Shown: positions 1-64,000 of the stretch, piece after piece | How the letters are laid out: each line of letters starts with the position of its first letter | Numbering within the stretch: the first letter of the stretch is position 1 | Assembly (NCBI RefSeq): GCF_964188315.1 | Contig: NC_135659.1 | Coordinates: 71,548,001-71,612,000 of the forward strand | Length of the DNA stretch: 64,000 nucleotides | Source: Podarcis muralis | Lineage: Eukaryota | Direction: 5' to 3' | The notes under the pieces: generated by a model | Databases searched by the model: none | Told to the model about the DNA's origin: nothing | The model's input: only the letters and a program-made list of their open reading frames with translations | Made by a program: the position numbers and the translations under genes

Positions 1-155
1 AGGCCATTGGTACATCTAGTTCAATACTGTCTTTGCTCACTGGCAGTTTCTCTTCAGGATTTCAAACGGGGCATTCCCAGTCCTATCTGAAGATGCTGGG
101 GATTCAGCTTATGACCTTCTGTATGCAAAGTTCTACCACTGAGCTATTGCCCATT
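1..155 (-). mobile_element. tRNA-derived SINE (Squam2-like), degenerate, cut by the window edge
   Basis: The reverse complement reads as a tRNA-like head (GGGCAATAGCTCAGTGGTAGAAC-TTTGCATACAGAAGGTC) followed by a body similar to the copies at 7343 and 24848. Confidence 0.55.
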
Positions 156-2333
156 GCTTGAGTTTATGTCAGTGGCATTCAAGGTGTCATGTTGCTGATT
201 GGTATCTTTTGAATTCCCTTAGAGCTCTTAACCATACTTGTAAACACCACCACCTTCTTGGGGAAGTGGCTCTTTTCCCAAGCACTTCTTTTTTCACTGC
301 TTCAGGTGCAGACTTCTGGAAATTTATTAACATAACTGTTGTGGAGTTGATGGCTAGTCATCACAAATTTCTGTTTATGTGTTAGTAAATCTCCAGTTTG
401 AGCACCACCATCAGAATAATGCAGGAGCAGGCGTGGTAAAAAATAGGGATCAGCAACCTTTTAAGACCAGTGGGCACATTTTGAATTTTGAGGGAGTGCT
501 GAGGGTGCCAGTCACAAAATGGCCGCTGTGGGGCTATGGCATAACACAAAATGGCTGTTGGGGGACATGGCATAGCAGAAGATTAGAGAGTACGTACAAT
601 CATTGCTAATTTCCTCTCTCCCACCCACCCTGACAATCTCATGGGAAATCAGCTATATCTTGGTGGTCCTGACTATGGAGGAAGAGCTATCAAAGGCACA
701 AGAACACTGTTTTCCCAAGTGCAAATCCTAAACCAATGCCTCTGCTGACACCCTGTAACCACTTACCTAGGAGTAAGCCCCAATAAATGAAGAGGTTTAC
801 TTTTGAAGTAGGCACATATACCATTGTACTGAAGAGTTAACAGTTTCTCTGTGCTATCATTGACAATTATATAGCATGTCATGGGTCTTGATTAAAAAAA
901 AAAACAATTCTGTGTGTGATAAGCAGCTGTACAATATATTAAACCCAGTTCTTATTCTAAGATGAGTTCCGATAAAAATTCATGATCTTGAGCATTGCAG
1001 GTAAGATACTCAGGGGCAGACAGAGGAAGGAAATAACTTTGTGATCCATAAGGAAAAGTCTTTCCTCTCTACAGCACAATATATATTTTCTGATTTGTCA
1101 TGGTTTTTTTTTTATCATGGCTGTTAATGACTTTTAGCAGCCATTTTGGAGCCAAGGTTTACAGTCTACTAGCTGGGACAGAGCAGTTGAGACTTCCTAT
1201 TAATTTGGGGAACCAGGAGCTCCAGAAAGGACAGGAGCCCTTTTGACATTACTGTTGGTATAAAGTCAGAAGTAAGGATGCTGCTGCAGGTATAAGGACA
1301 ATTTCTCAGGGAGACAGCTCTTGGGCCTTGTGACTGGTGCTTTGTAGCTTTCCTCTTGCTGTGCAGTCTTTTATCCTAGAGTTGCATGTTATGCACTCAG
1401 TGCCTTTGCTTCTAATCTCCTAGGGCTAATTAGTTGGATTGGCATTGCTTGGCTGCACTCTAGTTCTGGGTGGTCTTACATAGGGAGTTCCCCCCCAACC
1501 CCAACCCCCCATTTTGCCTGTAAATGGTGGCTTTTTAGCTGTTAATCTCACCCGTTGCTTGGTGCCTAAATGTTCTGAATTATGTAGTGCAGACGCGTGG
1601 AGGAATTTTTCTTAGTGCTGCAGTGGAAACATTTTCTGACATGTTCACAGTCCCATGTCAGGATTGCATTGGTTACTTCAATGCAGGTAATTGTTTTAAA
1701 GCATTCACAAATCGCTTATCCCCCCCCCCCTATAAATAGATGAAAAGGAAGTAATAGTAAACCAGTAGAATACTATTCTAGTAATAGTATAAGAATAATT
1801 TACTCTTATATAGTCCAGGACAAAGCACTGTCCACATCCCTGGTAGTTTGGGTTGGAGGGAACTGCAGTTCCTTCTCTTCTTATTAACTCTTTCTCTTGC
1901 CCCTTCAGAATAGGGGTTTTAAAAATCGATTCTCCATTGAAACCTCCCAACCCACATTTTATCTACTTACCATATTTATAATCAGGCCTTTGGCTAATTA
2001 AACCATGTATGGCCTTTTAAACTGTGAGGGGTATTGTTTTTGTTCGTTAACCTACTGGTTTTACCTCATAAGAAATAGCTTTGTAGAAGGACCCTGCTGT
2101 TCTGTTGGATCATACAGTAGTTTGTTTTGGGATTTTTAATGTGCTTTTTAAATAAATAAATAAATGCTGCCTGAAGACTTTTTATAGTGGAGAAGCACTG
2201 TAGAATATATAAACACACAGGTATTAACTGCCCTCCTCATTCGCTTGTCATATTCTTTTCTGATGTCCATCATATGCAAGCTTTGTAACGCTTGCCCTGT
2301 CCATTCTTTGACCATTGTACTTTTCTTCCTTAG

Positions 2334-2639
<306 letters not shown>

Positions 2640-3774
2640 TAGTCCATTGTGCTGTTTATTTTCGCTACTGGTATCTCTCCAAGGTCTTAGGCATAAGCCT
2701 TTCCAAAAACCCTTTAAGTTGGAGGTATTAGGTATTGAACCTTTGCTCTTCTACATGCAAAGCATGTGTTCCGCCAGTGCTGGGGTACAGGCTCCATTTG
2801 GTGTGCATTTAAGTTATGTTTTGCAAAAATAACTGCTTAGAAATGACTTGCTTGAAAATGGATCTGTTGCCATACTGACCTAGAGCAGAACTTGCAAGAT
2901 TTGTGAAATGCTGCTGTTGGGCACTGTAGCAATTTCCCAGAGGAAACCACGAGGCTTGGATTCCTTTGAACAAACGTAGCCCACCTCTTACTGAGTCAAT
3001 AAGGGCAAGATAATGGCAAGTAAAGACAAACAGAGATTGGAGTTGTAGCAGAGTAGACTCAATTCATCTACATGCCCTTTTGGATCTGAGTAAGAGGCAG
3101 CAGCAGATCAAGTCTTTTGTATTTTAATGCTTCCATAATTTTACTGGGCAAACATTGAAATTTCCATTGGGTGCAGAATTAAGTATCCTGAGAATCTCAG
3201 CTTTTGAAAGAAGCTTATTTCTGGCCCTTGTGACTGTGAAAATAGGCATGAAAGTGTGGGCAATGCTAAGTAAAATCTCAGAAGCCAAGTAGGTGGGGGA
3301 CAGAAAGGCCAGGGTTTCATTACCCTCCATGGCTCCATTCTCGTATGACCAACAGAAGCAGAATAGAATATGCAAAGTAAGCAAATATATGCAAGTGATT
3401 GTTAATTTGCATAGATGTCATGGAATTGATCATTTTCTTGCAGAATTTGAATTACCTGTGGCTTGTTGGTTTGTTTATTTTTTGCTGTTTTTGACGGTCC
3501 TGCACATAGGCAATTCTGCATAAGTTCTTTCTAGTTCAGGCCTTGGTGGTGAGAGTGAACTGCAGCTTGCTCTGCTTGAAATGATTCCTTTGAGGAGTGG
3601 GGCCCCTTTAGCTTTTAATTGCTGTCTAGTTTACTATATAATGTTGAGTTGACCAATCTTGCAGAGAGCCAGGTTTAAGCTGGTGTTGCATTACACATAA
3701 TGCAGGCTGAAATGGAGAGAAAACCCATCTCTTTGCCTTGGAGAACAGAGCTAGTGATGGGATCTATAGAACCC

Positions 3775-3851
3775 TGTTGTTAGCCGCCCTGAGCCCGGCT
3801 TCGGCTGGGGAGGGCGGGATATAAATAAAATTTATTATTATTATTATTATT
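3775..3851 (+). mobile_element. L2-type LINE/SINE 3' tail with (ATT)n
   Basis: GTTAGCCGCCCTGAGCC...GGGCGGGATATAAATAAA followed by an (ATT)n tail. Confidence 0.55.
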
Positions 3852-6600
3852 TTCCCCACACTTCCTTCATAGAGCTTAAGACCATGCTAGATGTGACATT
3901 TGCTGTGTAATTGGTCTTTCTTGAACAAATAACTAGCATAGGAGCTCCTGAGCCAGATTTGGGCCATGGCATGGTGGGAGAGGGGATCCCCCCCCCCCCG
4001 TTTCCCTTTTATTCCTGCTGTTTTCCTGATTGGACTTGACTGCTATTTATCTGTACTGGGAGGAAAGCTCCCATCAGGATTCTGATCAGGACTGTGGGTT
4101 AACCCTGCTCCAATTCCTCATGCTGTTATTACAATCTGGCTCATCACATATCGCACGCAACCTTTGTGTGCATTGTCATAGCTGCATATCCCTTGAAACC
4201 TGGGCTCCCCAAACAATGTGGCATATTTTTAGCAGCAGCTGGACTCCTTGCTGTACTTCTGCTTCTACTTCACTCCCTTTTCCATTGCACAGACACTAGG
4301 CTTCTTGTGATGTGCAGACCTGGGAAGGGTTAGTGATAAGGATATGCTTTCTTGTCAGCTCAGTTTACAGTCATGGGAACTAAGCAGCTGACCAGAGAGG
4401 CTGAGCCCCTTCCCTGAGCTGCCCAAGGGCCTTAGCTAGCTCTTGATGATTGCACAGGCCAGCTGGGTGGTGCATATGCTGCTTAGGCATGGCACTTTAT
4501 TGGCATTGCACAGTAACACAATCTGCTGGAGGAATGCCTCCTTTCTTGCTGCCTCCAAGGCCTGTTCCATTGCTGTGGCCCTTTGAACAAAGCTGCATTG
4601 CCTAATGGCATAGGCCAGGGTGAGGAACCTCAGGTGTGGGGCCCAAATACAGTCCTTAAGCTTCTCTATCTGTTCCTTGAGCCTCTCCCTACATCATACT
4701 CCCCCTCCCCCAGCCATATCATTCACTGGATGCACTTCATATTCTCCTTGAGTGTTTTTTCCTGATGTGTCCTTGAACTCTGATAATGCCTCTCCCCTGC
4801 CTGGATGGAGGATAGAGAGAGGTTTGTGAGTGTGTGTAGAAACCAGCCTACTGTACATTTACATTTGTTGCTCCTCCCACTTTTGCCTCTGGCCCCACCC
4901 ACCACTGTCACAAGGCCCCTGGAACATTGACCCAAAGGGATGTGACTCTTAGGTTGCATTCGACAAGGAGCAGGATGAGGGAGTCTTTAAAATGCTTAGC
5001 CGTGTCGACAGCGACTGGCATGGTGTGGATGAGGGAAGTAAATACTGGGAAGGTTGTGCTCTTTGCGGGGGGGGGGGGCATTTCCACCATGATTAACAAA
5101 AGCAGAAATGTTAGCTCCAGAGCTCCAACCCTTTGGACATTCTCCAGGGGCGACTTGGATGAACATCCTAAGCAAATAGCGCTGGCTAGCCTTATTACTG
5201 TCTAAGCAGTAGAATTCGATTCTTTGAAAATACTTTGTTCTCCCCCTTTCCAATTAAAAATGAATCTGCAAGTTCACCTGCAGAGTTAGTTGTGCCACTG
5301 GTCCTTCCACGGGGCCTCTGTGTGAGTTCCCCTGTTGTGGTGCATAGACTTGAAAACAGGAGGCATTTAGCTGGTACAATTATCATCCCCCTGCTTATTC
5401 TGGTCACATATTCTGTGGTCTTTTATCCTCTGGGCTCACAGTGAGTGAAGGAAGGCAGTATGCTGTGTGAGAAGTTGGCCATCTCATGGCCCTACAGAGC
5501 TGGCAATTTGAGAAGCAACCCTTGTGCTGTCAATCCACATGGGCAAGCCTTTCAACTGGGCAGAAGTCCCAGACTCTGTGCATGGTCCCCCTTTCTAGTA
5601 GACTGGGGGGGGGGGGGAGAGAAAATAGTAATAAAATGTAGAGGTGGGTTTTTTTTACTTGCATAGAGACATGGCAGGCAAAGTATGCAGCTCTCTCTGT
5701 GCAATCAACTGTTGAGCAATTTTAATTAACAAAATAGGTGTTTTCGAACCTACCCATCTGAGGAGAGAAGGGCAATCAATGCCCGGCACTGCTGGCCATT
5801 TCCCTGCGGGGGCAGCCTTTGCTTGTAACTCTTTCTGTAGCAGCACCTGTGCTTTTATTTGGACATGACTCAGTGAGAGTAAGTGCAGCAGCCTCTCCAC
5901 TTACACTGGAATGCTGTTCTTCTTCAGCTACAAAACGCTTTTTCATTGTTGCAGTACCTTTTATCCCAGCTCAGCAAAGCCTGGGATTGAGCCAAATGGA
6001 AGCTTTTAAACAAAGGACTGAACCTGCTGCCAAGTGCCCCAGGCTCCAGAAAATGGCAGTTTCTGGAAATGAAGCATGCCACAAGTGACGGATGACAATC
6101 TCCACCCAAGCATCCATCACTAACTGCTCTGTAATTAAGAGGATATGCTTGTGCAGTTGTTTAAAAGTAAATGTAGCTACCACCTGGACCTGATGGGGTC
6201 CAACAGAATGTATTCTCAGCATGATACGTGCATTGGAATGAGGTAGTAGATATCCTGCCCTACTAAACACTACTGTCCTCCCTGTTTCGATCCCGAGGGG
6301 CAATACTGCTTTGCTCAGTATTGTTGATTAGAGCTTTGGGCATTTGAAAATTTCCAGCTGCCATTATTGTGGGTGCTATGTGTTGGCAATGCCCAGTTCC
6401 GTATGCCAATATCTGAGTCTGCAGTAGGATTTAAATTAGCAACTTGAGGAATGCAAGCTGAGAATTTAACCTGTATGCCACAACTCAGCTAGTTCGAAAA
6501 GAGAGAACTGCAGGGAACATGTCCTTAGAAGCTTATTTATGCAAATAGGCCAAAGCAAGGCAGGCGTTACTGCCTGATCATTGTAAAGGCTGCAGGTTTT

Positions 6601-6705
6601 GGGTTGCAGCCAACTAAGTTCTACTCAGAGTAGACTCGCTGCAATCAATGGACCTAGGTTACTCATACTCCTTAATTTCAGTGGGTCTACTTATGGATGC
6701 AACCC
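6601..6705. mobile_element. Small palindromic MITE-like element
   Basis: Termini GGGTTGCAGCCA / TGGATGCAACCC (11/12 inverted match) with internal palindromes; no clear TSD. Confidence 0.5.
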
Positions 6706-7342
6706 ATTTCTTTATAAAGGGCCAGCAGTTCTGGTCCAAACAGCTCCTTTCCATGCCTTCTGCCCCTCAGCATTTATATCACCATAGCTTTGAGAAGAGG
6801 CTTTGATACTCTGGAATGAGTGGGACAATCCTAACCATTGATCCATACTGCTGGCAGGGATTAGAAATTGACACCACCGGCAGAGGAACTTGGCCACCAT
6901 GGAGGCCCTTTCTGTGCCCACAGAAATGTGGAGGAGTATATGCTGCCATTGGTGTTCCTGCCAGCAGTAGCTGGAAGAAAGTTCCCCAATGGGGGTGTTT
7001 CAATGATAGGGTGGAAGCAGAGCAATGGCTCTTCTGGATCCAAAGCCAGTCCAGTTCCTGGTGAGGGACCTGATTTGGGCGCATGTTGTGAGTTGGTGCA
7101 GCCAACATAGTTGGGAAAACTACCTTCCATTTTTTCCTCCTGGCTAGCCGGAGCCAGTCAGGCTGCAAATGCCACGGAGAGTCCCTTGCTCCATGCCCCC
7201 CCCCCCCTCAGTTAGGGTTTCTGTCTTGGTGTAGGGAATGATAACATCTTGTTCCACAGCTTGTAGTTTTTTTTATCACATGGTTCTTCAAAGTATTTGA
7301 ACATATGTTTTGACTATATGAAGCCACATGGTACTGAGACAG

Positions 7343-7520
7343 ACCATCAGTGATCCATCTGGCCTAGTATGGTCTCCTCTGACTGCGAATGGCTCTCTGG
7401 GGTCTCAGGCAGAGGGTCTTTTCCCCATCACCTGCTACTTGAACCTTTTTAACTGGAGATGTCAAGGTTTGATCTTTGACCTTCTGCATGCAAACTATTA
7501 CTCATTCCAGAGCTTCTGAA
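7343..7520 (-). mobile_element. tRNA-derived SINE (Squam2-like), degenerate
   Basis: GACCTTCTGCATGCAAA head motif and body similar to the copy at 1-155. Confidence 0.5.
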
Positions 7521-7837
7521 TGAGGACTAGGAGCATAGCCTAGACCCCTGGAGGCAGAAAACCATCCCAGGTGCCCAAATGTTTAAGTGTAGCTATTGAA
7601 ATGGGTTTTCTCAGTCTCAGGCCAACACCCTGCCAATTATGTAATATAGAGCTACCTTATACTGAGCTAAAAGGTGACAAGGGGCACCCCTTTGCTCCCT
7701 CAGCAGGCTGTCTGGGGAGGGACAGATTGCTCTTGCTAGAGGTCTGCAGCAGCCTTATGAAATTGGGTTGAGAGCCATATGGAGACAGGTCAAGGGACAC
7801 ATGCTCGCCCACTATAGTGCATGATGTCCAGTTTTAT

Positions 7838-7969
7838 CAGGGATGGGGAACCTACAGTTTTCCAGATGTTGCGTGTCTGTAGCTCCCATCACTGCTGCCA
7901 GTTGGCTATGTGGGCTGGGACTGATGGGAGTCCCAGCAACACCTGAGGACCACAGGCTCCCCACCCCTG
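7838..7969. mobile_element. Small palindromic hAT-type MITE (old copy)
   Basis: TIRs CAGGGATGGGGAACC / GGCTCCCCACCCCTG (13/15); internal CAGATGTT...CTCCCATC...GATGGGAG as in 17231-17368; degenerate 8-bp flanks (5/8). Confidence 0.6.
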
Positions 7970-8396
7970 AGTTCCACGCATGCTGTGTTCATCGAGTGTG
8001 ATGCCTGGGGGCTGATTTCCTTAACTGGAAACAGAAAAGTTACAAAAAGCAACATTATAATATGTAACAAAAGATGTTTAAGTGTGAAAATACATTGAAA
8101 TGTTAAAACCATGTTCACACTTTAATTTTTTTTAAAAATAACAATTGAGAAAACACGTTCACATTCCAGATGTTAATTACACCACCATTTGTATTTATAC
8201 ATTAGATAGCCATAATCAGTGATATACAAGCAGATTTAATCTCGGCTGCATCATCACATCATAATGAGGATATTAGGGATGTTAGAACTTTTGATAGCCA
8301 TAGCTATCGATTCATGAGCTGATACATGTTGTAGGAGTATATGTCACATTTCCAGAGAAGAAGGTTGTGTTTTCAAAATGCAGTGTTTATTTAGCC

Positions 8397-8639
8397 CGTG
8401 GGTAGGCAAACTAAGGCCTGGGGGCCAGATCCGGCCCAATCGCCTTCTAAATCCAGCCCTCGGATGGTCCGGGAATCAGCATGTTTTTACATGAGTAGAA
8501 CGTGTCCTTTTATTTAAAATGCATCTATGGGTTATTTGTGGGGCATAGGAATTCGTTCACCCCCCCATATAGTCCAGCCCCCCACAAGGTCTGAGGGACA
8601 GTAGACTAGCCCCTTGCTGAAAATGTTTGCTGACCCCTG
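8397..8639 (-). mobile_element. hAT MITE family A, reverse orientation
   Basis: Reverse complement of the 16913 and 50464 copies; 8-bp flanks ATTTAGCC / ATTTAGTT. Confidence 0.88.
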
Positions 8640-8659
8640 ATTTAGTTATTCACCCTTTA

Positions 8660-8889
8660 CAGTCATACCTCGGGTTACAGATGCTTCAGGTTGCGCAATT
8701 TCGGGTTGCACACCACGCTGAACCCGGAAGTACTGGAATGGGTTACTTCCAGGTTTCAGTGCTCACCCATGCGCAGAAGCGCTAAATCGCGCTTTGCGCA
8801 TGCGCAGACACGACGCTGCGGGTTGCAAATGCTGCAGGTTGCAAATGTGCCTCCCGCACGGATCACATTCGCAACCCGAGCGTCCACGG
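8660..8889. mobile_element. Tc1/mariner (Tigger-like) MITE
   Basis: TA flanks at 8658-8659 and 8890-8891; imperfect TIRs CAGTCATACCTCGGGTTAC / GCAACCCGAGCGTCCACGG; CpG-rich palindromic interior. Confidence 0.75.
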
Positions 8890-11433
8890 TAGTTTCTTCC
8901 AAAGAGGTCATTGCATGGACTGGCCCTCTTCTGAGCTAGATGTAGTGTGATAGTTGCCATATGCTTGTCACGGTGCATTTTTCTCGCTCTGCTCCTTCCC
9001 TGAACCCTGTAACAGCTGCCTCCTGGTTGCCTTACCATTTGCTATGATCAAGTGTTTTCCTTGCAGGAGCAGGAAATAACTGGAACTCTCCCCCCCCCCC
9101 CAACCTTGATGGTGTTGCTGGAGCCTCTGGCTAAGCTGATTCCATGCTAGTAGCTGTCCTACCATTTGCCTCTTTCCTAGCTCAGTTTTCAGTTCCCATA
9201 GTCAGGATGCAACTGGGGATTTGTATAAAGAAGTACAAAATGTGGGACACAGGGTGACTTTTCTAGCATCAGCTGTGCACTGTAGGTCACTGCATGCTTT
9301 TTTCCGTAATCCATTGTAGCATTCTGCCTCTCCAACCTGCCCTGTCCATCAAGATTGCCCTGGTAATGCCTTCGTTTTCTGTCCTTTGCCCTTCACATCT
9401 TTGTGGTGTAAAACCCATGCCAGTTTCCTGTCTAGCAGGGAGAAAGCCCTGTCTGCACATGTCAACCGAAGTTCCCCCTCCTGACACTTGAACATAAATA
9501 TAATGGCCTTCTCTAACCTTTGCAGTTTCTTTACCATCACGCAAAAGAAACAAAGGAGGTCCTCTGTACAGTGAGGTAGTGCCAGTATTAAGTGTGTATA
9601 TAGGTGCATGCAATTTTAACTGTAAGCTTGCTGTGGAAAGACTCTCATTTCATTTTGGGGGCATGTAACATTTTCAATACACCCCCCCCCCCAAAAAAAA
9701 ACCACTCTGATTGAGCTCAGCAGAGACTTGTTCTTTGCACAGTACTGATTGGCTAGTCCTTATGTCAGTCTCAAAAATGCAGTAAAAACCAGTATAAGTG
9801 TAAGAAACCTCTGAAAGGGGGGAGGGGAGTTGAAAGATGATGTGGAATAATTCAAATTTATGTTTTGTGTTTATTGTAAAATGAAAATATAAAGAAAAAA
9901 TATTTTTTTAAAAAAAGAGGAGGAGGCAATCAACATTCATTGGAAGCCATGTGTTTATAATGGGTGAAGGCTGTTTGGAAAGCAGAACTCAACCCGCAGC
10001 TGGAAAACCCACTTACGTTTGCAGGTTTGGCTGCATACAGTCTAAAGTTCTATATAGGTTCAGTGGTGCTTCCTAGAGATTCCATACAGGATACCCCTAT
10101 TTTATTTGGGATTACACACTGCGGAGGATCTTGAAATTAGATATTGATGTTTTGCCATCTGGTCTTTCGGTTGCTTCCCCCGCCCCCTGCAAAAGTTCAT
10201 TTTTTGTAAAGTTAATTTCCTCCTTCCCAGTGAAGAACCTCTCTTCTTTCCTTGGGCTGTGATAAAGGACTACCTATGACCCTAATTATCAGATAAAGCC
10301 ATATTGTGAGAGCTTTATTGCAGAAGAGGTCAAGCCCAGAGGGTCTCTGGGGACCAGAATTCATTGCTTGGGATTTGCTGGAAAATGTTTGTGAACATAA
10401 AGTCATCAGGACTGTGGAACTACTTCCTGTGTCTACAGATGCATTAAGAGATATGCCCCATATTAAGAGTAATTCAGTGTTCCATGACTCTTCCATGGAA
10501 CAGACAGTAAAGCTCTACCATGCCCCATTTTTGACATTTTTGTTTGAAAGTCTGAATCCTGAGTCTCAAATAGTTTAGGTTCAGTATTATTCAGTCTGTT
10601 CAACAGATTCACATGAATTGTGTTCTTTCCCATTTTACAGTTTTGGCATTTGACTTGCCCTTTCCCTCCTGAATGCTCTTCCTGGCTATACTTTGGTCGC
10701 ACAATCTGAGTCTGACATGTCTAAGTGCCAGTGGCAAAGCCTATTTGATGCTTCTGCACCCATGATAGAGAATTACGTGGTTTTTTTTATATCCTCACAT
10801 TACAGTAGGAGATATGGATGGTGCTACTGTAATTGCTAGACTACCCATTGCACCATTAATATTGACATTAGTGAACCTGTTTGTAACTTTAATATTTGAT
10901 GCATGCTCTTCAGTTCAATACATTTTTTTAAAAAAATCTATCCTGGTTCAATGGCGAAAGCTCAGAGAGGATAATGTAGCACCACCAACTTGTTCCCCCT
11001 TCTATGCCTGTGGATTCACAGAGAATTATTAGGTGGTGACCTTGGTGCATCTAAATGTGTCTATATTCCCTTTAATTCCCATTTTGCACAGTTTCTGAAA
11101 CTTGCTGATGTGCATCTAAAACCTGCCAGCCATCGCAGCGAACAAACTCAGAAGTGACTGGCATCTCGGTCTTGTATGTGACAGTTATTCCCTCTTCTGT
11201 AACCAGAGAAGCTGGCATTCAAAGCACCATTGGGCATAAGATCATGGACATAAGGGCATAGAACTTTTGTGGAAGTTCTGATTTTTTTGGGGGGGGGGCT
11301 GTGCAGCAAAGCATACACCATAATGCTGCTGAATAACAAGAGGTGCATCGTTTACTACAAGGAAGAGGGATTCAAGAGAATTTGGTTTTCTCCATACTTC
11401 TGATTTTGGTGCAAAGATGGCAAGATGTATATA

Positions 11434-11779
11434 CAGTGGTGCCCTGCAAGACGAATGCCTCGCAAGACTGAAAACCCGCTAGACGAAAGGGTTTTCCGTT
11501 TTTGAGTTGCTTCGCAAGACGAATTTCCCTATGGGCTTGCTTCGCAAGACAAAACGTCTTGCTAGTCTTGCGATTTTCCCCCCGCTCCCCCCCCTTTTTC
11601 TAAGCCGCTAAGCCGCTAATAGCCTTTTAGCAGCTAAGCCGCTAAGCCTTTTAATAGCCACTAAGCCGCTAAACCGCTAATAGCGCTAAGCCGCTAATAG
11701 GGTTGCTTCGCAAGACGAAAAAACCGCTAGACGAAGAGAATCGCGGAACGGATTCTTTTCGTCTTGCGAGGCACCACTG
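11434..11779. mobile_element. Tc1/mariner (Tigger-like) MITE, 346 bp
   Basis: TA TSD on both sides; 22-bp TIRs CAGTGGTGCCCTGCAAGACGAA vs CAGTGGTGCCTCGCAAGACGAA (20/22). Confidence 0.9.
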
Positions 11780-12335
11780 TATTCAATGTAGGCACAGCTC
11801 TTGTGCTCCCTTACAAAGAGTTGCACAAATCCTTTTGATATCGTCCGATAGCATCACTTTTGCTTCCTTTTTCAGTGCATGCTTCTAATGTGCAAAGCCA
11901 TGCTGTGTTCCCAAGATGGCTGCATTCTTCATTAAGAATAAAGTCTTGGGCCACATAAGAGGAGGGAGGGACCTGCAAAATGTGTCTCTTGCTAACATTT
12001 CGTATCTTGAACATAATTATGCTGGTACAACTTGAATTAAAGGATTAAAAATGAAATTTGTGCAAAATGCTTAGCTACAATTTTACGCTGCAAGCCGTAG
12101 CTCCTGCTTAAGCAATTTTGAATGTAAGCATGCATTTTGGAAGAAAATCTGTTTCTTTCTAAATAGATCAGGAAAGCTAAATGCCAGTGAGGATTTTGGA
12201 AGAGGGACAGTCCGGTGGGATATATATCCCTGATCAAAATAGAATATAAAGCCCAATGTCAGTACTGCTGGTAATATTAACTTGTGCATCAGATCTGAGG
12301 ACCAAACCTCATATTACTTTTTGCTGTGTTTATAG

Positions 12336-12596
<261 letters not shown>

Positions 12597-13181
12597 TGAG
12601 GAGGAGTGACTTGCTCAAGGCATATAGAATCTACAACATTACATCTTCCCAGGTCTCCTGCTTACCTCTTTGCTACTAGTAAGTTGTGTTCTAAACATGT
12701 GTTGGGAAGTGGATGAAATATGCAAAAGACATGAACTTGGATGGCCATCAAGTTGCTTGTTTGTTAAGGCTCCCTAAGGCTGTTTCTCCAAATTTACACA
12801 CATCTACTGGCGCAGTACAAAGATTTGTATCTTTGGCTTTCCCCCCTTTTCTTTTATTTCTCTCCTTAATACACTTTCAATGGGCCATTTCATGTGGAGC
12901 ACATTACAGTAATCTAATGTGAGTGTGACCAAGGCATGTGTAGCTGATCTCCAGGAAAGGGCTGGGGCACTAGCCAAAGATGTACAAAGTTGCTGCAGTG
13001 GCTATCTGTGAGTGCCTAGGACAGGGGCATTTTGTGTTTCTTCCAGCCTTAGAGTCACATTTTCTAACAGGCAATCTTCTGGGGCCACATACCAGTGATG
13101 AAAAGAGGCAAAAGTGAGTGGAGCAACATAGGTGATGCTTACCCCTGGGTTTATATTCCAGCTAAGCAGAAGCCAGAAGTT

Positions 13182-13184
<3 letters not shown>

Positions 13185-13223
<39 letters not shown>
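13185..13223. repeat. (AC)n microsatellite
   Basis: About 19 uninterrupted AC units. Confidence 0.97.
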
Positions 13224-13225
<2 letters not shown>

Positions 13226-15004
13226 GCATTCTGCATCCAGACTAGCAAGAGGCACTTAGTTCTGTTCCAGAGGCACATTCTACACACTAAAGGGGTATGT
13301 GGAGCAGAGCCTGGGCAGAGTGGCCTGGGTTGGTGGTGTGTGGTCTGGAGGGCCTGTGATAGCCCTGGGGGGCCTGGTAGAGAGCCTGAGGGGCTAAATG
13401 TCCCATGGGCAATGCCAGATGAAGGAGCACCCTCAAACTCTGATCCTGACTCTTCAAGCAGTGTGCAATGTACACCTAATCCTGACCTAGTCTTCCTATT
13501 AAACAACAGCACTTCCGTCTTGTCCGGATAACACATTTGCTCACATCCAGCTTGCAACTATGCTCCAACAACATTGAAGAACTTCTACCACCTCCCTGGT
13601 ATCTGCTGGAAAAGTGAGATCCTGATGGCACCCAACCCCAAATCCACAGATAATCTCTGCTAGTGTTTTAATGTGGTTATTAAACAGCAACAGAAGCAAA
13701 AGGAAGCCTCGAGGAACACCATAGGCTAGTGGCCATGTAGCCAAGAGTCAGTTCTCCAGCATCAAATTCTGGGAACTGTCCTCCAGATAAGAGTGGTACC
13801 AGGGCAAAACCATTTCCCTTAGTTGCATTCTAGCCAGATGATTGAAGTTGGGGTTCTTTAGGAAGGGAGGGCTTCTCTTGGAGTCTACATTATGAATCAT
13901 TGGAATTGAATGGAAGCTGTAATTTCAATGCTGGGAAATCAAATGCAAGCAGTAAAAGAGAACTACATATAGTCAACCTTTCCTACAAAGTCAAGGAAGA
14001 ACAGAGCAAAATGGAGTATTGACCTGCAGTTGATGGTGATCAATAGTTTTAGGCTAGCCATTTAAAACACATTGTGGTCTTATCTTTTTCATGTCTGCCC
14101 TTTTGGTTCTTGTGTTTGCTGCTAGAAGCTGGAATGTGCCATATCCTTGCTTCCTTCAAGAGAAACTATGCATAGTTTAGGCACTTCTCATATCCATTTG
14201 ATGACTTGCAGTCAAATGGTGTCATGGAAGTGTAGGTGAATGGATCTCAGACCACTAACGATCTCCTTGGCATCAGGTTCTGTTTCTGGTCTCTCGGCAT
14301 AATGGTCTTCTGGTACCATTATGCTGTATAGTTCTAATGATGCTGTATTTAGGCGCTTCACTGCAGGAAAGTGGCAGTGTAACATAAAATAGTTGGGTCT
14401 TGCTGAAGTGCTAGGTAGCAAAGCTGACAAAACATGCATGTTCAATAGCTCCCTACAGGATTATCTTAAGGGAGAGCAACCAGTTCTTGGTGCTCACAAG
14501 GTTGCCAAAAATGTGGTGTAGAATGGAACTGTGAGTGAGGTCAGGGCAGTAGGCCAAAAGGAATCTGGTTTCCAGTTGCAGTCACAGCAAGAGTTAAGTG
14601 TCTGCAACATGGAATTACCCTAGCTGGAGTCAGGCCAGGCAAACTCCCTTGCTTTACTATCCTGATTCATTCTGCATTAAAAAATACAATGACCAGTTTT
14701 TTTAGCCCAAAGTTGACACACCTTGGTATTACCTTTTTTTCTATAAAACTAAACCCTTCCGGAGCAGTACTCCGTTGCACTTGCAGTGCTGTTTCTGTGT
14801 GAACTTAAATCTTATAGCAAATAAAACTAACACATAGGAAATGCCCAGCCAGCCCTTCTGCATGTTGTAGGCTTTGATCCACTGGATCAAAGAGCATCTT
14901 TGAATCGTTGCAATTGGAAAAAACCCAATGGCTAAAATGTTTTGATTTGAAAGACAGTTAAATTGATCTTTTAACCTGCTCCTTGATGATACCTGATGGG
15001 TGCT

Positions 15005-15203
15005 TATTTTTATATGTTTTATTACAGATATTTTGTGTGTTTTAAATTCTATTTTCCCTCCCTGATTAATTGCGGGGGGTTATTGGGTTGTTCTTGTTTT
15101 TATTTTGATTATGTATTTTGTGATTTTATATTGTGATTTTATCCTGTGAGCTGCCCTAAGATCTGTGGGTATAGGGCAGTATATAAATTTAAATAATAAT
15201 AAT
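15005..15203 (+). mobile_element. L2-type LINE 3' end fragment
   Basis: T-rich 3' UTR, then TGTGAGCTGCCCTAAGATC...GGGCAGTATATAAAT and an (AAT)n tail. Confidence 0.5.
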
Positions 15204-16912
15204 AGTTCTTTGCCCTGACTTAGAATTGCTGCTAATGGGCAGTTTGGTTCTACTGCAGTATCTTGCCTTCTCTCAAAGTCTTCAGTTCTCTTTGCAGATA
15301 CATGGGGGTTTGTCCCTAATCATGTGAATGGCTAACAGACTTGCAACAGGCTCTTATTGACAATTTAATTTCCAATATGCAATTATAAATGTGGGTATAC
15401 AACAGTATGAAGAAAGGCTGGTTTATACATAGGGAACACACAGCCATTTCCTTGACCACAGCCATGGTGACAGGCTGCTGGAACCCCTTTCGTACACTTT
15501 TAATTTTTTATTCCTGAAGTTCTGTATCCACTTGCACAGCTGTATGGAGAAATGTTAGTGGGTGCAAGCGGACCTGTAAATCCCTGCAGTAATGCCTAGG
15601 ACAAATTTCAGAACAGAGCAAATGGCCGCAAGGGCAGCTTAGAAGCCTCAGCCCTCCGTAACAATACTGGATAGGACTTGCAGCTTTTCCCTTTGCCTAT
15701 TGTTCTCTAGGCAGCCTGTCTGCCCATCCACACAGCAGGCAGTACTAATGGGCATGAGATTGGTTTCTGAGCAGTCTGTGTGCATGATCTGAATAGCAAG
15801 TGAAAAGAAGTGCAGTAGCTGTCAGTGGGAGATGGGTGATGAAGGCGAGGAGAGGGTTGTCCTGTGGCCAGCATGCCAGACTGGAGTCACATGATGTGTG
15901 TACACAGAGACCCGAACAGTTGGTGTTGCATACAGATGACTTGGGTGGTGTGTGTGTACACAAACACACACACAGAGGGAGGGAGGGAGAGAGTGTAGTA
16001 GCATCTTTGTTGTGAAAGTGAAGGACTGGAACACATTGCAGCCCAGTTTTTCTTTCTGCTGCCATGCCTTCCTCTTCTTCCACCCCTGGAATATATCTTG
16101 AGAAATGAGAATAGAACTCATCGGCTTTCTGGATCACATTGGAAAGCTCTTCAGTAGGTTCCCCAAGGCATTGCTATAGCTCCAGAATGATGTGCGGTCT
16201 TGTTTAAAAAGCATCTAATTTCTCAGTGTGGTATATAATACTCCTAAGCATTGTGGCTGAAGCAAAGCCAGGAAACTGGAAGAGCAAGGCAAGAGGAGGA
16301 AGATCTTAAAATCCAAATTGCTGCTGAACGTCTGATGCCTCCTTAGGATCAGGTGGAGTAAAGTGGAGCTTTATAATGCTGCTGGGCTTTCGCAAGAGTG
16401 TTGTGTTAAGTTTCATACTTCTTAGTTAGCAGCCACAGTTCTAGGAGTATTATATCCCACATTGACAATTTATATCTTGGAGAGAAGGCTATTGATTCTG
16501 TGGCATTCTGGAGCAGAACCATATCTTGCACCATTAGAATCTGTTTTGTATTCTAGGATGAGTGTTCCATAGTTCACAGACCAGGATGCTGTTAATACTG
16601 ATTTTCTCCACAGAGCTCCGTTTTTGTAAGGATGTGCTGGTGCTGTGGGTGAATTGCCTTTTCCCCGCCTGCTGTTGGTTAGCACCTCTTAACCATGTAT
16701 TTACAGTTCTGTGTCTTGTCAACTGCTTCCTTGTGTGCACATGCTGGGATTGCATCTGGGGGTTGAAAGCAGTTGATTTCTGAAACTGTTCATTCTGAAT
16801 TACCAGTGTGTGTGCAGGCAAAATTGTAAGTCTCTATGCTCCATCTAGATCCTCTCCCCACCTCCACTTCCTAAATCCCCAAATTTATGAAAGGCAGTAC
16901 TTTTGTCTAAGA

Positions 16913-17222
16913 CAGGGGTCAGCAAACTTTTTCAGCAGGGGGCCGGTCCACTGTCTCTCAGACCTTGTGGGGGGCCAGACTATATTTTGGAAAAAAATAA
17001 TGAACAAATTCCTATGCCCCACAAATAACGTTTTAAATAAAAGGGCACGTTCTACTCATGTAAAAACACCAGGCAGGCCCCACAAATAACCCAGAGATGC
17101 ATTTTAAATAAAAGGACACATTATATTCATGTAAAAATACTGATTCCTGGACCATTCGCAGGCTGGATTTAGAAGGCAATTGGGCCTGATCCGGCTGCCG
17201 GGCCTTAGTTTGCCTACCCATG
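16913..17222 (+). mobile_element. hAT MITE family A, 310 bp
   Basis: TIRs CAGGGGTCAGCAAAC / GTTTGCCTACCCATG (12/15); perfect 8-bp TSD GTCTAAGA at 16905-16912 and 17223-17230. Confidence 0.92.
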
Positions 17223-17230
17223 GTCTAAGA

Positions 17231-17368
17231 CAGCCTTTCTCAACCTGTGGGTCCCCAGATGTTGTTGAGCTACAACTCCCATCACCCCTAGCTAGCAAGG
17301 CCAGAGCTCAGGTATGATGGGAGTTGTGGTCCAACAACATCTGGGGACCCACAGGTTGAGAACCGCTG
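17231..17368. mobile_element. Palindromic hAT MITE family B, 138 bp
   Basis: Arms of about 58 bp are near-perfect inverted repeats; perfect TSD GTCTAAGA at 17223-17230 and 17369-17376. Confidence 0.92.
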
Positions 17369-17699
17369 GTCTAAGAGGTGGCTAACTAGCTGTCTCCTTT
17401 GGCTCAACCAGCTGTGCAGCTGCCTCCATTGACTACACATTTCATTGTTATTAATGCACTGTAAGACTAGCTCTATATAAGTTGGGTTTCACACTCAAGA
17501 ACTGGCACCTCCTGGGAAGATGAAGAGGTTACTTTGCATCATGTAGCTGCTATGTCTTTCAATGGAGGGAGAAAGGGGCTGATCCCTAGCCTGTTGGGGA
17601 CTTGGCAGGATTCAAGCCCAGCACCAATTTCACCTTCTGTTTTCTTCCTTGCCAAGAGGCATTTGACTTAATATCTAATCACAGAATCCCTGTTTTGCA

Positions 17700-17746
17700 A
17701 AACAAACAAACAAACAAACAAACAAACAAACAAACAAACAAACAAA
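17700..17746. repeat. (AAAC)n microsatellite
   Basis: About 11 AAAC units abutting the L1 fragment. Confidence 0.96.
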
Positions 17747-17748
17747 GC

Positions 17749-18410
17749 TTTTTATTAGTTTCATTAGATATTACAAGTATTTCATTCATCTTCAAAACAA
17801 CACAAGATACACAAAATACACAGCAAAAAGATCATGAAGAAACGCCCATACTTAATGAAAGTCTTCAACACCATATGTCTTCAGGATCTTAAATCATGAT
17901 TAAATAGTCTTCTACTTTTTAGTAAAAGGCGAAAGATTTATACGATCTGAAGAGAAACCAGAGTACTTTTTACAGGTGACTTCCATCTACCTCACTGCGG
18001 GTCTTTCCCCCCTTTTTTCTCTCCCTCCCCTTTTACTGTGTTCTTTATCATAATCTATGTTATATCCAATGCATTATTTATCAATCATGTAATCTGCGAA
18101 AATTGATCCAAGCATACTAAAGATTTTAGTTGGGAACAATACACTCACATTCCTTTATAAATTTTGGGTTTGTTTGATTCCTGATTGTTTCTGTCATTTT
18201 TGCAAGTTCCAAATAATCAAACAATTTTATCTGCCATTCCTCCTTCGTTGGGGTTTTCTCTCCCTTCCAGTCTTTGGCAATCAACATTCTCGCTGCTGCT
18301 GTTCTTTCCAAAAAATTTGGTATACTTTCTCCCGGATTTTCTGCAGCTACTATGTTTTGCCATTTTTCAGTGACCTGCCACAATATGCAGCTGTCCCAAG
18401 ATTCTTGTGT
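17749..18410 (-). mobile_element. L1-clade LINE 3' fragment (ORF2 C-terminus and 3' UTR), antisense to the gene
   Basis: The minus-strand peptide TAAARMLIAKDWKGEKTPTKEEWQIKLFDYLELAKMT is typical of the non-mammalian L1 ORF2 end; minus-strand AATAAA near 17750-17756. Boundaries approximate. Confidence 0.8.
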
Positions 18411-19010
18411 GTCATCGGAAACAAGTTCATTAAGACATAAGCAGCCCCCTCCACATGTGTATTGCCTGAAGGGGTCAGTTTGTCATATTTTTATCAACTT
18501 GACCAAAGGGTGATCATTTATTTGGGGAGGCTCCCTTTTAAATCTTTGCAAACCTGTTACTTTTTAATGCATTCCTTTTTCAGTGGGCAGGTAAGCCAGC
18601 TTCCTTTTTCAAATGCTGGTGGGTGGGGAGGGGAAGCTCCTTCTTCTAGGCTTAGGGACTCAGCATTGAATCGCTTACATTTTTTTAAAGTGCAGGCAGC
18701 ACAAATATTTGGGTGATGGCAGTCGATGAAATCCAGCTGGCTTCCCCCGAGGATATTCACACCTTTCAGCAGCCTATTTATACCATCATCCTTGGCAATA
18801 GTTCCAAGTGTACCACTGTTCTAATCTGCTCTAAGAAGAAACCAGCTAGGTGCAAACTTGGAGCGGTTGCATTTCTTCAATACATGTTTGAGGTGGAGAC
18901 TCCGGAGAACAATCAGTTTAGGGTCTATTTCCTGCAGTGCAGCTTCAGTTATCCCATCCATTGTCTTTTGCAGTTGCCTGTTAACTTACAGAATGGTGCT
19001 CAGGCATGCA

Positions 19011-19100
19011 CATAGTTGTCAACGTTTCCCTTTTTAAAAGGGAAACCCCCTTATTCTGAATAGGATTCCTCGCAAGAAAACGGAAAAGTTGACAGCTATG
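19011..19100. mobile_element. 90-bp hAT-type MITE
   Basis: TIRs CATAGTTGTCAACGT / AAGTTGACAGCTATG (13/15); perfect 8-bp TSD GGCATGCA at 19003-19010 and 19101-19108. Confidence 0.85.
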
Positions 19101-21069
19101 GGCATGCACAAACTACCTCTGGAAGGCTTCTGAGCGGTGGGAGGGGGCTTGCTCCTAAGGGGATTATGTGCTGATTATTCTCCAGCTGGAGGGAGCATCT
19201 CTGATAATTGGATAAGTGTTGGAAAGGCCAATTAATTGTCACGCGCACTGTTTGCACCTGTGGCTTCATTTGTCTTGCAGGGGGGAGGGATTCAGAAAGA
19301 CTTGTTTATGCTGGAGCCTGGAGGGGTCTGAAAGGGAGCTTATGTGTGTGTCTGGTTGCATCAACATGGTAGCAGTCACATTTAATCACATTTGTTAGCT
19401 TTTGCTATCGGATGTGCACAAACTGCAGCAAAAAAGGGGGGGCATTGAAAACAGCAGGGCAGCCAAAGCAGTTATAAAACCAGCCAGATCCAGTCTGGCT
19501 TATGTTGGTGGCAGCCTACTCGGCAACGCAATGCTGGTCATGGGAATTACTTGTTGTGATGACAGAGTGACCATAACTATTATATTGTCCTGCACTGCTG
19601 ATGCAGCATGTCCATCGACAGGAAGTTCCCCTGAAAAATTGGGGGGGGCATTTCCCTTTTTTACACCTCTCACTCATTGTGGAAAACCAGCTCTTTGCTC
19701 TGCACTTGTACATATTCTGTGATAAAACAAACATTGGACTCCTGACTCATAGTGAGCCATGTCCTGTGCAAAAAAAACCCAACTTCATTCTGCAATTTGT
19801 TTTGCGTTTTGCACATTTCTCTCTTGCTTTTTTTATTTTTTAAAAATTGCATCCTTGCACATGATCACTTGTTTGCATCATTGTGCTTTTGGTAATCATG
19901 GTGAAGGTCATTAAAGACACGCCCCCACTGACCACTGGAAATCCTCTGACCCCTTCTTCTACTACCCTGTGCATTATTCGTACACTCTTCAGCTTTTAAG
20001 AGCTCGGTATTCAGAATGCTGGGTCCTTTGTCCAATAAACAAACCATAAAAACATGCATTTATTTATTACTTATTTCATATAATTTATACACCGCTGGTT
20101 GTAAAAAAACAAACAAACACTCAATGCAGTTTACAGAAAAATATGACCACTGCATAATTACAGAATACCTGTAGCTCTGAGTGGAGACCACCAAAATGGG
20201 TTGCCATAGTCTGTGGAGGTTGGAAGTGCTAAAACACTACAAGGAATTCTAGACTGCTGCAGAAGGGACCCCCCCAAAGCTGTCTGTCCAGCAAACAGAG
20301 CCAGCTAGCCTCTATCTCACAGGCAGCTTGCTGGGTGTGTGTTCTTGGCCTTGGTGAAATTCATCACTGGCTTGTTCTTTTTTTGGCTTGTGTGGAAGGG
20401 TGGGAGCTGGAATGGCTGGCTCACCAACCTCATCAGGGATCATTTACTGCTGTGGTGCAAATGTGTTGGATTTCTACTGGAGATGGGATCAAGCAGCACC
20501 GTTCGGGTGCTGCTGTCTCCATATCCCTCCCTTGGACCTCCAGCTTGCTGTCTAGGGTGTGCCAAGCCACTGAGAGAAGCTGTGGCTTTTGAAGAATAGG
20601 TTTGTCCTTAATAGGAGTGGCCTGGATCTCTGAGCGTTGGCACAAGCAGCGGCTCACATTTCACAGCTGCATTTCTTGGCTATGGAGCTGTAGCACCAGC
20701 TTTTGAATATTTTTGGCTCACTATATGTGGACAGAATGGCGTCCAAGGGGCATCATTCTGACCTGTGTTATGACTTTTATTGATGTGTATCTCCCTGCTT
20801 GGTTTACTGAACCCTTTGTGGGAGTATTAGAGGGTGGGAGCGGCAGACCAGCTTTTCATTATAGCGAGCTTTTTAATAGCACTGGCTGCATTCCGTCTCT
20901 CCTGCAGAGTGAGGAGGTGCTTGTTAGGAGGCAGAAGAGAGACATAAATTAGGCAAGGAGAAACCTTTTATTGGCAAGTATTTACAAGATTTGGAGCTTC
21001 AAAAGCTGGCCCAGAAAAAAGCTATAGTCTTACCTAGTAATAGAATAAATTTGAGGGCATCAGGTGTCT

Positions 21070-21310
21070 TATAAGGAGAGATGTGCTGGATCAGGCCAAT
21101 GACCTATCTAGTCTAGCATCCTGTTCTCACAGTGGTTAACCAGGTGCCTGTGAGAAACCTGCAAGAAGGAAGGGAGCAGAGCAGCACTCTTCCCACTTAC
21201 GATTCCCAGTGACTTGGCATCCAGAGACATACCTCCAACAGCAGAGTTAGAAGACAGCCATTGTGGCTAGCAGTCATTGATAGCCCTGTTCTCCATGACA
21301 TTATAATCCT
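21070..21310 (-). mobile_element. CR1 LINE 3' end fragment
   Basis: Reverse complement of the 3' UTR segment at about 34500-34725 (CTAGTCTAGCATCCTGTTCTCACAGTGG...). Confidence 0.6.
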
Positions 21311-23623
21311 AATCAAAACCACAGCAAATTTGTGTTTTATTTCAGACTTGCTGGTTGGGGAATGAGGCTTAGTGATGGCAGCGTACCTCTTTCTGCCCAA
21401 TGAATCCCTGGCTGAGCTGGAATTTATGCCCAGGTCTCCACACTCCCAAGACAAATGTGGTATCTCCTGTGACCACGTGGGCTTCTTCTTCTCTGACACA
21501 AAGGGTGGCAGATAGGCTGATGCACTGAACCCACTTACTTGACTGCAACCCCATTAGGGCTTATTTTTGAGTAGACCTGGTTAGGATTGTGCTGTCATCT
21601 GTTAAGAGGATGCCAGGGCTGGGCTGTGGGCACCAGTGTGAGGGCAAGTCAAGTAAGAAGCCACAGACATAGAGCAAGTCAGAAGTCAGGACTGAAGAAC
21701 AACCGAAGGAATGTGCAATTTCTCTCTGATTCTTTGCCAAAAATGCTGCAACCTCTGAGTCCAGTGGTTCACCATATGGGGCAGCCACCCTACAGATCCT
21801 AGCAGCTCCTGACAAAAGGAGGAGGGAGAGGAAGTTCTGAATCAAGCACAGCCAATTTTTAAAGCCACTTTAAAATTGCTTGATCCTTGTTCCTTTGGAA
21901 TCTGAACATACATGTTATCTTGCTGAATCAGACAAAGGCAGGGTATGAAGGCAAGCAGCTCTGCCGTTGTTTATTCCCAGCATCAGATAATCAGAGGAAT
22001 TCTGAACATTCAACAACCCAGTGTGCCCCCTGCTACTTGCTTGGAACAGTATAATGATAGCTTTCATCACTGGATGTTACCAATTCCTATACAACATAAT
22101 GCGAACACAACAGTTGGGTTCCAAATTGATGGCTTCATTGTCTTCTCCCCTATTCAGTGTTCTACTGGGAGAGTGAATAGAATCTCTTCTATCTCTTGTT
22201 TTGTTGGAAGACTTAATCTGGTTTGTTAACTACCTGGCGAATAAGGCAGGTACTACAGATTACTAGGCTACTGGGGCATTAATTCAACACCAACACCACC
22301 CCAAAAAAAGTGGTTTAACGTGCAAATAGAAGGGAGGAGACCCTAGTTTGTGGGGAGCAAAGTGACTTGGAAATATAAGGTTATAATCAACTGCTTGCTT
22401 TTTGTCTGAGCCTTGCAAAGGTGGTTTTTCTGTAAAGCTTCAGCCAAGGTGATTAAGATGTAATCTTTTTTTTCATTGGACCTTGCACTGTTATTCTTTT
22501 CTCCAGCTTGAAAGCACATGTCTTGACTATGAATAGCCAGGCTGTGCCCATATGATCAAGAATCTTCAAAGCTTTCTAGCCCTTTATAAAGAAATCTCGA
22601 CCTTTGATATCTCAGATATGGCACCTTATTCTCTACAGTGCTTTCCTTTCCTTTGTGTTTGTATGTAGGATGTGTTTCTGCTGCTCTCCAAATGTCAGAC
22701 GACACCACTTAGCTATAGAGATGTGTCGATTCCCATACGAAGTGGCTTCTATTTTCCAATTTTGTCAGGAAAGCTAGAGTCATTTGTGTATGCTGCTCTT
22801 CTGGCTTTGCGCACAGGAATTGTGCCTGCCCAGATCAAAATGACAGTTTTCAACAAAAGTCACGCATGGATTTCCAAGAGCTTTAATTATCACTCGGGAA
22901 TATCCCACCCACCCTCATCCGCTGGCTTCTATTAATGCATAGCACACCTGAATACAAGTTGTGACATTTAAAGCATAACAACCAAGGTTGGATTAAGGTG
23001 ATGGGGAAGACCCAGGTGCAGTTTTCAGAAAGGGTCCCTCCCCATCCCCCAAAGGAGTGCAGGAACTTAAAAAACCCCAAAACCCATGCTGAATTAAAAT
23101 CATTTATTTTAATATACATATTTGTATACCACAACAGACAGAGGTGGCGAGGCAGACAGTGGGTGCAATAGCAGTGAGTAAATGGAGGCAAGACGGCCCC
23201 TTGCAGACAGACATAGGCTCTGGTGCAATTGTTCCACTTCTACCATTATGGTCCAGCCCTGTGGTCCACACCTACTCCAGTTTATGCAGAAAGCATGCGA
23301 TGTTTGCCTACTCCAGATGCCAGTCCAAACTTCCTTAAAACTAGATTCAGATTAAATGCTGTTGCGATGTGACTGGTGATTGTTAATAACGAGATATACA
23401 CTGCATTACCACACTTTTCTGTCTCATGGCCATTTCCTTCACTGTCCCACCCTCCCTGGGCTCCATTGAAAGTGGCAAGGTCAAGAAAAAACTTCTCAGC
23501 TTCACTCGTACTTATTTCCTTCACTCCTCCTGCTTGGGTTCTCATGAAATGGTCAAAGTTTAGTGAAACCTTGCCAGTCTTAGGAAATGTCCTGTCAGAT
23601 TCCTTTTTAAAAGTTAAGTACTA

Positions 23624-23823
23624 CAGTGGTACCTTGGTTTTCGAACGTAATCCATTCTTGAAGACCGAGTTCTGAAACTTTCGAAAACCGAGAACTCAAC
23701 AGCCGACAGCTAGGCCCCAGGATCTCACACTCAGCGGAAGCCACGTGGCATGTTTGACTTCCAAGGTGCGTTCAAAACCGAAATGTTCATCAATGGAGAT
23801 GTTCAAAAACTGAAGTACCACTG
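23624..23823. mobile_element. Tc1/mariner (Tigger-like) MITE, 200 bp
   Basis: TA TSD on both sides; TIRs CAGTGGTACCTTGGTTTTCGAAC vs CAGTGGTACTTCAGTTTTTGAAC (19/23). Confidence 0.85.
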
Positions 23824-24189
23824 TATTATGCATACTATTGCTGTTGGGCAGAAATACTCTCTCTTTTTTTTTTAAGGGTGGGGAAGTGGAATCTCAGACT
23901 ATTATGGACTCCAGCCATGTCAGTTTCTACAGAAGTTTGTGGGTGAAGGATAATGCCCTTACTCATGGTGATAGAAAAGGAGGGGGAATATGTTAAGGAC
24001 TTGTGCCTGTTAATAGCGCTCAGCTCGTTTTCTAGTTTTTTTTATTTCCATTTTTGTGTGTGCTTAAAGATTATTACAAAGTTAATATCTGAGACATTAC
24101 AATATAATACAGCGTCATTAATTTTGTTGCTAAATTATATGTGTCATTCAATAAATACAAAACATACAGAATTAAACTCGTATATGATT

Positions 24190-24400
24190 CTGGGAGTAAA
24201 AATGTAGAATGCTAAAAAAAAAGGAAGCCCCTAAAAGTACTCCCAGCTGGTGACTGGATCAACAAATTTTAGGAGTTGGCTTTAATGTCAAAATACTATA
24301 TAAGCTCAAGAGAAATGGGCCTAAAATAGAATAAATTTGTGGAAATGCAGACTCTTTCTATAATATATTGCTTGGTATGGTTTTGATAAGTTCTGAAGGA
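24190..24400 (+). mobile_element. Highly decayed L1 ORF2 C-terminal fragment
   Basis: Interrupted peptide DWINKF*ELALMSK, similar to the EWxxKLxxxxELAKM motif of the other L1 fragments. Confidence 0.4.
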
Positions 24401-24665
24401 CAAAGAAATATATGGGTTGTAATAAAAGACAATATGGTAGGATATAGAAAGAGTGATGAAGTTATGAAAATGAATACTTTTGTTAAATATCCATATAATT
24501 CACAATATTTCATTAATGAAGGGCTCATATTACTTAAACTCATTGCCTCTTTAACAGATTCATCACGTAAAAATAATTTTGATCAATGTGCGCAACATAT
24601 TGTGAAACTTTGCTGGAAATAAATTCAGTAAATAACTATCCTTTCCATTACCTCTTCTGTTTCAG

Positions 24666-24728
24666 AATTCTCTGAAGAAAAGAGGATCACGTTCTCTTGG
24701 GAAGACAGACAAGAAGTCATCTTTCCAG
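24666..24728 (+). CDS. MTCL2: MTCL2 small coding exon (NSLKKRGSRSLGKTDKKSSFQ)
   Basis: Not in the ORF track. Acceptor ctgtttcAG|AAT, donor CAG|gtacct; 63 nt, phase 0/0; matches the recalled basic linker HSLKKRGTRSLGKADKK of mammalian SOGA1. Confidence 0.92.
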
Positions 24729-24847
24729 GTACCTAACGCCTTCCTGCAAAGCAGCTTGCAAAATGCACTTGCCGTAAGGGCTGAACTGCTGGGCACTCGT
24801 GTAGTTGCTTCACCTTGTACCAGAGGACGACGGTCTCTTTCTCTTAA

Positions 24848-25050
24848 CCCCATCAAGGGAGACCCTCCAGCTCACTGGTAGAGCAACACACTTTGCATAA
24901 AGAGCGTCCTAAGTTCAATCCCTGGCACTTCCAGTGAAAAGGAACTTTGCTAGCAGGGCTAAGAATGATCATAACCTGGAGAACCACAGCTAGTCTGAGT
25001 AATAGACCAGTCTATATGCAACAGTGAGCTGACTTAGCATCTGGCTACTT
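24848..25050 (+). mobile_element. tRNA-derived SINE (Squam2-like), degenerate
   Basis: Box A-like AGCTCACTGGTAGAGC and box B-like AGTTCAATCCC, then the SINE body; no tRNA cloverleaf. Confidence 0.55.
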
Positions 25051-28000
25051 CAAAATGTACATTTCGGCTGGTCTTCAATTCCTGAGGAACAGATATGTGG
25101 AATGTATTTGCCTTAGCAAACATATTTGCCTTAGTTATCTTAACACCAGCTATTGGAATGTAGCTCCCTAGACTAGGTATGTTCAGCTTATTGTGTGCAT
25201 GACCTGGCATAGGGTGCCAGCCCTATTCCCCCTAGCAAGAAAGTTGTGCAAATATCTTTTTTCAAGATAAGGAGGGGATAGAACTGACCATTGCCCGTAA
25301 TTATTTTCTCACCATAGAGTCCTGGGTAGTGGACCCACCATGCTAGTATGCAGTGCAAGTTCGGGATCTTTTATTTTTTATTTTGTAGGCAAGCAAAGCA
25401 GAGAGCCCTGCCTTGTTTCTCTTGCAAAAGATGCCACTTTTAGCTGTTAGAGTTCAAGCAGAGGTGTGCGCTGTAAGAGGAATAGGCAACAGGCCTTTGA
25501 ATTTTCAAATGTTCCAGCATGTCACCTGCTTCGGCATATTTACCAGTTGCAACATGCTCTGGCAAATAAATATTTTTACTTTCTGAAAAGTGAAAGGTTA
25601 TCCTATATGCCCTCAAGTGCAGCTGGTACCATGATGCAAAGGATAAAAGCTGATGTTGAAACTGTGCACCAGTGGCATTTTTGTTTCTGTGCTTGTGCAA
25701 TTACTACTTTGTATACGGAAAGGTACTAACCACATTTTAATCAGGTAGAAGAACAGGCTGGCAATTTTTATTTTTATTTTAAAATTGCCTTTGCATTCAA
25801 TTCTTGGATTCTAGTGGTTAGATGCTCTGCATTGCGTTGGTTGACCCTGAGTAGCAGTGGAATATCTGGAATAAATTATCCAAATCCCCTGCAATAATGC
25901 CAGGGGGTGGCATTAGAAAGATGCAGTGATGCAAAGGAAATAGCTTGGTGACAGAATAAAACAAAGCTGGAATGAATTCCAGTCCATTGCGTTGCATTGG
26001 TAATGTTTAAATTGAGTTCCTGCCCCTCTCGAAGCCCGAATTGAAACCAAAATTAAAATTGTATTCAGAATACAACCATTTGTTACACAGATAGCTGGGG
26101 GAAATGCGCATGGTTCTGCTGAAACTTCGCACCTTCCTCATTTTGGCCAGTTAGCAGTGATCTGGCAAGTATATTCATGCTTTTGTCCAGATACATTTAA
26201 GGAACAATAGCACCTATGCATGCTTATAGCACATGATAGATTGAAGCAGTGGTAGACTTATCATCTTCACAGAAATAATTACAGGCATGTCTCCCTCAAA
26301 TGCTGGTGTAAGTAAGACCAAGGTTTGTCCTGTAATATACACTGCAGCTTTATATACCATAAATGTTGATGAAAGGATAGGGTCACAAGCATTAGCCTCC
26401 ACCACACCCTAGGAAGAGTTCTGAACTGGGTGTGGGTTGATGGGTGAGTTTTATTAATGGTATTTTAGCAGAGCTTAAATATTAGGCAACGCATATGAAG
26501 TGCTTTCCATGTGGGAATTTACAGTGTTTGAAGCAGTCCATTTGAAGATCCTCCATTTGTACAGTTATAAGACGTACTATCAGAACATCTGGAAAGACGA
26601 TCTAGTCTCTGTTGCATCAGCGCTTTCCCTTTTCTGACACTTCTATTATCAGGCGAAGAGAATAATTATCTGTAGGGAGGATGTAGCGTCCTAGGAGAAA
26701 GTTTATACACTGTAATCTGAGTCTGTTTGAATTCCCAGTCTCCTCACTCTTCCGAGAGTTCTTAGACTTCCTGTTCACCTATATTGGTCTGCTGCACTTA
26801 AATATATGAATAAGACTATTATGTACACACACACACTTTTGCAAGCATGCTCTGCACAACCCCCCTTTTTTGGAAAAACATCTAGCTACATATAAATATA
26901 TGATTTGTGTGAAATGAAAAAGAACCTTAGCAGAAAATTACTGTACAAGGTCCATCTACCTTCTCTGTGCAAATGCTTGGCAGCCATATGTTTAATTGGT
27001 GGCTCCAGGCTGATAGATTAGCAGTTGTTGAGTACAAATAAAATATTGTAGTTAAACTTTCTGTGTAGCTGTGCTTGGAATTCTATGTCCAAAAAAATGC
27101 TCTTTGAATAAATAACACAAATATGGCCAGTGTTCAAAAATCACCTCAATTTAAATGCTTTATGCAGTTTGCCAAATTGCACGTGGTCTGTGTTTCTTTA
27201 AATCCGAAAATGAGGGAAAGGGATGGGAGGCATGAAGAAGTATTGTTGAGGATATGGATATATAGGGAGAGGAGAGTGGAGAATGGGACTGGGACCGGGA
27301 CCGGGATTAAATTTGTGCTTTGTAAGGGTACCCTGTCCCCCTGTCCATTTGACTCATACCTTCTTTTTGGACTCCTGAGTTTTATAGGATATCTTTCATG
27401 TTGGTTTTTTTGGATTTTAAATTCTATTGTAAACTTCCTTGAGATAAATGTTCACAAAGGGTGGGGTAAATAGATCCCAGTAAACAGATAGCAGCTCATC
27501 TCTTCAAATCTGTATGGCCGAAGGAGGCTAATACTACTAGTAGTACTGCTAGTAGCAGTAAAATTCATCGTTGCCAGGCAGGCTCCTTGATTTGGTATTA
27601 AATCTCCAAACTGGGAGCACTAGAGCTACAATGCCCACATCCATATGGCCTCAGCCTGAAGTCTTCTTGACATTTGAACCCCTTGAGGGATGTTCAAGCA
27701 TTTGAAAAAACCAGGCTCCAAAAGCATTACGTTTTGTAAGTTAACTTTGCCGTGCAGGCTTTCCATTGAACCTTGGTGTGGAGGCTGTGCTTAGAATTCC
27801 AAAGCAGCACGAATGCTCACTTGCTTGCGTCAAAGGATAAACAGTCACTGTCTTTTCTTCTCTTTCATGTGAGATTTTTCTGTGCCTGGATCTGGTGCAG
27901 TGAATTTTTTTGCATGCGCAAGGACAACAATGCAGGACATTCTAGAGAGTTAATAATAGCTGCCTTTTTCAACTGCGGCTGATGCAATGTCAGGCCTGAC

Positions 28001-28259
28001 CGTTGCAACTGAATGTTCACACTGTATTGGCCATCTGGAAAGGAGGCATTGAGTGCCTGGTGGAGAGTTTCTTTTCTGGGGAGGAATTTGTCAGTTTTTT
28101 CCCCTCCCTCAGTGAGCTATGGAAACAGGAAATGAACTAATTTTATAACCAAACAGTCATTTCTTATGAGGTAATATTCCTTGAGGGGAAAATTCAAATC
28201 CTCAGAGTTCCACAGGGAATTTGAGCAAATAAGTCTCCAAACTGTATAGTATTTCCTAA

Positions 28260-28539
28260 CGGTTTGGAGGGCGGGGGTTGTGGGGCGGGGGAGGGGAGGC
28301 ATTGGGAGATCTGTGAGAGCAGAGCGGGGATTTCTCTCTGCCCTTGTCTTTTGCAGGGAAGAGAACAGATTCAACCGTTAGCAATGTGCTTTTAGTCACA
28401 GTTATTTGGCTCTGTTTTGGAATGAGCCAGAAACACACTCCCAACTGTAAAAGCTGACTTCCTCCTTCCCTGCCATGTCACGGGGCCTTTCAAAAGGGAA
28501 ATGTTTTCCTCTGTTTCAGCACGTTGCTCCGCCTTCGAG
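28260..28539 (+). promoter_or_regulatory. Candidate internal promoter / alternative exon (GC boxes, acceptor before 28357, ATG 28501, donor after 28539)
   Basis: Two GGGCGG boxes (about 28268-28290), several CpGs, acceptor cttttgcAG|G, donor GAG|gtgaat; ATG TTT TCC...GAG gives 13 codons in phase 0. Confidence 0.4.
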
Positions 28540-30656
28540 GTGAATTCACACATACAAAAACTAGGCCTTGGTTTCATCCGCAGGGTTTATTTAGGAGCAA
28601 GCCCTCGTAAGACCTAGAAAAGTCAAAAAGGTTCTGTTTCCTTAACCTTACCCACTTCAAACCCCCCACCCCCAGCGGTCCTACATAATCTTAGAGTTGA
28701 TTCAAACATGCATTAAAAAAATGTGTTGAACAGGCTGTCCTGACCATGGCACTTAGTACTAAATGCATCATGGTTTTTTTGTGATCATGTGAACATAAGC
28801 ATTTGGTGGGAGACTTGAAGATGACGCTAGGATAGATGGAGAATTAGATACTTTGGAATTTGATCAGCTCTCTTCTGTTTGCTAAATCAGTAACCAATTG
28901 CAAGTTGACTCCTTATAAGTTTTTCTTTCTCTTGAAACCTGGAGCATGACTAAACCTTTCCGCTACTGAACCTTCACCAAACTGGTTGTTAGTTCTGAAG
29001 GGTGCATACAGCTACCTGATTTTTCTTTTTCTTTGCAGCTAATTGCAGCTTGGAGAGGAAGGATTCCCCTTGGGGAAACAGTTGATGGGCAAAGTTTTAA
29101 ACTCTCAATTCCTCCACCCCAAGTGCAATTGTCCAAATCCAAATAATCCCCTGTGGCTTATTTTAGGAAAACAAAAAGGCATTGGGAGATCCAATCACAG
29201 ATCACACACATCATATTTAGAGTGACTCTTGGGGCAATTACTGAAATCTTAAGGAAAGGAAAATTAAGAAGGGGCTAGGAAGAAACTACTGTGTGTTGTA
29301 GACAGTGATGGATCAGTTCATTTGCAGTTTGGGGACAGGAGATAATATAATGTTATGGAAAAGGATACATTGTATCTGCTTCAGATCATCTCTGGTTCTC
29401 AAAGTCCTGTACTTCACCCCCTCAGAACCCAATATAGTCCATTAAAAATTAGTAGTACAGCTCTGGAAATATCACATATGCAAAATAGATTATCCAGAAT
29501 GTGGGTGATTCTGGAGCATTTGAGGCTCATTTATAGTATTTCTCTTTGTATGGATACAATTGTTGCTTTTAATAGCTGATCAGTGCTTTAATTTGGGGTG
29601 GGGGTGAATTTGGCGAATATATCAAAAGTATATGTTTAAAATTATTCAGATTGGTCCGTCAGACTGACTGTCTCTCCTTCCCTAGCAAACTACCCTCTTC
29701 ATTCTGGGTTAAGCACAGAATCTTCATCTGTATAAGATTCAAATTTTCAAAATTATGGGAGAGACGAATCTCTCTTCTCCTGGTGGGAGTGGTGTTCCTT
29801 TGGCCAGTGTTCGTCTTAGACAGCTGGGCTCTTTTAAGGATCTGTTTAGAATTGTAGCCCCAAACTCCAAACTAGCAATAAGTTCAGCTGAGCATAGTGG
29901 GGCTTTGTTCTGAGCAAACACACATGAGAGTACACAGCATATGCATTTTCACATGATACTAATATGAGGCAGGGTGATCTACTTGGGGAGTGACAAGTCT
30001 TCTCCACCCCAGTTTTGGAGTTGGGGGCCCAATCTTATTCCCCTCTCATCTCCCTTCAGTTATTGAACTTCAGGAAAGACCAAATACTTTAAGAGTTCTG
30101 TGACAAGGCTTTCTTTGTTCGAAGCCATACCAATAAAAAACCCCTTGTGTTTGAGCTGGCACTTTTAATCCACAGACAAAATAAGCCTTATTTTATTTTT
30201 TCTTGCAAACAGTGCCACAGATTAGATGTAAATTGTACAGCCTAAAAATGCAGTCTTTGTGTGTCAGAGTTTAAGCTAACTTAGAGATGTGCAGCACTGT
30301 GGACCCAGGGCAAAGCTGTTCTATTACTAGATTAGTTCATTCTGTTTATATTCTACAGAATGTAGCCCAAAGGACAAGTTTCTAGAAATTGAAAAGTGTG
30401 ACCATTCTGCCCTTGAGGACTGGAATGGCAAGGGAAACACTATTTTCTATAAACTGTTGCCACTTGTGTCGGAAAGTTCCTGAGGGGGCTACTTTGGGGG
30501 CAGAAGAGACCAGACTAGCTAATGCAGGAGTGTCAAATCTTGTATCTGGAAACAATCAATCTGCAGTGTGTGTAGGGAGGCTCACATGTATATTTCAAAG
30601 GTAGTAAAACTGATACCACAGTGTACTCGTGTAAAAGGAACTGATTCCGTATTGGG

Positions 30657-30794
30657 CAGGGCTAGCCAACATGGTGCCCTCCTGATGTTCTTGGACTCCA
30701 ATTCCCTTCAGCCCTAGCTAGCACAACCAGCGGTCAAGGATGATGGGAATTGTAGTCCAGCTACACCTGCCAGGCAACAGATAGGCTACCCCTA
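30657..30794. mobile_element. Small palindromic hAT-type MITE (old copy)
   Basis: CAGGGCTAGCCAAC...GGCTACCCCT termini; internal GATGTTCTTGGACTCCAATTCCC / GATGGGAATTGTAGTCC. Confidence 0.55.
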
Positions 30795-31096
30795 GCATAA
30801 GGTATACCAAACTTTCCTCCACTCAAGCAAAAGGGAAGCAAGACAATATTCCAGGATCATTGAGATAAAGAGGTTAATCACCGGAAACAAACAAAATGGC
30901 CAGCAGATTTTGCCCCATCTTGGCTTGCCTATGTGACATGCATGTAGATGTTACAAAGTTCAAGTATGTGGATTGTTAGTTTTAACATGCCATAATAAAG
31001 GTTAGCCTCAGGGATAATCTGTTTTGCACAGAGCACCCTGCCCAAAGTGTCATTTTTAGTAATTCTTGCACCGTTTGTACCTTTCTTTTATGCTAG

Positions 31097-32326
31097 GAGG
31101 ACAGCGCAGACCTCAAGTGTCAATTGCATTTCGCTAAGGAGGAATCTGCTCTGATGTGCAAGAAACTGACCAAGTTAGCCAAAGAGAACGACAGTATGAA
31201 GGAGGAGCTGACGAAGTACAGATCCTTGTATGGGGACCTGGAGAGCTCCCTCTCCATAGAGGAACTGGCTGACTCCCCTCATTCCAGAGAGGCAGAGCTG
31301 AAAGTCCACCTGAAGCTTGTAGAGGAAGAAGCCAACATCTTGAGCCGGAGGATAGTAGAGCTTGAGGTTGAGAACCGAGGGCTGAGGGCAGAGATGGAAG
31401 ACATGAGGGGCCAAGGAGACAAAGAACTCTTAGGGCAAGACATCCGGTTTGCCTTCTCCATGACAAACTGCGGGGACTCTGGGGACAGTGTGGTGGAGCT
31501 TAGGCGGCACTTGCAGTTTGTGGAGGAGGAGGCAGAACTGCTGAGGCGCTCGCTGATGGAGTTGGAGGAGCAGAACAAGCTCCTCATGAATGAGCTCAAT
31601 AAGTACAAGTCAGACCATGACCTGGACATCACTCTGTCTGAGGACAGCTGCTCAGTGATTAGTGAGACCTCCCAAGAAGAACTGGCCACGGCCAAGGTCC
31701 AAATCAGTGAGCTGAGTGGCAAGGTTAAGAAACTCCAGTATGAGAACCGTGTCCTGCTCTCCAACTTGCAGCGCTGTGACCTTGCTTCCTGCCAGACCAC
31801 TCGGCCCATGCTGGAGACGGATGCTGAGGCTGGTGACTCTGCCCAGTGCATCCCAACGTCGCTTTGGAGAGAGGTGCCCATTGGGGGAGAGAATGATGCC
31901 AAGGAGAGAGCACCTGGCAATGGCTTTAGCAAGTCGCATGAAAGCAGCCCCTGCAGGCTTCTCAAGTCCAAGGACTTTGAGACCCTCCTTGACATCAGGG
32001 ACCAGGCTGCGCTTGTCAGCAAAGCCATTGATGTCCTGATCTCTGATGCCAATGGCTTCACCTCCAGTCTCAAGCTCTGCATGGACAACGACTGTGCAGA
32101 GCTGGTGCTGAGCGAAGCCATGGATAATGAGAGTATGACTGACTCTAAGCTGATCAGTGCCATTTTGATGAGGCTTGGGGTCCTTCAGCAGGAGCTAAAC
32201 ACCTTCATGAGGAAGGTGGACTACATTGGAGACCACCTGAAAGACCAGAAGGACTCCTTGCCAAGCGCCAGCTCCCAGGATTCCACAAAAGAGGCTCTGC
32301 AGAAAACCCATGGCTCTGAATTCCAG
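31097..32326 (+). CDS. MTCL2: MTCL2 large coiled-coil exon (EDSADLKCQLHFAKEES...HGSEFQ, 410 aa)
   Basis: Acceptor ttatgctAG|GAG, donor CAG|gtgagg; 1230 nt, phase 0/0; overlaps ORF 31124..32356; SOGA-domain coiled coils. Confidence 0.97.
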
Positions 32327-33115
32327 GTGAGGCTTTTCCTGAGATGTCAACAGTGACTCCCTGGCAGTGATTATTGCTTTATTTGCCCATGCTGTTTTTT
32401 CCTGCTTTAACAAATCAGAACCTGGCCCTGTTAATGTAACTTCCCTTTTCTGCCTCTCTTTTCTGAAATGACAACTAACAACTGGCTCACTGCATGGAAC
32501 TGTGGCTAGTGATGAGGTAGGACTCTGGTTTAGTGGAGTGTGCATGAGGCAGGAGGAATATTGCTTTGAGAAGTGGAAACCACATTACAGCTGCTGCTGA
32601 AGAATTATTTAGTACCAGCTGCAGTCCATCATCATCTGGGGGACACTAAGTTGGAGAAGACCGGTCTAGGACAACAGCAGCTAGTGGAGCATCACTGCAC
32701 ACCTTGCCTCCTGGCAATTGTATTGCTACTGCTTGCAGGTAGTGGCATTGTGTGGGCTGCATCGGCAACTGCACCGCATTGGTGCTACCGATGTGCCCAC
32801 ACAGTACCCTTCCAGGTCATCCCTTCTGGTAAATGGTACTGCTGCTGTTGCCAGGAGGCCAGGCACATGCTGCTGCCATTCCCTATGGCTGCTCCTGATC
32901 TAAGGTAAGACCTAAGAAAGGGAAGGGGATCTGGGGAGGGGTCGCAACCTCCTGAAGCACACTCCAGTTTTTCAGAGTTCTATTTTTGTGCATGCTCCTG
33001 GCCCCCCCTCCCTTCCTCCCTCAACTAGCCCCACCCCAGGCACTGCATGGCACCATAACTGGTGTTTGCACATTTTTTCCCTCTCTCTCTTTTCCCCCCT
33101 CCCCAAACAATCCAG

Positions 33116-33217
33116 CCCACGTGTCTGCTCATTTTGTGTCTCCTTTTGTTTTCCACTTTGTCTTCTGCCACGGTAGTGAAGTTCCTCCTCCTCTTCATCC
33201 TTTTTGTTGTCTTGTAG
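33116..33217 (+). CDS. MTCL2: Putative alternative terminal exon encoding a hydrophobic membrane-anchor tail (PTCLLILCLLLFSTLSSATVVKFLLLFILFVVL*)
   Basis: A long pyrimidine tract and AG-free zone end in tccAG|CCC. In frame with the phase-0 donor at 32326; 33 codons plus TAG; one charged residue; resembles my recollection of the SOGA3 C-terminal tail. No transcript evidence is available here. Confidence 0.7.
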   Translation, partial: PTCLLILCLLLFSTLSSATVVKFLLLFILFVVL

Positions 33218-33310
33218 CTCTTATTGTTCCTGAGACCCATTGTTTTGTTTGTTTTTTCTTTTCTTTTCTGCTCTTTTGGTTTGTTCTCATTAACTTGCCC
33301 ATGCATGCAG

Positions 33311-33484
33311 CAGTCTGACTTTAGGGAGCCCCCCGACTGGGACATCACGGAGAGCAGGACCTCTGATCTCTACCGCAGTAGCAGCAGCAACAGCACCGCC
33401 ACCATGGATGTGGATCCCAACATGGAACTTGACCGGAGCTACAAGTCATATCAACCAGAGGAGAAGGACTCCTATGTGTCTGAG
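33311..33484 (+). CDS. MTCL2: MTCL2 coding exon (QSDFREPPDW...DSYVSE)
   Basis: Acceptor catgcAG|CAG (tandem CAGCAG, so the start may be 33314), donor GAG|gtaggc; 174 nt, phase 0/0. Confidence 0.92.
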
Positions 33485-33813
33485 GTAGGCGTCAAAGTAT
33501 GTGATTATGTTCCCAAAGGGAGGCAAGAAGGCTGGAGACTCCGGGGAGAATAAGTTGACTGCAGAAATACTAGATCAACATATTTCATGTGGGTGGAAAA
33601 AAGAATGGCATGGCCCATATACAAATCTTGTGTTACCTATCCCAGTGTCACATGACAAGTTAGAAACAGGTGGACATGGCTGGAGACTGGGGAAATAGCC
33701 TAATAGGCCTAATTTGACCTACAGATCGGAGGTTCCTCACCATGACAACAGGATGTTACATACAGGCCAAGGTCACTCCCTGCAAGAAGTTGGCTGTTCT
33801 TCCATGGGCCTTT

Positions 33814-33819
33814 AATAAA
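33814..33819 (+). terminator. Candidate intronic polyadenylation signal (AATAAA)
   Basis: First AATAAA I found downstream of the putative hydrophobic-tail exon; ATTAAA at 33862 and a GU-rich tract near 33847-33860 follow. Confidence 0.35.
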
Positions 33820-33880
33820 AATATATTGCAAGGATGACCTACCTGACTGTTGTTGGCTTTGATTAAACTATTCCCCGCAG

Positions 33881-34006
33881 ATCAAAGAATTGCAACTGGT
33901 CCTTTCAGAGGCTAATGAGAGCTTGAGGGGCCAACAAGAACAGCTCTCCCAGGAGAGGCAACTGAGGAAAGAGGAAGCAGAGAACTTCACCCAGAAAATC
34001 TGCCAG
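33881..34006 (+). CDS. MTCL2: MTCL2 coding exon (IKELQLVLSEANESLR...TQKICQ)
   Basis: Acceptor ccccgcAG|ATC, donor CAG|gtcagt; 126 nt, phase 0/0. Confidence 0.95.
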
Positions 34007-34369
34007 GTCAGTGAGATTTGCCTGGAGCCACTCTCCAGGCTGGAAGCTGAGACATGCAACAAGAGTACAGGAGGGACTAAAGGCACAGAGCTTAATCCCT
34101 CCCATTACTTCAGGCACATCCTAGTGCAGCATTGTATGAAAGCACAAAGCAGCTGCTACCTAGTTTGGCTGCCAGGAAAGAGGCAAATGCTTCCATATGA
34201 CCCCTTAACATGCTGAGAGTACATTATCCATAACAAACATGATCTGAAAACAAACCTGAACTCGGCAGTCCTCTAGCAGCCAAGCAGAGTCATCTATGGG
34301 TTCTCTAGCTTTCATATAAAGATAGCCATTCTTTGTGAGACCTCTTCTGTCTCTCAAATCTCTCTCAAA

Positions 34370-34726
34370 CTTGGAAGCTGGATGTTGGAAGATTCAGAGC
34401 AGACAAAAGAAAGTACTTCTTTGCACAGCCCACATAGTTAAATCGTGGAATTTGCTTCTGTGGGTTATAGTGATGGCTGTCAATTTGGATGAGCTTAAAA
34501 TACTACTAGAGAAATCCATGGAAAATTGAGTTAGTAATGGTTACTAGGCATGAAGTCTGTGTTCTGCTTCCACTCTTGGAGGCTAAATACTTCTGTTGCT
34601 GGGGATCCCAGGTGGAGAGAGTGCTGTTGTCCTGAGGTTCTGCTTCCCATAGGCATCTGTTTAGCCACAGTGAAAATAGAGTGCTGGACTAGATGGACCT
34701 TCAACCTTGTTCTTCTTGTTCTCTTG
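34370..34726 (+). mobile_element. CR1 LINE 3' fragment (ORF2 end and 3' UTR)
   Basis: Frameshifted peptide GRFRADKRKYFFAQ..IVKSWNLL matches the CR1 ORF2 C-terminal RKYFFSQRVVxxWNxLP motif; typical 3' UTR follows. Confidence 0.75.
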
Positions 34727-35411
34727 CCTACTTTGTTCTGAGTGATGAATGGCAATCACTAGAATCCTCTAGTCATGTCTGGAACTTAGATATTTGCCCA
34801 GATGCATCAGCCACAGCAACAAGTGCCAGTAAAATATTGTGGCAAAAGGTCATTCATGGGAGTTATTAGTCAGGCCTCTGGGTGTATTTTACCTGCGAGT
34901 TTTGTATTTAGGCAACAGGCATGAATTGCAGCAGCTTGGGAAATACAGTTGATAAACACAAAAGTAACAACCCCAGAATTCTGGGATTTCTAGCTGCAGA
35001 AATTTTGGGAAGCATGTGAAGTGTCAGTGGAAAACTCAAGACATTTACTGAGTTGGAAGTTTGAGATGGGGATGATGATGGCTATGTCCTAGCCCAGAAG
35101 CCATCTTTGTGGTTTTTCATTGACATGTGCTCATAAACCAATGGTGCTTCTATCCTTTCTCTGTCTGCTACCATCCTGGTCCTTTCCAAAATACTCATCC
35201 CCCCCCCCTAAAACTAGTCATAGCCCCAAAACTGAGCAGCTAAAGTGAACTTGTGTGGATGTGAAAATTCTTTTATAAAGGATGTGAATGCCTGTGTCTC
35301 CAGACTTGGGAGTTTCTTTGCTCAGCAATCCTTGATTATTTTGGTGTACTCACCCTGTTACTTCACTCCCTATAACAAACCTGCTTTCCATCTCTTCCCA
35401 TCCTCTGTCAG

Positions 35412-35642
35412 TTGAAGGAAGATCACCAGAAGGCCCTCTTGAGGCGAGAATTTGAGCTGCAGAGCCTGAATCTTCAGAGGAGGCTGGAGCAAAAGTTCTG
35501 GAGCCAGGAGAAGAACCTTCTGGTGCAGGAATCCCAGCAGTTCAAGCAAAATTTCTTGCTCCTTTTCATGAAGCTCAAGTGGTTTCTGAAGCATTGGAGG
35601 CAGGGAAAGATCCTACAAAATGAGGGCAATGACTTCTTAGAG
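35412..35642 (+). CDS. MTCL2: MTCL2 coding exon (LKEDHQKALLRREFELQSL...GNDFLE)
   Basis: Acceptor ctctgtcAG|TTG, donor GAG|gtatgg; 231 nt, phase 0/0; contains the conserved FLLLFMKLKWFLKHWRQG. Confidence 0.96.
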
Positions 35643-35888
35643 GTATGGCAGGCTTTGAGCATGAGCTTCTCTGCTGACTAGTCAAAAGTATACTACTGAC
35701 ATTAAAGCAGATAATTCTGATCTTTTAAATCATGTGTTTTTGCTTCTATTAATTGCTTTGAGTTTGTTTTTCTACACTTCAATAAATTGCATAGATAGCC
35801 ACAACCCATGTATTTTTGCTGTATCACAAACAGAAGGGAGAGAAACAGAGTGAATGAGGCTGCAATAATAGTGTGGATGAACTACATC

Positions 35889-36008
35889 ACAGGTGGCTAA
35901 TTTGTGTCCTTCCAGATATTGTGGTATTATAACTCCCAAATTCTTTGACCATTGGCTCCTGCTGGGCCTTAGGGGAGGTAGAGTCCAACAACATCTGTTA
36001 GCCACTCT
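35889..36008. mobile_element. Small palindromic hAT-type MITE (old copy)
   Basis: AGGTGGCTAA...TTAGCCACT ends; internal CCAGATATTGT...ACTCCC / GTCCAACAACATCT. Confidence 0.5.
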
Positions 36009-36840
36009 TAGACTACATATTATGTCTCCTAGATAGCAGTGGGTGGTATCCTGGCTTCTCTTTTGGGCTCTATCAAAACTTGCCAAGAATGAGGCTCATA
36101 TCAGCTCCAATTTATCAGTTGCTTCCTGTCTTCCATATGACCTTCTCAAGAACTGCTATCTCGCCTTTAGCATGTAAGCTGCTTTCTCAACTGTGAATAA
36201 AGTTCAGCTTGGTGAAGGTCGGCTGCTGAAATACAAGGCAGTTTCACACATGAGGCTTAAATGGACTTTGTTTTAGATTCTTCATGAAAAAGTGAGGTTC
36301 TTCACAGAAATATGAAGTCTCTACATTGATCTCTGTGTGTGTTCAGTTTCTTCTCTGCTGCCTGAACTACATTTATAAGTGATACGGAGAATCACAAGAG
36401 AGGCATAAATGCACTTTTTAGTGTCACAGATTAAATTGCTCTAAGAGAAGTGACTCGCAAGGCATCTTTTCATAAACTTAGTGATTGAAGACTTGGGAAC
36501 AACAACCTCTTGGTAAACTAGGCTAGCATGGAATCCAACAGATGATTCTGCTAGGCACAAATGTACAGAAAATGTACCTGGGACATAAACACAAAGAGGA
36601 GAATGCTGTTGAAAGTCACTGTGATAATGTGACACAGAAGCATCTCTCGAGGGTGCACATTCCTATCTTGTTACAGTCTGTATCCTTTATCTCACTGTTA
36701 ATCATCCTAAACCTGTTACCTCTGTTTAAAGGATCCAGTAGGTCAGGCTACTACTGTCGGGTCCTTTTCTATGCACAAAGCACTAGGATGCAGCCACTGA
36801 AGACTTCCACTCACTACTTGCCCTGCCCTGTGCTTTCCAG

Positions 36841-36948
36841 GTGAACAGCATGAAAGAACTGTACCTGCTGATTGAAGAGGAGGAGCTGAACCCCCAGCAG
36901 CAAGCAGATAACAAGATGTGTATCAGAGATACCTGGTCTCAGGACTCG
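36841..36948 (+). CDS. MTCL2: MTCL2 coding exon (VNSMKELYLLIEEEE...WSQDS)
   Basis: Acceptor gctttccAG|GTG, donor TCG|gtgaga; 108 nt, phase 0/0. Confidence 0.94.
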
Positions 36949-38224
36949 GTGAGATGTGATGAGGTGCCCTGCTGGGGGAATTTTCTTCCTGCTTGGGATG
37001 CAGTGAAGAAAGTTCCCCACAAAGAGCACTTAGGCCTGTACCTCTGTGGTAGCTGAAGATCCGTGGCATCTCCCATTAAAAGGATCAGGTAGCAAGTGGT
37101 GCAAAAGACCTCTCATTTCCCGAGACTCTGGAATTCTGCCAGTCACAGAAGACAGTTCTGGGATAGGAGGACAAATAGTATGGGCTGAGTCCAACCAAGT
37201 TGTGCTGGTGGAACAACTTCTGTCTGTGTAACAGAAGTTCCTATCCCTCTGGTCTTCCCAAGTACCTTTTGCACCCCACCCAGATTTGGAGAACCACCTG
37301 TGCAGATCTGGGAGGTGGTGCTTGGGGAGAAGAGAAGGAGGGGAAGTTCTGTCGTGCAAATCATTCCACTGGCACAGCGACTTTGTTAGATGCTCCCCAA
37401 AGACCTGCATAGAAGGCAGCTTCCTATGTCAGTTCCTGAGACCTAGACCCTAAGTAATCCTTTGGTTTTTCATGGAGCACCAAAAAAGGGGAGGGGTTAG
37501 TGCAACTTTTTTTTTTTTACCTTCCAGGATAATTTCCCCTCTCTTGTACACTGCACATTCTCTCCACCCCAGAGGAGGAGGGATGAGGGCAACAAGTGGT
37601 GCACTCCCTGACGAAGAGGGGCTCATTCTGTGAAGCTGATTGTAGCAGCAGTGCAATTAATTAATGGGTGAAGGGAAAGAACCCTTAGATGGACAGCAGT
37701 AGTACTCACTGAGAACCAACGGAGGGGTAAAGCTGGAGCACAAGTTGCTCAGAAGGCTTGTCTATCCAGACCGTGCCACACTCTTCAGCCACCATAAATG
37801 CTAGAACTGTTCTCTGATGTTCACTGTGTTTTGTTTGTTTGGAGTATTTACTTTTGCCCCACTCCCTCCCAGAAAAAATTCCTGCCAATGCCCATGTGTG
37901 CAAAAAGTCTTAGATAGTCATTAGATCACCTATCCAGGGAAGATGTTCTTCACCAGCATTTTTCTGGCTGCTGATTCAGTAACTACTTGGTTACTCAGGT
38001 CAGTTTAACCTGGGCTGCTTATTTCTCCTGCTTTTTAACCAATCCCCACAAACCACAGAGAAGTACTTTGAGGCTGGGCAGGGCACAGATGTCTGCTTTT
38101 GCTCACCGTAAACTGATTATTCAGACTAAACTGCTTTTCCCATGAACTCCCAACTCTGAGAAAAGTGGCATAGTTTAAATTCAGTTTTTTTAAAAAAAAT
38201 AATAATCAGTTAATGAGCTTCCTT

Positions 38225-38435
38225 ATTGCATTTATTACTTTCACTTCACTATCATTTATATCTGACCCTTCCCCCAAGGAGCTAAGCATAGCAGGCCCCC
38301 TCCCACTGCTTTTTTATAGCAATCCTGCCAAACAGGTTGGGCAGAGAGATTATTGTGATTGGCCCTTCAGAATGTTGAGTGTGGATTTGAACTTGGGTCT
38401 CTCCAGTCTTAGTCCAGCACCCTAACAATTACACA
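38225..38435 (-). mobile_element. MIR/Squam3-like SINE, decayed
   Basis: GGATTTGAACTTGGGTCTCTCCAGTCTTAGTCCAGCACCCTAAC is the reverse complement of a tRNA-like head; core and L2-type tail lie to the left. Confidence 0.5.
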
Positions 38436-38673
38436 TGAACATACACGGGCTGTCTTGCAGGGGATTAGTCTAGAATCTAGATGACCCTTGGTGTTCCTTC
38501 CAGCTCTATGATTCTATTATTCTCCCTTCCTTTAGTTCAGAGTGCATGCTTCTCCTTCAAACCCCCCTCTCTTTTTGACTGCATAAGGATTCTGAAAAGT
38601 GATGGCCGTTGTCTATAACGTGGTGTATGTATGGCAGTCATACTTTATTATGCATTTTTTGTATTTCTAGCAG

Positions 38674-38841
38674 GCCAATGAGTATATCAAGACCCTATCA
38701 GACATGAAGGTGACCTTGAAGGAGCTGTGCACAGAGTTGCGCGAAGAGAGAAGAGGCATGAACGAACTGCAGCAACAGTTTGCCAAGGCTAAGGCGACCT
38801 GGGAAATGGAGAGAACTGAGCTCAAGTGTCTCATCGCACAG
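38674..38841 (+). CDS. MTCL2: MTCL2 coding exon (ANEYIKTLSDMKVTLKEL...KCLIAQ)
   Basis: Tandem acceptor ttcTAGCAG|GCC (alternative start 38671), donor CAG|gtcaga; 168 nt, phase 0/0. Confidence 0.94.
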
Positions 38842-41800
38842 GTCAGATATCCAAGCATCACATTTTTACTCTCTCAAACTGCATAAAGTTTATCTTCACT
38901 CTAAACAGACAGCAGCACACATTCTCTGTGTTACCTTGCATGCTTCAAATCATGAGCTTCATTTAGGTTTGGCAAGGAGTGGGCAAGTGCAAACCATAGT
39001 TTGCCTATTCATATGTAACAGGAAACAATGACATGTCTAACCAAGAGTGATGGGGACCATCAGGGGTTCATAAATGGATGAGGAAGCACACAAGCCCAAA
39101 TATACCATCATTTGGCATTATGTTTAGATCAGCCTGTTGCATGAGAGGTCTGTCACTGTATTGAGATATTCAGTCATTTCTGATGATTTTGGGACCATCA
39201 GGCGTGAAATAAGTGATGCTTTATGGTGAAGTGGAATACCCAAACTCAGAGCATGTTTTGATAAAGTGGGGATGATTCCCACAGCTTGTGATTTGGAATT
39301 GGGCTTGGCTAACAAATGAGATCCATTGTTTCAGAGACCCAATTATGAACCATTTTCATACTCCATTGTTATCCCAATGGAACCACTGGGAGGACAGTGT
39401 TGTATCTAGGTGGTACGTACATGAGATAGGTCGAGAAATGGATCAGGGTGTTCTGCCGCTTTTGTATTTATATTCCCCCCCCCCCCTGCTATATGCAGGA
39501 AAAGCCTTTTTGCCAGCCAGGACTAACATAATCTGGCACTCTGCCCTAGAGTGTGTTCTTGCAAAGAGGCAATAAAACTCAAGCTTCCTGACTGTAGCTG
39601 TGTGGGAGCCTGCTGCAGAAATGGCTGAGTGACAGTGCTTCTGAGCAAGAGCTCCCTTCAGAGGAAGCTGTAAGCCAGCCCACGGGCTTTCCTTCCATGT
39701 GTTCTCATTTCTTGGTTGATGCACGAGGGAGCCTCCAGATATGTACAAAGCAGCAGCTGCAAACCTTGCCTCTGGCATTATGCCTCTACACATACAGCTG
39801 ACTCATGAGGAGGGTTTCCTTAGCAGATCCTGTGGCTTTCCTAGGCTGCCGCTGCATCAACTAAGAAGAGTCTGTCTGCTCACAAGCAGCACGGCAGCAT
39901 CTGGGCATCCTTTGTCCTCTTCCCTCCCTACCTCCTGTTAACACAGTGGTCTGTTCCATACAGCCTAAGGGTTGTCCATAGAGTGTAACCTGTGTTGTCC
40001 TCATGTGTGCACATTCCTATAACCGCACGGCAGATGTAGCGCATGAACAGCACTGCGCTGCTAGCTATTTTTCATGATCTTGGTGGCACTTTTTCAAGTT
40101 GTCATGACAACAGATACTGTATCCAGGTATGCGCTGGGTCGCACATTGCATTCAGCACATAATTGCACCCTTGGGACAGTTTGGCAACAACATATACAGT
40201 ATAGCAGCTTTGGCTTATGTGAGTTGGGCCCTAGTAATGCCACTATCCCCAGTGTGTTTGTCTTTTAAACCCTGATCTGTTAGGCAGGTTAAGGGTCATA
40301 TAACTACTCTGGGAGCATGTGGCATTGCCAGCTGTCCACTCTAGTTGTTATAAGAATTATTTTTCAGAAGAAAAGTGTACAAGGGCATTGCTCTAGGGCC
40401 TTTAGAACTATTTCTTATGCCCCCTCTTTGCTACCAGAGGTCCAGTGGTCTGTCAGTAAGAATGAAGGGAGGAGGCAGGAGTCTCTCTCCTTCTTTTCTG
40501 CACTTTCGCTGCTCTGTCTTCTTTCTTGTGTTCTGGTTGTTCCTGAACTCTGTGTCTGTAAGCTGGATAAGATTTCCCCTCTGGGATAGGAAAACACCAA
40601 CACATCAATATTTTGATAGTATGACAGCTACCTCTCCACATCGAAGAACCTTTTTCTTTAATGTGCCTTGGAGTTGATGTCTGGAGTTAACGTCTGGAGA
40701 TCTGTCACCCTGACATCACAGAGCACATCTTCTGTCTCAAGTGTATTCACATTCATGTAGGTGCATGCCCAGAATTATTGCTTCGAGTTGCTTATTCAGC
40801 AGCTTTCTAAATAACATGTGTGTTGAGCTGGGGGGAGCTTGAAGGACGGAAGTGAGAAGACTGTGTCTGCCTCCTGGCTGGTTTTGTGGTTAAGATCAAC
40901 AGTAACATCATCAGTCTTGGAGAAGGGTTGAGTCATCTCCCCTTCCACTTCCGTCACCCAGAAATAACTCAGCCCAAGCACAAATTCACATCTTGCTGTG
41001 CATATAACACTTCCGGTTTTTTACCCATAGATGCAGAACAGTACTGGCAAGGACTCTGTCCTCATAAGAACAGTGCCATTCTGTTCTCTCCTGCTTAAAA
41101 TCTGGTACCTTTCTAGTAGAATGTGAGAGAAATCCCATGACTCTTTCTGCAAAGGGGGAAACAAAACCTTGATTTTTTTTAAAATAATAACAACCTGTTG
41201 TTGAGTTTGGGCCTTGGTAATCTCCTAAAGTCTTCCAGCAAAGCCTAAATGCAACCATTGGATGCGATCCTCTGGTTCCTTTTTCCAAAGCCCCTGTTTG
41301 CTTTTGTCCTTATGTAGCTATCCTGTGCTATTGTTTTTAAAGAGAGAGTTCCAAAATTCTATTGAAAAGAATGTTCAAATGCTTAATTTCTGAACAAGCT
41401 CTGACAAGTCTGAGCTAGGCCCAATCTTAAGGGAAAAAGCAACTCATGTGTCTTGTCTGGATGGACCTGGGAGTTCCAGTGAGCCTTTGTGTCCCCCCCC
41501 AAAAAACCCCCCACACACTGTCTAGTTTTGTTGCTCTTAGTCAGCTGGAGCAAGTGTGAATCCTCTTCTGTAGCTGGTTTTGGAGTGACTCTTCCTTCAA
41601 ACAGCTCTTCTGTCTTACTGTGGATTCCAAGGGAACTGGAGGATAAAAGCAGCCCAAATTTAAGAATACTGCTGATGCAAAATAGTCAGGTGAGAAGTGA
41701 AGTGTGAAGTCAAGAGGATAGGATACTCTGCTTTCTGTGAACACAGATTAAGTGGATCGTTCAGGTTAACATAAAATGTGGAAAGGAAATGCTCCAACAG

Positions 41801-44413
41801 AAGACACTCCATCTCCCTCCCTGCAACACTTCGGCATAGTGGTGCTATATGGTTATCTTAGTGTGCTGCTTACTTTGAAATGGTAGAAGAATGACACATT
41901 CTCTGCTTCAAGATGGAGGGGGGGGGGGACCATAATCTACAAAACACACTGCCAGTCTTGAAACTGATCCCAGAGGCAGCAGTCCGAACTGTGGCCTGCA
42001 AACCACCAGTGGTCTGTGAGTTTCACTTAGGTCTATGGATTTGCGGTTGAAGACAAGAGACAACACATCCATTGCATTAAATATTGTTGGCCAGGCTCCT
42101 TTGGGAGGAAGGAGGAAGGAGGAGATATAAATTGAATAAATAAATGATAATTCATACAGATTTTTAATTGTATATTCATTGCTTCTTTCATTTCTTGTAT
42201 TTTATTGCATTACAATTTGAATTCAATATATAAAAAGAAGCAACAAAAATACAATTAAATGTCATATAGCATTTAGCACTGCATCACAATTGCTATAGAA
42301 GGCAGAATAATCATTAAGACTCTCAACATTTTTCAAATGGTTCATGGGGAAGAAAGTGGTGGAACCACTGGGTTAAAAGGATAGGCATGCTGGTTGTGTT
42401 CCTTGTCTTCAAACCAACCAATTCCACTTTTAGTTCCCTTTTGGAATACACTCAAAGCTTGCATCAAGATAATTGATCTCACAAGATTCCCGGTGATGAC
42501 TCGGCTTATTATTGATGATCTGTCTTCTTAGGTGGGCAAAGGGCCATTCCATTGTCGTAGTAATATCTGCTTTGTGGGCTTTCCCCTTAAGGAAGGCACA
42601 TGCTTGGCCCCACCTTGCCTTCCAGCATCAATCACTCTTGTCTATAAATACTCATCTTCTAGCCAGCCAAGTGATCAGCACCACATGAAGAATTTGGGTG
42701 CAGCTCTTAAGCTGTTTCTATTTTAGCTTCTATTACTAACATCACCAGAATCTTAATGGCAGCAATTGAAGCTGGCTTTATTCATGCATTTTATTGATTC
42801 CCCTCCCTCCCTGCTTTGACTGAGATGAAAGGAAAGATACGCAGCATTATGTGTACCTTACCCAGGGTCTTTGGGGAAATAGGTTTGTTCAGAGGCAATT
42901 CATAGAAATTTTGTCCTTGTTCAGGGTTGTAGGGATCAATACTGATTGCTCTGGTCAAGCTGAACTGTGAGAAACTTGTGGTTTGCAGGAAGTGGAACCT
43001 GTTCCTGAGCAGGAGATATTACTATAGGTGTGATTCACCCCTTCCAAGAAAGCCTAGGGAGCACATTTGAGTTACATTACGAAGGAAGTGTAAGGCTCAT
43101 GGAACAGCAGTGAACAATCCAAACAAGAGTGAATTCTATAGACCTTGTTGGGCAGACCTTGCCAAAATATCACACACGCACACACCTATTAAAATTATAG
43201 ATTTGTATATTTTCATTGCCAAACTGATTCCATGCCCCCCCCCCCACAACATGGAATGAGATGCAGTTGTTAAACTGAGGCTGAATCCATTCTTATTTGT
43301 GCACTAATACCAAAGAACCTTACTCTCTCATCATGACATAGAAGGAGGAGCTGCCATGAGTTGGGATTTCCTTCTCACCAGCATGGCTGACTAATTGAAG
43401 GTCTTGATCAGTCTCTGATTGGGAACTTTCTGGGGTACTAGTATTACTAAGCATAATTCACCCTCAGGCTGGCATACAACAATCTAAGACACAGCATTAA
43501 AAATGTACACTTACAAAAAAATGCAACCACAAAAAATTACTCACGAGTTGATGGTTTGCATGAATAACTGTTCACACAGATCAGAGATAATGCACAGCTT
43601 ATCTATTTGAAGTATTAGCCGAACAAATACAAGTAGAGACCTGCCACAACTTCCTCAGAGAAGAAAACAGACATAGATGCTTATTGTATTGGAGGAGAGC
43701 AGGCAGCGGGCTCCCAGTTTTCCCCCAGCCTAACAAATCTGACCCACTTCTTCCACAGGTAGCCTTATATGTAGTGAACACATGTCAGCTTCTGCTTCTG
43801 GGAGATTCCTGCTTTTTTGGTTGCTAGCAATTTACATGCTACAGATTGAGTAGTTTGAGGAATTTGGGCAGGGAGTTGGGGGAGGTAATTTTTGCAAGCA
43901 CATAAAAGTGTTTAGACTGCACTGCCTGAGCCTTCCACTCATGTATTTGGCTTTTCACCCAGATAGCAAAGTTTGTTAATGGACTATAAGTTGGCAAATA
44001 AGCTGCAGTTACCAGAAACAAATTCAGTGTGCCCAGACAATTGATAAATGTGATAAAACAGATACTGCACCTACTAGAATAGTTTTCTAGGGCATGTCCA
44101 AATGGAACTGATGCAGAGCCTTGGGAATGCTATCCCCCTGCAATAGAGCTATGTGGAACACTTCGTCTTGCACTGGCATTGGACTGGATGCGCTTTCACC
44201 AGGAGCTCGGGTTGTACAGTGTGCACAGCTGACTCCCTGTGTTAAGCATGGTATTATTCTAGGGCAGAAAAAGTGCCCTAGAATAATACAATCCATCTTT
44301 GGTTGATTGTGAAGTTTGTTTTGTTTATTCAAAACTTCAATAAATATATTTTTTTAAAAAAAGAAAAAGTGCCCAAGAAATGTAGAAACTGCTGCCTGGG
44401 TGAGTCCTTAGAA

Positions 44414-44519
44414 CAGAGATGGGGAATGTATGGCCCTCCAGATGTTGGATTTCAGCTACTACCATTCCTTTCCATTGTCCAGGCACAACACCAGGAGAGC
44501 CACAGGTTTTCCAGCATAG
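44414..44519. mobile_element. Small hAT-type MITE (internally deleted)
   Basis: CAGAGATGGGGAAT start, CCCTCCAGATGTTG core; 8-bp flanks CCTTAGAA / CATTAGAA (7/8). Confidence 0.55.
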
Positions 44520-46144
44520 CATTAGAAGATAAAAGTAGTGCTAAAACCAAGATATCACTGCATACAGTCATTCTGCAAATCCAGGAGCATTTCTTGTTCC
44601 TAGTGTGGCTCCTCTGCGCCCTTGTTCTGCCGTTGAACAGGCAAGTGGGGGGTGGGGATAAGGAATAGAGCTGCTGACGCATTAGTCCTTCATTGTCATA
44701 ATCTCTCCACTTACTTATACAATGAGGTGGCAGCTCGTGGTTGAGCCCTTGTAAATTGATGCTACTTTCTTTTTATTACAGCCTCATTTCAGCAGCTGCA
44801 TGAAGACACATTAGGGTTATAATAATGAAGTCTCAAGTAATAACCCACTTGCTGGTACTTTGCTCTGGAGATGCCATTATTAGATCTTCCATGGATTCCC
44901 CCAGATGCCCATTATCTGTTTACTCACCCAGAATGGCATCTGCACTGAACTGCTGCTATGCATAAATGCAGCAAACATGTCCAATTATTATCTGATTAGA
45001 ATAATCATTTCCTATTCAGCTGTCTGAGCTGTCAAGTGCCTGCGGGCCCGAGAAAGGGGGCTCCTAGAATGAGCTTGCTGTTCTCTGGAAGTGCAGTGCT
45101 GTGGCCTTTATTTTGTTGGGGCATGCATTTAACTTGCACACCTAATACATCGTGCTTGCCTCTGATCTCACACAGCTGGCACAATGGGTAGTATGCAAAG
45201 TGTTAACCCCAAGGATTCTCATTGCCCTTAATGCTAATCTCCCAGACAGCAGTTACGTAACCAACTTCCTTGGCATCAGCATGCAGTTAGCTTGTTACTG
45301 GACACCCGAAAGCAGTTTTGGCAGAGGCTGCCAACTCACCTTCTGTCCATCATATACAAGGAAAGACTGTTGGAGAGTCTCTGACTCCTGGGTGACCACA
45401 ACACCAGTATTCTGTTTGTAAGCTGATTACAAGAGCTCACTTGCTGAGCACCATGATTTGGGGGCCTGGCCTGCTCAGAAGGGAATTGATTGCACTGTTG
45501 AGCCAATCATTCCCAAGGCATTTGTCTCTGTGTCTGCTTTGGAAGTCCCTTGATGCTGGCTCTTCCTTGCTATAGTTCACGCTTCCCCTTTCAGAAATTG
45601 CAGTTTGCTGGGCAGCGTGGCTTTTATTGAATATATTTAGATCCACAAATGGAACGCCCTTGTACTAGCCATGTCCTAATTGATATCAGCATGTTTGAAT
45701 AGCATGTTTCATCTAAAGATTCTACGATTGCTGTGAGCTATTCTGTTCCATAAATAATTTCAGATGTCATGTTTCTTCCTCCTTTTTTCCACCTCTGAAA
45801 AGCATATTACCTATGGAGATGTTTACCACTATAGAAATGTTTTACTGCCATTATTAACACACCACACTTCAGAAGCAGCAGTCTCTTTTGCACAATGTTT
45901 TAAGTGGAATTGAAGGAGTGTGGTAATCATCCTCATGGTCACTGTTACATACAGATAAATGAGGGAGCTAATACATGGAGGTTTTCAGTAGGATTTAGCA
46001 CTGTAGCTGGTGAGTCCTCCAGAGACCGTAGGTATTTCCAGAGACATCTAGAGTCCTGGAAGTATTATCGGCCTTTGCAGTGTCTCCCAAAACATCAAGC
46101 AAATAAGAAGCTGTAATAGGATTTAACACTATCCTCTATTTCTT

Positions 46145-46745
46145 CTCTGGTGAGGTTCATTTTTATTGGAATTTCACTTACAACATACCACAAACCCCCC
46201 ACCCCCCAATACACAAATCCACGCTCATTAAACATTAACATAACATACAACAATACAGACAAACAAATAAAAGACTTCCTTTATCCTGTATCTGGCCTCC
46301 TTATTTACTTCTTATAAACTGTTTCCTTTATGAATAATTATTAAGATTTTTCTAATTATAACTTAAATATCCACAAAGTCTCCTGCAGACATTAATCGAA
46401 ACAAGTCCAGGTATGTATTTTAGGGCACTGTTTTGTGAAGGACTCGCTGCATTTTCCTCGTGCTTTTTGAAACTCTTGTCTAGTGTGATCTCTAATTGCC
46501 TGTTAATTTGGCCAGTTCAATATACTCTTAACAGTTTATCTTGCCATTCCTTTTTTGATGGCACAGTTTCTTTTTTCCAGTTTTTAGCAGTTAGGATCCT
46601 TGCTGCTCCTGTGGCATAGAGGAATATTTTCTGATCTTCTCTTGCTATACCTGTGTCCGTTATCCCTAGTAGAAAAGCTTCTGTATTTTTCGTAAAGTTA
46701 TACTTAAACATTTTTTTAAGCTCGCCATACACAATCCTCTATTTC
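46145..46745 (-). mobile_element. L1-clade LINE 3' fragment, antisense to the gene
   Basis: Minus-strand peptide YGELKKMFKYNFTKNTEAFLLGI...ATGAARILTAKNWKKETVPSKKEWQDKL; minus-strand AATAAA near 46162-46167. Boundaries approximate. Confidence 0.82.
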
Positions 46746-48025
46746 TTCTGCATCAGCAATAGCAATTAATCTATCATATTCGAAAGGGGAATATCATAAT
46801 TTGTTTTCTGTTTGTGGCAGTTTACGGTTAGTATGCTATGGGAACAAACTATTTCTCACGCAGTTCTCCGGCCTTGATCTCCATTTGTTATGGGAGTCAT
46901 TCCTTCATGTTATGGAACCTTGTCCATTATCTCCCTGTTTCCAGACAGCTGGTTGCTGCATCAGCAATGTGCTGACCCTTGAGAAAACTGAGTATTTTTC
47001 TCCTTAAAGTAACTCCTTCCATAAAAAGGGCTAAAGCCCAGATCATACTCCTGCAAGCAGACTAATGATGTGCAACATCTAAAAAGCTGACCTTTATAAC
47101 TCTCTCATTGGGTCCCAGACTCATGCGTATTAGTATTAAGTCCTGCTAGAAATAGGTAATTATTTAAAGCAGCAGTGCTCAGAAATGCAAGAACCACTGC
47201 TTGAATGAGAACAATTCCAATTAAAGGCAAGCACAGTGCCCCTTCAGGCTTACCCAGAGTCAGATTGGGACTTGCACTTCACTTGTGCAGTCACCGCAGA
47301 TCATGGGGTTGGCCAGCTACACAGTCTCTGGCTGTAATTGATAGCTGTGCAGTCCAGGAGGCTGTCAAAGATGAAGCTGGAGATCATGGGGCTGGCCAGT
47401 CTCCCGATTCTGGCTGCACAGAGCTGTCAAACGTAGCTATGGATTGCCAGCACCATGGTTGCCTGCTGCCCTGATCTCCTTTCCTCCACTGCCTGTTTCT
47501 TCCCCACCACACTTCCCTAAAATAAAGATACAGTTCCCAGAGTTCCCTGTGAAGAGGGAATGCTTGCTAATCCACACTGAGAACTGTAGCTCTGTGAGGG
47601 GAATAGGGGTCCCCTAACAACTCCCAGCACCTCTAACAAACTACAGTTCCCAGAATTGTTTGTGGGAAGCCATGAGTGTTTAAAGAGGCATCATAGTACT
47701 TTATTTGTGTGGTGTGAATGTAGCCCAAGTCTGATTTTTACCAAATGGAAAAAGGGGAACATAACCAAGTTTTTAGTTACGTTGACATACCTTGTTCTGA
47801 CCGTGTTAAATATTGGCTGCTTTGGAGAAAGGATATGAAGTGCTCCATCTCTCTCCAATTCCTAACCAGTAATTCTACCATGAATATATTCCATTGAACC
47901 TGTCCACCTTTCCAGCACAGCAAGCCAAACAGTCTCCCATAACCAATCTTAGACAAAGGCAAGGAAGCTGCGGCCTTTGATTTAATTGGGTTCCTTGACA
48001 CAGCCACTCCCTTTGTCCCACACAG

Positions 48026-48277
48026 CTGGAATCCAAGCCTGGGAAAGGCCTGACAGAGCGAGCGCTCTCTGACTGGAAGACAGCTCTGAAGAGGGAGAGG
48101 GAGGAGCACCAGCACCTTCTGGCTGAGTCGTACAGCGCCGTCATGGACTTGACCAAGCAGCTGCAGATCAGCGAGAAGAACTGGGACCAGGAGAAGCTGG
48201 AGCTCCTGGACCGATTCAAGGATGAACGGCAGCAGGCAGAGCAGCAAGTGAAGGAGCTGCAGAACAAAATAAACCAG
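48026..48277 (+). CDS. MTCL2: MTCL2 coding exon (LESKPGKGLTERALSDWK...QNKINQ)
   Basis: Acceptor cccacacAG|CTG, donor CAG|gtgaga; 252 nt, phase 0/0; coiled coil. Confidence 0.95.
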
Positions 48278-48431
48278 GTGAGAACGGAATACATTGTGTG
48301 GGTGCAACTCGCCCTCCAAAGTCTCAGTGAGCATTTCAGCAAGTGTGAATATAATGTGCATACCCTTAGCAGAATCAATATAGGATGGCAGCAATGGATG
48401 TTCCTGCATGAGCATAAGTGTGGGTATAGAC

Positions 48432-48605
48432 GCAGAGTGTTGTGGTTGAGTCCAGTCCTGGATTTAAATCCCTGCCCAGCCACAGAACTCCCTGGGTGAC
48501 TTCCAGCCAATCACTAGCCTATTTCTCAAGGTGTTTGGGAGAAGGACAACTCTGTATGCTTTCTGAGCATCATGGAGGAAGGGCAGGATAAAAGCATAAT
48601 AATAA
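48432..48605 (+). mobile_element. MIR/Squam3-like SINE, decayed
   Basis: Box B-like GGATTTAAATCCC, core CTGGGTGACTT, L2-type tail GAAGGGCAGGATAAA and (AAT)n. Confidence 0.45.
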
Positions 48606-49629
48606 TATGAATCAGGATAATGATGCTGGCCAACAAATGCCTATCCCCTAGGCTTCCTTGTTCCCATGAACACATGCATGTGCTTGCATGCAGCACACAC
48701 ACTAGTGGGGTACACATAACCCCCTCTTGTGCAGAGCTGCCAACATGATTTTCTGGTTCCAGGTTCCAACAAAATTCTACTGGGTGATGCTGAGTAGGAC
48801 TAACATTTGATACAACCTTATATAAGAAGCTAAATTTGCATATAATCTGACTGCACTTGGCATTACATGCAATTTTATGTCCTCTTTTGCAGACGGGGTA
48901 CAGGGCCCAAGGATAAATCAGGATCCACACACAATTAATAAGCTGACTGGCAGCCAGAGTGTCAACATATTAAGCTTTCCCCATAATTTCCAGACTAGAA
49001 GAGGCTTGACCTGTTGCATTTCTGCCTGCCTCACAGGTGTTAAAGGCACAAAAGCCTCGCCTTCCCTCCACCACCACACATCCCATCCCAAACCATGCAG
49101 AGAAATCAAGGTTCATGAATTGTGAACCAGCTATGTTACTGTAGATGCATGTGTGTTTTGGACATCAGTAGCTACAAATGAGGCACCTAAATAAAACTTG
49201 AGACCCTCTATCATCGCTCCTGCAGATTTTGCGTGATCTGCAATGGTGGAATAGATCCGTCTGTCCCCCAGTGGCACATTGAACACATTCCTTTGCCAGC
49301 AGTTAATGCTCATTGACTGATCCCCAGCCTGACCCTCTATCACAATGGATCCTAAGCAACACATCTGCCCCCAAGCTCCAGTTTCTCTATTAGTGATTGA
49401 TTTTTTGAAACAGTGTCTCTGCCAGAAATATGTGGGTGCTGCAAGGAACACCCAATATCCCCCGAGTACTGTGATGCCAGTGGGATGTCCCTGCAGGGGC
49501 TGAACCTTGCAGTGCACTCATTAGAAACTGAACAACAACAAAAACAGGTTATTGTCCACAGCAATGCCACTTAGAGGACAAATCGGCTCTTATGTGCAGG
49601 CCCAGCACTAGAATTGCTTTGTTTTTCAG

Positions 49630-49701
49630 CTGCAGAAGGGAGCTGACCTCTGGGCTTTGAAAAACTCTGAAATGGAGAAGCATGGCAGTAGCTGGAAAGA
49701 G
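49630..49701 (+). CDS. MTCL2: MTCL2 small coding exon (LQKGADLWALKNSEMEKHGSSWKE)
   Basis: Not in the ORF track. Acceptor gtttttcAG|CTG, donor GAG|gtaagc; 72 nt, phase 0/0; matches recalled LQKAADPWVLKHSELEKQDNSWKE. Confidence 0.92.
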
Positions 49702-49878
49702 GTAAGCTGGGCAGGAACGGCTTTGTCCTAACCTGTAAAATTCAGGCAGAGATGGCATGTGTTGGGTGTGAACTAAAACCTTGCTCCAGAAAGGTGAATG
49801 GAAGCTGTAGAATTATGCTGGGGACAAATTATAAGGGAATGATCACATTTGATATTTGTGAGCATTCCAGATGCCTAT

Positions 49879-50135
49879 GGTTGGCTGTGTGGTGTAGTGA
49901 TTAAGAGCGGTAGTCTCGTAATCTGGTGAACCGGGTTCGTGTCTCCGCTCCTCCACATGCAGCTGCTGGGTGACCTTGGGCTAGTCACACTTCTCTGAAG
50001 TCTCTCAGCCCCACTCACCTCACAGAGTGTTTGTTGTGGGGAAGGAAGGGAAAGGAGAATGTTAGCCGCTTTGAGACTCCTTTGGGTAGTGATAAAGCAG
50101 GATATCAAATCCAAACTCTTCATCTTCTTCTTCTT
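49879..50135 (+). mobile_element. Squam3-like tRNA-derived SINE, young full-length copy
   Basis: Box A TGGTGTAGTGA (49890), box B GGTTCGTGTCT (49934), core GCTGGGTGACCTTGGGCTAGTCAC, L2-type tail GTTAGCCGCTTTGAGACTCC and a (TCT)n end. Confidence 0.85.
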
Positions 50136-50463
50136 TGGACACAGGGTTAGCTATACCTCCTCCTGGTTCAGCAAGGCATTCACTAAATAGGTTCACTAAA
50201 TATTATTCCTAATATCCTCACTTATTGTGAGGATATTAGGAATGTGTTTCCTGAGAGGGGCTGTGTGACAGACAGAAATTCAACAGGGTCAGCTATTTCC
50301 ATCTCTGCACCTTTGTGCTGAGGAATGCTGCATCTGTTGAATTTACCTGCATGCATTAAAATATCCTAGCCTTGGTCATGATAGCTATTTTCGATCTCTT
50401 AATAGGACTTCAGATTTCAGCTAACTTTGAAGTTCATTTCTATGAAAACTGTAACACCTAGAG

Positions 50464-50693
50464 CAGGGGTCAGCAAACTTTTTCAGCAGGGGGCCAGTCC
50501 ACTGTCCCTCAGACCTTGTGGGGGGCCAGACTATATTTTGAAAAATAAATAAAAATGAACGAATTCCTATGCCCCATAAATAACCCAGAGATGCATTTTA
50601 AATAAAAGGACACATTCTACTCATGTCCGCGGGCTGGATTTAGAAGGTGATTGGGCTGGATCCGGTCCCTGGGCCTTAGTTTGTCTACCCATG
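50464..50693 (+). mobile_element. hAT MITE family A, 230 bp
   Basis: Same TIRs as the 16913 copy; perfect 8-bp TSD ACCTAGAG at 50456-50463 and 50694-50701. Confidence 0.92.
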
Positions 50694-50918
50694 ACCTAGA
50701 GCAATGAGCATTTTGACTGAGCTCTTGACATCACACTGAATTCTGAAATTTAGGGGAAATCCCCACAGAACCCTTTTTTGCTGCTTAAGTGCAAAGTGAA
50801 GCCTTACATTCCTCTGGGAGGCTGACCCCTCTGCCCTCTTTAGCTAAGCTTCTCCAGGCCTGCCATGATGTTGCAAGGCACTACTGATGATAAAAGGCCT
50901 CTCTAATGTTCCTTTCAG

Positions 50919-50989
50919 ACTCTCAATGAGAAAATCACCGACAAAGAAACTGTTTCCGAAACAGACACGAAAGGAAGCAACTTAAAAAG
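50919..50989 (+). CDS. MTCL2: MTCL2 small coding exon (TLNEKITDKETVSETDTKGSNLK-R)
   Basis: Not in the ORF track. Acceptor cctttcAG|ACT, donor AAG|gtgaga; 71 nt, phase 0/2; the split codon AG+G (Arg) is completed by the next exon. Confidence 0.92.
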
Positions 50990-52352
50990 GTGAGATGTGT
51001 GCAGCTTCTAAGTTTTGCTTCTTCCTTCAACTCTTCACCATCTGGAAAACAGTCAGCCGGCTCTTCTAGCCATACTCAAGCTTAACAATTGGTGAGAAAA
51101 ACACATTGAGGCCATGGGGTGCGGTAACACATGTTTTCCTTTTCTGTGCAAAATTGGTAGCTGGCAATACCTGATGCCACATTGGGGCCGAAAATATAGA
51201 CTGCTTGGTTGTTTGCATGTGAGCCTATCTGTATAATTTACCAGCCTCCATACCTCTGCCTTCAGCAAGTGTAAATACACAAAATGCGTATTACCATGGA
51301 ACTATTTGACCCTCATTGCATCTCTCAGGGACAGAACTAAATGGTGTGCATGCTCATATTTCTTATCATGCTTTTATTCTACTCCCTTGTTGAAAACACA
51401 AAACATGTTACCTTGATAATGGTATTGCCTTTTAATCACTGTATGCTATTATTTCCCCCCACCTGTCTTCCTTGTGTTCCCTGTAGGTGATTATTTAGGA
51501 CAGGGGTAGGGATTCTGTGGCCACCCAGATGTTGTCAGCCTCCTAATGCCCATCAGCCCCAGTCAGCAAGGTTACTGGTCAGGGACAGTGTTAGAAACTG
51601 AGATATGAAAGCTAGGAGCTAAATGGCACCTTAAACCTAGGTTATAGGCACCACAGTGGAGTGTCTAGGTGTGCTTTTTTATAACAAGAATACAAAGCTG
51701 AAAATGAATGAACTGCAACTAAAACCTTATGTTCATTTTTCACATGGTCTAGGCCTCATTTGAAGACTGCAAAAAGCAACAACACCAAAGCCATACTTCC
51801 CCTGCCCACCTCCCTGATATTCTTATGAGAGTCCCTTCTCTAGTCTTCAGAGAGTGGCTGGAAGTGGGGAGGCAGAAAAAGGTCCTCCTTTCCTACCACT
51901 CTGCAGTTTTAAACTGAAATCTCAAGTGCAGTATTGCACCCAGAGCTCAGAAACTGTTCACACGACATGAAATTCCCTGTTACAAAATGTGCCCAGAACA
52001 ATGGGTGTTTTGAACGCTGGTCAGGGATGAAGGGCACTGTAGCCCAGGGATATTTGGAGAGCCACAGGTTCCACATTCCTGATTTAGGGGGAAAAAAATC
52101 TGTAAAATGCAGGAAAAATTCCTAGTGCGCCTGATCAAAAGAGTACCCCATAAATTATTTTAGGAGATTCTTAGTGCAAAATGAGTTGTTTCCCTTTTCA
52201 CACTGTATTGGACAATACAGGAGTGAGAAGTGGGACTTTCTGTTGAGCTTCACATCAATTCTACTGCAAGAGAAGTGCTTTCTCTGTGTGGAGTCACGAC
52301 TTTCAGAGGCAATAAGAGCCTAGGACTAAAGCTCTGTGCAAAGAATTACACC

Positions 52353-52394
<42 letters not shown>
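52353..52394. repeat. Compound (GT)n(GA)n microsatellite
   Basis: About 10 GT units followed by about 11 GA units. Confidence 0.96.
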
Positions 52395-52396
<2 letters not shown>

Positions 52397-52897
52397 GAGA
52401 CTGGATTAGGTGGCATTAATGTGAATACAATGAACTCACCACAGTTACTCTCACTTCTGTTTTAGCAATGCACAGCCTTTTCCGCACATGCCTCAATTAT
52501 GGATCTGGGGGTCATTTCCCAACATTATTTACCCTACTCATAACTTAGGGGATAATGGAGATAGTGGGGAATGGCAGAAGACATTAGCCTTTGTAATGTC
52601 AGAATGTCCAAATGGAAGTTTGGAATACAAAATTTGAAAGGCAGGTCTGCAGGCATCCATCTGTCTTCTGTCCATTCTGACATTATTGAAGGCATGCCTT
52701 CCATCCTATTTTTCTTGCTTTCTTGGTCATCTTAAGAGATGACTTGGAAAATAATAGGAGAATTGGCCATCATCTGTTTAGGAACAATGAAGCAGGAAAG
52801 TAGATAAAAACTTCTACTTAGGAAGGACAGAGCCTGGAGGTGGAAATAAGACACCTTCCCTAATAAATGTGCTTGCTCCCTTCTCTTTTCTATCCAG

Positions 52898-54359
52898 GAC
52901 CAAGTCAGTCTCCTCTATGTCTGAATTTGAAAGTTTGCTTGATTGTTCTCCTTATCTTCCTGGCAAAACCAGTCCCGTCATCGCAGACAACGTCCGCAGC
53001 AAAAAGGGCTCTCCAGCTACACAGGTGTTGCCTGACACTTTGAAGGACCCTGCAGGGTTTGCCCCCAATAACTGTGCCTATCTGAATAGTGAGCAGCCCA
53101 CGCCAGAGAGCCTGACCACAGAGAAGCTGGATGTCTCGTCATGCAACTTCACCCAGACGAGCAGCTTCTCTGTGCAGGATCAGGCCCAGAAACATGTGCA
53201 GAGAAGCTACACTGCTCCCGACAAGACTGGGATCCGCATATATTATAGCCCACCGGTGGTACGTAGGTTGGAATCGCCCCTAGTACACAAGAGAGATGGG
53301 AAGATAATGGTTGAGCCTGGCTTCCTGTTCACCATGGCCAAGCCCAAGGAAGAATCAGACAGCTCCGAAAACATGTACAGCCGGTGGCTGTGCAACTTCT
53401 CCAAGCAGCACCGAGAGCTGCTTGACAGCAGTACTGTTAGCGAGAAAGCTGTGGCCCCTGTGCCAAGATTTCCACCTTCCCTGCATGACCTTGAGATCTC
53501 CGGCAACATGAGCGATGACATGAAGGAGATCACCAACTGTGTCCGGCAAGCTATCCGCTCCAGCTCCCTGGAGAGAAAGGTTAAGAGCACTTCCAGCCAG
53601 ACAGTGGGATTGGCCAGTGTTGGTACCCAGACTACCCAGTCTGTCAGCATCGGTCTGCAGACAGACATGCCCAGGGGCAGCATACACAGCAGCAAGAGCT
53701 GGTCCCCACGAAGCTCCTCCCTTATATCCGTTCGCAGCAAGCAGATCTCGACCTCTCTGGACAAAGTCCACTCCAGGATTGAACGGCCCTGTTGCTCCCC
53801 CAAGTACGGCTCTCCGAAACTCCAAAGAAGATCATCTTCTAAGCTGGACAACTCCAAGGACCGAAGTCTGTGGAACCTCCATCAGACTAAACAGAATGGC
53901 TCAGCCTGGGCTCGTTCCACCACCACTAGAGACAGCCCAGTTCTCAGCAACATTAATGATGGCCTGTCCAGCTTGTTCAATGTTGTGGAGCATTCTGGGA
54001 GCACAGAGTCCATCTGGAAGCCAGGATGCCAGGAAAGCAAAGCCAAGCCAGAAACTCCTAAGTACGGGATAGTGCAGGAGTTTTTCCGGAATGTGTGTGG
54101 CAGAACTCAGAGCCCCACTTTGGCTCCAGAGAAAAAAGACCTGGTAGGAGGAGACAACAGCAGCAGCAGCAGCAGCAAGAAGCCAGAGCATTCCTCCTCA
54201 GTTGTGCCCCAGCAGTCGGAAAACGCCCCCAAGGTCCTTGACAAAAAGCCCTTGAAGCAGAGCTGCAGCGAGGAACCAAAGTTGTCCATCCCAGGCCAAG
54301 GTGGCAAGGACAGAGCCTTAAAGGAGCCAGACATCATCTCTGCTATTATTGCCAATGAG
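52898..54359 (+). CDS. MTCL2: MTCL2 large C-terminal exon (TKSVSSMSEFESLLDCSPYL...IIANE), low-complexity Ser-rich/basic region
   Basis: Acceptor tatccAG|G, donor GAG|gtagtg; 1462 nt, phase 2/0; within ORF 52869..54536. Contains RSYTAPDKTGIRIYYSPP, GNMSDDMKEITNCVRQA and ERPCCSPKYGSPKLQRR, typical of MTCL1/2 C-termini. Confidence 0.97.
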
Positions 54360-55139
54360 GTAGTGCTTGCTTGCTTTAAGACAGGGGTGGGAGACTTCAG
54401 GCCTGGGGACCAAATCTCTCTACCTGGCTCTCAGAACCAGAATATACCCCTTGCTGAACCTTCTTCACACCCCAAGTGCTTGTGCATGGTTAAAATGTAT
54501 CTGAACTCTGATAACCCCTTTTGGCTGCCTGGATAGAGGCTGGTGTGCATGTGTATAGAAACTAGCCTGCTGTACAAAAGTATAATTTACATCAGTTGTT
54601 CCAACCAAAAGGTTCTCCACCGCTAACCTGCCCCTGCCTTCAGCCCTTCTGTGAGCTGAAATGTAGCATAGCATTATCTCCTGTCCAATGCATACTTCAA
54701 GGGCCAGAAGCAAGGATGTCAACAACCACCATCGTATATTGCTTTGGCCACCACTAAGCACTTAAAGAGACAAGGGGTCAGGTTTGGCAAGTGGAACTTC
54801 CCTGCTCTCTCCTCTTCCAGTGTGTGCCATGTTCCAGAGGGTTGGGCTGTGTCAGCCCAGCTTACACAAGGCACAGGTAATCAGAAATGTCTTGCTCCAG
54901 AAAAATCCCAGTGGCACCAGGCAAACCTCCCTGTTCCATAACTAGGGTGCCACTACCAAAAAGACCCTCTCCCTGGTAATTACCGGCCTCACTTCATTCT
55001 GAGGGGGAACTCTAAGCAGGTACGTGCGGGAGAAGGCAATAACCTGGTCCTAAACTATTTAGTTAAAAACAGCACTTCACCTGTTGCTAGGCTTTTAATG
55101 ATGCATTTCAGCTATTCATTGTGCTTCAAATACATTATC

Positions 55140-55300
55140 TTCATATCATCCCTGTGAAGTCCTACTGCATTATCATCTCCATATTGCAGATTTGTTGCAG
55201 CGGGTGGGTCAGAGCATAATGGTATACCTTAACAAGGCCATGTAGGGAGTTTCTTGCTGGAGCAAGATCTGAACAAGGTTCATGTCCTTTAACCGCCACG
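55140..55300 (-). mobile_element. MIR-like SINE remnant in the last intron
   Basis: ATCCCTGTGAAG...ATTATCATCTCCATATTGCAGAT...CAAGGCCA matches the reverse-strand MIR core. Confidence 0.45.
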
Positions 55301-55367
55301 CTGTGACAGATCTCAAGTTGCCCATTCTTTTTCACACGCTGCCCTTTCCTTCTGTCTCTCTTTGCAG

Positions 55368-55517
55368 GACGTTGCCTGTGATTGCAGCTCCCAGTCGCTG
55401 ACTTCCTGTTTTGCTCGGCCGTCGCGCTCAGCTGTCCGCCACTCCCCTTCCAGGTGCAAGCTGCACCCTTCTGACGGCAGCCGGGTAGAAGAGAAAGCAG
55501 GGCCTCTGAGTGAGTGA
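55368..55517 (+). CDS. MTCL2: MTCL2 last coding exon (DVACDCSSQSLTSCFARPSRSAVRHSPSRCKLHPSDGSRVEEKAGPLSE*)
   Basis: Not in the ORF track. Acceptor ctctttgcAG|GAC; 49 codons plus TGA at 55515-55517; matches the recalled SOGA1 end DAVCDCSTQSLTSCFARSSRSAIRHSPSKCRLHPSE. Confidence 0.95.
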   Translation, partial: DVACDCSSQSLTSCFARPSRSAVRHSPSRCKLHPSDGSRVEEKAGPLSE

Positions 55518-58500
55518 GAGGGCTGCGCTTGCTGCCGTGCTGATGGAAGAGCAACCTATGCGCTGGAACTGCCAGTCCCTCCGGCACCTCTGGGACTGGC
55601 TACTTCTGAGCCAGCTGCAGATGAGGGGCTCTGCTCTTAGATACCCAGGGTGACACCATGCATCTCCTGTCTCACCTTAGCTCAACAGGGATACCGGCAG
55701 CACAGAGGCTGTGCTACGTGGGCAGGGGACAGAGTGGGAGAGTCTTGCTAGAGGTGTGGTTTCTCGGTCACTGGAAACCTTTCTGTCCCTCCCCCCTCTC
55801 AGTGGGAACACGACCTACAAGAGCTGGACGTTGCCAGAGTCTCGTGAAGCAGTCTGTGCTGTTTCCATGGCATTGGGTGTGTGTGTGTGAAAGAGAGCGT
55901 GTGTGTGTTGCCAGTTCGAGGAGATGCATCTCTCTCCTTTGTGAAAAAGGCATCACAGTGAGGGATTAAGGAGCGCAGTATCAACAAAGCTGCTTGGCCC
56001 TCCCTGCCTTGGTGGGGGAAGGAAAACAGCAGTCCTTCAGGAAACACTAGACAGCTGGTTTCAAAGCCTTAAGAACTCCTCTCAGAACAGCTGTACTATA
56101 GGATTTCCCCAGAACGAGGCATTCAATATGGTGTACAGAGAAAGAGGGCGGGGGGAGGGTGCTAGCAAAATTGCCACCAGGAAATGCCACCATAGCATAA
56201 GTGCTCCAGGCCATTGTGTACAAGTAGATTGGAAAAGCCCTGGATTTGCTGTGCAACCATATTTGCATGGATAGTTTTCCCCAGGTGTGCCCAGCATAAC
56301 AATACCAGCACTGGGCCATGCACCCAGCCTGCACTGTGGTGCACAGTATGGTCTATTCAGAGTGCTGACACTCTTGATAAAACAAGAGTATGGTTTTGCG
56401 CTACTGGTTCTCCTGCACCTGACTTGTGGGAAACAGCCATGCAAGCATGGTCTGTGTTGCCTTCCTGTCCACGTGCATAAAACTTCCCATGATTACTGAA
56501 ATGCATCAGTAGACCTGGACTTTTTCTTCTTCAGGCCTCTGATGCCATCTCCATGGCTCAGAACAATTGTTGCTTTGTATCAGCCTCTGTGCTTGGCTGC
56601 TGTGGTGCAGTTGAGCACCAGGAGTTCACAGAAAGAGTATGCTGAGTCCTCCATGTCTACAATTCCAGTCTGTTTCCATTTCTCCGCACCCCACACAGCG
56701 GGTATCTGTAGCTATTCCTAAGGAGAGTTGCTTCTGTCATTTGTTGTTGCTTGTTTTTCAACTGGAAATCTCAAAGCCCTTTGTGATTAACTTGCCTCTG
56801 TAAGAATAGTTTAACAGAGAGGAAATTGCTTGAGTGCAGAGGTGAACAAGCACAGAGCCCATAGAATGAAAATACAGATGAGACAGTGAATGGGTAGAAG
56901 AGGTAGCATCTTTTCAGTGCTGCAGAATATTCCAAGTTCCACGGGAGGCAGGGGGTTGTGTGCCTGCTGCATATCTCAGGGCAGAGCTTCTCCTATGTCA
57001 CACTCTCCAATGGTTGCTGCCAGTGCTCTACTAAATATTTTGATGGTTGCTAGTTCCTGTGAGTCAACCCTCTTCTAGAGAAAAGGTATTAATGGGGATC
57101 CTCCAGCATCCAGTGTAGTGCATTATCTGCTCATACAAACAACTTTCAGGGCTCCAGCAAAGGATCTCTCTTTTCATTGACTCTTCCGCTTTGCTGAGGG
57201 ATTTGGGGAGCAGGAAAGTTTTGCTTCTCCCCACCTCCAGATTCAGTAGCACAGATTTGTGTGTATTGCAGCTCTTTGTAGCTCACACTTCTGCAGGGAT
57301 GTCATCTGAAAGGTAGGACAATATGCGAGAGCAAGCCCTGGCTTCCTTGGAAGTACCCTTCCAGAGAGAGCTGGCTCTTCAGGAACTGTACCACTTGAGA
57401 CTGCAGCTGGGGGATCAGAAGTTAGAGTGTAAAAGAGAAAAAGCAACTCAAATCTCCCTGCCAGTAGAAAACTTGAATGTCAGGCAGAATAATCAGCTAG
57501 AACACACTCTACCTCTGACATGTCTGCTTTCCATAGGCAGGACACATGATGTGAGCAATTGTTTAAACTAGCCACGTCACCCACTCGTGAAGTGGTATAA
57601 TCACATGGAAGGGCTGTGTACTATGTGGCTTTTAGTTTTTGTTTTAAAATATACATCAGCCTTCAGAGAGGATTCGGGAGGAATATTCTTTAGAGGTGCA
57701 GTAGAACCTGACTGATCCATATCAGAAGCTCAGTGGGTCAGTTTTTTGTTGTTATTATTATAAAACAGCAGGTCATCCTTATAGTCTGCAGAGAAGATTA
57801 TCACAGCCGCCTCTATCAGTGAGATTAAAAAAGAGGCTTGGAAAGCTGAAATGAACATGAAGTTTCTTAAACCCACAAATCTTTGCAAGCAGGCAACTTT
57901 TTTTAAAAATAAAAACAAATCTTCTGAAACCTGCATGCATTTTGGCTGACTTTCAATTGATACCTTGCAAGTCATAATTTTTAATTTGTATTTTTAATTT
58001 GAGTTTTAGTTTTTTCATATGTGTGATAAAATTCAGGAGTTCAATTCATTATGTAGCTAATTAGTAATGCAGCAATGTAAATGTCTGTGACATATTATTT
58101 AAAATAACTTGCAAAACAGGGAAAATATTGTTTGTTTGTTTTTTTGTAAACTTTTGACATGTTTACAACTGAAGAGACCATAGACATGGCTTGGTGTACT
58201 TTGTGCTAATTTCCCCCCCTCCTAAATTCTGCACCAAGCTAAGCTGAATTTTGCAGTGAATAAATTCTGCTGACTATTATTTGCTTATTTTTGCCTACTA
58301 TTATTCTGCTTCTCCAAGGCATGGAGAGGGGCAAAGGTCTGGGCAGAACAGGGTGACTTCACCCTGGCACCTGGAGATCCAGCTCAGCCCCTTATCCTCT
58401 GCTCCTCAGAATTGACTAAGACCACTCATCCCATTTCTCATATACTTTCATGCACATCCTTTCTTTAAGGACTAGAGTGGCCCTCATATGAGCTAGAACT

Positions 58501-61500
58501 GAGAGGTTTTGCTGTTGCAATCTCTCCCCATCCCCAACAAGGAATATTTCTGATTGATTGGTCTCAAATATTTGCAGCTCACTTATCACTAACACATCAT
58601 AGTCAATCTGCCTTGGTCCTTCCACTGAATCTTCTTCAATTGTAAGCTCTGTTTCTTTACAAAAACATTAGCTGAAAGAGACCAAGAAGCCATTCATAAA
58701 ATGGTATTTGAGGAATGAATGATTCCTCTGGGAATCATGTCTTGAGTGCCTCTTACTCTACAGAAAACTACTGCTTGCTTTCTCGTCAAGTGATGGGCAC
58801 CTGATCCTCCTGCAGCCTTCCTTGTCCTGAAGTGCATGTCTATTATGTTTGTTATTAAAGGTCCATGGGTCGGATTCAGCTAGCCCATTCCGTCACCGGA
58901 AGCCAGTGCAAGGACTCCCACTAGCACATTGGGGCTTCTCCCTGCTCTTCTCCCCCCCCCCCCAATGCCTTCCTCCAGATCTGCTCTGCAAGGTCAGTGC
59001 AGTGTACAGTGGGAGGAAAGCTTTAGTATTCCCTGCAGCCAATTGATCAGTTTAGTATACTTTTCTCCTGTGCTTTGGGCACCTTCAGAATGTATTAGCT
59101 GGTGATGTTAAACTAAATCCTGGCAAAGGCTCATTGAAAGCATCTCTCTGCTTCCTGTTTTGATGCAGCAACAGGCTATGTTGAGCACTGGCCAAGGGAC
59201 AGAGAAACCAATGTAACTTTAAATCCTTGATCTCCGAAGGAGTTTCTTTAAATACTGCTATTCTCTAAATTTGGGAGCAGGGAGCTAGGTGAGGCAGGCA
59301 GAAGATGAGCTAAAATAAAAATACCTATTGGATTATGAGATTGCAGGTGCAAAGCCGGGGGCACTGTCCTTGTATGACAGTCTGTGGATCTGCTGATTGT
59401 GTTTCACGGGGATACTTAGCTCATTCTCGGGGGAGAAAATCAGCCCTGACATCTAATATGGAGCTGGTGAAAAATTATTTCAGGGGCCTGGAGGAGGCTG
59501 GAAGCAACTCTGCAGAATGCGACCAGACATTCCCAGCCTAAGAACCTGTATGCTGGTAATTGCCTGGATATACTTGCTTGGCTTAACAGACAGGCTGCTA
59601 ACACTGCCTTGGCAGAGCAAAGGGAAAAAAGGGCCAGCACCACATTGCCAGGTATAGGATTCTCTTGAAGCCAGTTCCTGCATTACTTGAATGGCATTCA
59701 CTTGCAGAAGTGCAAGGGCCTTCCACATTCCCTTTGAGACGAAATTGCAGGGAATCTGAATCCCAAGGCATTATTGCTTCATTTAAAGTGACATAAAGCA
59801 CATTTAAAGTGACATAAGGACTGACTCTTGGTAAGCACTGCAAGTCAAAATCAAAATAGCGTGCAGCTAATGAAAGACAATGGGGCAAAATACACAAGGA
59901 ATGGAGTCTGGCAGGAGCTGCAACAAGCACATTATAGCCCCCCACCCCCGATAATGTGGGACTCACATAATTCACTCTCAGGGCTGTGGGCTCAGAAGGT
60001 TATTTATTCAGCACAGCCGATTTAGCATTGATTCCTGTGAACTGCTGCAGCCTTTTCCTAGGTAGCTGAGCTGCTTCCTTTTGGCAGGCCAGCAAGATCC
60101 ATGCAAATATCACATCTGTGGCCTTGTTCTCTGTCTCCATCCAACTGTGTGAGTGTTTCAGTTACCACTAGCAAACGCAGAGCTTGTAGCAACTAGGCTG
60201 CGCCGTCGCCACCAAGCGCCTTACTGTGCCAGGGGAATGGAGATGGACTGCCTTGCTCTTGCTATCTTCCACATGCAGAGCTGGGCAGAAGCTGGGTCTA
60301 TTCTCATCAATAGAGCAGAAATGCAAAGCAGACACTGGCAGCTGTCCGGCTCAGGGCTGGGCAGGATTTTCTGGGGCAGCCCCTTTCTATTCCTTGCATG
60401 AGTTTGTAAAACGGGGTGGGCAGGGAGTGGGGGTTAAAACATGCTTGCTAACTCCCGGTGTAAATACTTCCTTTTGAGATGGTTTTTTTAGCATTTTCAT
60501 TGGGAACTCCTTTTTTAAAAAGAATCTTCTACTTTTTGGATTGTGATTCCCACCCCCCATTTTGACAAAAATGCCTTTTAATTATTTGTATATTCTTAAA
60601 AGTTTGTCCTACTCTGTAAATAACTGTGCTGGATATTTCTTGAGTATTGGAGTTTATGGATCCTGAGACACTTTGCCATTAGCAAGTAGCAGCTCTTGCC
60701 CGCAGGCAAGATAAAACTTGCAGCATCCCTTTTGCCAATAATGCTCCAATCTGCAACATGTCTCCATGCCCACAGCAGTTGGGCTTTACCTTGGCAAGGT
60801 TGGTGTGGAAGGCTTGTGACTGAGCACATCCTGAGATGTGGACAGAGGGTGCAATCTGATCCACAGCTTTGAAGGAATCTCAGCAGAAACTGGGCCACCC
60901 TGATCAGCATCCCTAGGGGACTGGCTGTTGTCAAAATTGCTCTATCCAATTTTTACAGGAGCTAATTCAACTACTAAGTTTCCTATGCTCACAACTGGTT
61001 AAGTTGGTCCTGTCCTATTTTCTAGTTCCCCCCTGTCTCCAAGAAAATCTGTGCATAGCTGAGGATCTTGGTCTTCCCCCATTCCCATGCATCCCATGTG
61101 TGCTCTCAGCCCATGCAAAACTCTGCAGCACTTAATGTACAGCTGGATTATTAGTTATTGCCAGTTCAGCTCATGCCGAAATCTCTGTCCATCACCCCTT
61201 GTTCTCATGCTTCCTGCAGGGATCCTAGCTCTGTGTGCACGCAATTACTTTGGACTGAGTTGTGTGCAACACAGCACTTGTGTATGGTCTGAAGGCAGTT
61301 GAGGCCACAATCTTGCTGAAACTAAGCAGGTATGGATGTGGTCAGCGCATGGATGGGTGACCCTCTCCAAACCCCCATGTATGTATGCCACCTTGGGAGG
61401 GGTGTCTCATGATGGGTGAAAGGTGGCATATAAATGTAAGAAAAAAATAATTCTTATAGAAAGGATCCTCGGGAGGCAGCAATTCTGAGTGTCAAATAAA

Positions 61501-63400
61501 TAGGAGAGATGCTTAACCCTCTCCATTTCAGCTGTCTTCCTGCTCAGAACTGCCTCCTTGCTTTTCCTCATGAGCAGTTCCAGATGTATATATACAAGGA
61601 TAAATGAGTATCTGGAGCACTATAAGGATGAAACAACTTGGGGCATTTTGAGCAGAGCAGCAATCCAGTGAAAGGTTTGAGTTCCTTCTCCCGCAACTCT
61701 GCAAAAAATTGCAACTGTCTGAAGATGGTTTTTTTGGCACTTTACATATAATTTTTCATTTGCCCATGACACTGGCTTTGTCAGTAGGGGAGGAGGGGGT
61801 GAGGGGTCTGTCTGAAAAAGCTCTGCTTGCCATTTTCGGTTTGCAACCATTTCTTCCCAAACTGGGGCAGTCTTCTCACAGATAACTCTGCCAACTCTTT
61901 TTGTCTGTTCTGTCACCTCTTTGCTTGCTCTGCATCTCCCCCCCAGCCCAACTCACAGATGAAAACAAAACTTCTCCACCCTACACACAATTAATATATG
62001 GAATTCTCTGTTCCAGTGTGTGCTGATGGCCACTGTTTAGATTCAAAAGGCAATTAAATGAATTTGTGAATGGGGATCTTTATATCGGTGACCATTAGAC
62101 ATAATGGAACGCCCATGTGTAGATGTACTATGTCACTGAATACCAGTTGCTGATGGGAGGGGGGAGCTGTTGCCTTCACCCCCTGCTTATGGGGATCCCA
62201 TAATTATCTGGCTAGCCACTGTGGGAAACAGCACCGATTTAGAGGGATGTTTGTCTGATCCAGCTGGTCTCTTGCGAGTAAGGGTAAAATAAATGGCGCC
62301 TTAGAAAGAGAGGAAAGCAAGCTAGCGTTGAAGGGTTCTGAAGTCATCACTACTACAACTCTTTACACATAAGCAGCTTCCCATTTGAGACTGAGGCAAT
62401 AAATTAATTGTGTGAGGACTTTGCCGCTTCAACAGTCTGGGGCCGAGTACATACAATAAATTTGAAAGGGCCATAGATGCCTGTATTACGCACACTTATC
62501 TGCCCCCTTTCCCATCCTGCTATAGTAAAATGGGTCTGCCGGATTTTTGAAGCACAACAAAACCAATTCGAACAGAGAGAACAGGAAGTGGCTGCTACTA
62601 AACCATAGTTCAGCACTGTGCCCATGAACAGCAGTGAGCCTCAGGCTCAAGGGCTCCTGCTTCCTCTCTTGTGTTCAGCCAGGAGGAGACAGAAAACTTT
62701 TGCTTTCATTTTCAGCTAACCAATGTTGCTCATTATGTCTGAACTGAGAACTGTGGTTTGTGTTAACTGTGATGTAGGGAAACAAGCTAGGATAGGTAAG
62801 TGTGGTTTGAAGATGGCTTATTTCCCTAAATCATAATTAACGTGAGGCATGGTTTGTCCAGGTTCGGAGATAACAACCACAGTTTGTTGAAAATGGAAAG
62901 GAAAGCTTTCAATCTCCTTAGGCAATTGTAGCCAAGGAGAGGAACTCACTGCTACTCATGTACGTAGCACTGAATGGTGTGCTAATAAGGCCAGTCTGTG
63001 TACTGAAGGGCACAATAATCACATACAAAACTAGAAGAAGAGGATCTAGGTGACCTACTGACATTGGGTGGGTTTTTTCTCCTGGAATTTCATCATGGCA
63101 CTACTGTTGAATGCTGGTCCTAAATATAGCTAACCACAAGCAGACCATACCCTAAGCTTTGTGCCTCCTGCTGGTAGAACATGGAGCACTTGCAGCTGTC
63201 TGGCTTTTATAGGGAAATCCTCCCCTCTTGCCTAATAAAAGGGAGTCAAGTGACAACAGGTGCTCACACTTTATCATGTTGCCACCTTAGAAGTGGTCAG
63301 GCTATGGCCAAACTCCTGTTACAACCATCCCCATTCCCATTCCCTAAAAAGAATAAAGGCAAGGGGGTCTGTCGTGTAAGGGAAGAATTCCTAGAGCCTC
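55518..63400 (+). other. MTCL2: Probable long 3' UTR / downstream region of MTCL2 with several candidate poly(A) signals
   Basis: No convincing coding exons. AATAAA at 57908, 58259, 59314, 61495, 62288, 62398, 62455, 63234 and 63352. The true 3' end cannot be fixed from sequence alone. Confidence 0.5.
62085..62280 (+). mobile_element. CR1 3' UTR remnant inside the putative 3' UTR
   Basis: CTGAATACCAGTTGCTG...GGCTAGCCACTGTGGGAAACAG...CTGATCCAGC parallels the CR1 3' end at 34580-34725. Confidence 0.5.
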
Positions 63401-63848
63401 AAGTGGAAACAAGAGTCTATCCTAGCTTTCAGACTAGACTTTTAAGGAGAGGCATTTCTCCTCTTACCCTGTTAACTTTCCTATTCATACCCAGTTTAAA
63501 CACGTTTCTGGCTTGTTTTCAAGACAAACTGATACACACAACGTTGCATACTGCTAGTGCCATGATATGACTGCTTTTGCTGCCCCTTTCAGGTGTATGC
63601 CAGGGATCCATGGCCCGGGTTTACATCTTACCTATGCTAAATGCCTAAGTGACTGGTGCCCCTGTTTAAACAGTGATGTCTGTCTAGTGGAATGCCACGT
63701 GGGTAAACCCTTGTGTCGTTTTTAATGTGCTGTCAGCATGTTTCAAGCAGGTCCCATTCCCTTGGATTTTGCAATATCCCTTCACAGATTTTCAAACACA
63801 TTTTTCCCCTTTTGTCTTCGTTGCATTACCAAGCACTGAGTCTTGGCC

Positions 63849-63998
63849 TCATTTCTTCTGCTGGCCTTTTCTTGCAATGTTTTGCTTTAATTGTGCCCTC
63901 CCTGCTTTGGCAGGTGCCTCTTCCTTTGTTTTCACTTCCTTGTTTGCAGTGGAGCTTTCCTTCCATTCTTGATGTTGCGTCTCTTCTTTCATTTGACC
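63849..63998 (-). CDS. Possible final coding segment of a convergent neighbouring gene (K/E-rich, ...GQMKEETQHQEWKESSTANKEVKTKEEAPAKAGRAQLKQNIARKGQQKK*)
   Basis: The minus-strand frame is open from the window edge to TGA at 63849-63851, with protein-like K/E/A composition; minus-strand ATTAAA at 63721-63726. Short and unrecognised. Confidence 0.3.
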   Translation of the reverse strand, partial: GQMKEETQHQEWKESSTANKEVKTKEEAPAKAGRAQLKQNIARKGQQKK

Positions 63999-64000
63999 AT

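What the first reader, a model, noticed from the sequence alone, without database searches (positions are those of the whole stretch)
33040..33217. Hidden alternative last exon converting MTCL2/SOGA1 into a putative membrane-anchored coiled-coil isoform
Seen: an AG-free stretch of about 70 nt with a branch-point-like CATAAC and a long pyrimidine tract ends in tccAG at 33114-33115. The next 102 nt, in frame with the phase-0 donor at 32326, read PTCLLILCLLLFSTLSSATVVKFLLLFILFVVL-TAG: two hydrophobic blocks split by an S/T stretch and a single Lys. It is too short for the ORF track and looks like intronic pyrimidine tract. Recalled, needs confirming: the paralog SOGA3/MTCL3 ends in a same-length tail of the form PxxLLILxLxLFSxLSxxTxxKxxxLFxLFxVL-stop, which this matches at about 19 of 33 positions. 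Established: full-length MTCL1/2 are microtubule-crosslinking, Golgi-associated coiled-coil proteins with a C-terminal microtubule-binding region. Inference: one gene encodes both the long soluble form and a short tail-anchored, golgin-like form (559 window-encoded aa plus 33, plus the upstream N-terminus) lacking that region, i.e. a retained ancestral SOGA3-type architecture. An internal donor ACG|gtagtg after 33172 could instead give a 57-nt in-frame hydrophobic insert. I cannot tell whether this isoform is already annotated.
Basis: partly seen in the sequence, partly recalled or inferred. Interest (0 to 1): 0.85.

Follow-up and report, generated by a model that had tools for sequence, protein, structure and literature searches.

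The report
Conserved membrane-anchor tail in MTCL2 intron
A 33-codon hydrophobic reading frame hidden in an intron of a lizard's MTCL2/SOGA1 gene is a true, anciently conserved copy of the membrane-anchor tail that ends the paralog SOGA3, so the gene can probably make a short membrane-anchored form as well as the known soluble microtubule crosslinker, although its use in this species is not yet shown.

Summary
After an AG at 33114-33115, window 33116-33214 encodes 33 hydrophobic residues followed by TAG, in phase with the donor at 32326.

The recalled SOGA3 match is real. It is 20/33 identical, ungapped, the same length, with the stop in the same place, and 0 of 200,000 shuffles reach its score.

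The same module sits 70-190 nt upstream of the next exon (or its position) in four other settings:
- two other sauropsid SOGA1 loci;
- fish SOGA1;
- pheasant MTCL1;
- tinamou SOGA3.

Intron flanks are conserved even between paralogs. In a fish SOGA1 ortholog, two spliced transcript contigs (933 and 950 aa) join the upstream exon to exactly this acceptor and end in the tail. One contig runs on through the stop and spacer into the next exon. That suggests an alternative upstream 3' splice site rather than a free-standing last exon.

Weak points:
- In this species, three RNA contig sets show only the constitutive 32326-to-33311 joint.
- The SOGA1 tail evolves faster (pN/pS 0.37-0.55) than the MTCL1 and SOGA3 tails (0.07).
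- The flanks are as conserved as the codons.
- The stop would precede later exon junctions, so unproductive splicing is a live rival.
- A placental mammal locus lacks the module.

No tetrapod SOGA1 protein found carries the tail.

The parts
31097..32326 (+). Exon A of MTCL2/SOGA1 (coiled-coil, Pfam SOGA). It has a phase-0 donor, CAG|gtgagg, after 32326.
   Evidence: Pfam. tblastn of named MTCL2 proteins. The donor is used in RNA contigs. The 5' boundary is approximate.
33040..33115 (+). Conserved intronic block upstream of the tail. It holds TGCATG at 33044-49, a branch-point-like CATAAC at 33054-59, a pyrimidine tract, and the acceptor AG at 33114-15.
   Evidence: 90-91% identical to the sauropsid loci L001 and L003, against 60-66% for the early intron. 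It can be aligned even with pheasant MTCL1. The AG-free zone runs from 33040.
33116..33217 (+). Thirty-three-codon hydrophobic tail plus TAG, homologous to the SOGA3/MTCL3 and MTCL1 C-terminal tail.
   Evidence: AlphaFold2 predicts helices 2-14 and 17-32. Mean Kyte-Doolittle hydropathy is 2.4.
33218..33310 (+). Conserved spacer between the tail stop and exon B. It holds TTAAC at 33290-94, TGCATG at 33302-07, and the constitutive acceptor cag at 33308-10.
   Evidence: 85-91% identical in L001 and L003. The cattaac..tgcccatgcatgca..cag stretch is conserved as far as fish SOGA1.
33311..33484 (+). Constitutive exon B. If the acceptor at 33116 is used, exon B would be extended at its 5' end to 33116.
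   Evidence: Joints 32326->33311 and 33484->33881 appear in three RNA contig sets. Fish contig L012 runs from the tail through the spacer into exon B.
33881..34006 (+). Constitutive exon C.
   Evidence: Joint seen. tblastn.
33814..33819 (+). AATAAA in the intron after exon B. It is a possible species-specific poly(A) signal for a composite terminal exon.
   Evidence: RNA contig 4 of run X1 ends at 33843. The signal is not conserved in L001 or L003, and no link to the tail acceptor has been shown.

Best explanation
Window 33116-33217 is the MTCL2/SOGA1 copy of the MTCL family's ancestral C-terminal membrane-anchor module. This is the same 33-residue tail that ends SOGA3/MTCL3.

The intron after exon A has two acceptors. 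The constitutive one is at 33311. The upstream one is at 33116 and has its own conserved branch-point-like CATAAC and pyrimidine tract.

Using the upstream acceptor extends exon B by 195 nt and appends 33 hydrophobic residues and a stop. The product keeps the N-terminal coiled-coil half of the protein, lacks the C-terminal microtubule-binding region, and carries a C-terminal hydrophobic anchor. It would insert post-translationally into ER/Golgi membranes, like a tail-anchored golgin.

Shown: the homology, the conserved position, frame and stop, the conserved splice signals, and splicing into this acceptor in fish SOGA1 mRNA.

Inferred: use of the acceptor in this lizard, translation of the tail, and membrane insertion.
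For: Tail homology:
- The tail matches SOGA3 and MTCL1 tails at 20-21 of 33 positions with no gaps. Nine columns are invariant, and 0 of 200,000 shuffles reach the score.
- The profile search returned SOGA-family tails plus one low-complexity repeat protein.

Orthologs:
- L001, a sauropsid, is 29/33 identical.
- L003, a neognath bird, is 23/33 identical.
- Both keep the CAG acceptor, 33 codons, the stop, and a spacer of about 95 nt.

Paralogs:
- Pheasant MTCL1 (L006) has the tail 88 nt upstream of its next exon.
- Tinamou SOGA3 (L009) has the tail at 35455-35556.
- The MTCL1 and SOGA3 tails differ by 25 synonymous and 5 nonsynonymous changes, pN/pS 0.07. The peptide is therefore under protein-level selection in the family.

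Fish SOGA1-clade evidence (tree):
- Transcript contigs L012 and L013 encode complete 933- and 950-aa proteins.
- They are spliced from the upstream exon to exactly the homologous acceptor and end in the tail.

Module conservation:
- The roughly 270-nt module is 82-92% identical between lizard and the other sauropsids.
- The early intron is 60-66% identical and exon A 78-82%.

RNA presence:
- Thirteen runs labelled RNA (label guessed) of this organism hold words of 33116-33310.
Against: - In this species, contigs of three RNA runs show only the 32326->33311 joint.
- The one piece covering the tail (run X2, depth 4.2 against 52) starts at 33013, upstream of the acceptor, so it is unspliced. The raw-read run gave no reads.
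- Within SOGA1, the tail's pN/pS is 0.37-0.55 on only 18 changes. The noncoding flanks are as conserved as the codons. Nucleotide-level constraint alone could therefore keep the frame open.
- The stop lies 267 nt upstream of the exon B donor. A transcript that is fully spliced downstream would be a predicted target of nonsense-mediated mRNA decay (NMD).
- No named tetrapod SOGA1 protein up to 1027 aa ends in the tail.
- A placental mammal locus (L004) lacks the module.
- A 33-residue hydrophobic run with a predicted break at 15-16 is not a textbook single-span anchor.
Confidence: 0.62

Rival explanations
1. Unproductive-splicing switch. The module is kept as a regulatory 'poison' 3' splice site. 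Using 33116 brings in a premature stop, and the transcript is degraded by nonsense-mediated mRNA decay (NMD). This tunes MTCL2 levels. On this reading the SOGA1 tail peptide has no function of its own in tetrapods.
For: The stop at 33215-17 lies 267 nt before the exon B donor. The flanking intron is as conserved as the codons, or more so, which is typical of conserved poison exons. SOGA1-tail pN/pS is only mildly below 1. Five plus-strand TGCATG motifs lie in this 985-nt intron, two of them next to the branch-point regions. No junction appears in steady-state RNA contigs.
Against: The same peptide is the real C-terminus of SOGA3 and is under strong protein-level selection in MTCL1 and SOGA3 (pN/pS 0.07). 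Fish SOGA1 tail-spliced mRNAs are abundant enough to assemble as complete coding sequences in two runs. All replacements in sauropsid SOGA1 tails stay hydrophobic or small, and there are no indels over 33 codons.
Confidence: 0.22
2. Unused relic. The acceptor is no longer used in tetrapod SOGA1. The sequence survives because it overlaps branch-point, pyrimidine-tract and enhancer signals for the constitutive exon B acceptor.
For: No junction was seen. Mammals appear to have lost the whole module without losing the gene. The tail diverges much faster in SOGA1 than in the paralogs.
Against: Exon B has its own branch-like TTAAC and pyrimidine tract inside the 93-nt spacer. This does not explain conservation of the block 33040-33115, the CAG acceptor, and an intact 33-codon frame with a fixed stop from fish to lizard and bird.
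Confidence: 0.1
3. In-frame 57-nt cassette (33116-33172) using the donor ACG|gtagtg. This would insert 19 hydrophobic residues into the long protein.
For: A GT follows 33172 in the window, L001, L003 and pheasant MTCL1. Some automatic gene models use parts of the tail as a cassette (P0067 from a bat, P0170 from a fish).
Against: The GT is a Val codon. It is absent in fish SOGA1 and in SOGA3. The donor is weak. Conservation continues to the stop and beyond. The fish transcripts read through to the stop.
Confidence: 0.03
4. Chance open frame produced by translating a pyrimidine tract.
For: T/C-rich sequence rarely contains stops. The ORF is too short to be significant by itself.
Against: The shuffle test gave 0 of 200,000. 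The profile search is specific apart from one repeat protein. Position and stop are conserved in orthologs and paralogs.
Confidence: 0.01

Closest known systems
SOGA3 / MTCL3 C-terminal hydrophobic tail
   Same: It has the same 33 residues in length, the same junction (..Q|P after a CAG acceptor), and the same stop after ..VL. It is 20/33 identical, with invariant L7, L11, S13, L15, S16, K22, L26, L29 and L33. The host-gene family is the same.
   Different: In SOGA3 the tail is the annotated constitutive C-terminus, and the C-terminal half of the ancestral gene is called as a separate downstream gene. In tinamou locus L009 that gene carries PF14818 and starts at 48391. Here the tail is optional inside an intact long gene, it is unannotated, and it evolves faster.
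MTCL1 (SOGA2) tail module
   Same: Identical architecture: donor, then about 775 nt of intron, then the tail, then 88 nt, then the next exon. The intron flanks are alignable. It is also an alternative to the long microtubule-binding form.
   Different: The MTCL1 tail is almost identical to the SOGA3 tail (pN/pS 0.07). It occurs in a few partial bird annotations (P0044, P0048, P0053). No paper found describes it.
Fish SOGA1 tail-ending transcripts and models (P0168, P0169, P0060)
   Same: They belong to the orthologous clade and use the homologous acceptor. The tail has 34 residues sharing LFSTLS and ILF.VL. Conserved cattaac..tgcccatgcatgca..cag lies before exon B.
   Different: The spacer is about 190 nt and the stop is TGA. 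Transcript evidence exists there but not here. Only 4 proteins among 5.8 billion clusters carry this tail.
Tail-anchored golgins, especially CASP from the CUX1 gene (from my own knowledge)
   Same: This is a works-like comparison. A long coiled-coil is anchored by a C-terminal hydrophobic segment. In CASP/CUX1, alternative splicing of one gene gives either a membrane-anchored Golgi protein or a functionally different soluble protein.
   Different: There is no sequence relationship. Localisation and insertion are untested here. The hydrophobic run is 33 residues with a polar centre, which is longer than a typical tail-anchor span.

Membership tests
MTCL/SOGA-family C-terminal tail module (SOGA3 type) | The host gene is a SOGA/MTCL family member. 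| tested here: met
   Pfam PF11365 at 7.5e-59. The window falls in the starred SOGA1 clade.
MTCL/SOGA-family C-terminal tail module (SOGA3 type) | A 33-residue tail that aligns without gaps, keeps the conserved residues, and has the stop directly after ..VL. | tested here: met
   Alignment A1 has 9 invariant columns and 58-64% identity to paralog tails. Shuffle test.
MTCL/SOGA-family C-terminal tail module (SOGA3 type) | Located in the intron after the exon A equivalent, with a phase-0 junction onto a CAG acceptor, shortly upstream of the next exon. | tested here: met
   Window, L001 and L003, MTCL1 locus L006, fish locus L008.
MTCL/SOGA-family C-terminal tail module (SOGA3 type) | Spliced into mRNA. 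| tested here: inconclusive
   Not seen in contigs of three RNA runs of this species, and contigs drop rare forms. Seen in fish SOGA1 transcripts L012 and L013.
Tail-anchored membrane protein | A hydrophobic segment within the last ~40 residues, with no sizeable domain after it. | tested here: met
   All 33 terminal residues have mean hydropathy 2.4, and the last residue is hydrophobic.
Tail-anchored membrane protein | A single membrane span of roughly 18-25 residues. | tested here: inconclusive
   AlphaFold2 gives two helices, 2-14 and 17-32, at pLDDT 73. The polar S13, S16 and K22 are invariant. A kinked span or a hairpin are both possible.
Tail-anchored membrane protein | No N-terminal signal peptide; post-translational insertion by a dedicated tail-anchor insertion pathway (the GET/TRC40 or EMC machinery). 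| not testable with these tools
   The N-terminus lies outside the window. Insertion needs experiments.
Conserved poison exon / unproductive (NMD-coupled) splicing | A premature stop more than 50-55 nt upstream of a later exon junction. | tested here: met
   The stop ends at 33217 and the exon B donor is at 33484. This holds only if downstream splicing proceeds.
Conserved poison exon / unproductive (NMD-coupled) splicing | The isoform is stabilised when nonsense-mediated mRNA decay is blocked. | not testable with these tools
   Needs an experiment.

The most novel reading that the evidence does not exclude
All three vertebrate MTCL paralogs have kept one switch module since before their duplication. 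The module consists of an upstream 3' splice site, a 33-codon membrane anchor, and conserved intronic flanks with UGCAUG motifs. The switch toggles each gene between a membrane-anchored golgin-like form and a soluble microtubule-crosslinking form. SOGA3 plus KIAA0408 would be the fission product of this switch. The anchored isoforms of MTCL1 and MTCL2 would contribute to their Golgi association and to tissue-specific control, for example by RBFOX.
Probability: 0.4. Interest if true: 0.75.

Novelty: new member of a known kind. Interest (0 to 1): 0.6.

Why it matters
MTCL1 and MTCL2 are studied as soluble proteins that link microtubules to the Golgi. The MTCL2 paper read here discusses no membrane-anchored isoform and no third paralog.

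A conserved, unannotated anchor module inside both genes would give a direct physical route to membranes. It would also supply a natural dominant-negative or scaffold form that lacks the microtubule-binding end. It would explain why SOGA3 and KIAA0408 sit next to each other as two genes.

The finding also shows that gene predictors mishandle this site: some use the tail as a cassette, and some read into the intron. Its apparent loss from placental SOGA1 limits biomedical reach. MTCL1 keeps the module in the pheasant locus, and mammalian MTCL1 has a further conserved hydrophobic read-through tail.

Tried and rejected
- **RNA evidence in this species.** Read laying on 32000-34200 with X1, X2, X5 and X22 gave only constitutive joints, and the raw-read run had zero reads. 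The second run search shows presence of the stretch in RNA contigs but cannot separate splicing from intron retention.
- **Unmatched letters.** The 24 unmatched letters at the 5' end of X2's contig match nothing in the window.
- **My recollection about mammalian short isoforms.** I thought the ~1016-aa mammalian SOGA1 isoform might be the tail form. It is not: pig, marmot and other ~1015-aa proteins end in a different alternative C-terminus.
- **Loci that gave nothing.** The Crypturellus contig L002 ends about 25 nt before the exon. L007, L010 and L011 gave no usable downstream sequence or no module. P0102 is not on record.
- **Intronic RNA gene.** No Rfam family explains the conserved block.
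- **Literature.** Searches for SOGA3, MTCL1 or MTCL2 transmembrane or tail-anchored isoforms found nothing relevant.
- **Earlier findings.** No earlier finding of this scan bears on the site.
- **Rejected readings.** I rejected the 57-nt cassette and the chance-ORF readings, as set out under the rival explanations.

Full report
**What is in the window**

Searches confirm the description. An AG sits at 33114-33115. Thirty-three hydrophobic codons follow at 33116-33214, then TAG at 33215-33217. The frame is in phase with the phase-0 donor after 32326.

The stretch from 33040 to 33113 is AG-free. It contains CATAAC at 33054-59 and a long pyrimidine tract.

The upstream exon, about 31097-32326, matches Pfam SOGA at 7.5e-59. 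It is 94.7% identical to the Podarcis muralis MTCL2 model P0154. The window is therefore from a lacertid-like lizard.

RNA contigs confirm the constitutive joints 32326->33311 and 33484->33881. The hidden frame thus ends only 93 nt upstream of the next exon, exon B (33311-33484).

**Is the SOGA3 resemblance real?**

Yes. Among the proteins returned for exon A, every full SOGA3 ends in a 33-residue tail that aligns without gaps to the window frame. So do three partial bird 'SOGA2' (MTCL1) proteins. Identity is 20-21 of 33, and nine columns are invariant (A1).

None of 200,000 composition-preserving shuffles reaches the observed score of 89; the best shuffle scored 64.

A profile of the tails searched against 1.84 billion representative proteins gave 22 hits. 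Twenty-one are tails of this family. The other, which was the top hit, is a repetitive low-complexity protein.

**Orthologs**

- **L001** holds the tail at 8503-8604. Its exon A is 85% identical to the window and is closest to tinamou, Podarcis and Naja sequences. The tail is 29/33 identical.
- **L003** holds the tail at 3469-3570. It is a neognath bird, 90-92% identical to pelican, sandgrouse and owl. The tail is 23/33 identical.
- Both keep the CAG acceptor, 33 codons, the stop, and exon B about 95 nt further on.
- The tinamou contig L002 matches the upstream block and then ends about 25 nt before the exon.
- A placental mammal locus, L004 (95% identical to pig and marmot), spans the whole intron. 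It has neither the tail nor the conserved flanks by tblastn, nhmmer or a protein profile.

**Paralogs**

- Pheasant MTCL1 (L006) has the donor at 15164, the tail at 15939-16040 and the next exon at 16129.
- Tinamou SOGA3 (L009) has the tail at 35455-35556. A separate called gene with PF14818, homologous to the window's exon at about 48020-48304, starts at 48391.
- The tree gives three well-supported clades, SOGA3, MTCL1 and SOGA1. Tail-bearing members occur in all three.
- The DNA flanks align even between SOGA1 and MTCL1: the TGCATG..CATAAC..GTGTTTGCA block, the pyrimidine tract, and the region before exon B.

**Transcript evidence**

In the fish SOGA1 clade, two Logan contigs encode complete proteins of 933 and 950 aa. 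These are L012 (SRR19345946) and L013 (SRR19345904).

Both are spliced relative to the goby genome locus L008. They join the upstream exon to exactly the homologous acceptor (..ADK|PFILPS..) and end in the tail.

L012 continues colinearly with the genome through the stop, the spacer and the conserved cattaac..catgcatgca..cag into the first bases of exon B. This favours, but does not prove, an alternative upstream 3' splice site that extends exon B rather than an independent terminal exon.

In this lizard the evidence is weak:
- Contigs from X1, X2 and X5 show only the constitutive joint.
- X2 has a low-depth piece (4.2 against 52) covering 33013-33309. It begins upstream of the acceptor, so it is unspliced.
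- The raw-read run X22 had no reads on the gene.
- Thirteen runs labelled RNA (label guessed) hold words of 33116-33310. This does not distinguish splicing from intron retention.

**Selection**

The MTCL1 and SOGA3 tails differ by 25 synonymous and 5 nonsynonymous changes, giving pN/pS 0.07. The peptide is clearly protein-constrained in the family.

Within SOGA1 the ratios are 0.37 (window against L001), 0.46 (window against L003) and 0.55 (L001 against L003). These rest on 8 synonymous and 10 nonsynonymous changes in total, so the evidence is only suggestive.

Between lizard and the other two sauropsids, identities compare as follows:

| Region | Identity |
|---|---|
| Upstream block | 90-91% |
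| Tail | 82-92% |
| Spacer | 85-91% |
| Exon A DNA | 78-82% |
| First 600 nt of the intron | 60-66% |

The whole module of roughly 270 nt is therefore under nucleotide-level constraint. That fits a regulated splice switch, but it also weakens the argument from the open frame alone.

**Mechanism proposed**

The intron has two acceptors, each with its own branch-like motif: CATAAC at 33054 and TTAAC at 33290.

Choosing 33116 yields the N-terminal coiled-coil half plus a 33-residue hydrophobic C-terminus, without the microtubule-binding end.

The tail is hydrophobic to its last residue, with mean hydropathy 2.4. AlphaFold2 gives helices 2-14 and 17-32 at pLDDT 73. With invariant S13, S16 and K22, it could be a kinked span or a hairpin.

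The stop lies 267 nt before the exon B donor. A fully spliced transcript would therefore be a predicted target of nonsense-mediated mRNA decay. An AATAAA at 33814, with an X1 contig ending at 33843, might give a composite last exon in this species. That signal is not conserved, and no link to the tail acceptor has been shown.

**Is it already annotated?**

I found no tetrapod SOGA1 protein carrying the tail.
- A search allowing lengths up to 1027 aa returned pig, marmot, dog, rabbit, owl, Podarcis and Naja isoforms with other C-termini.
- In the profile search, sauropsid SOGA1-type tails appear only as unspliced ORFs (P0129, P0135, P0136, P0141).
- The fish-type tail occurs in only four proteins of 523-1662 aa among 5.8 billion clusters: two Logan transcripts and two 'hypothetical protein' models. 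One of the models uses the tail as an internal cassette.
- The MTCL2 paper mentions no such isoform and no third paralog. Other literature searches were blank.
- These searches have length and clustering limits, so absence from all annotation is not proven.

**Verdict**

The observation and the homology claim are confirmed. The module is ancient, it is shared by all three paralogs, and it is spliced in fish SOGA1.

Whether this lizard makes the anchored protein is unproven. I put it at about 0.6. Unproductive splicing (about 0.2) and an unused relic (about 0.1) are the main rivals.

Noticed in passing
Proteins P0056, P0062, P0063, P0066, P0068, P0070-P0074, P0077, P0079, P0082, P0084, P0087, P0097, P0178 (not in the window): In mammalian MTCL1, reading through the homologous donor (..DLQ|) gives a conserved hydrophobic ending of 32-35 residues, VRGL..PPCSV.FFLLLAGIAAL.L.LLTAAW[F/L], followed by a stop. 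One such ORF is 962 aa on a 3.3-kb Logan contig. This may be a second, mammal-specific way to make a membrane-anchored short MTCL1.
   Followed up: partly
window 32491, 32541, 32989, 33044, 33302 (+ strand): Five plus-strand TGCATG (RBFOX-type) motifs lie in this 985-nt intron, against roughly 0.6 per kb per strand across the window. The one at 33044 sits next to the CATAAC and the one at 33302 lies between TTAAC and the exon B acceptor. The 33044 site is also present in L001, L003 and pheasant MTCL1. The 33302 site is present in L001 and fish SOGA1, and its GCATG core is kept in L003.
   Followed up: partly
window 33814-33843: An AATAAA lies in the intron after exon B, and an RNA contig of run X1 (33455-33843) ends 24 nt past it. 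This is possible intronic polyadenylation. The signal is absent in L001 and L003.
   Followed up: partly
L009:35455-54274 (Tinamus guttatus SOGA3 locus): The SOGA3 tail is followed about 13 kb downstream by a separately called gene with PF14818, homologous to the window's exon at about 48020-48304. SOGA3 plus this KIAA0408-like neighbour together mirror the single long MTCL1/MTCL2 gene. The annotated model P0103 skips the tail and uses doubtful low-complexity exons.
   Followed up: partly
P0154 (Podarcis muralis MTCL2 model) against window 32327-33400: The database model reads eight or nine codons into the intron (..EFQVRLFLRCQH) and then jumps into the middle of exon B. The junction at this site is therefore mis-modelled in the closest annotated relative.
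   Followed up: yes
window 33013 (run X2, contig 7): A 321-nt RNA contig covers 33013-33309. It carries 24 unmatched letters at its 5' end that occur nowhere in the window. It may be a chimera or an unknown upstream join.
   Followed up: partly
P0067 (bat MTCL1) and P0170 (Caranx SOGA1): Automatic gene models insert part of the tail as an internal cassette to avoid its stop. This shows how annotation pipelines hide the module.
   Followed up: yes
L004:1813-3807 (placental mammal SOGA1 intron): The whole tail module, including the conserved exon B acceptor region, is missing. The mammalian ~1015-aa short SOGA1 isoforms use an unrelated alternative C-terminus (..SQKLSLLFILAPPQPPPIL).
   Followed up: partly
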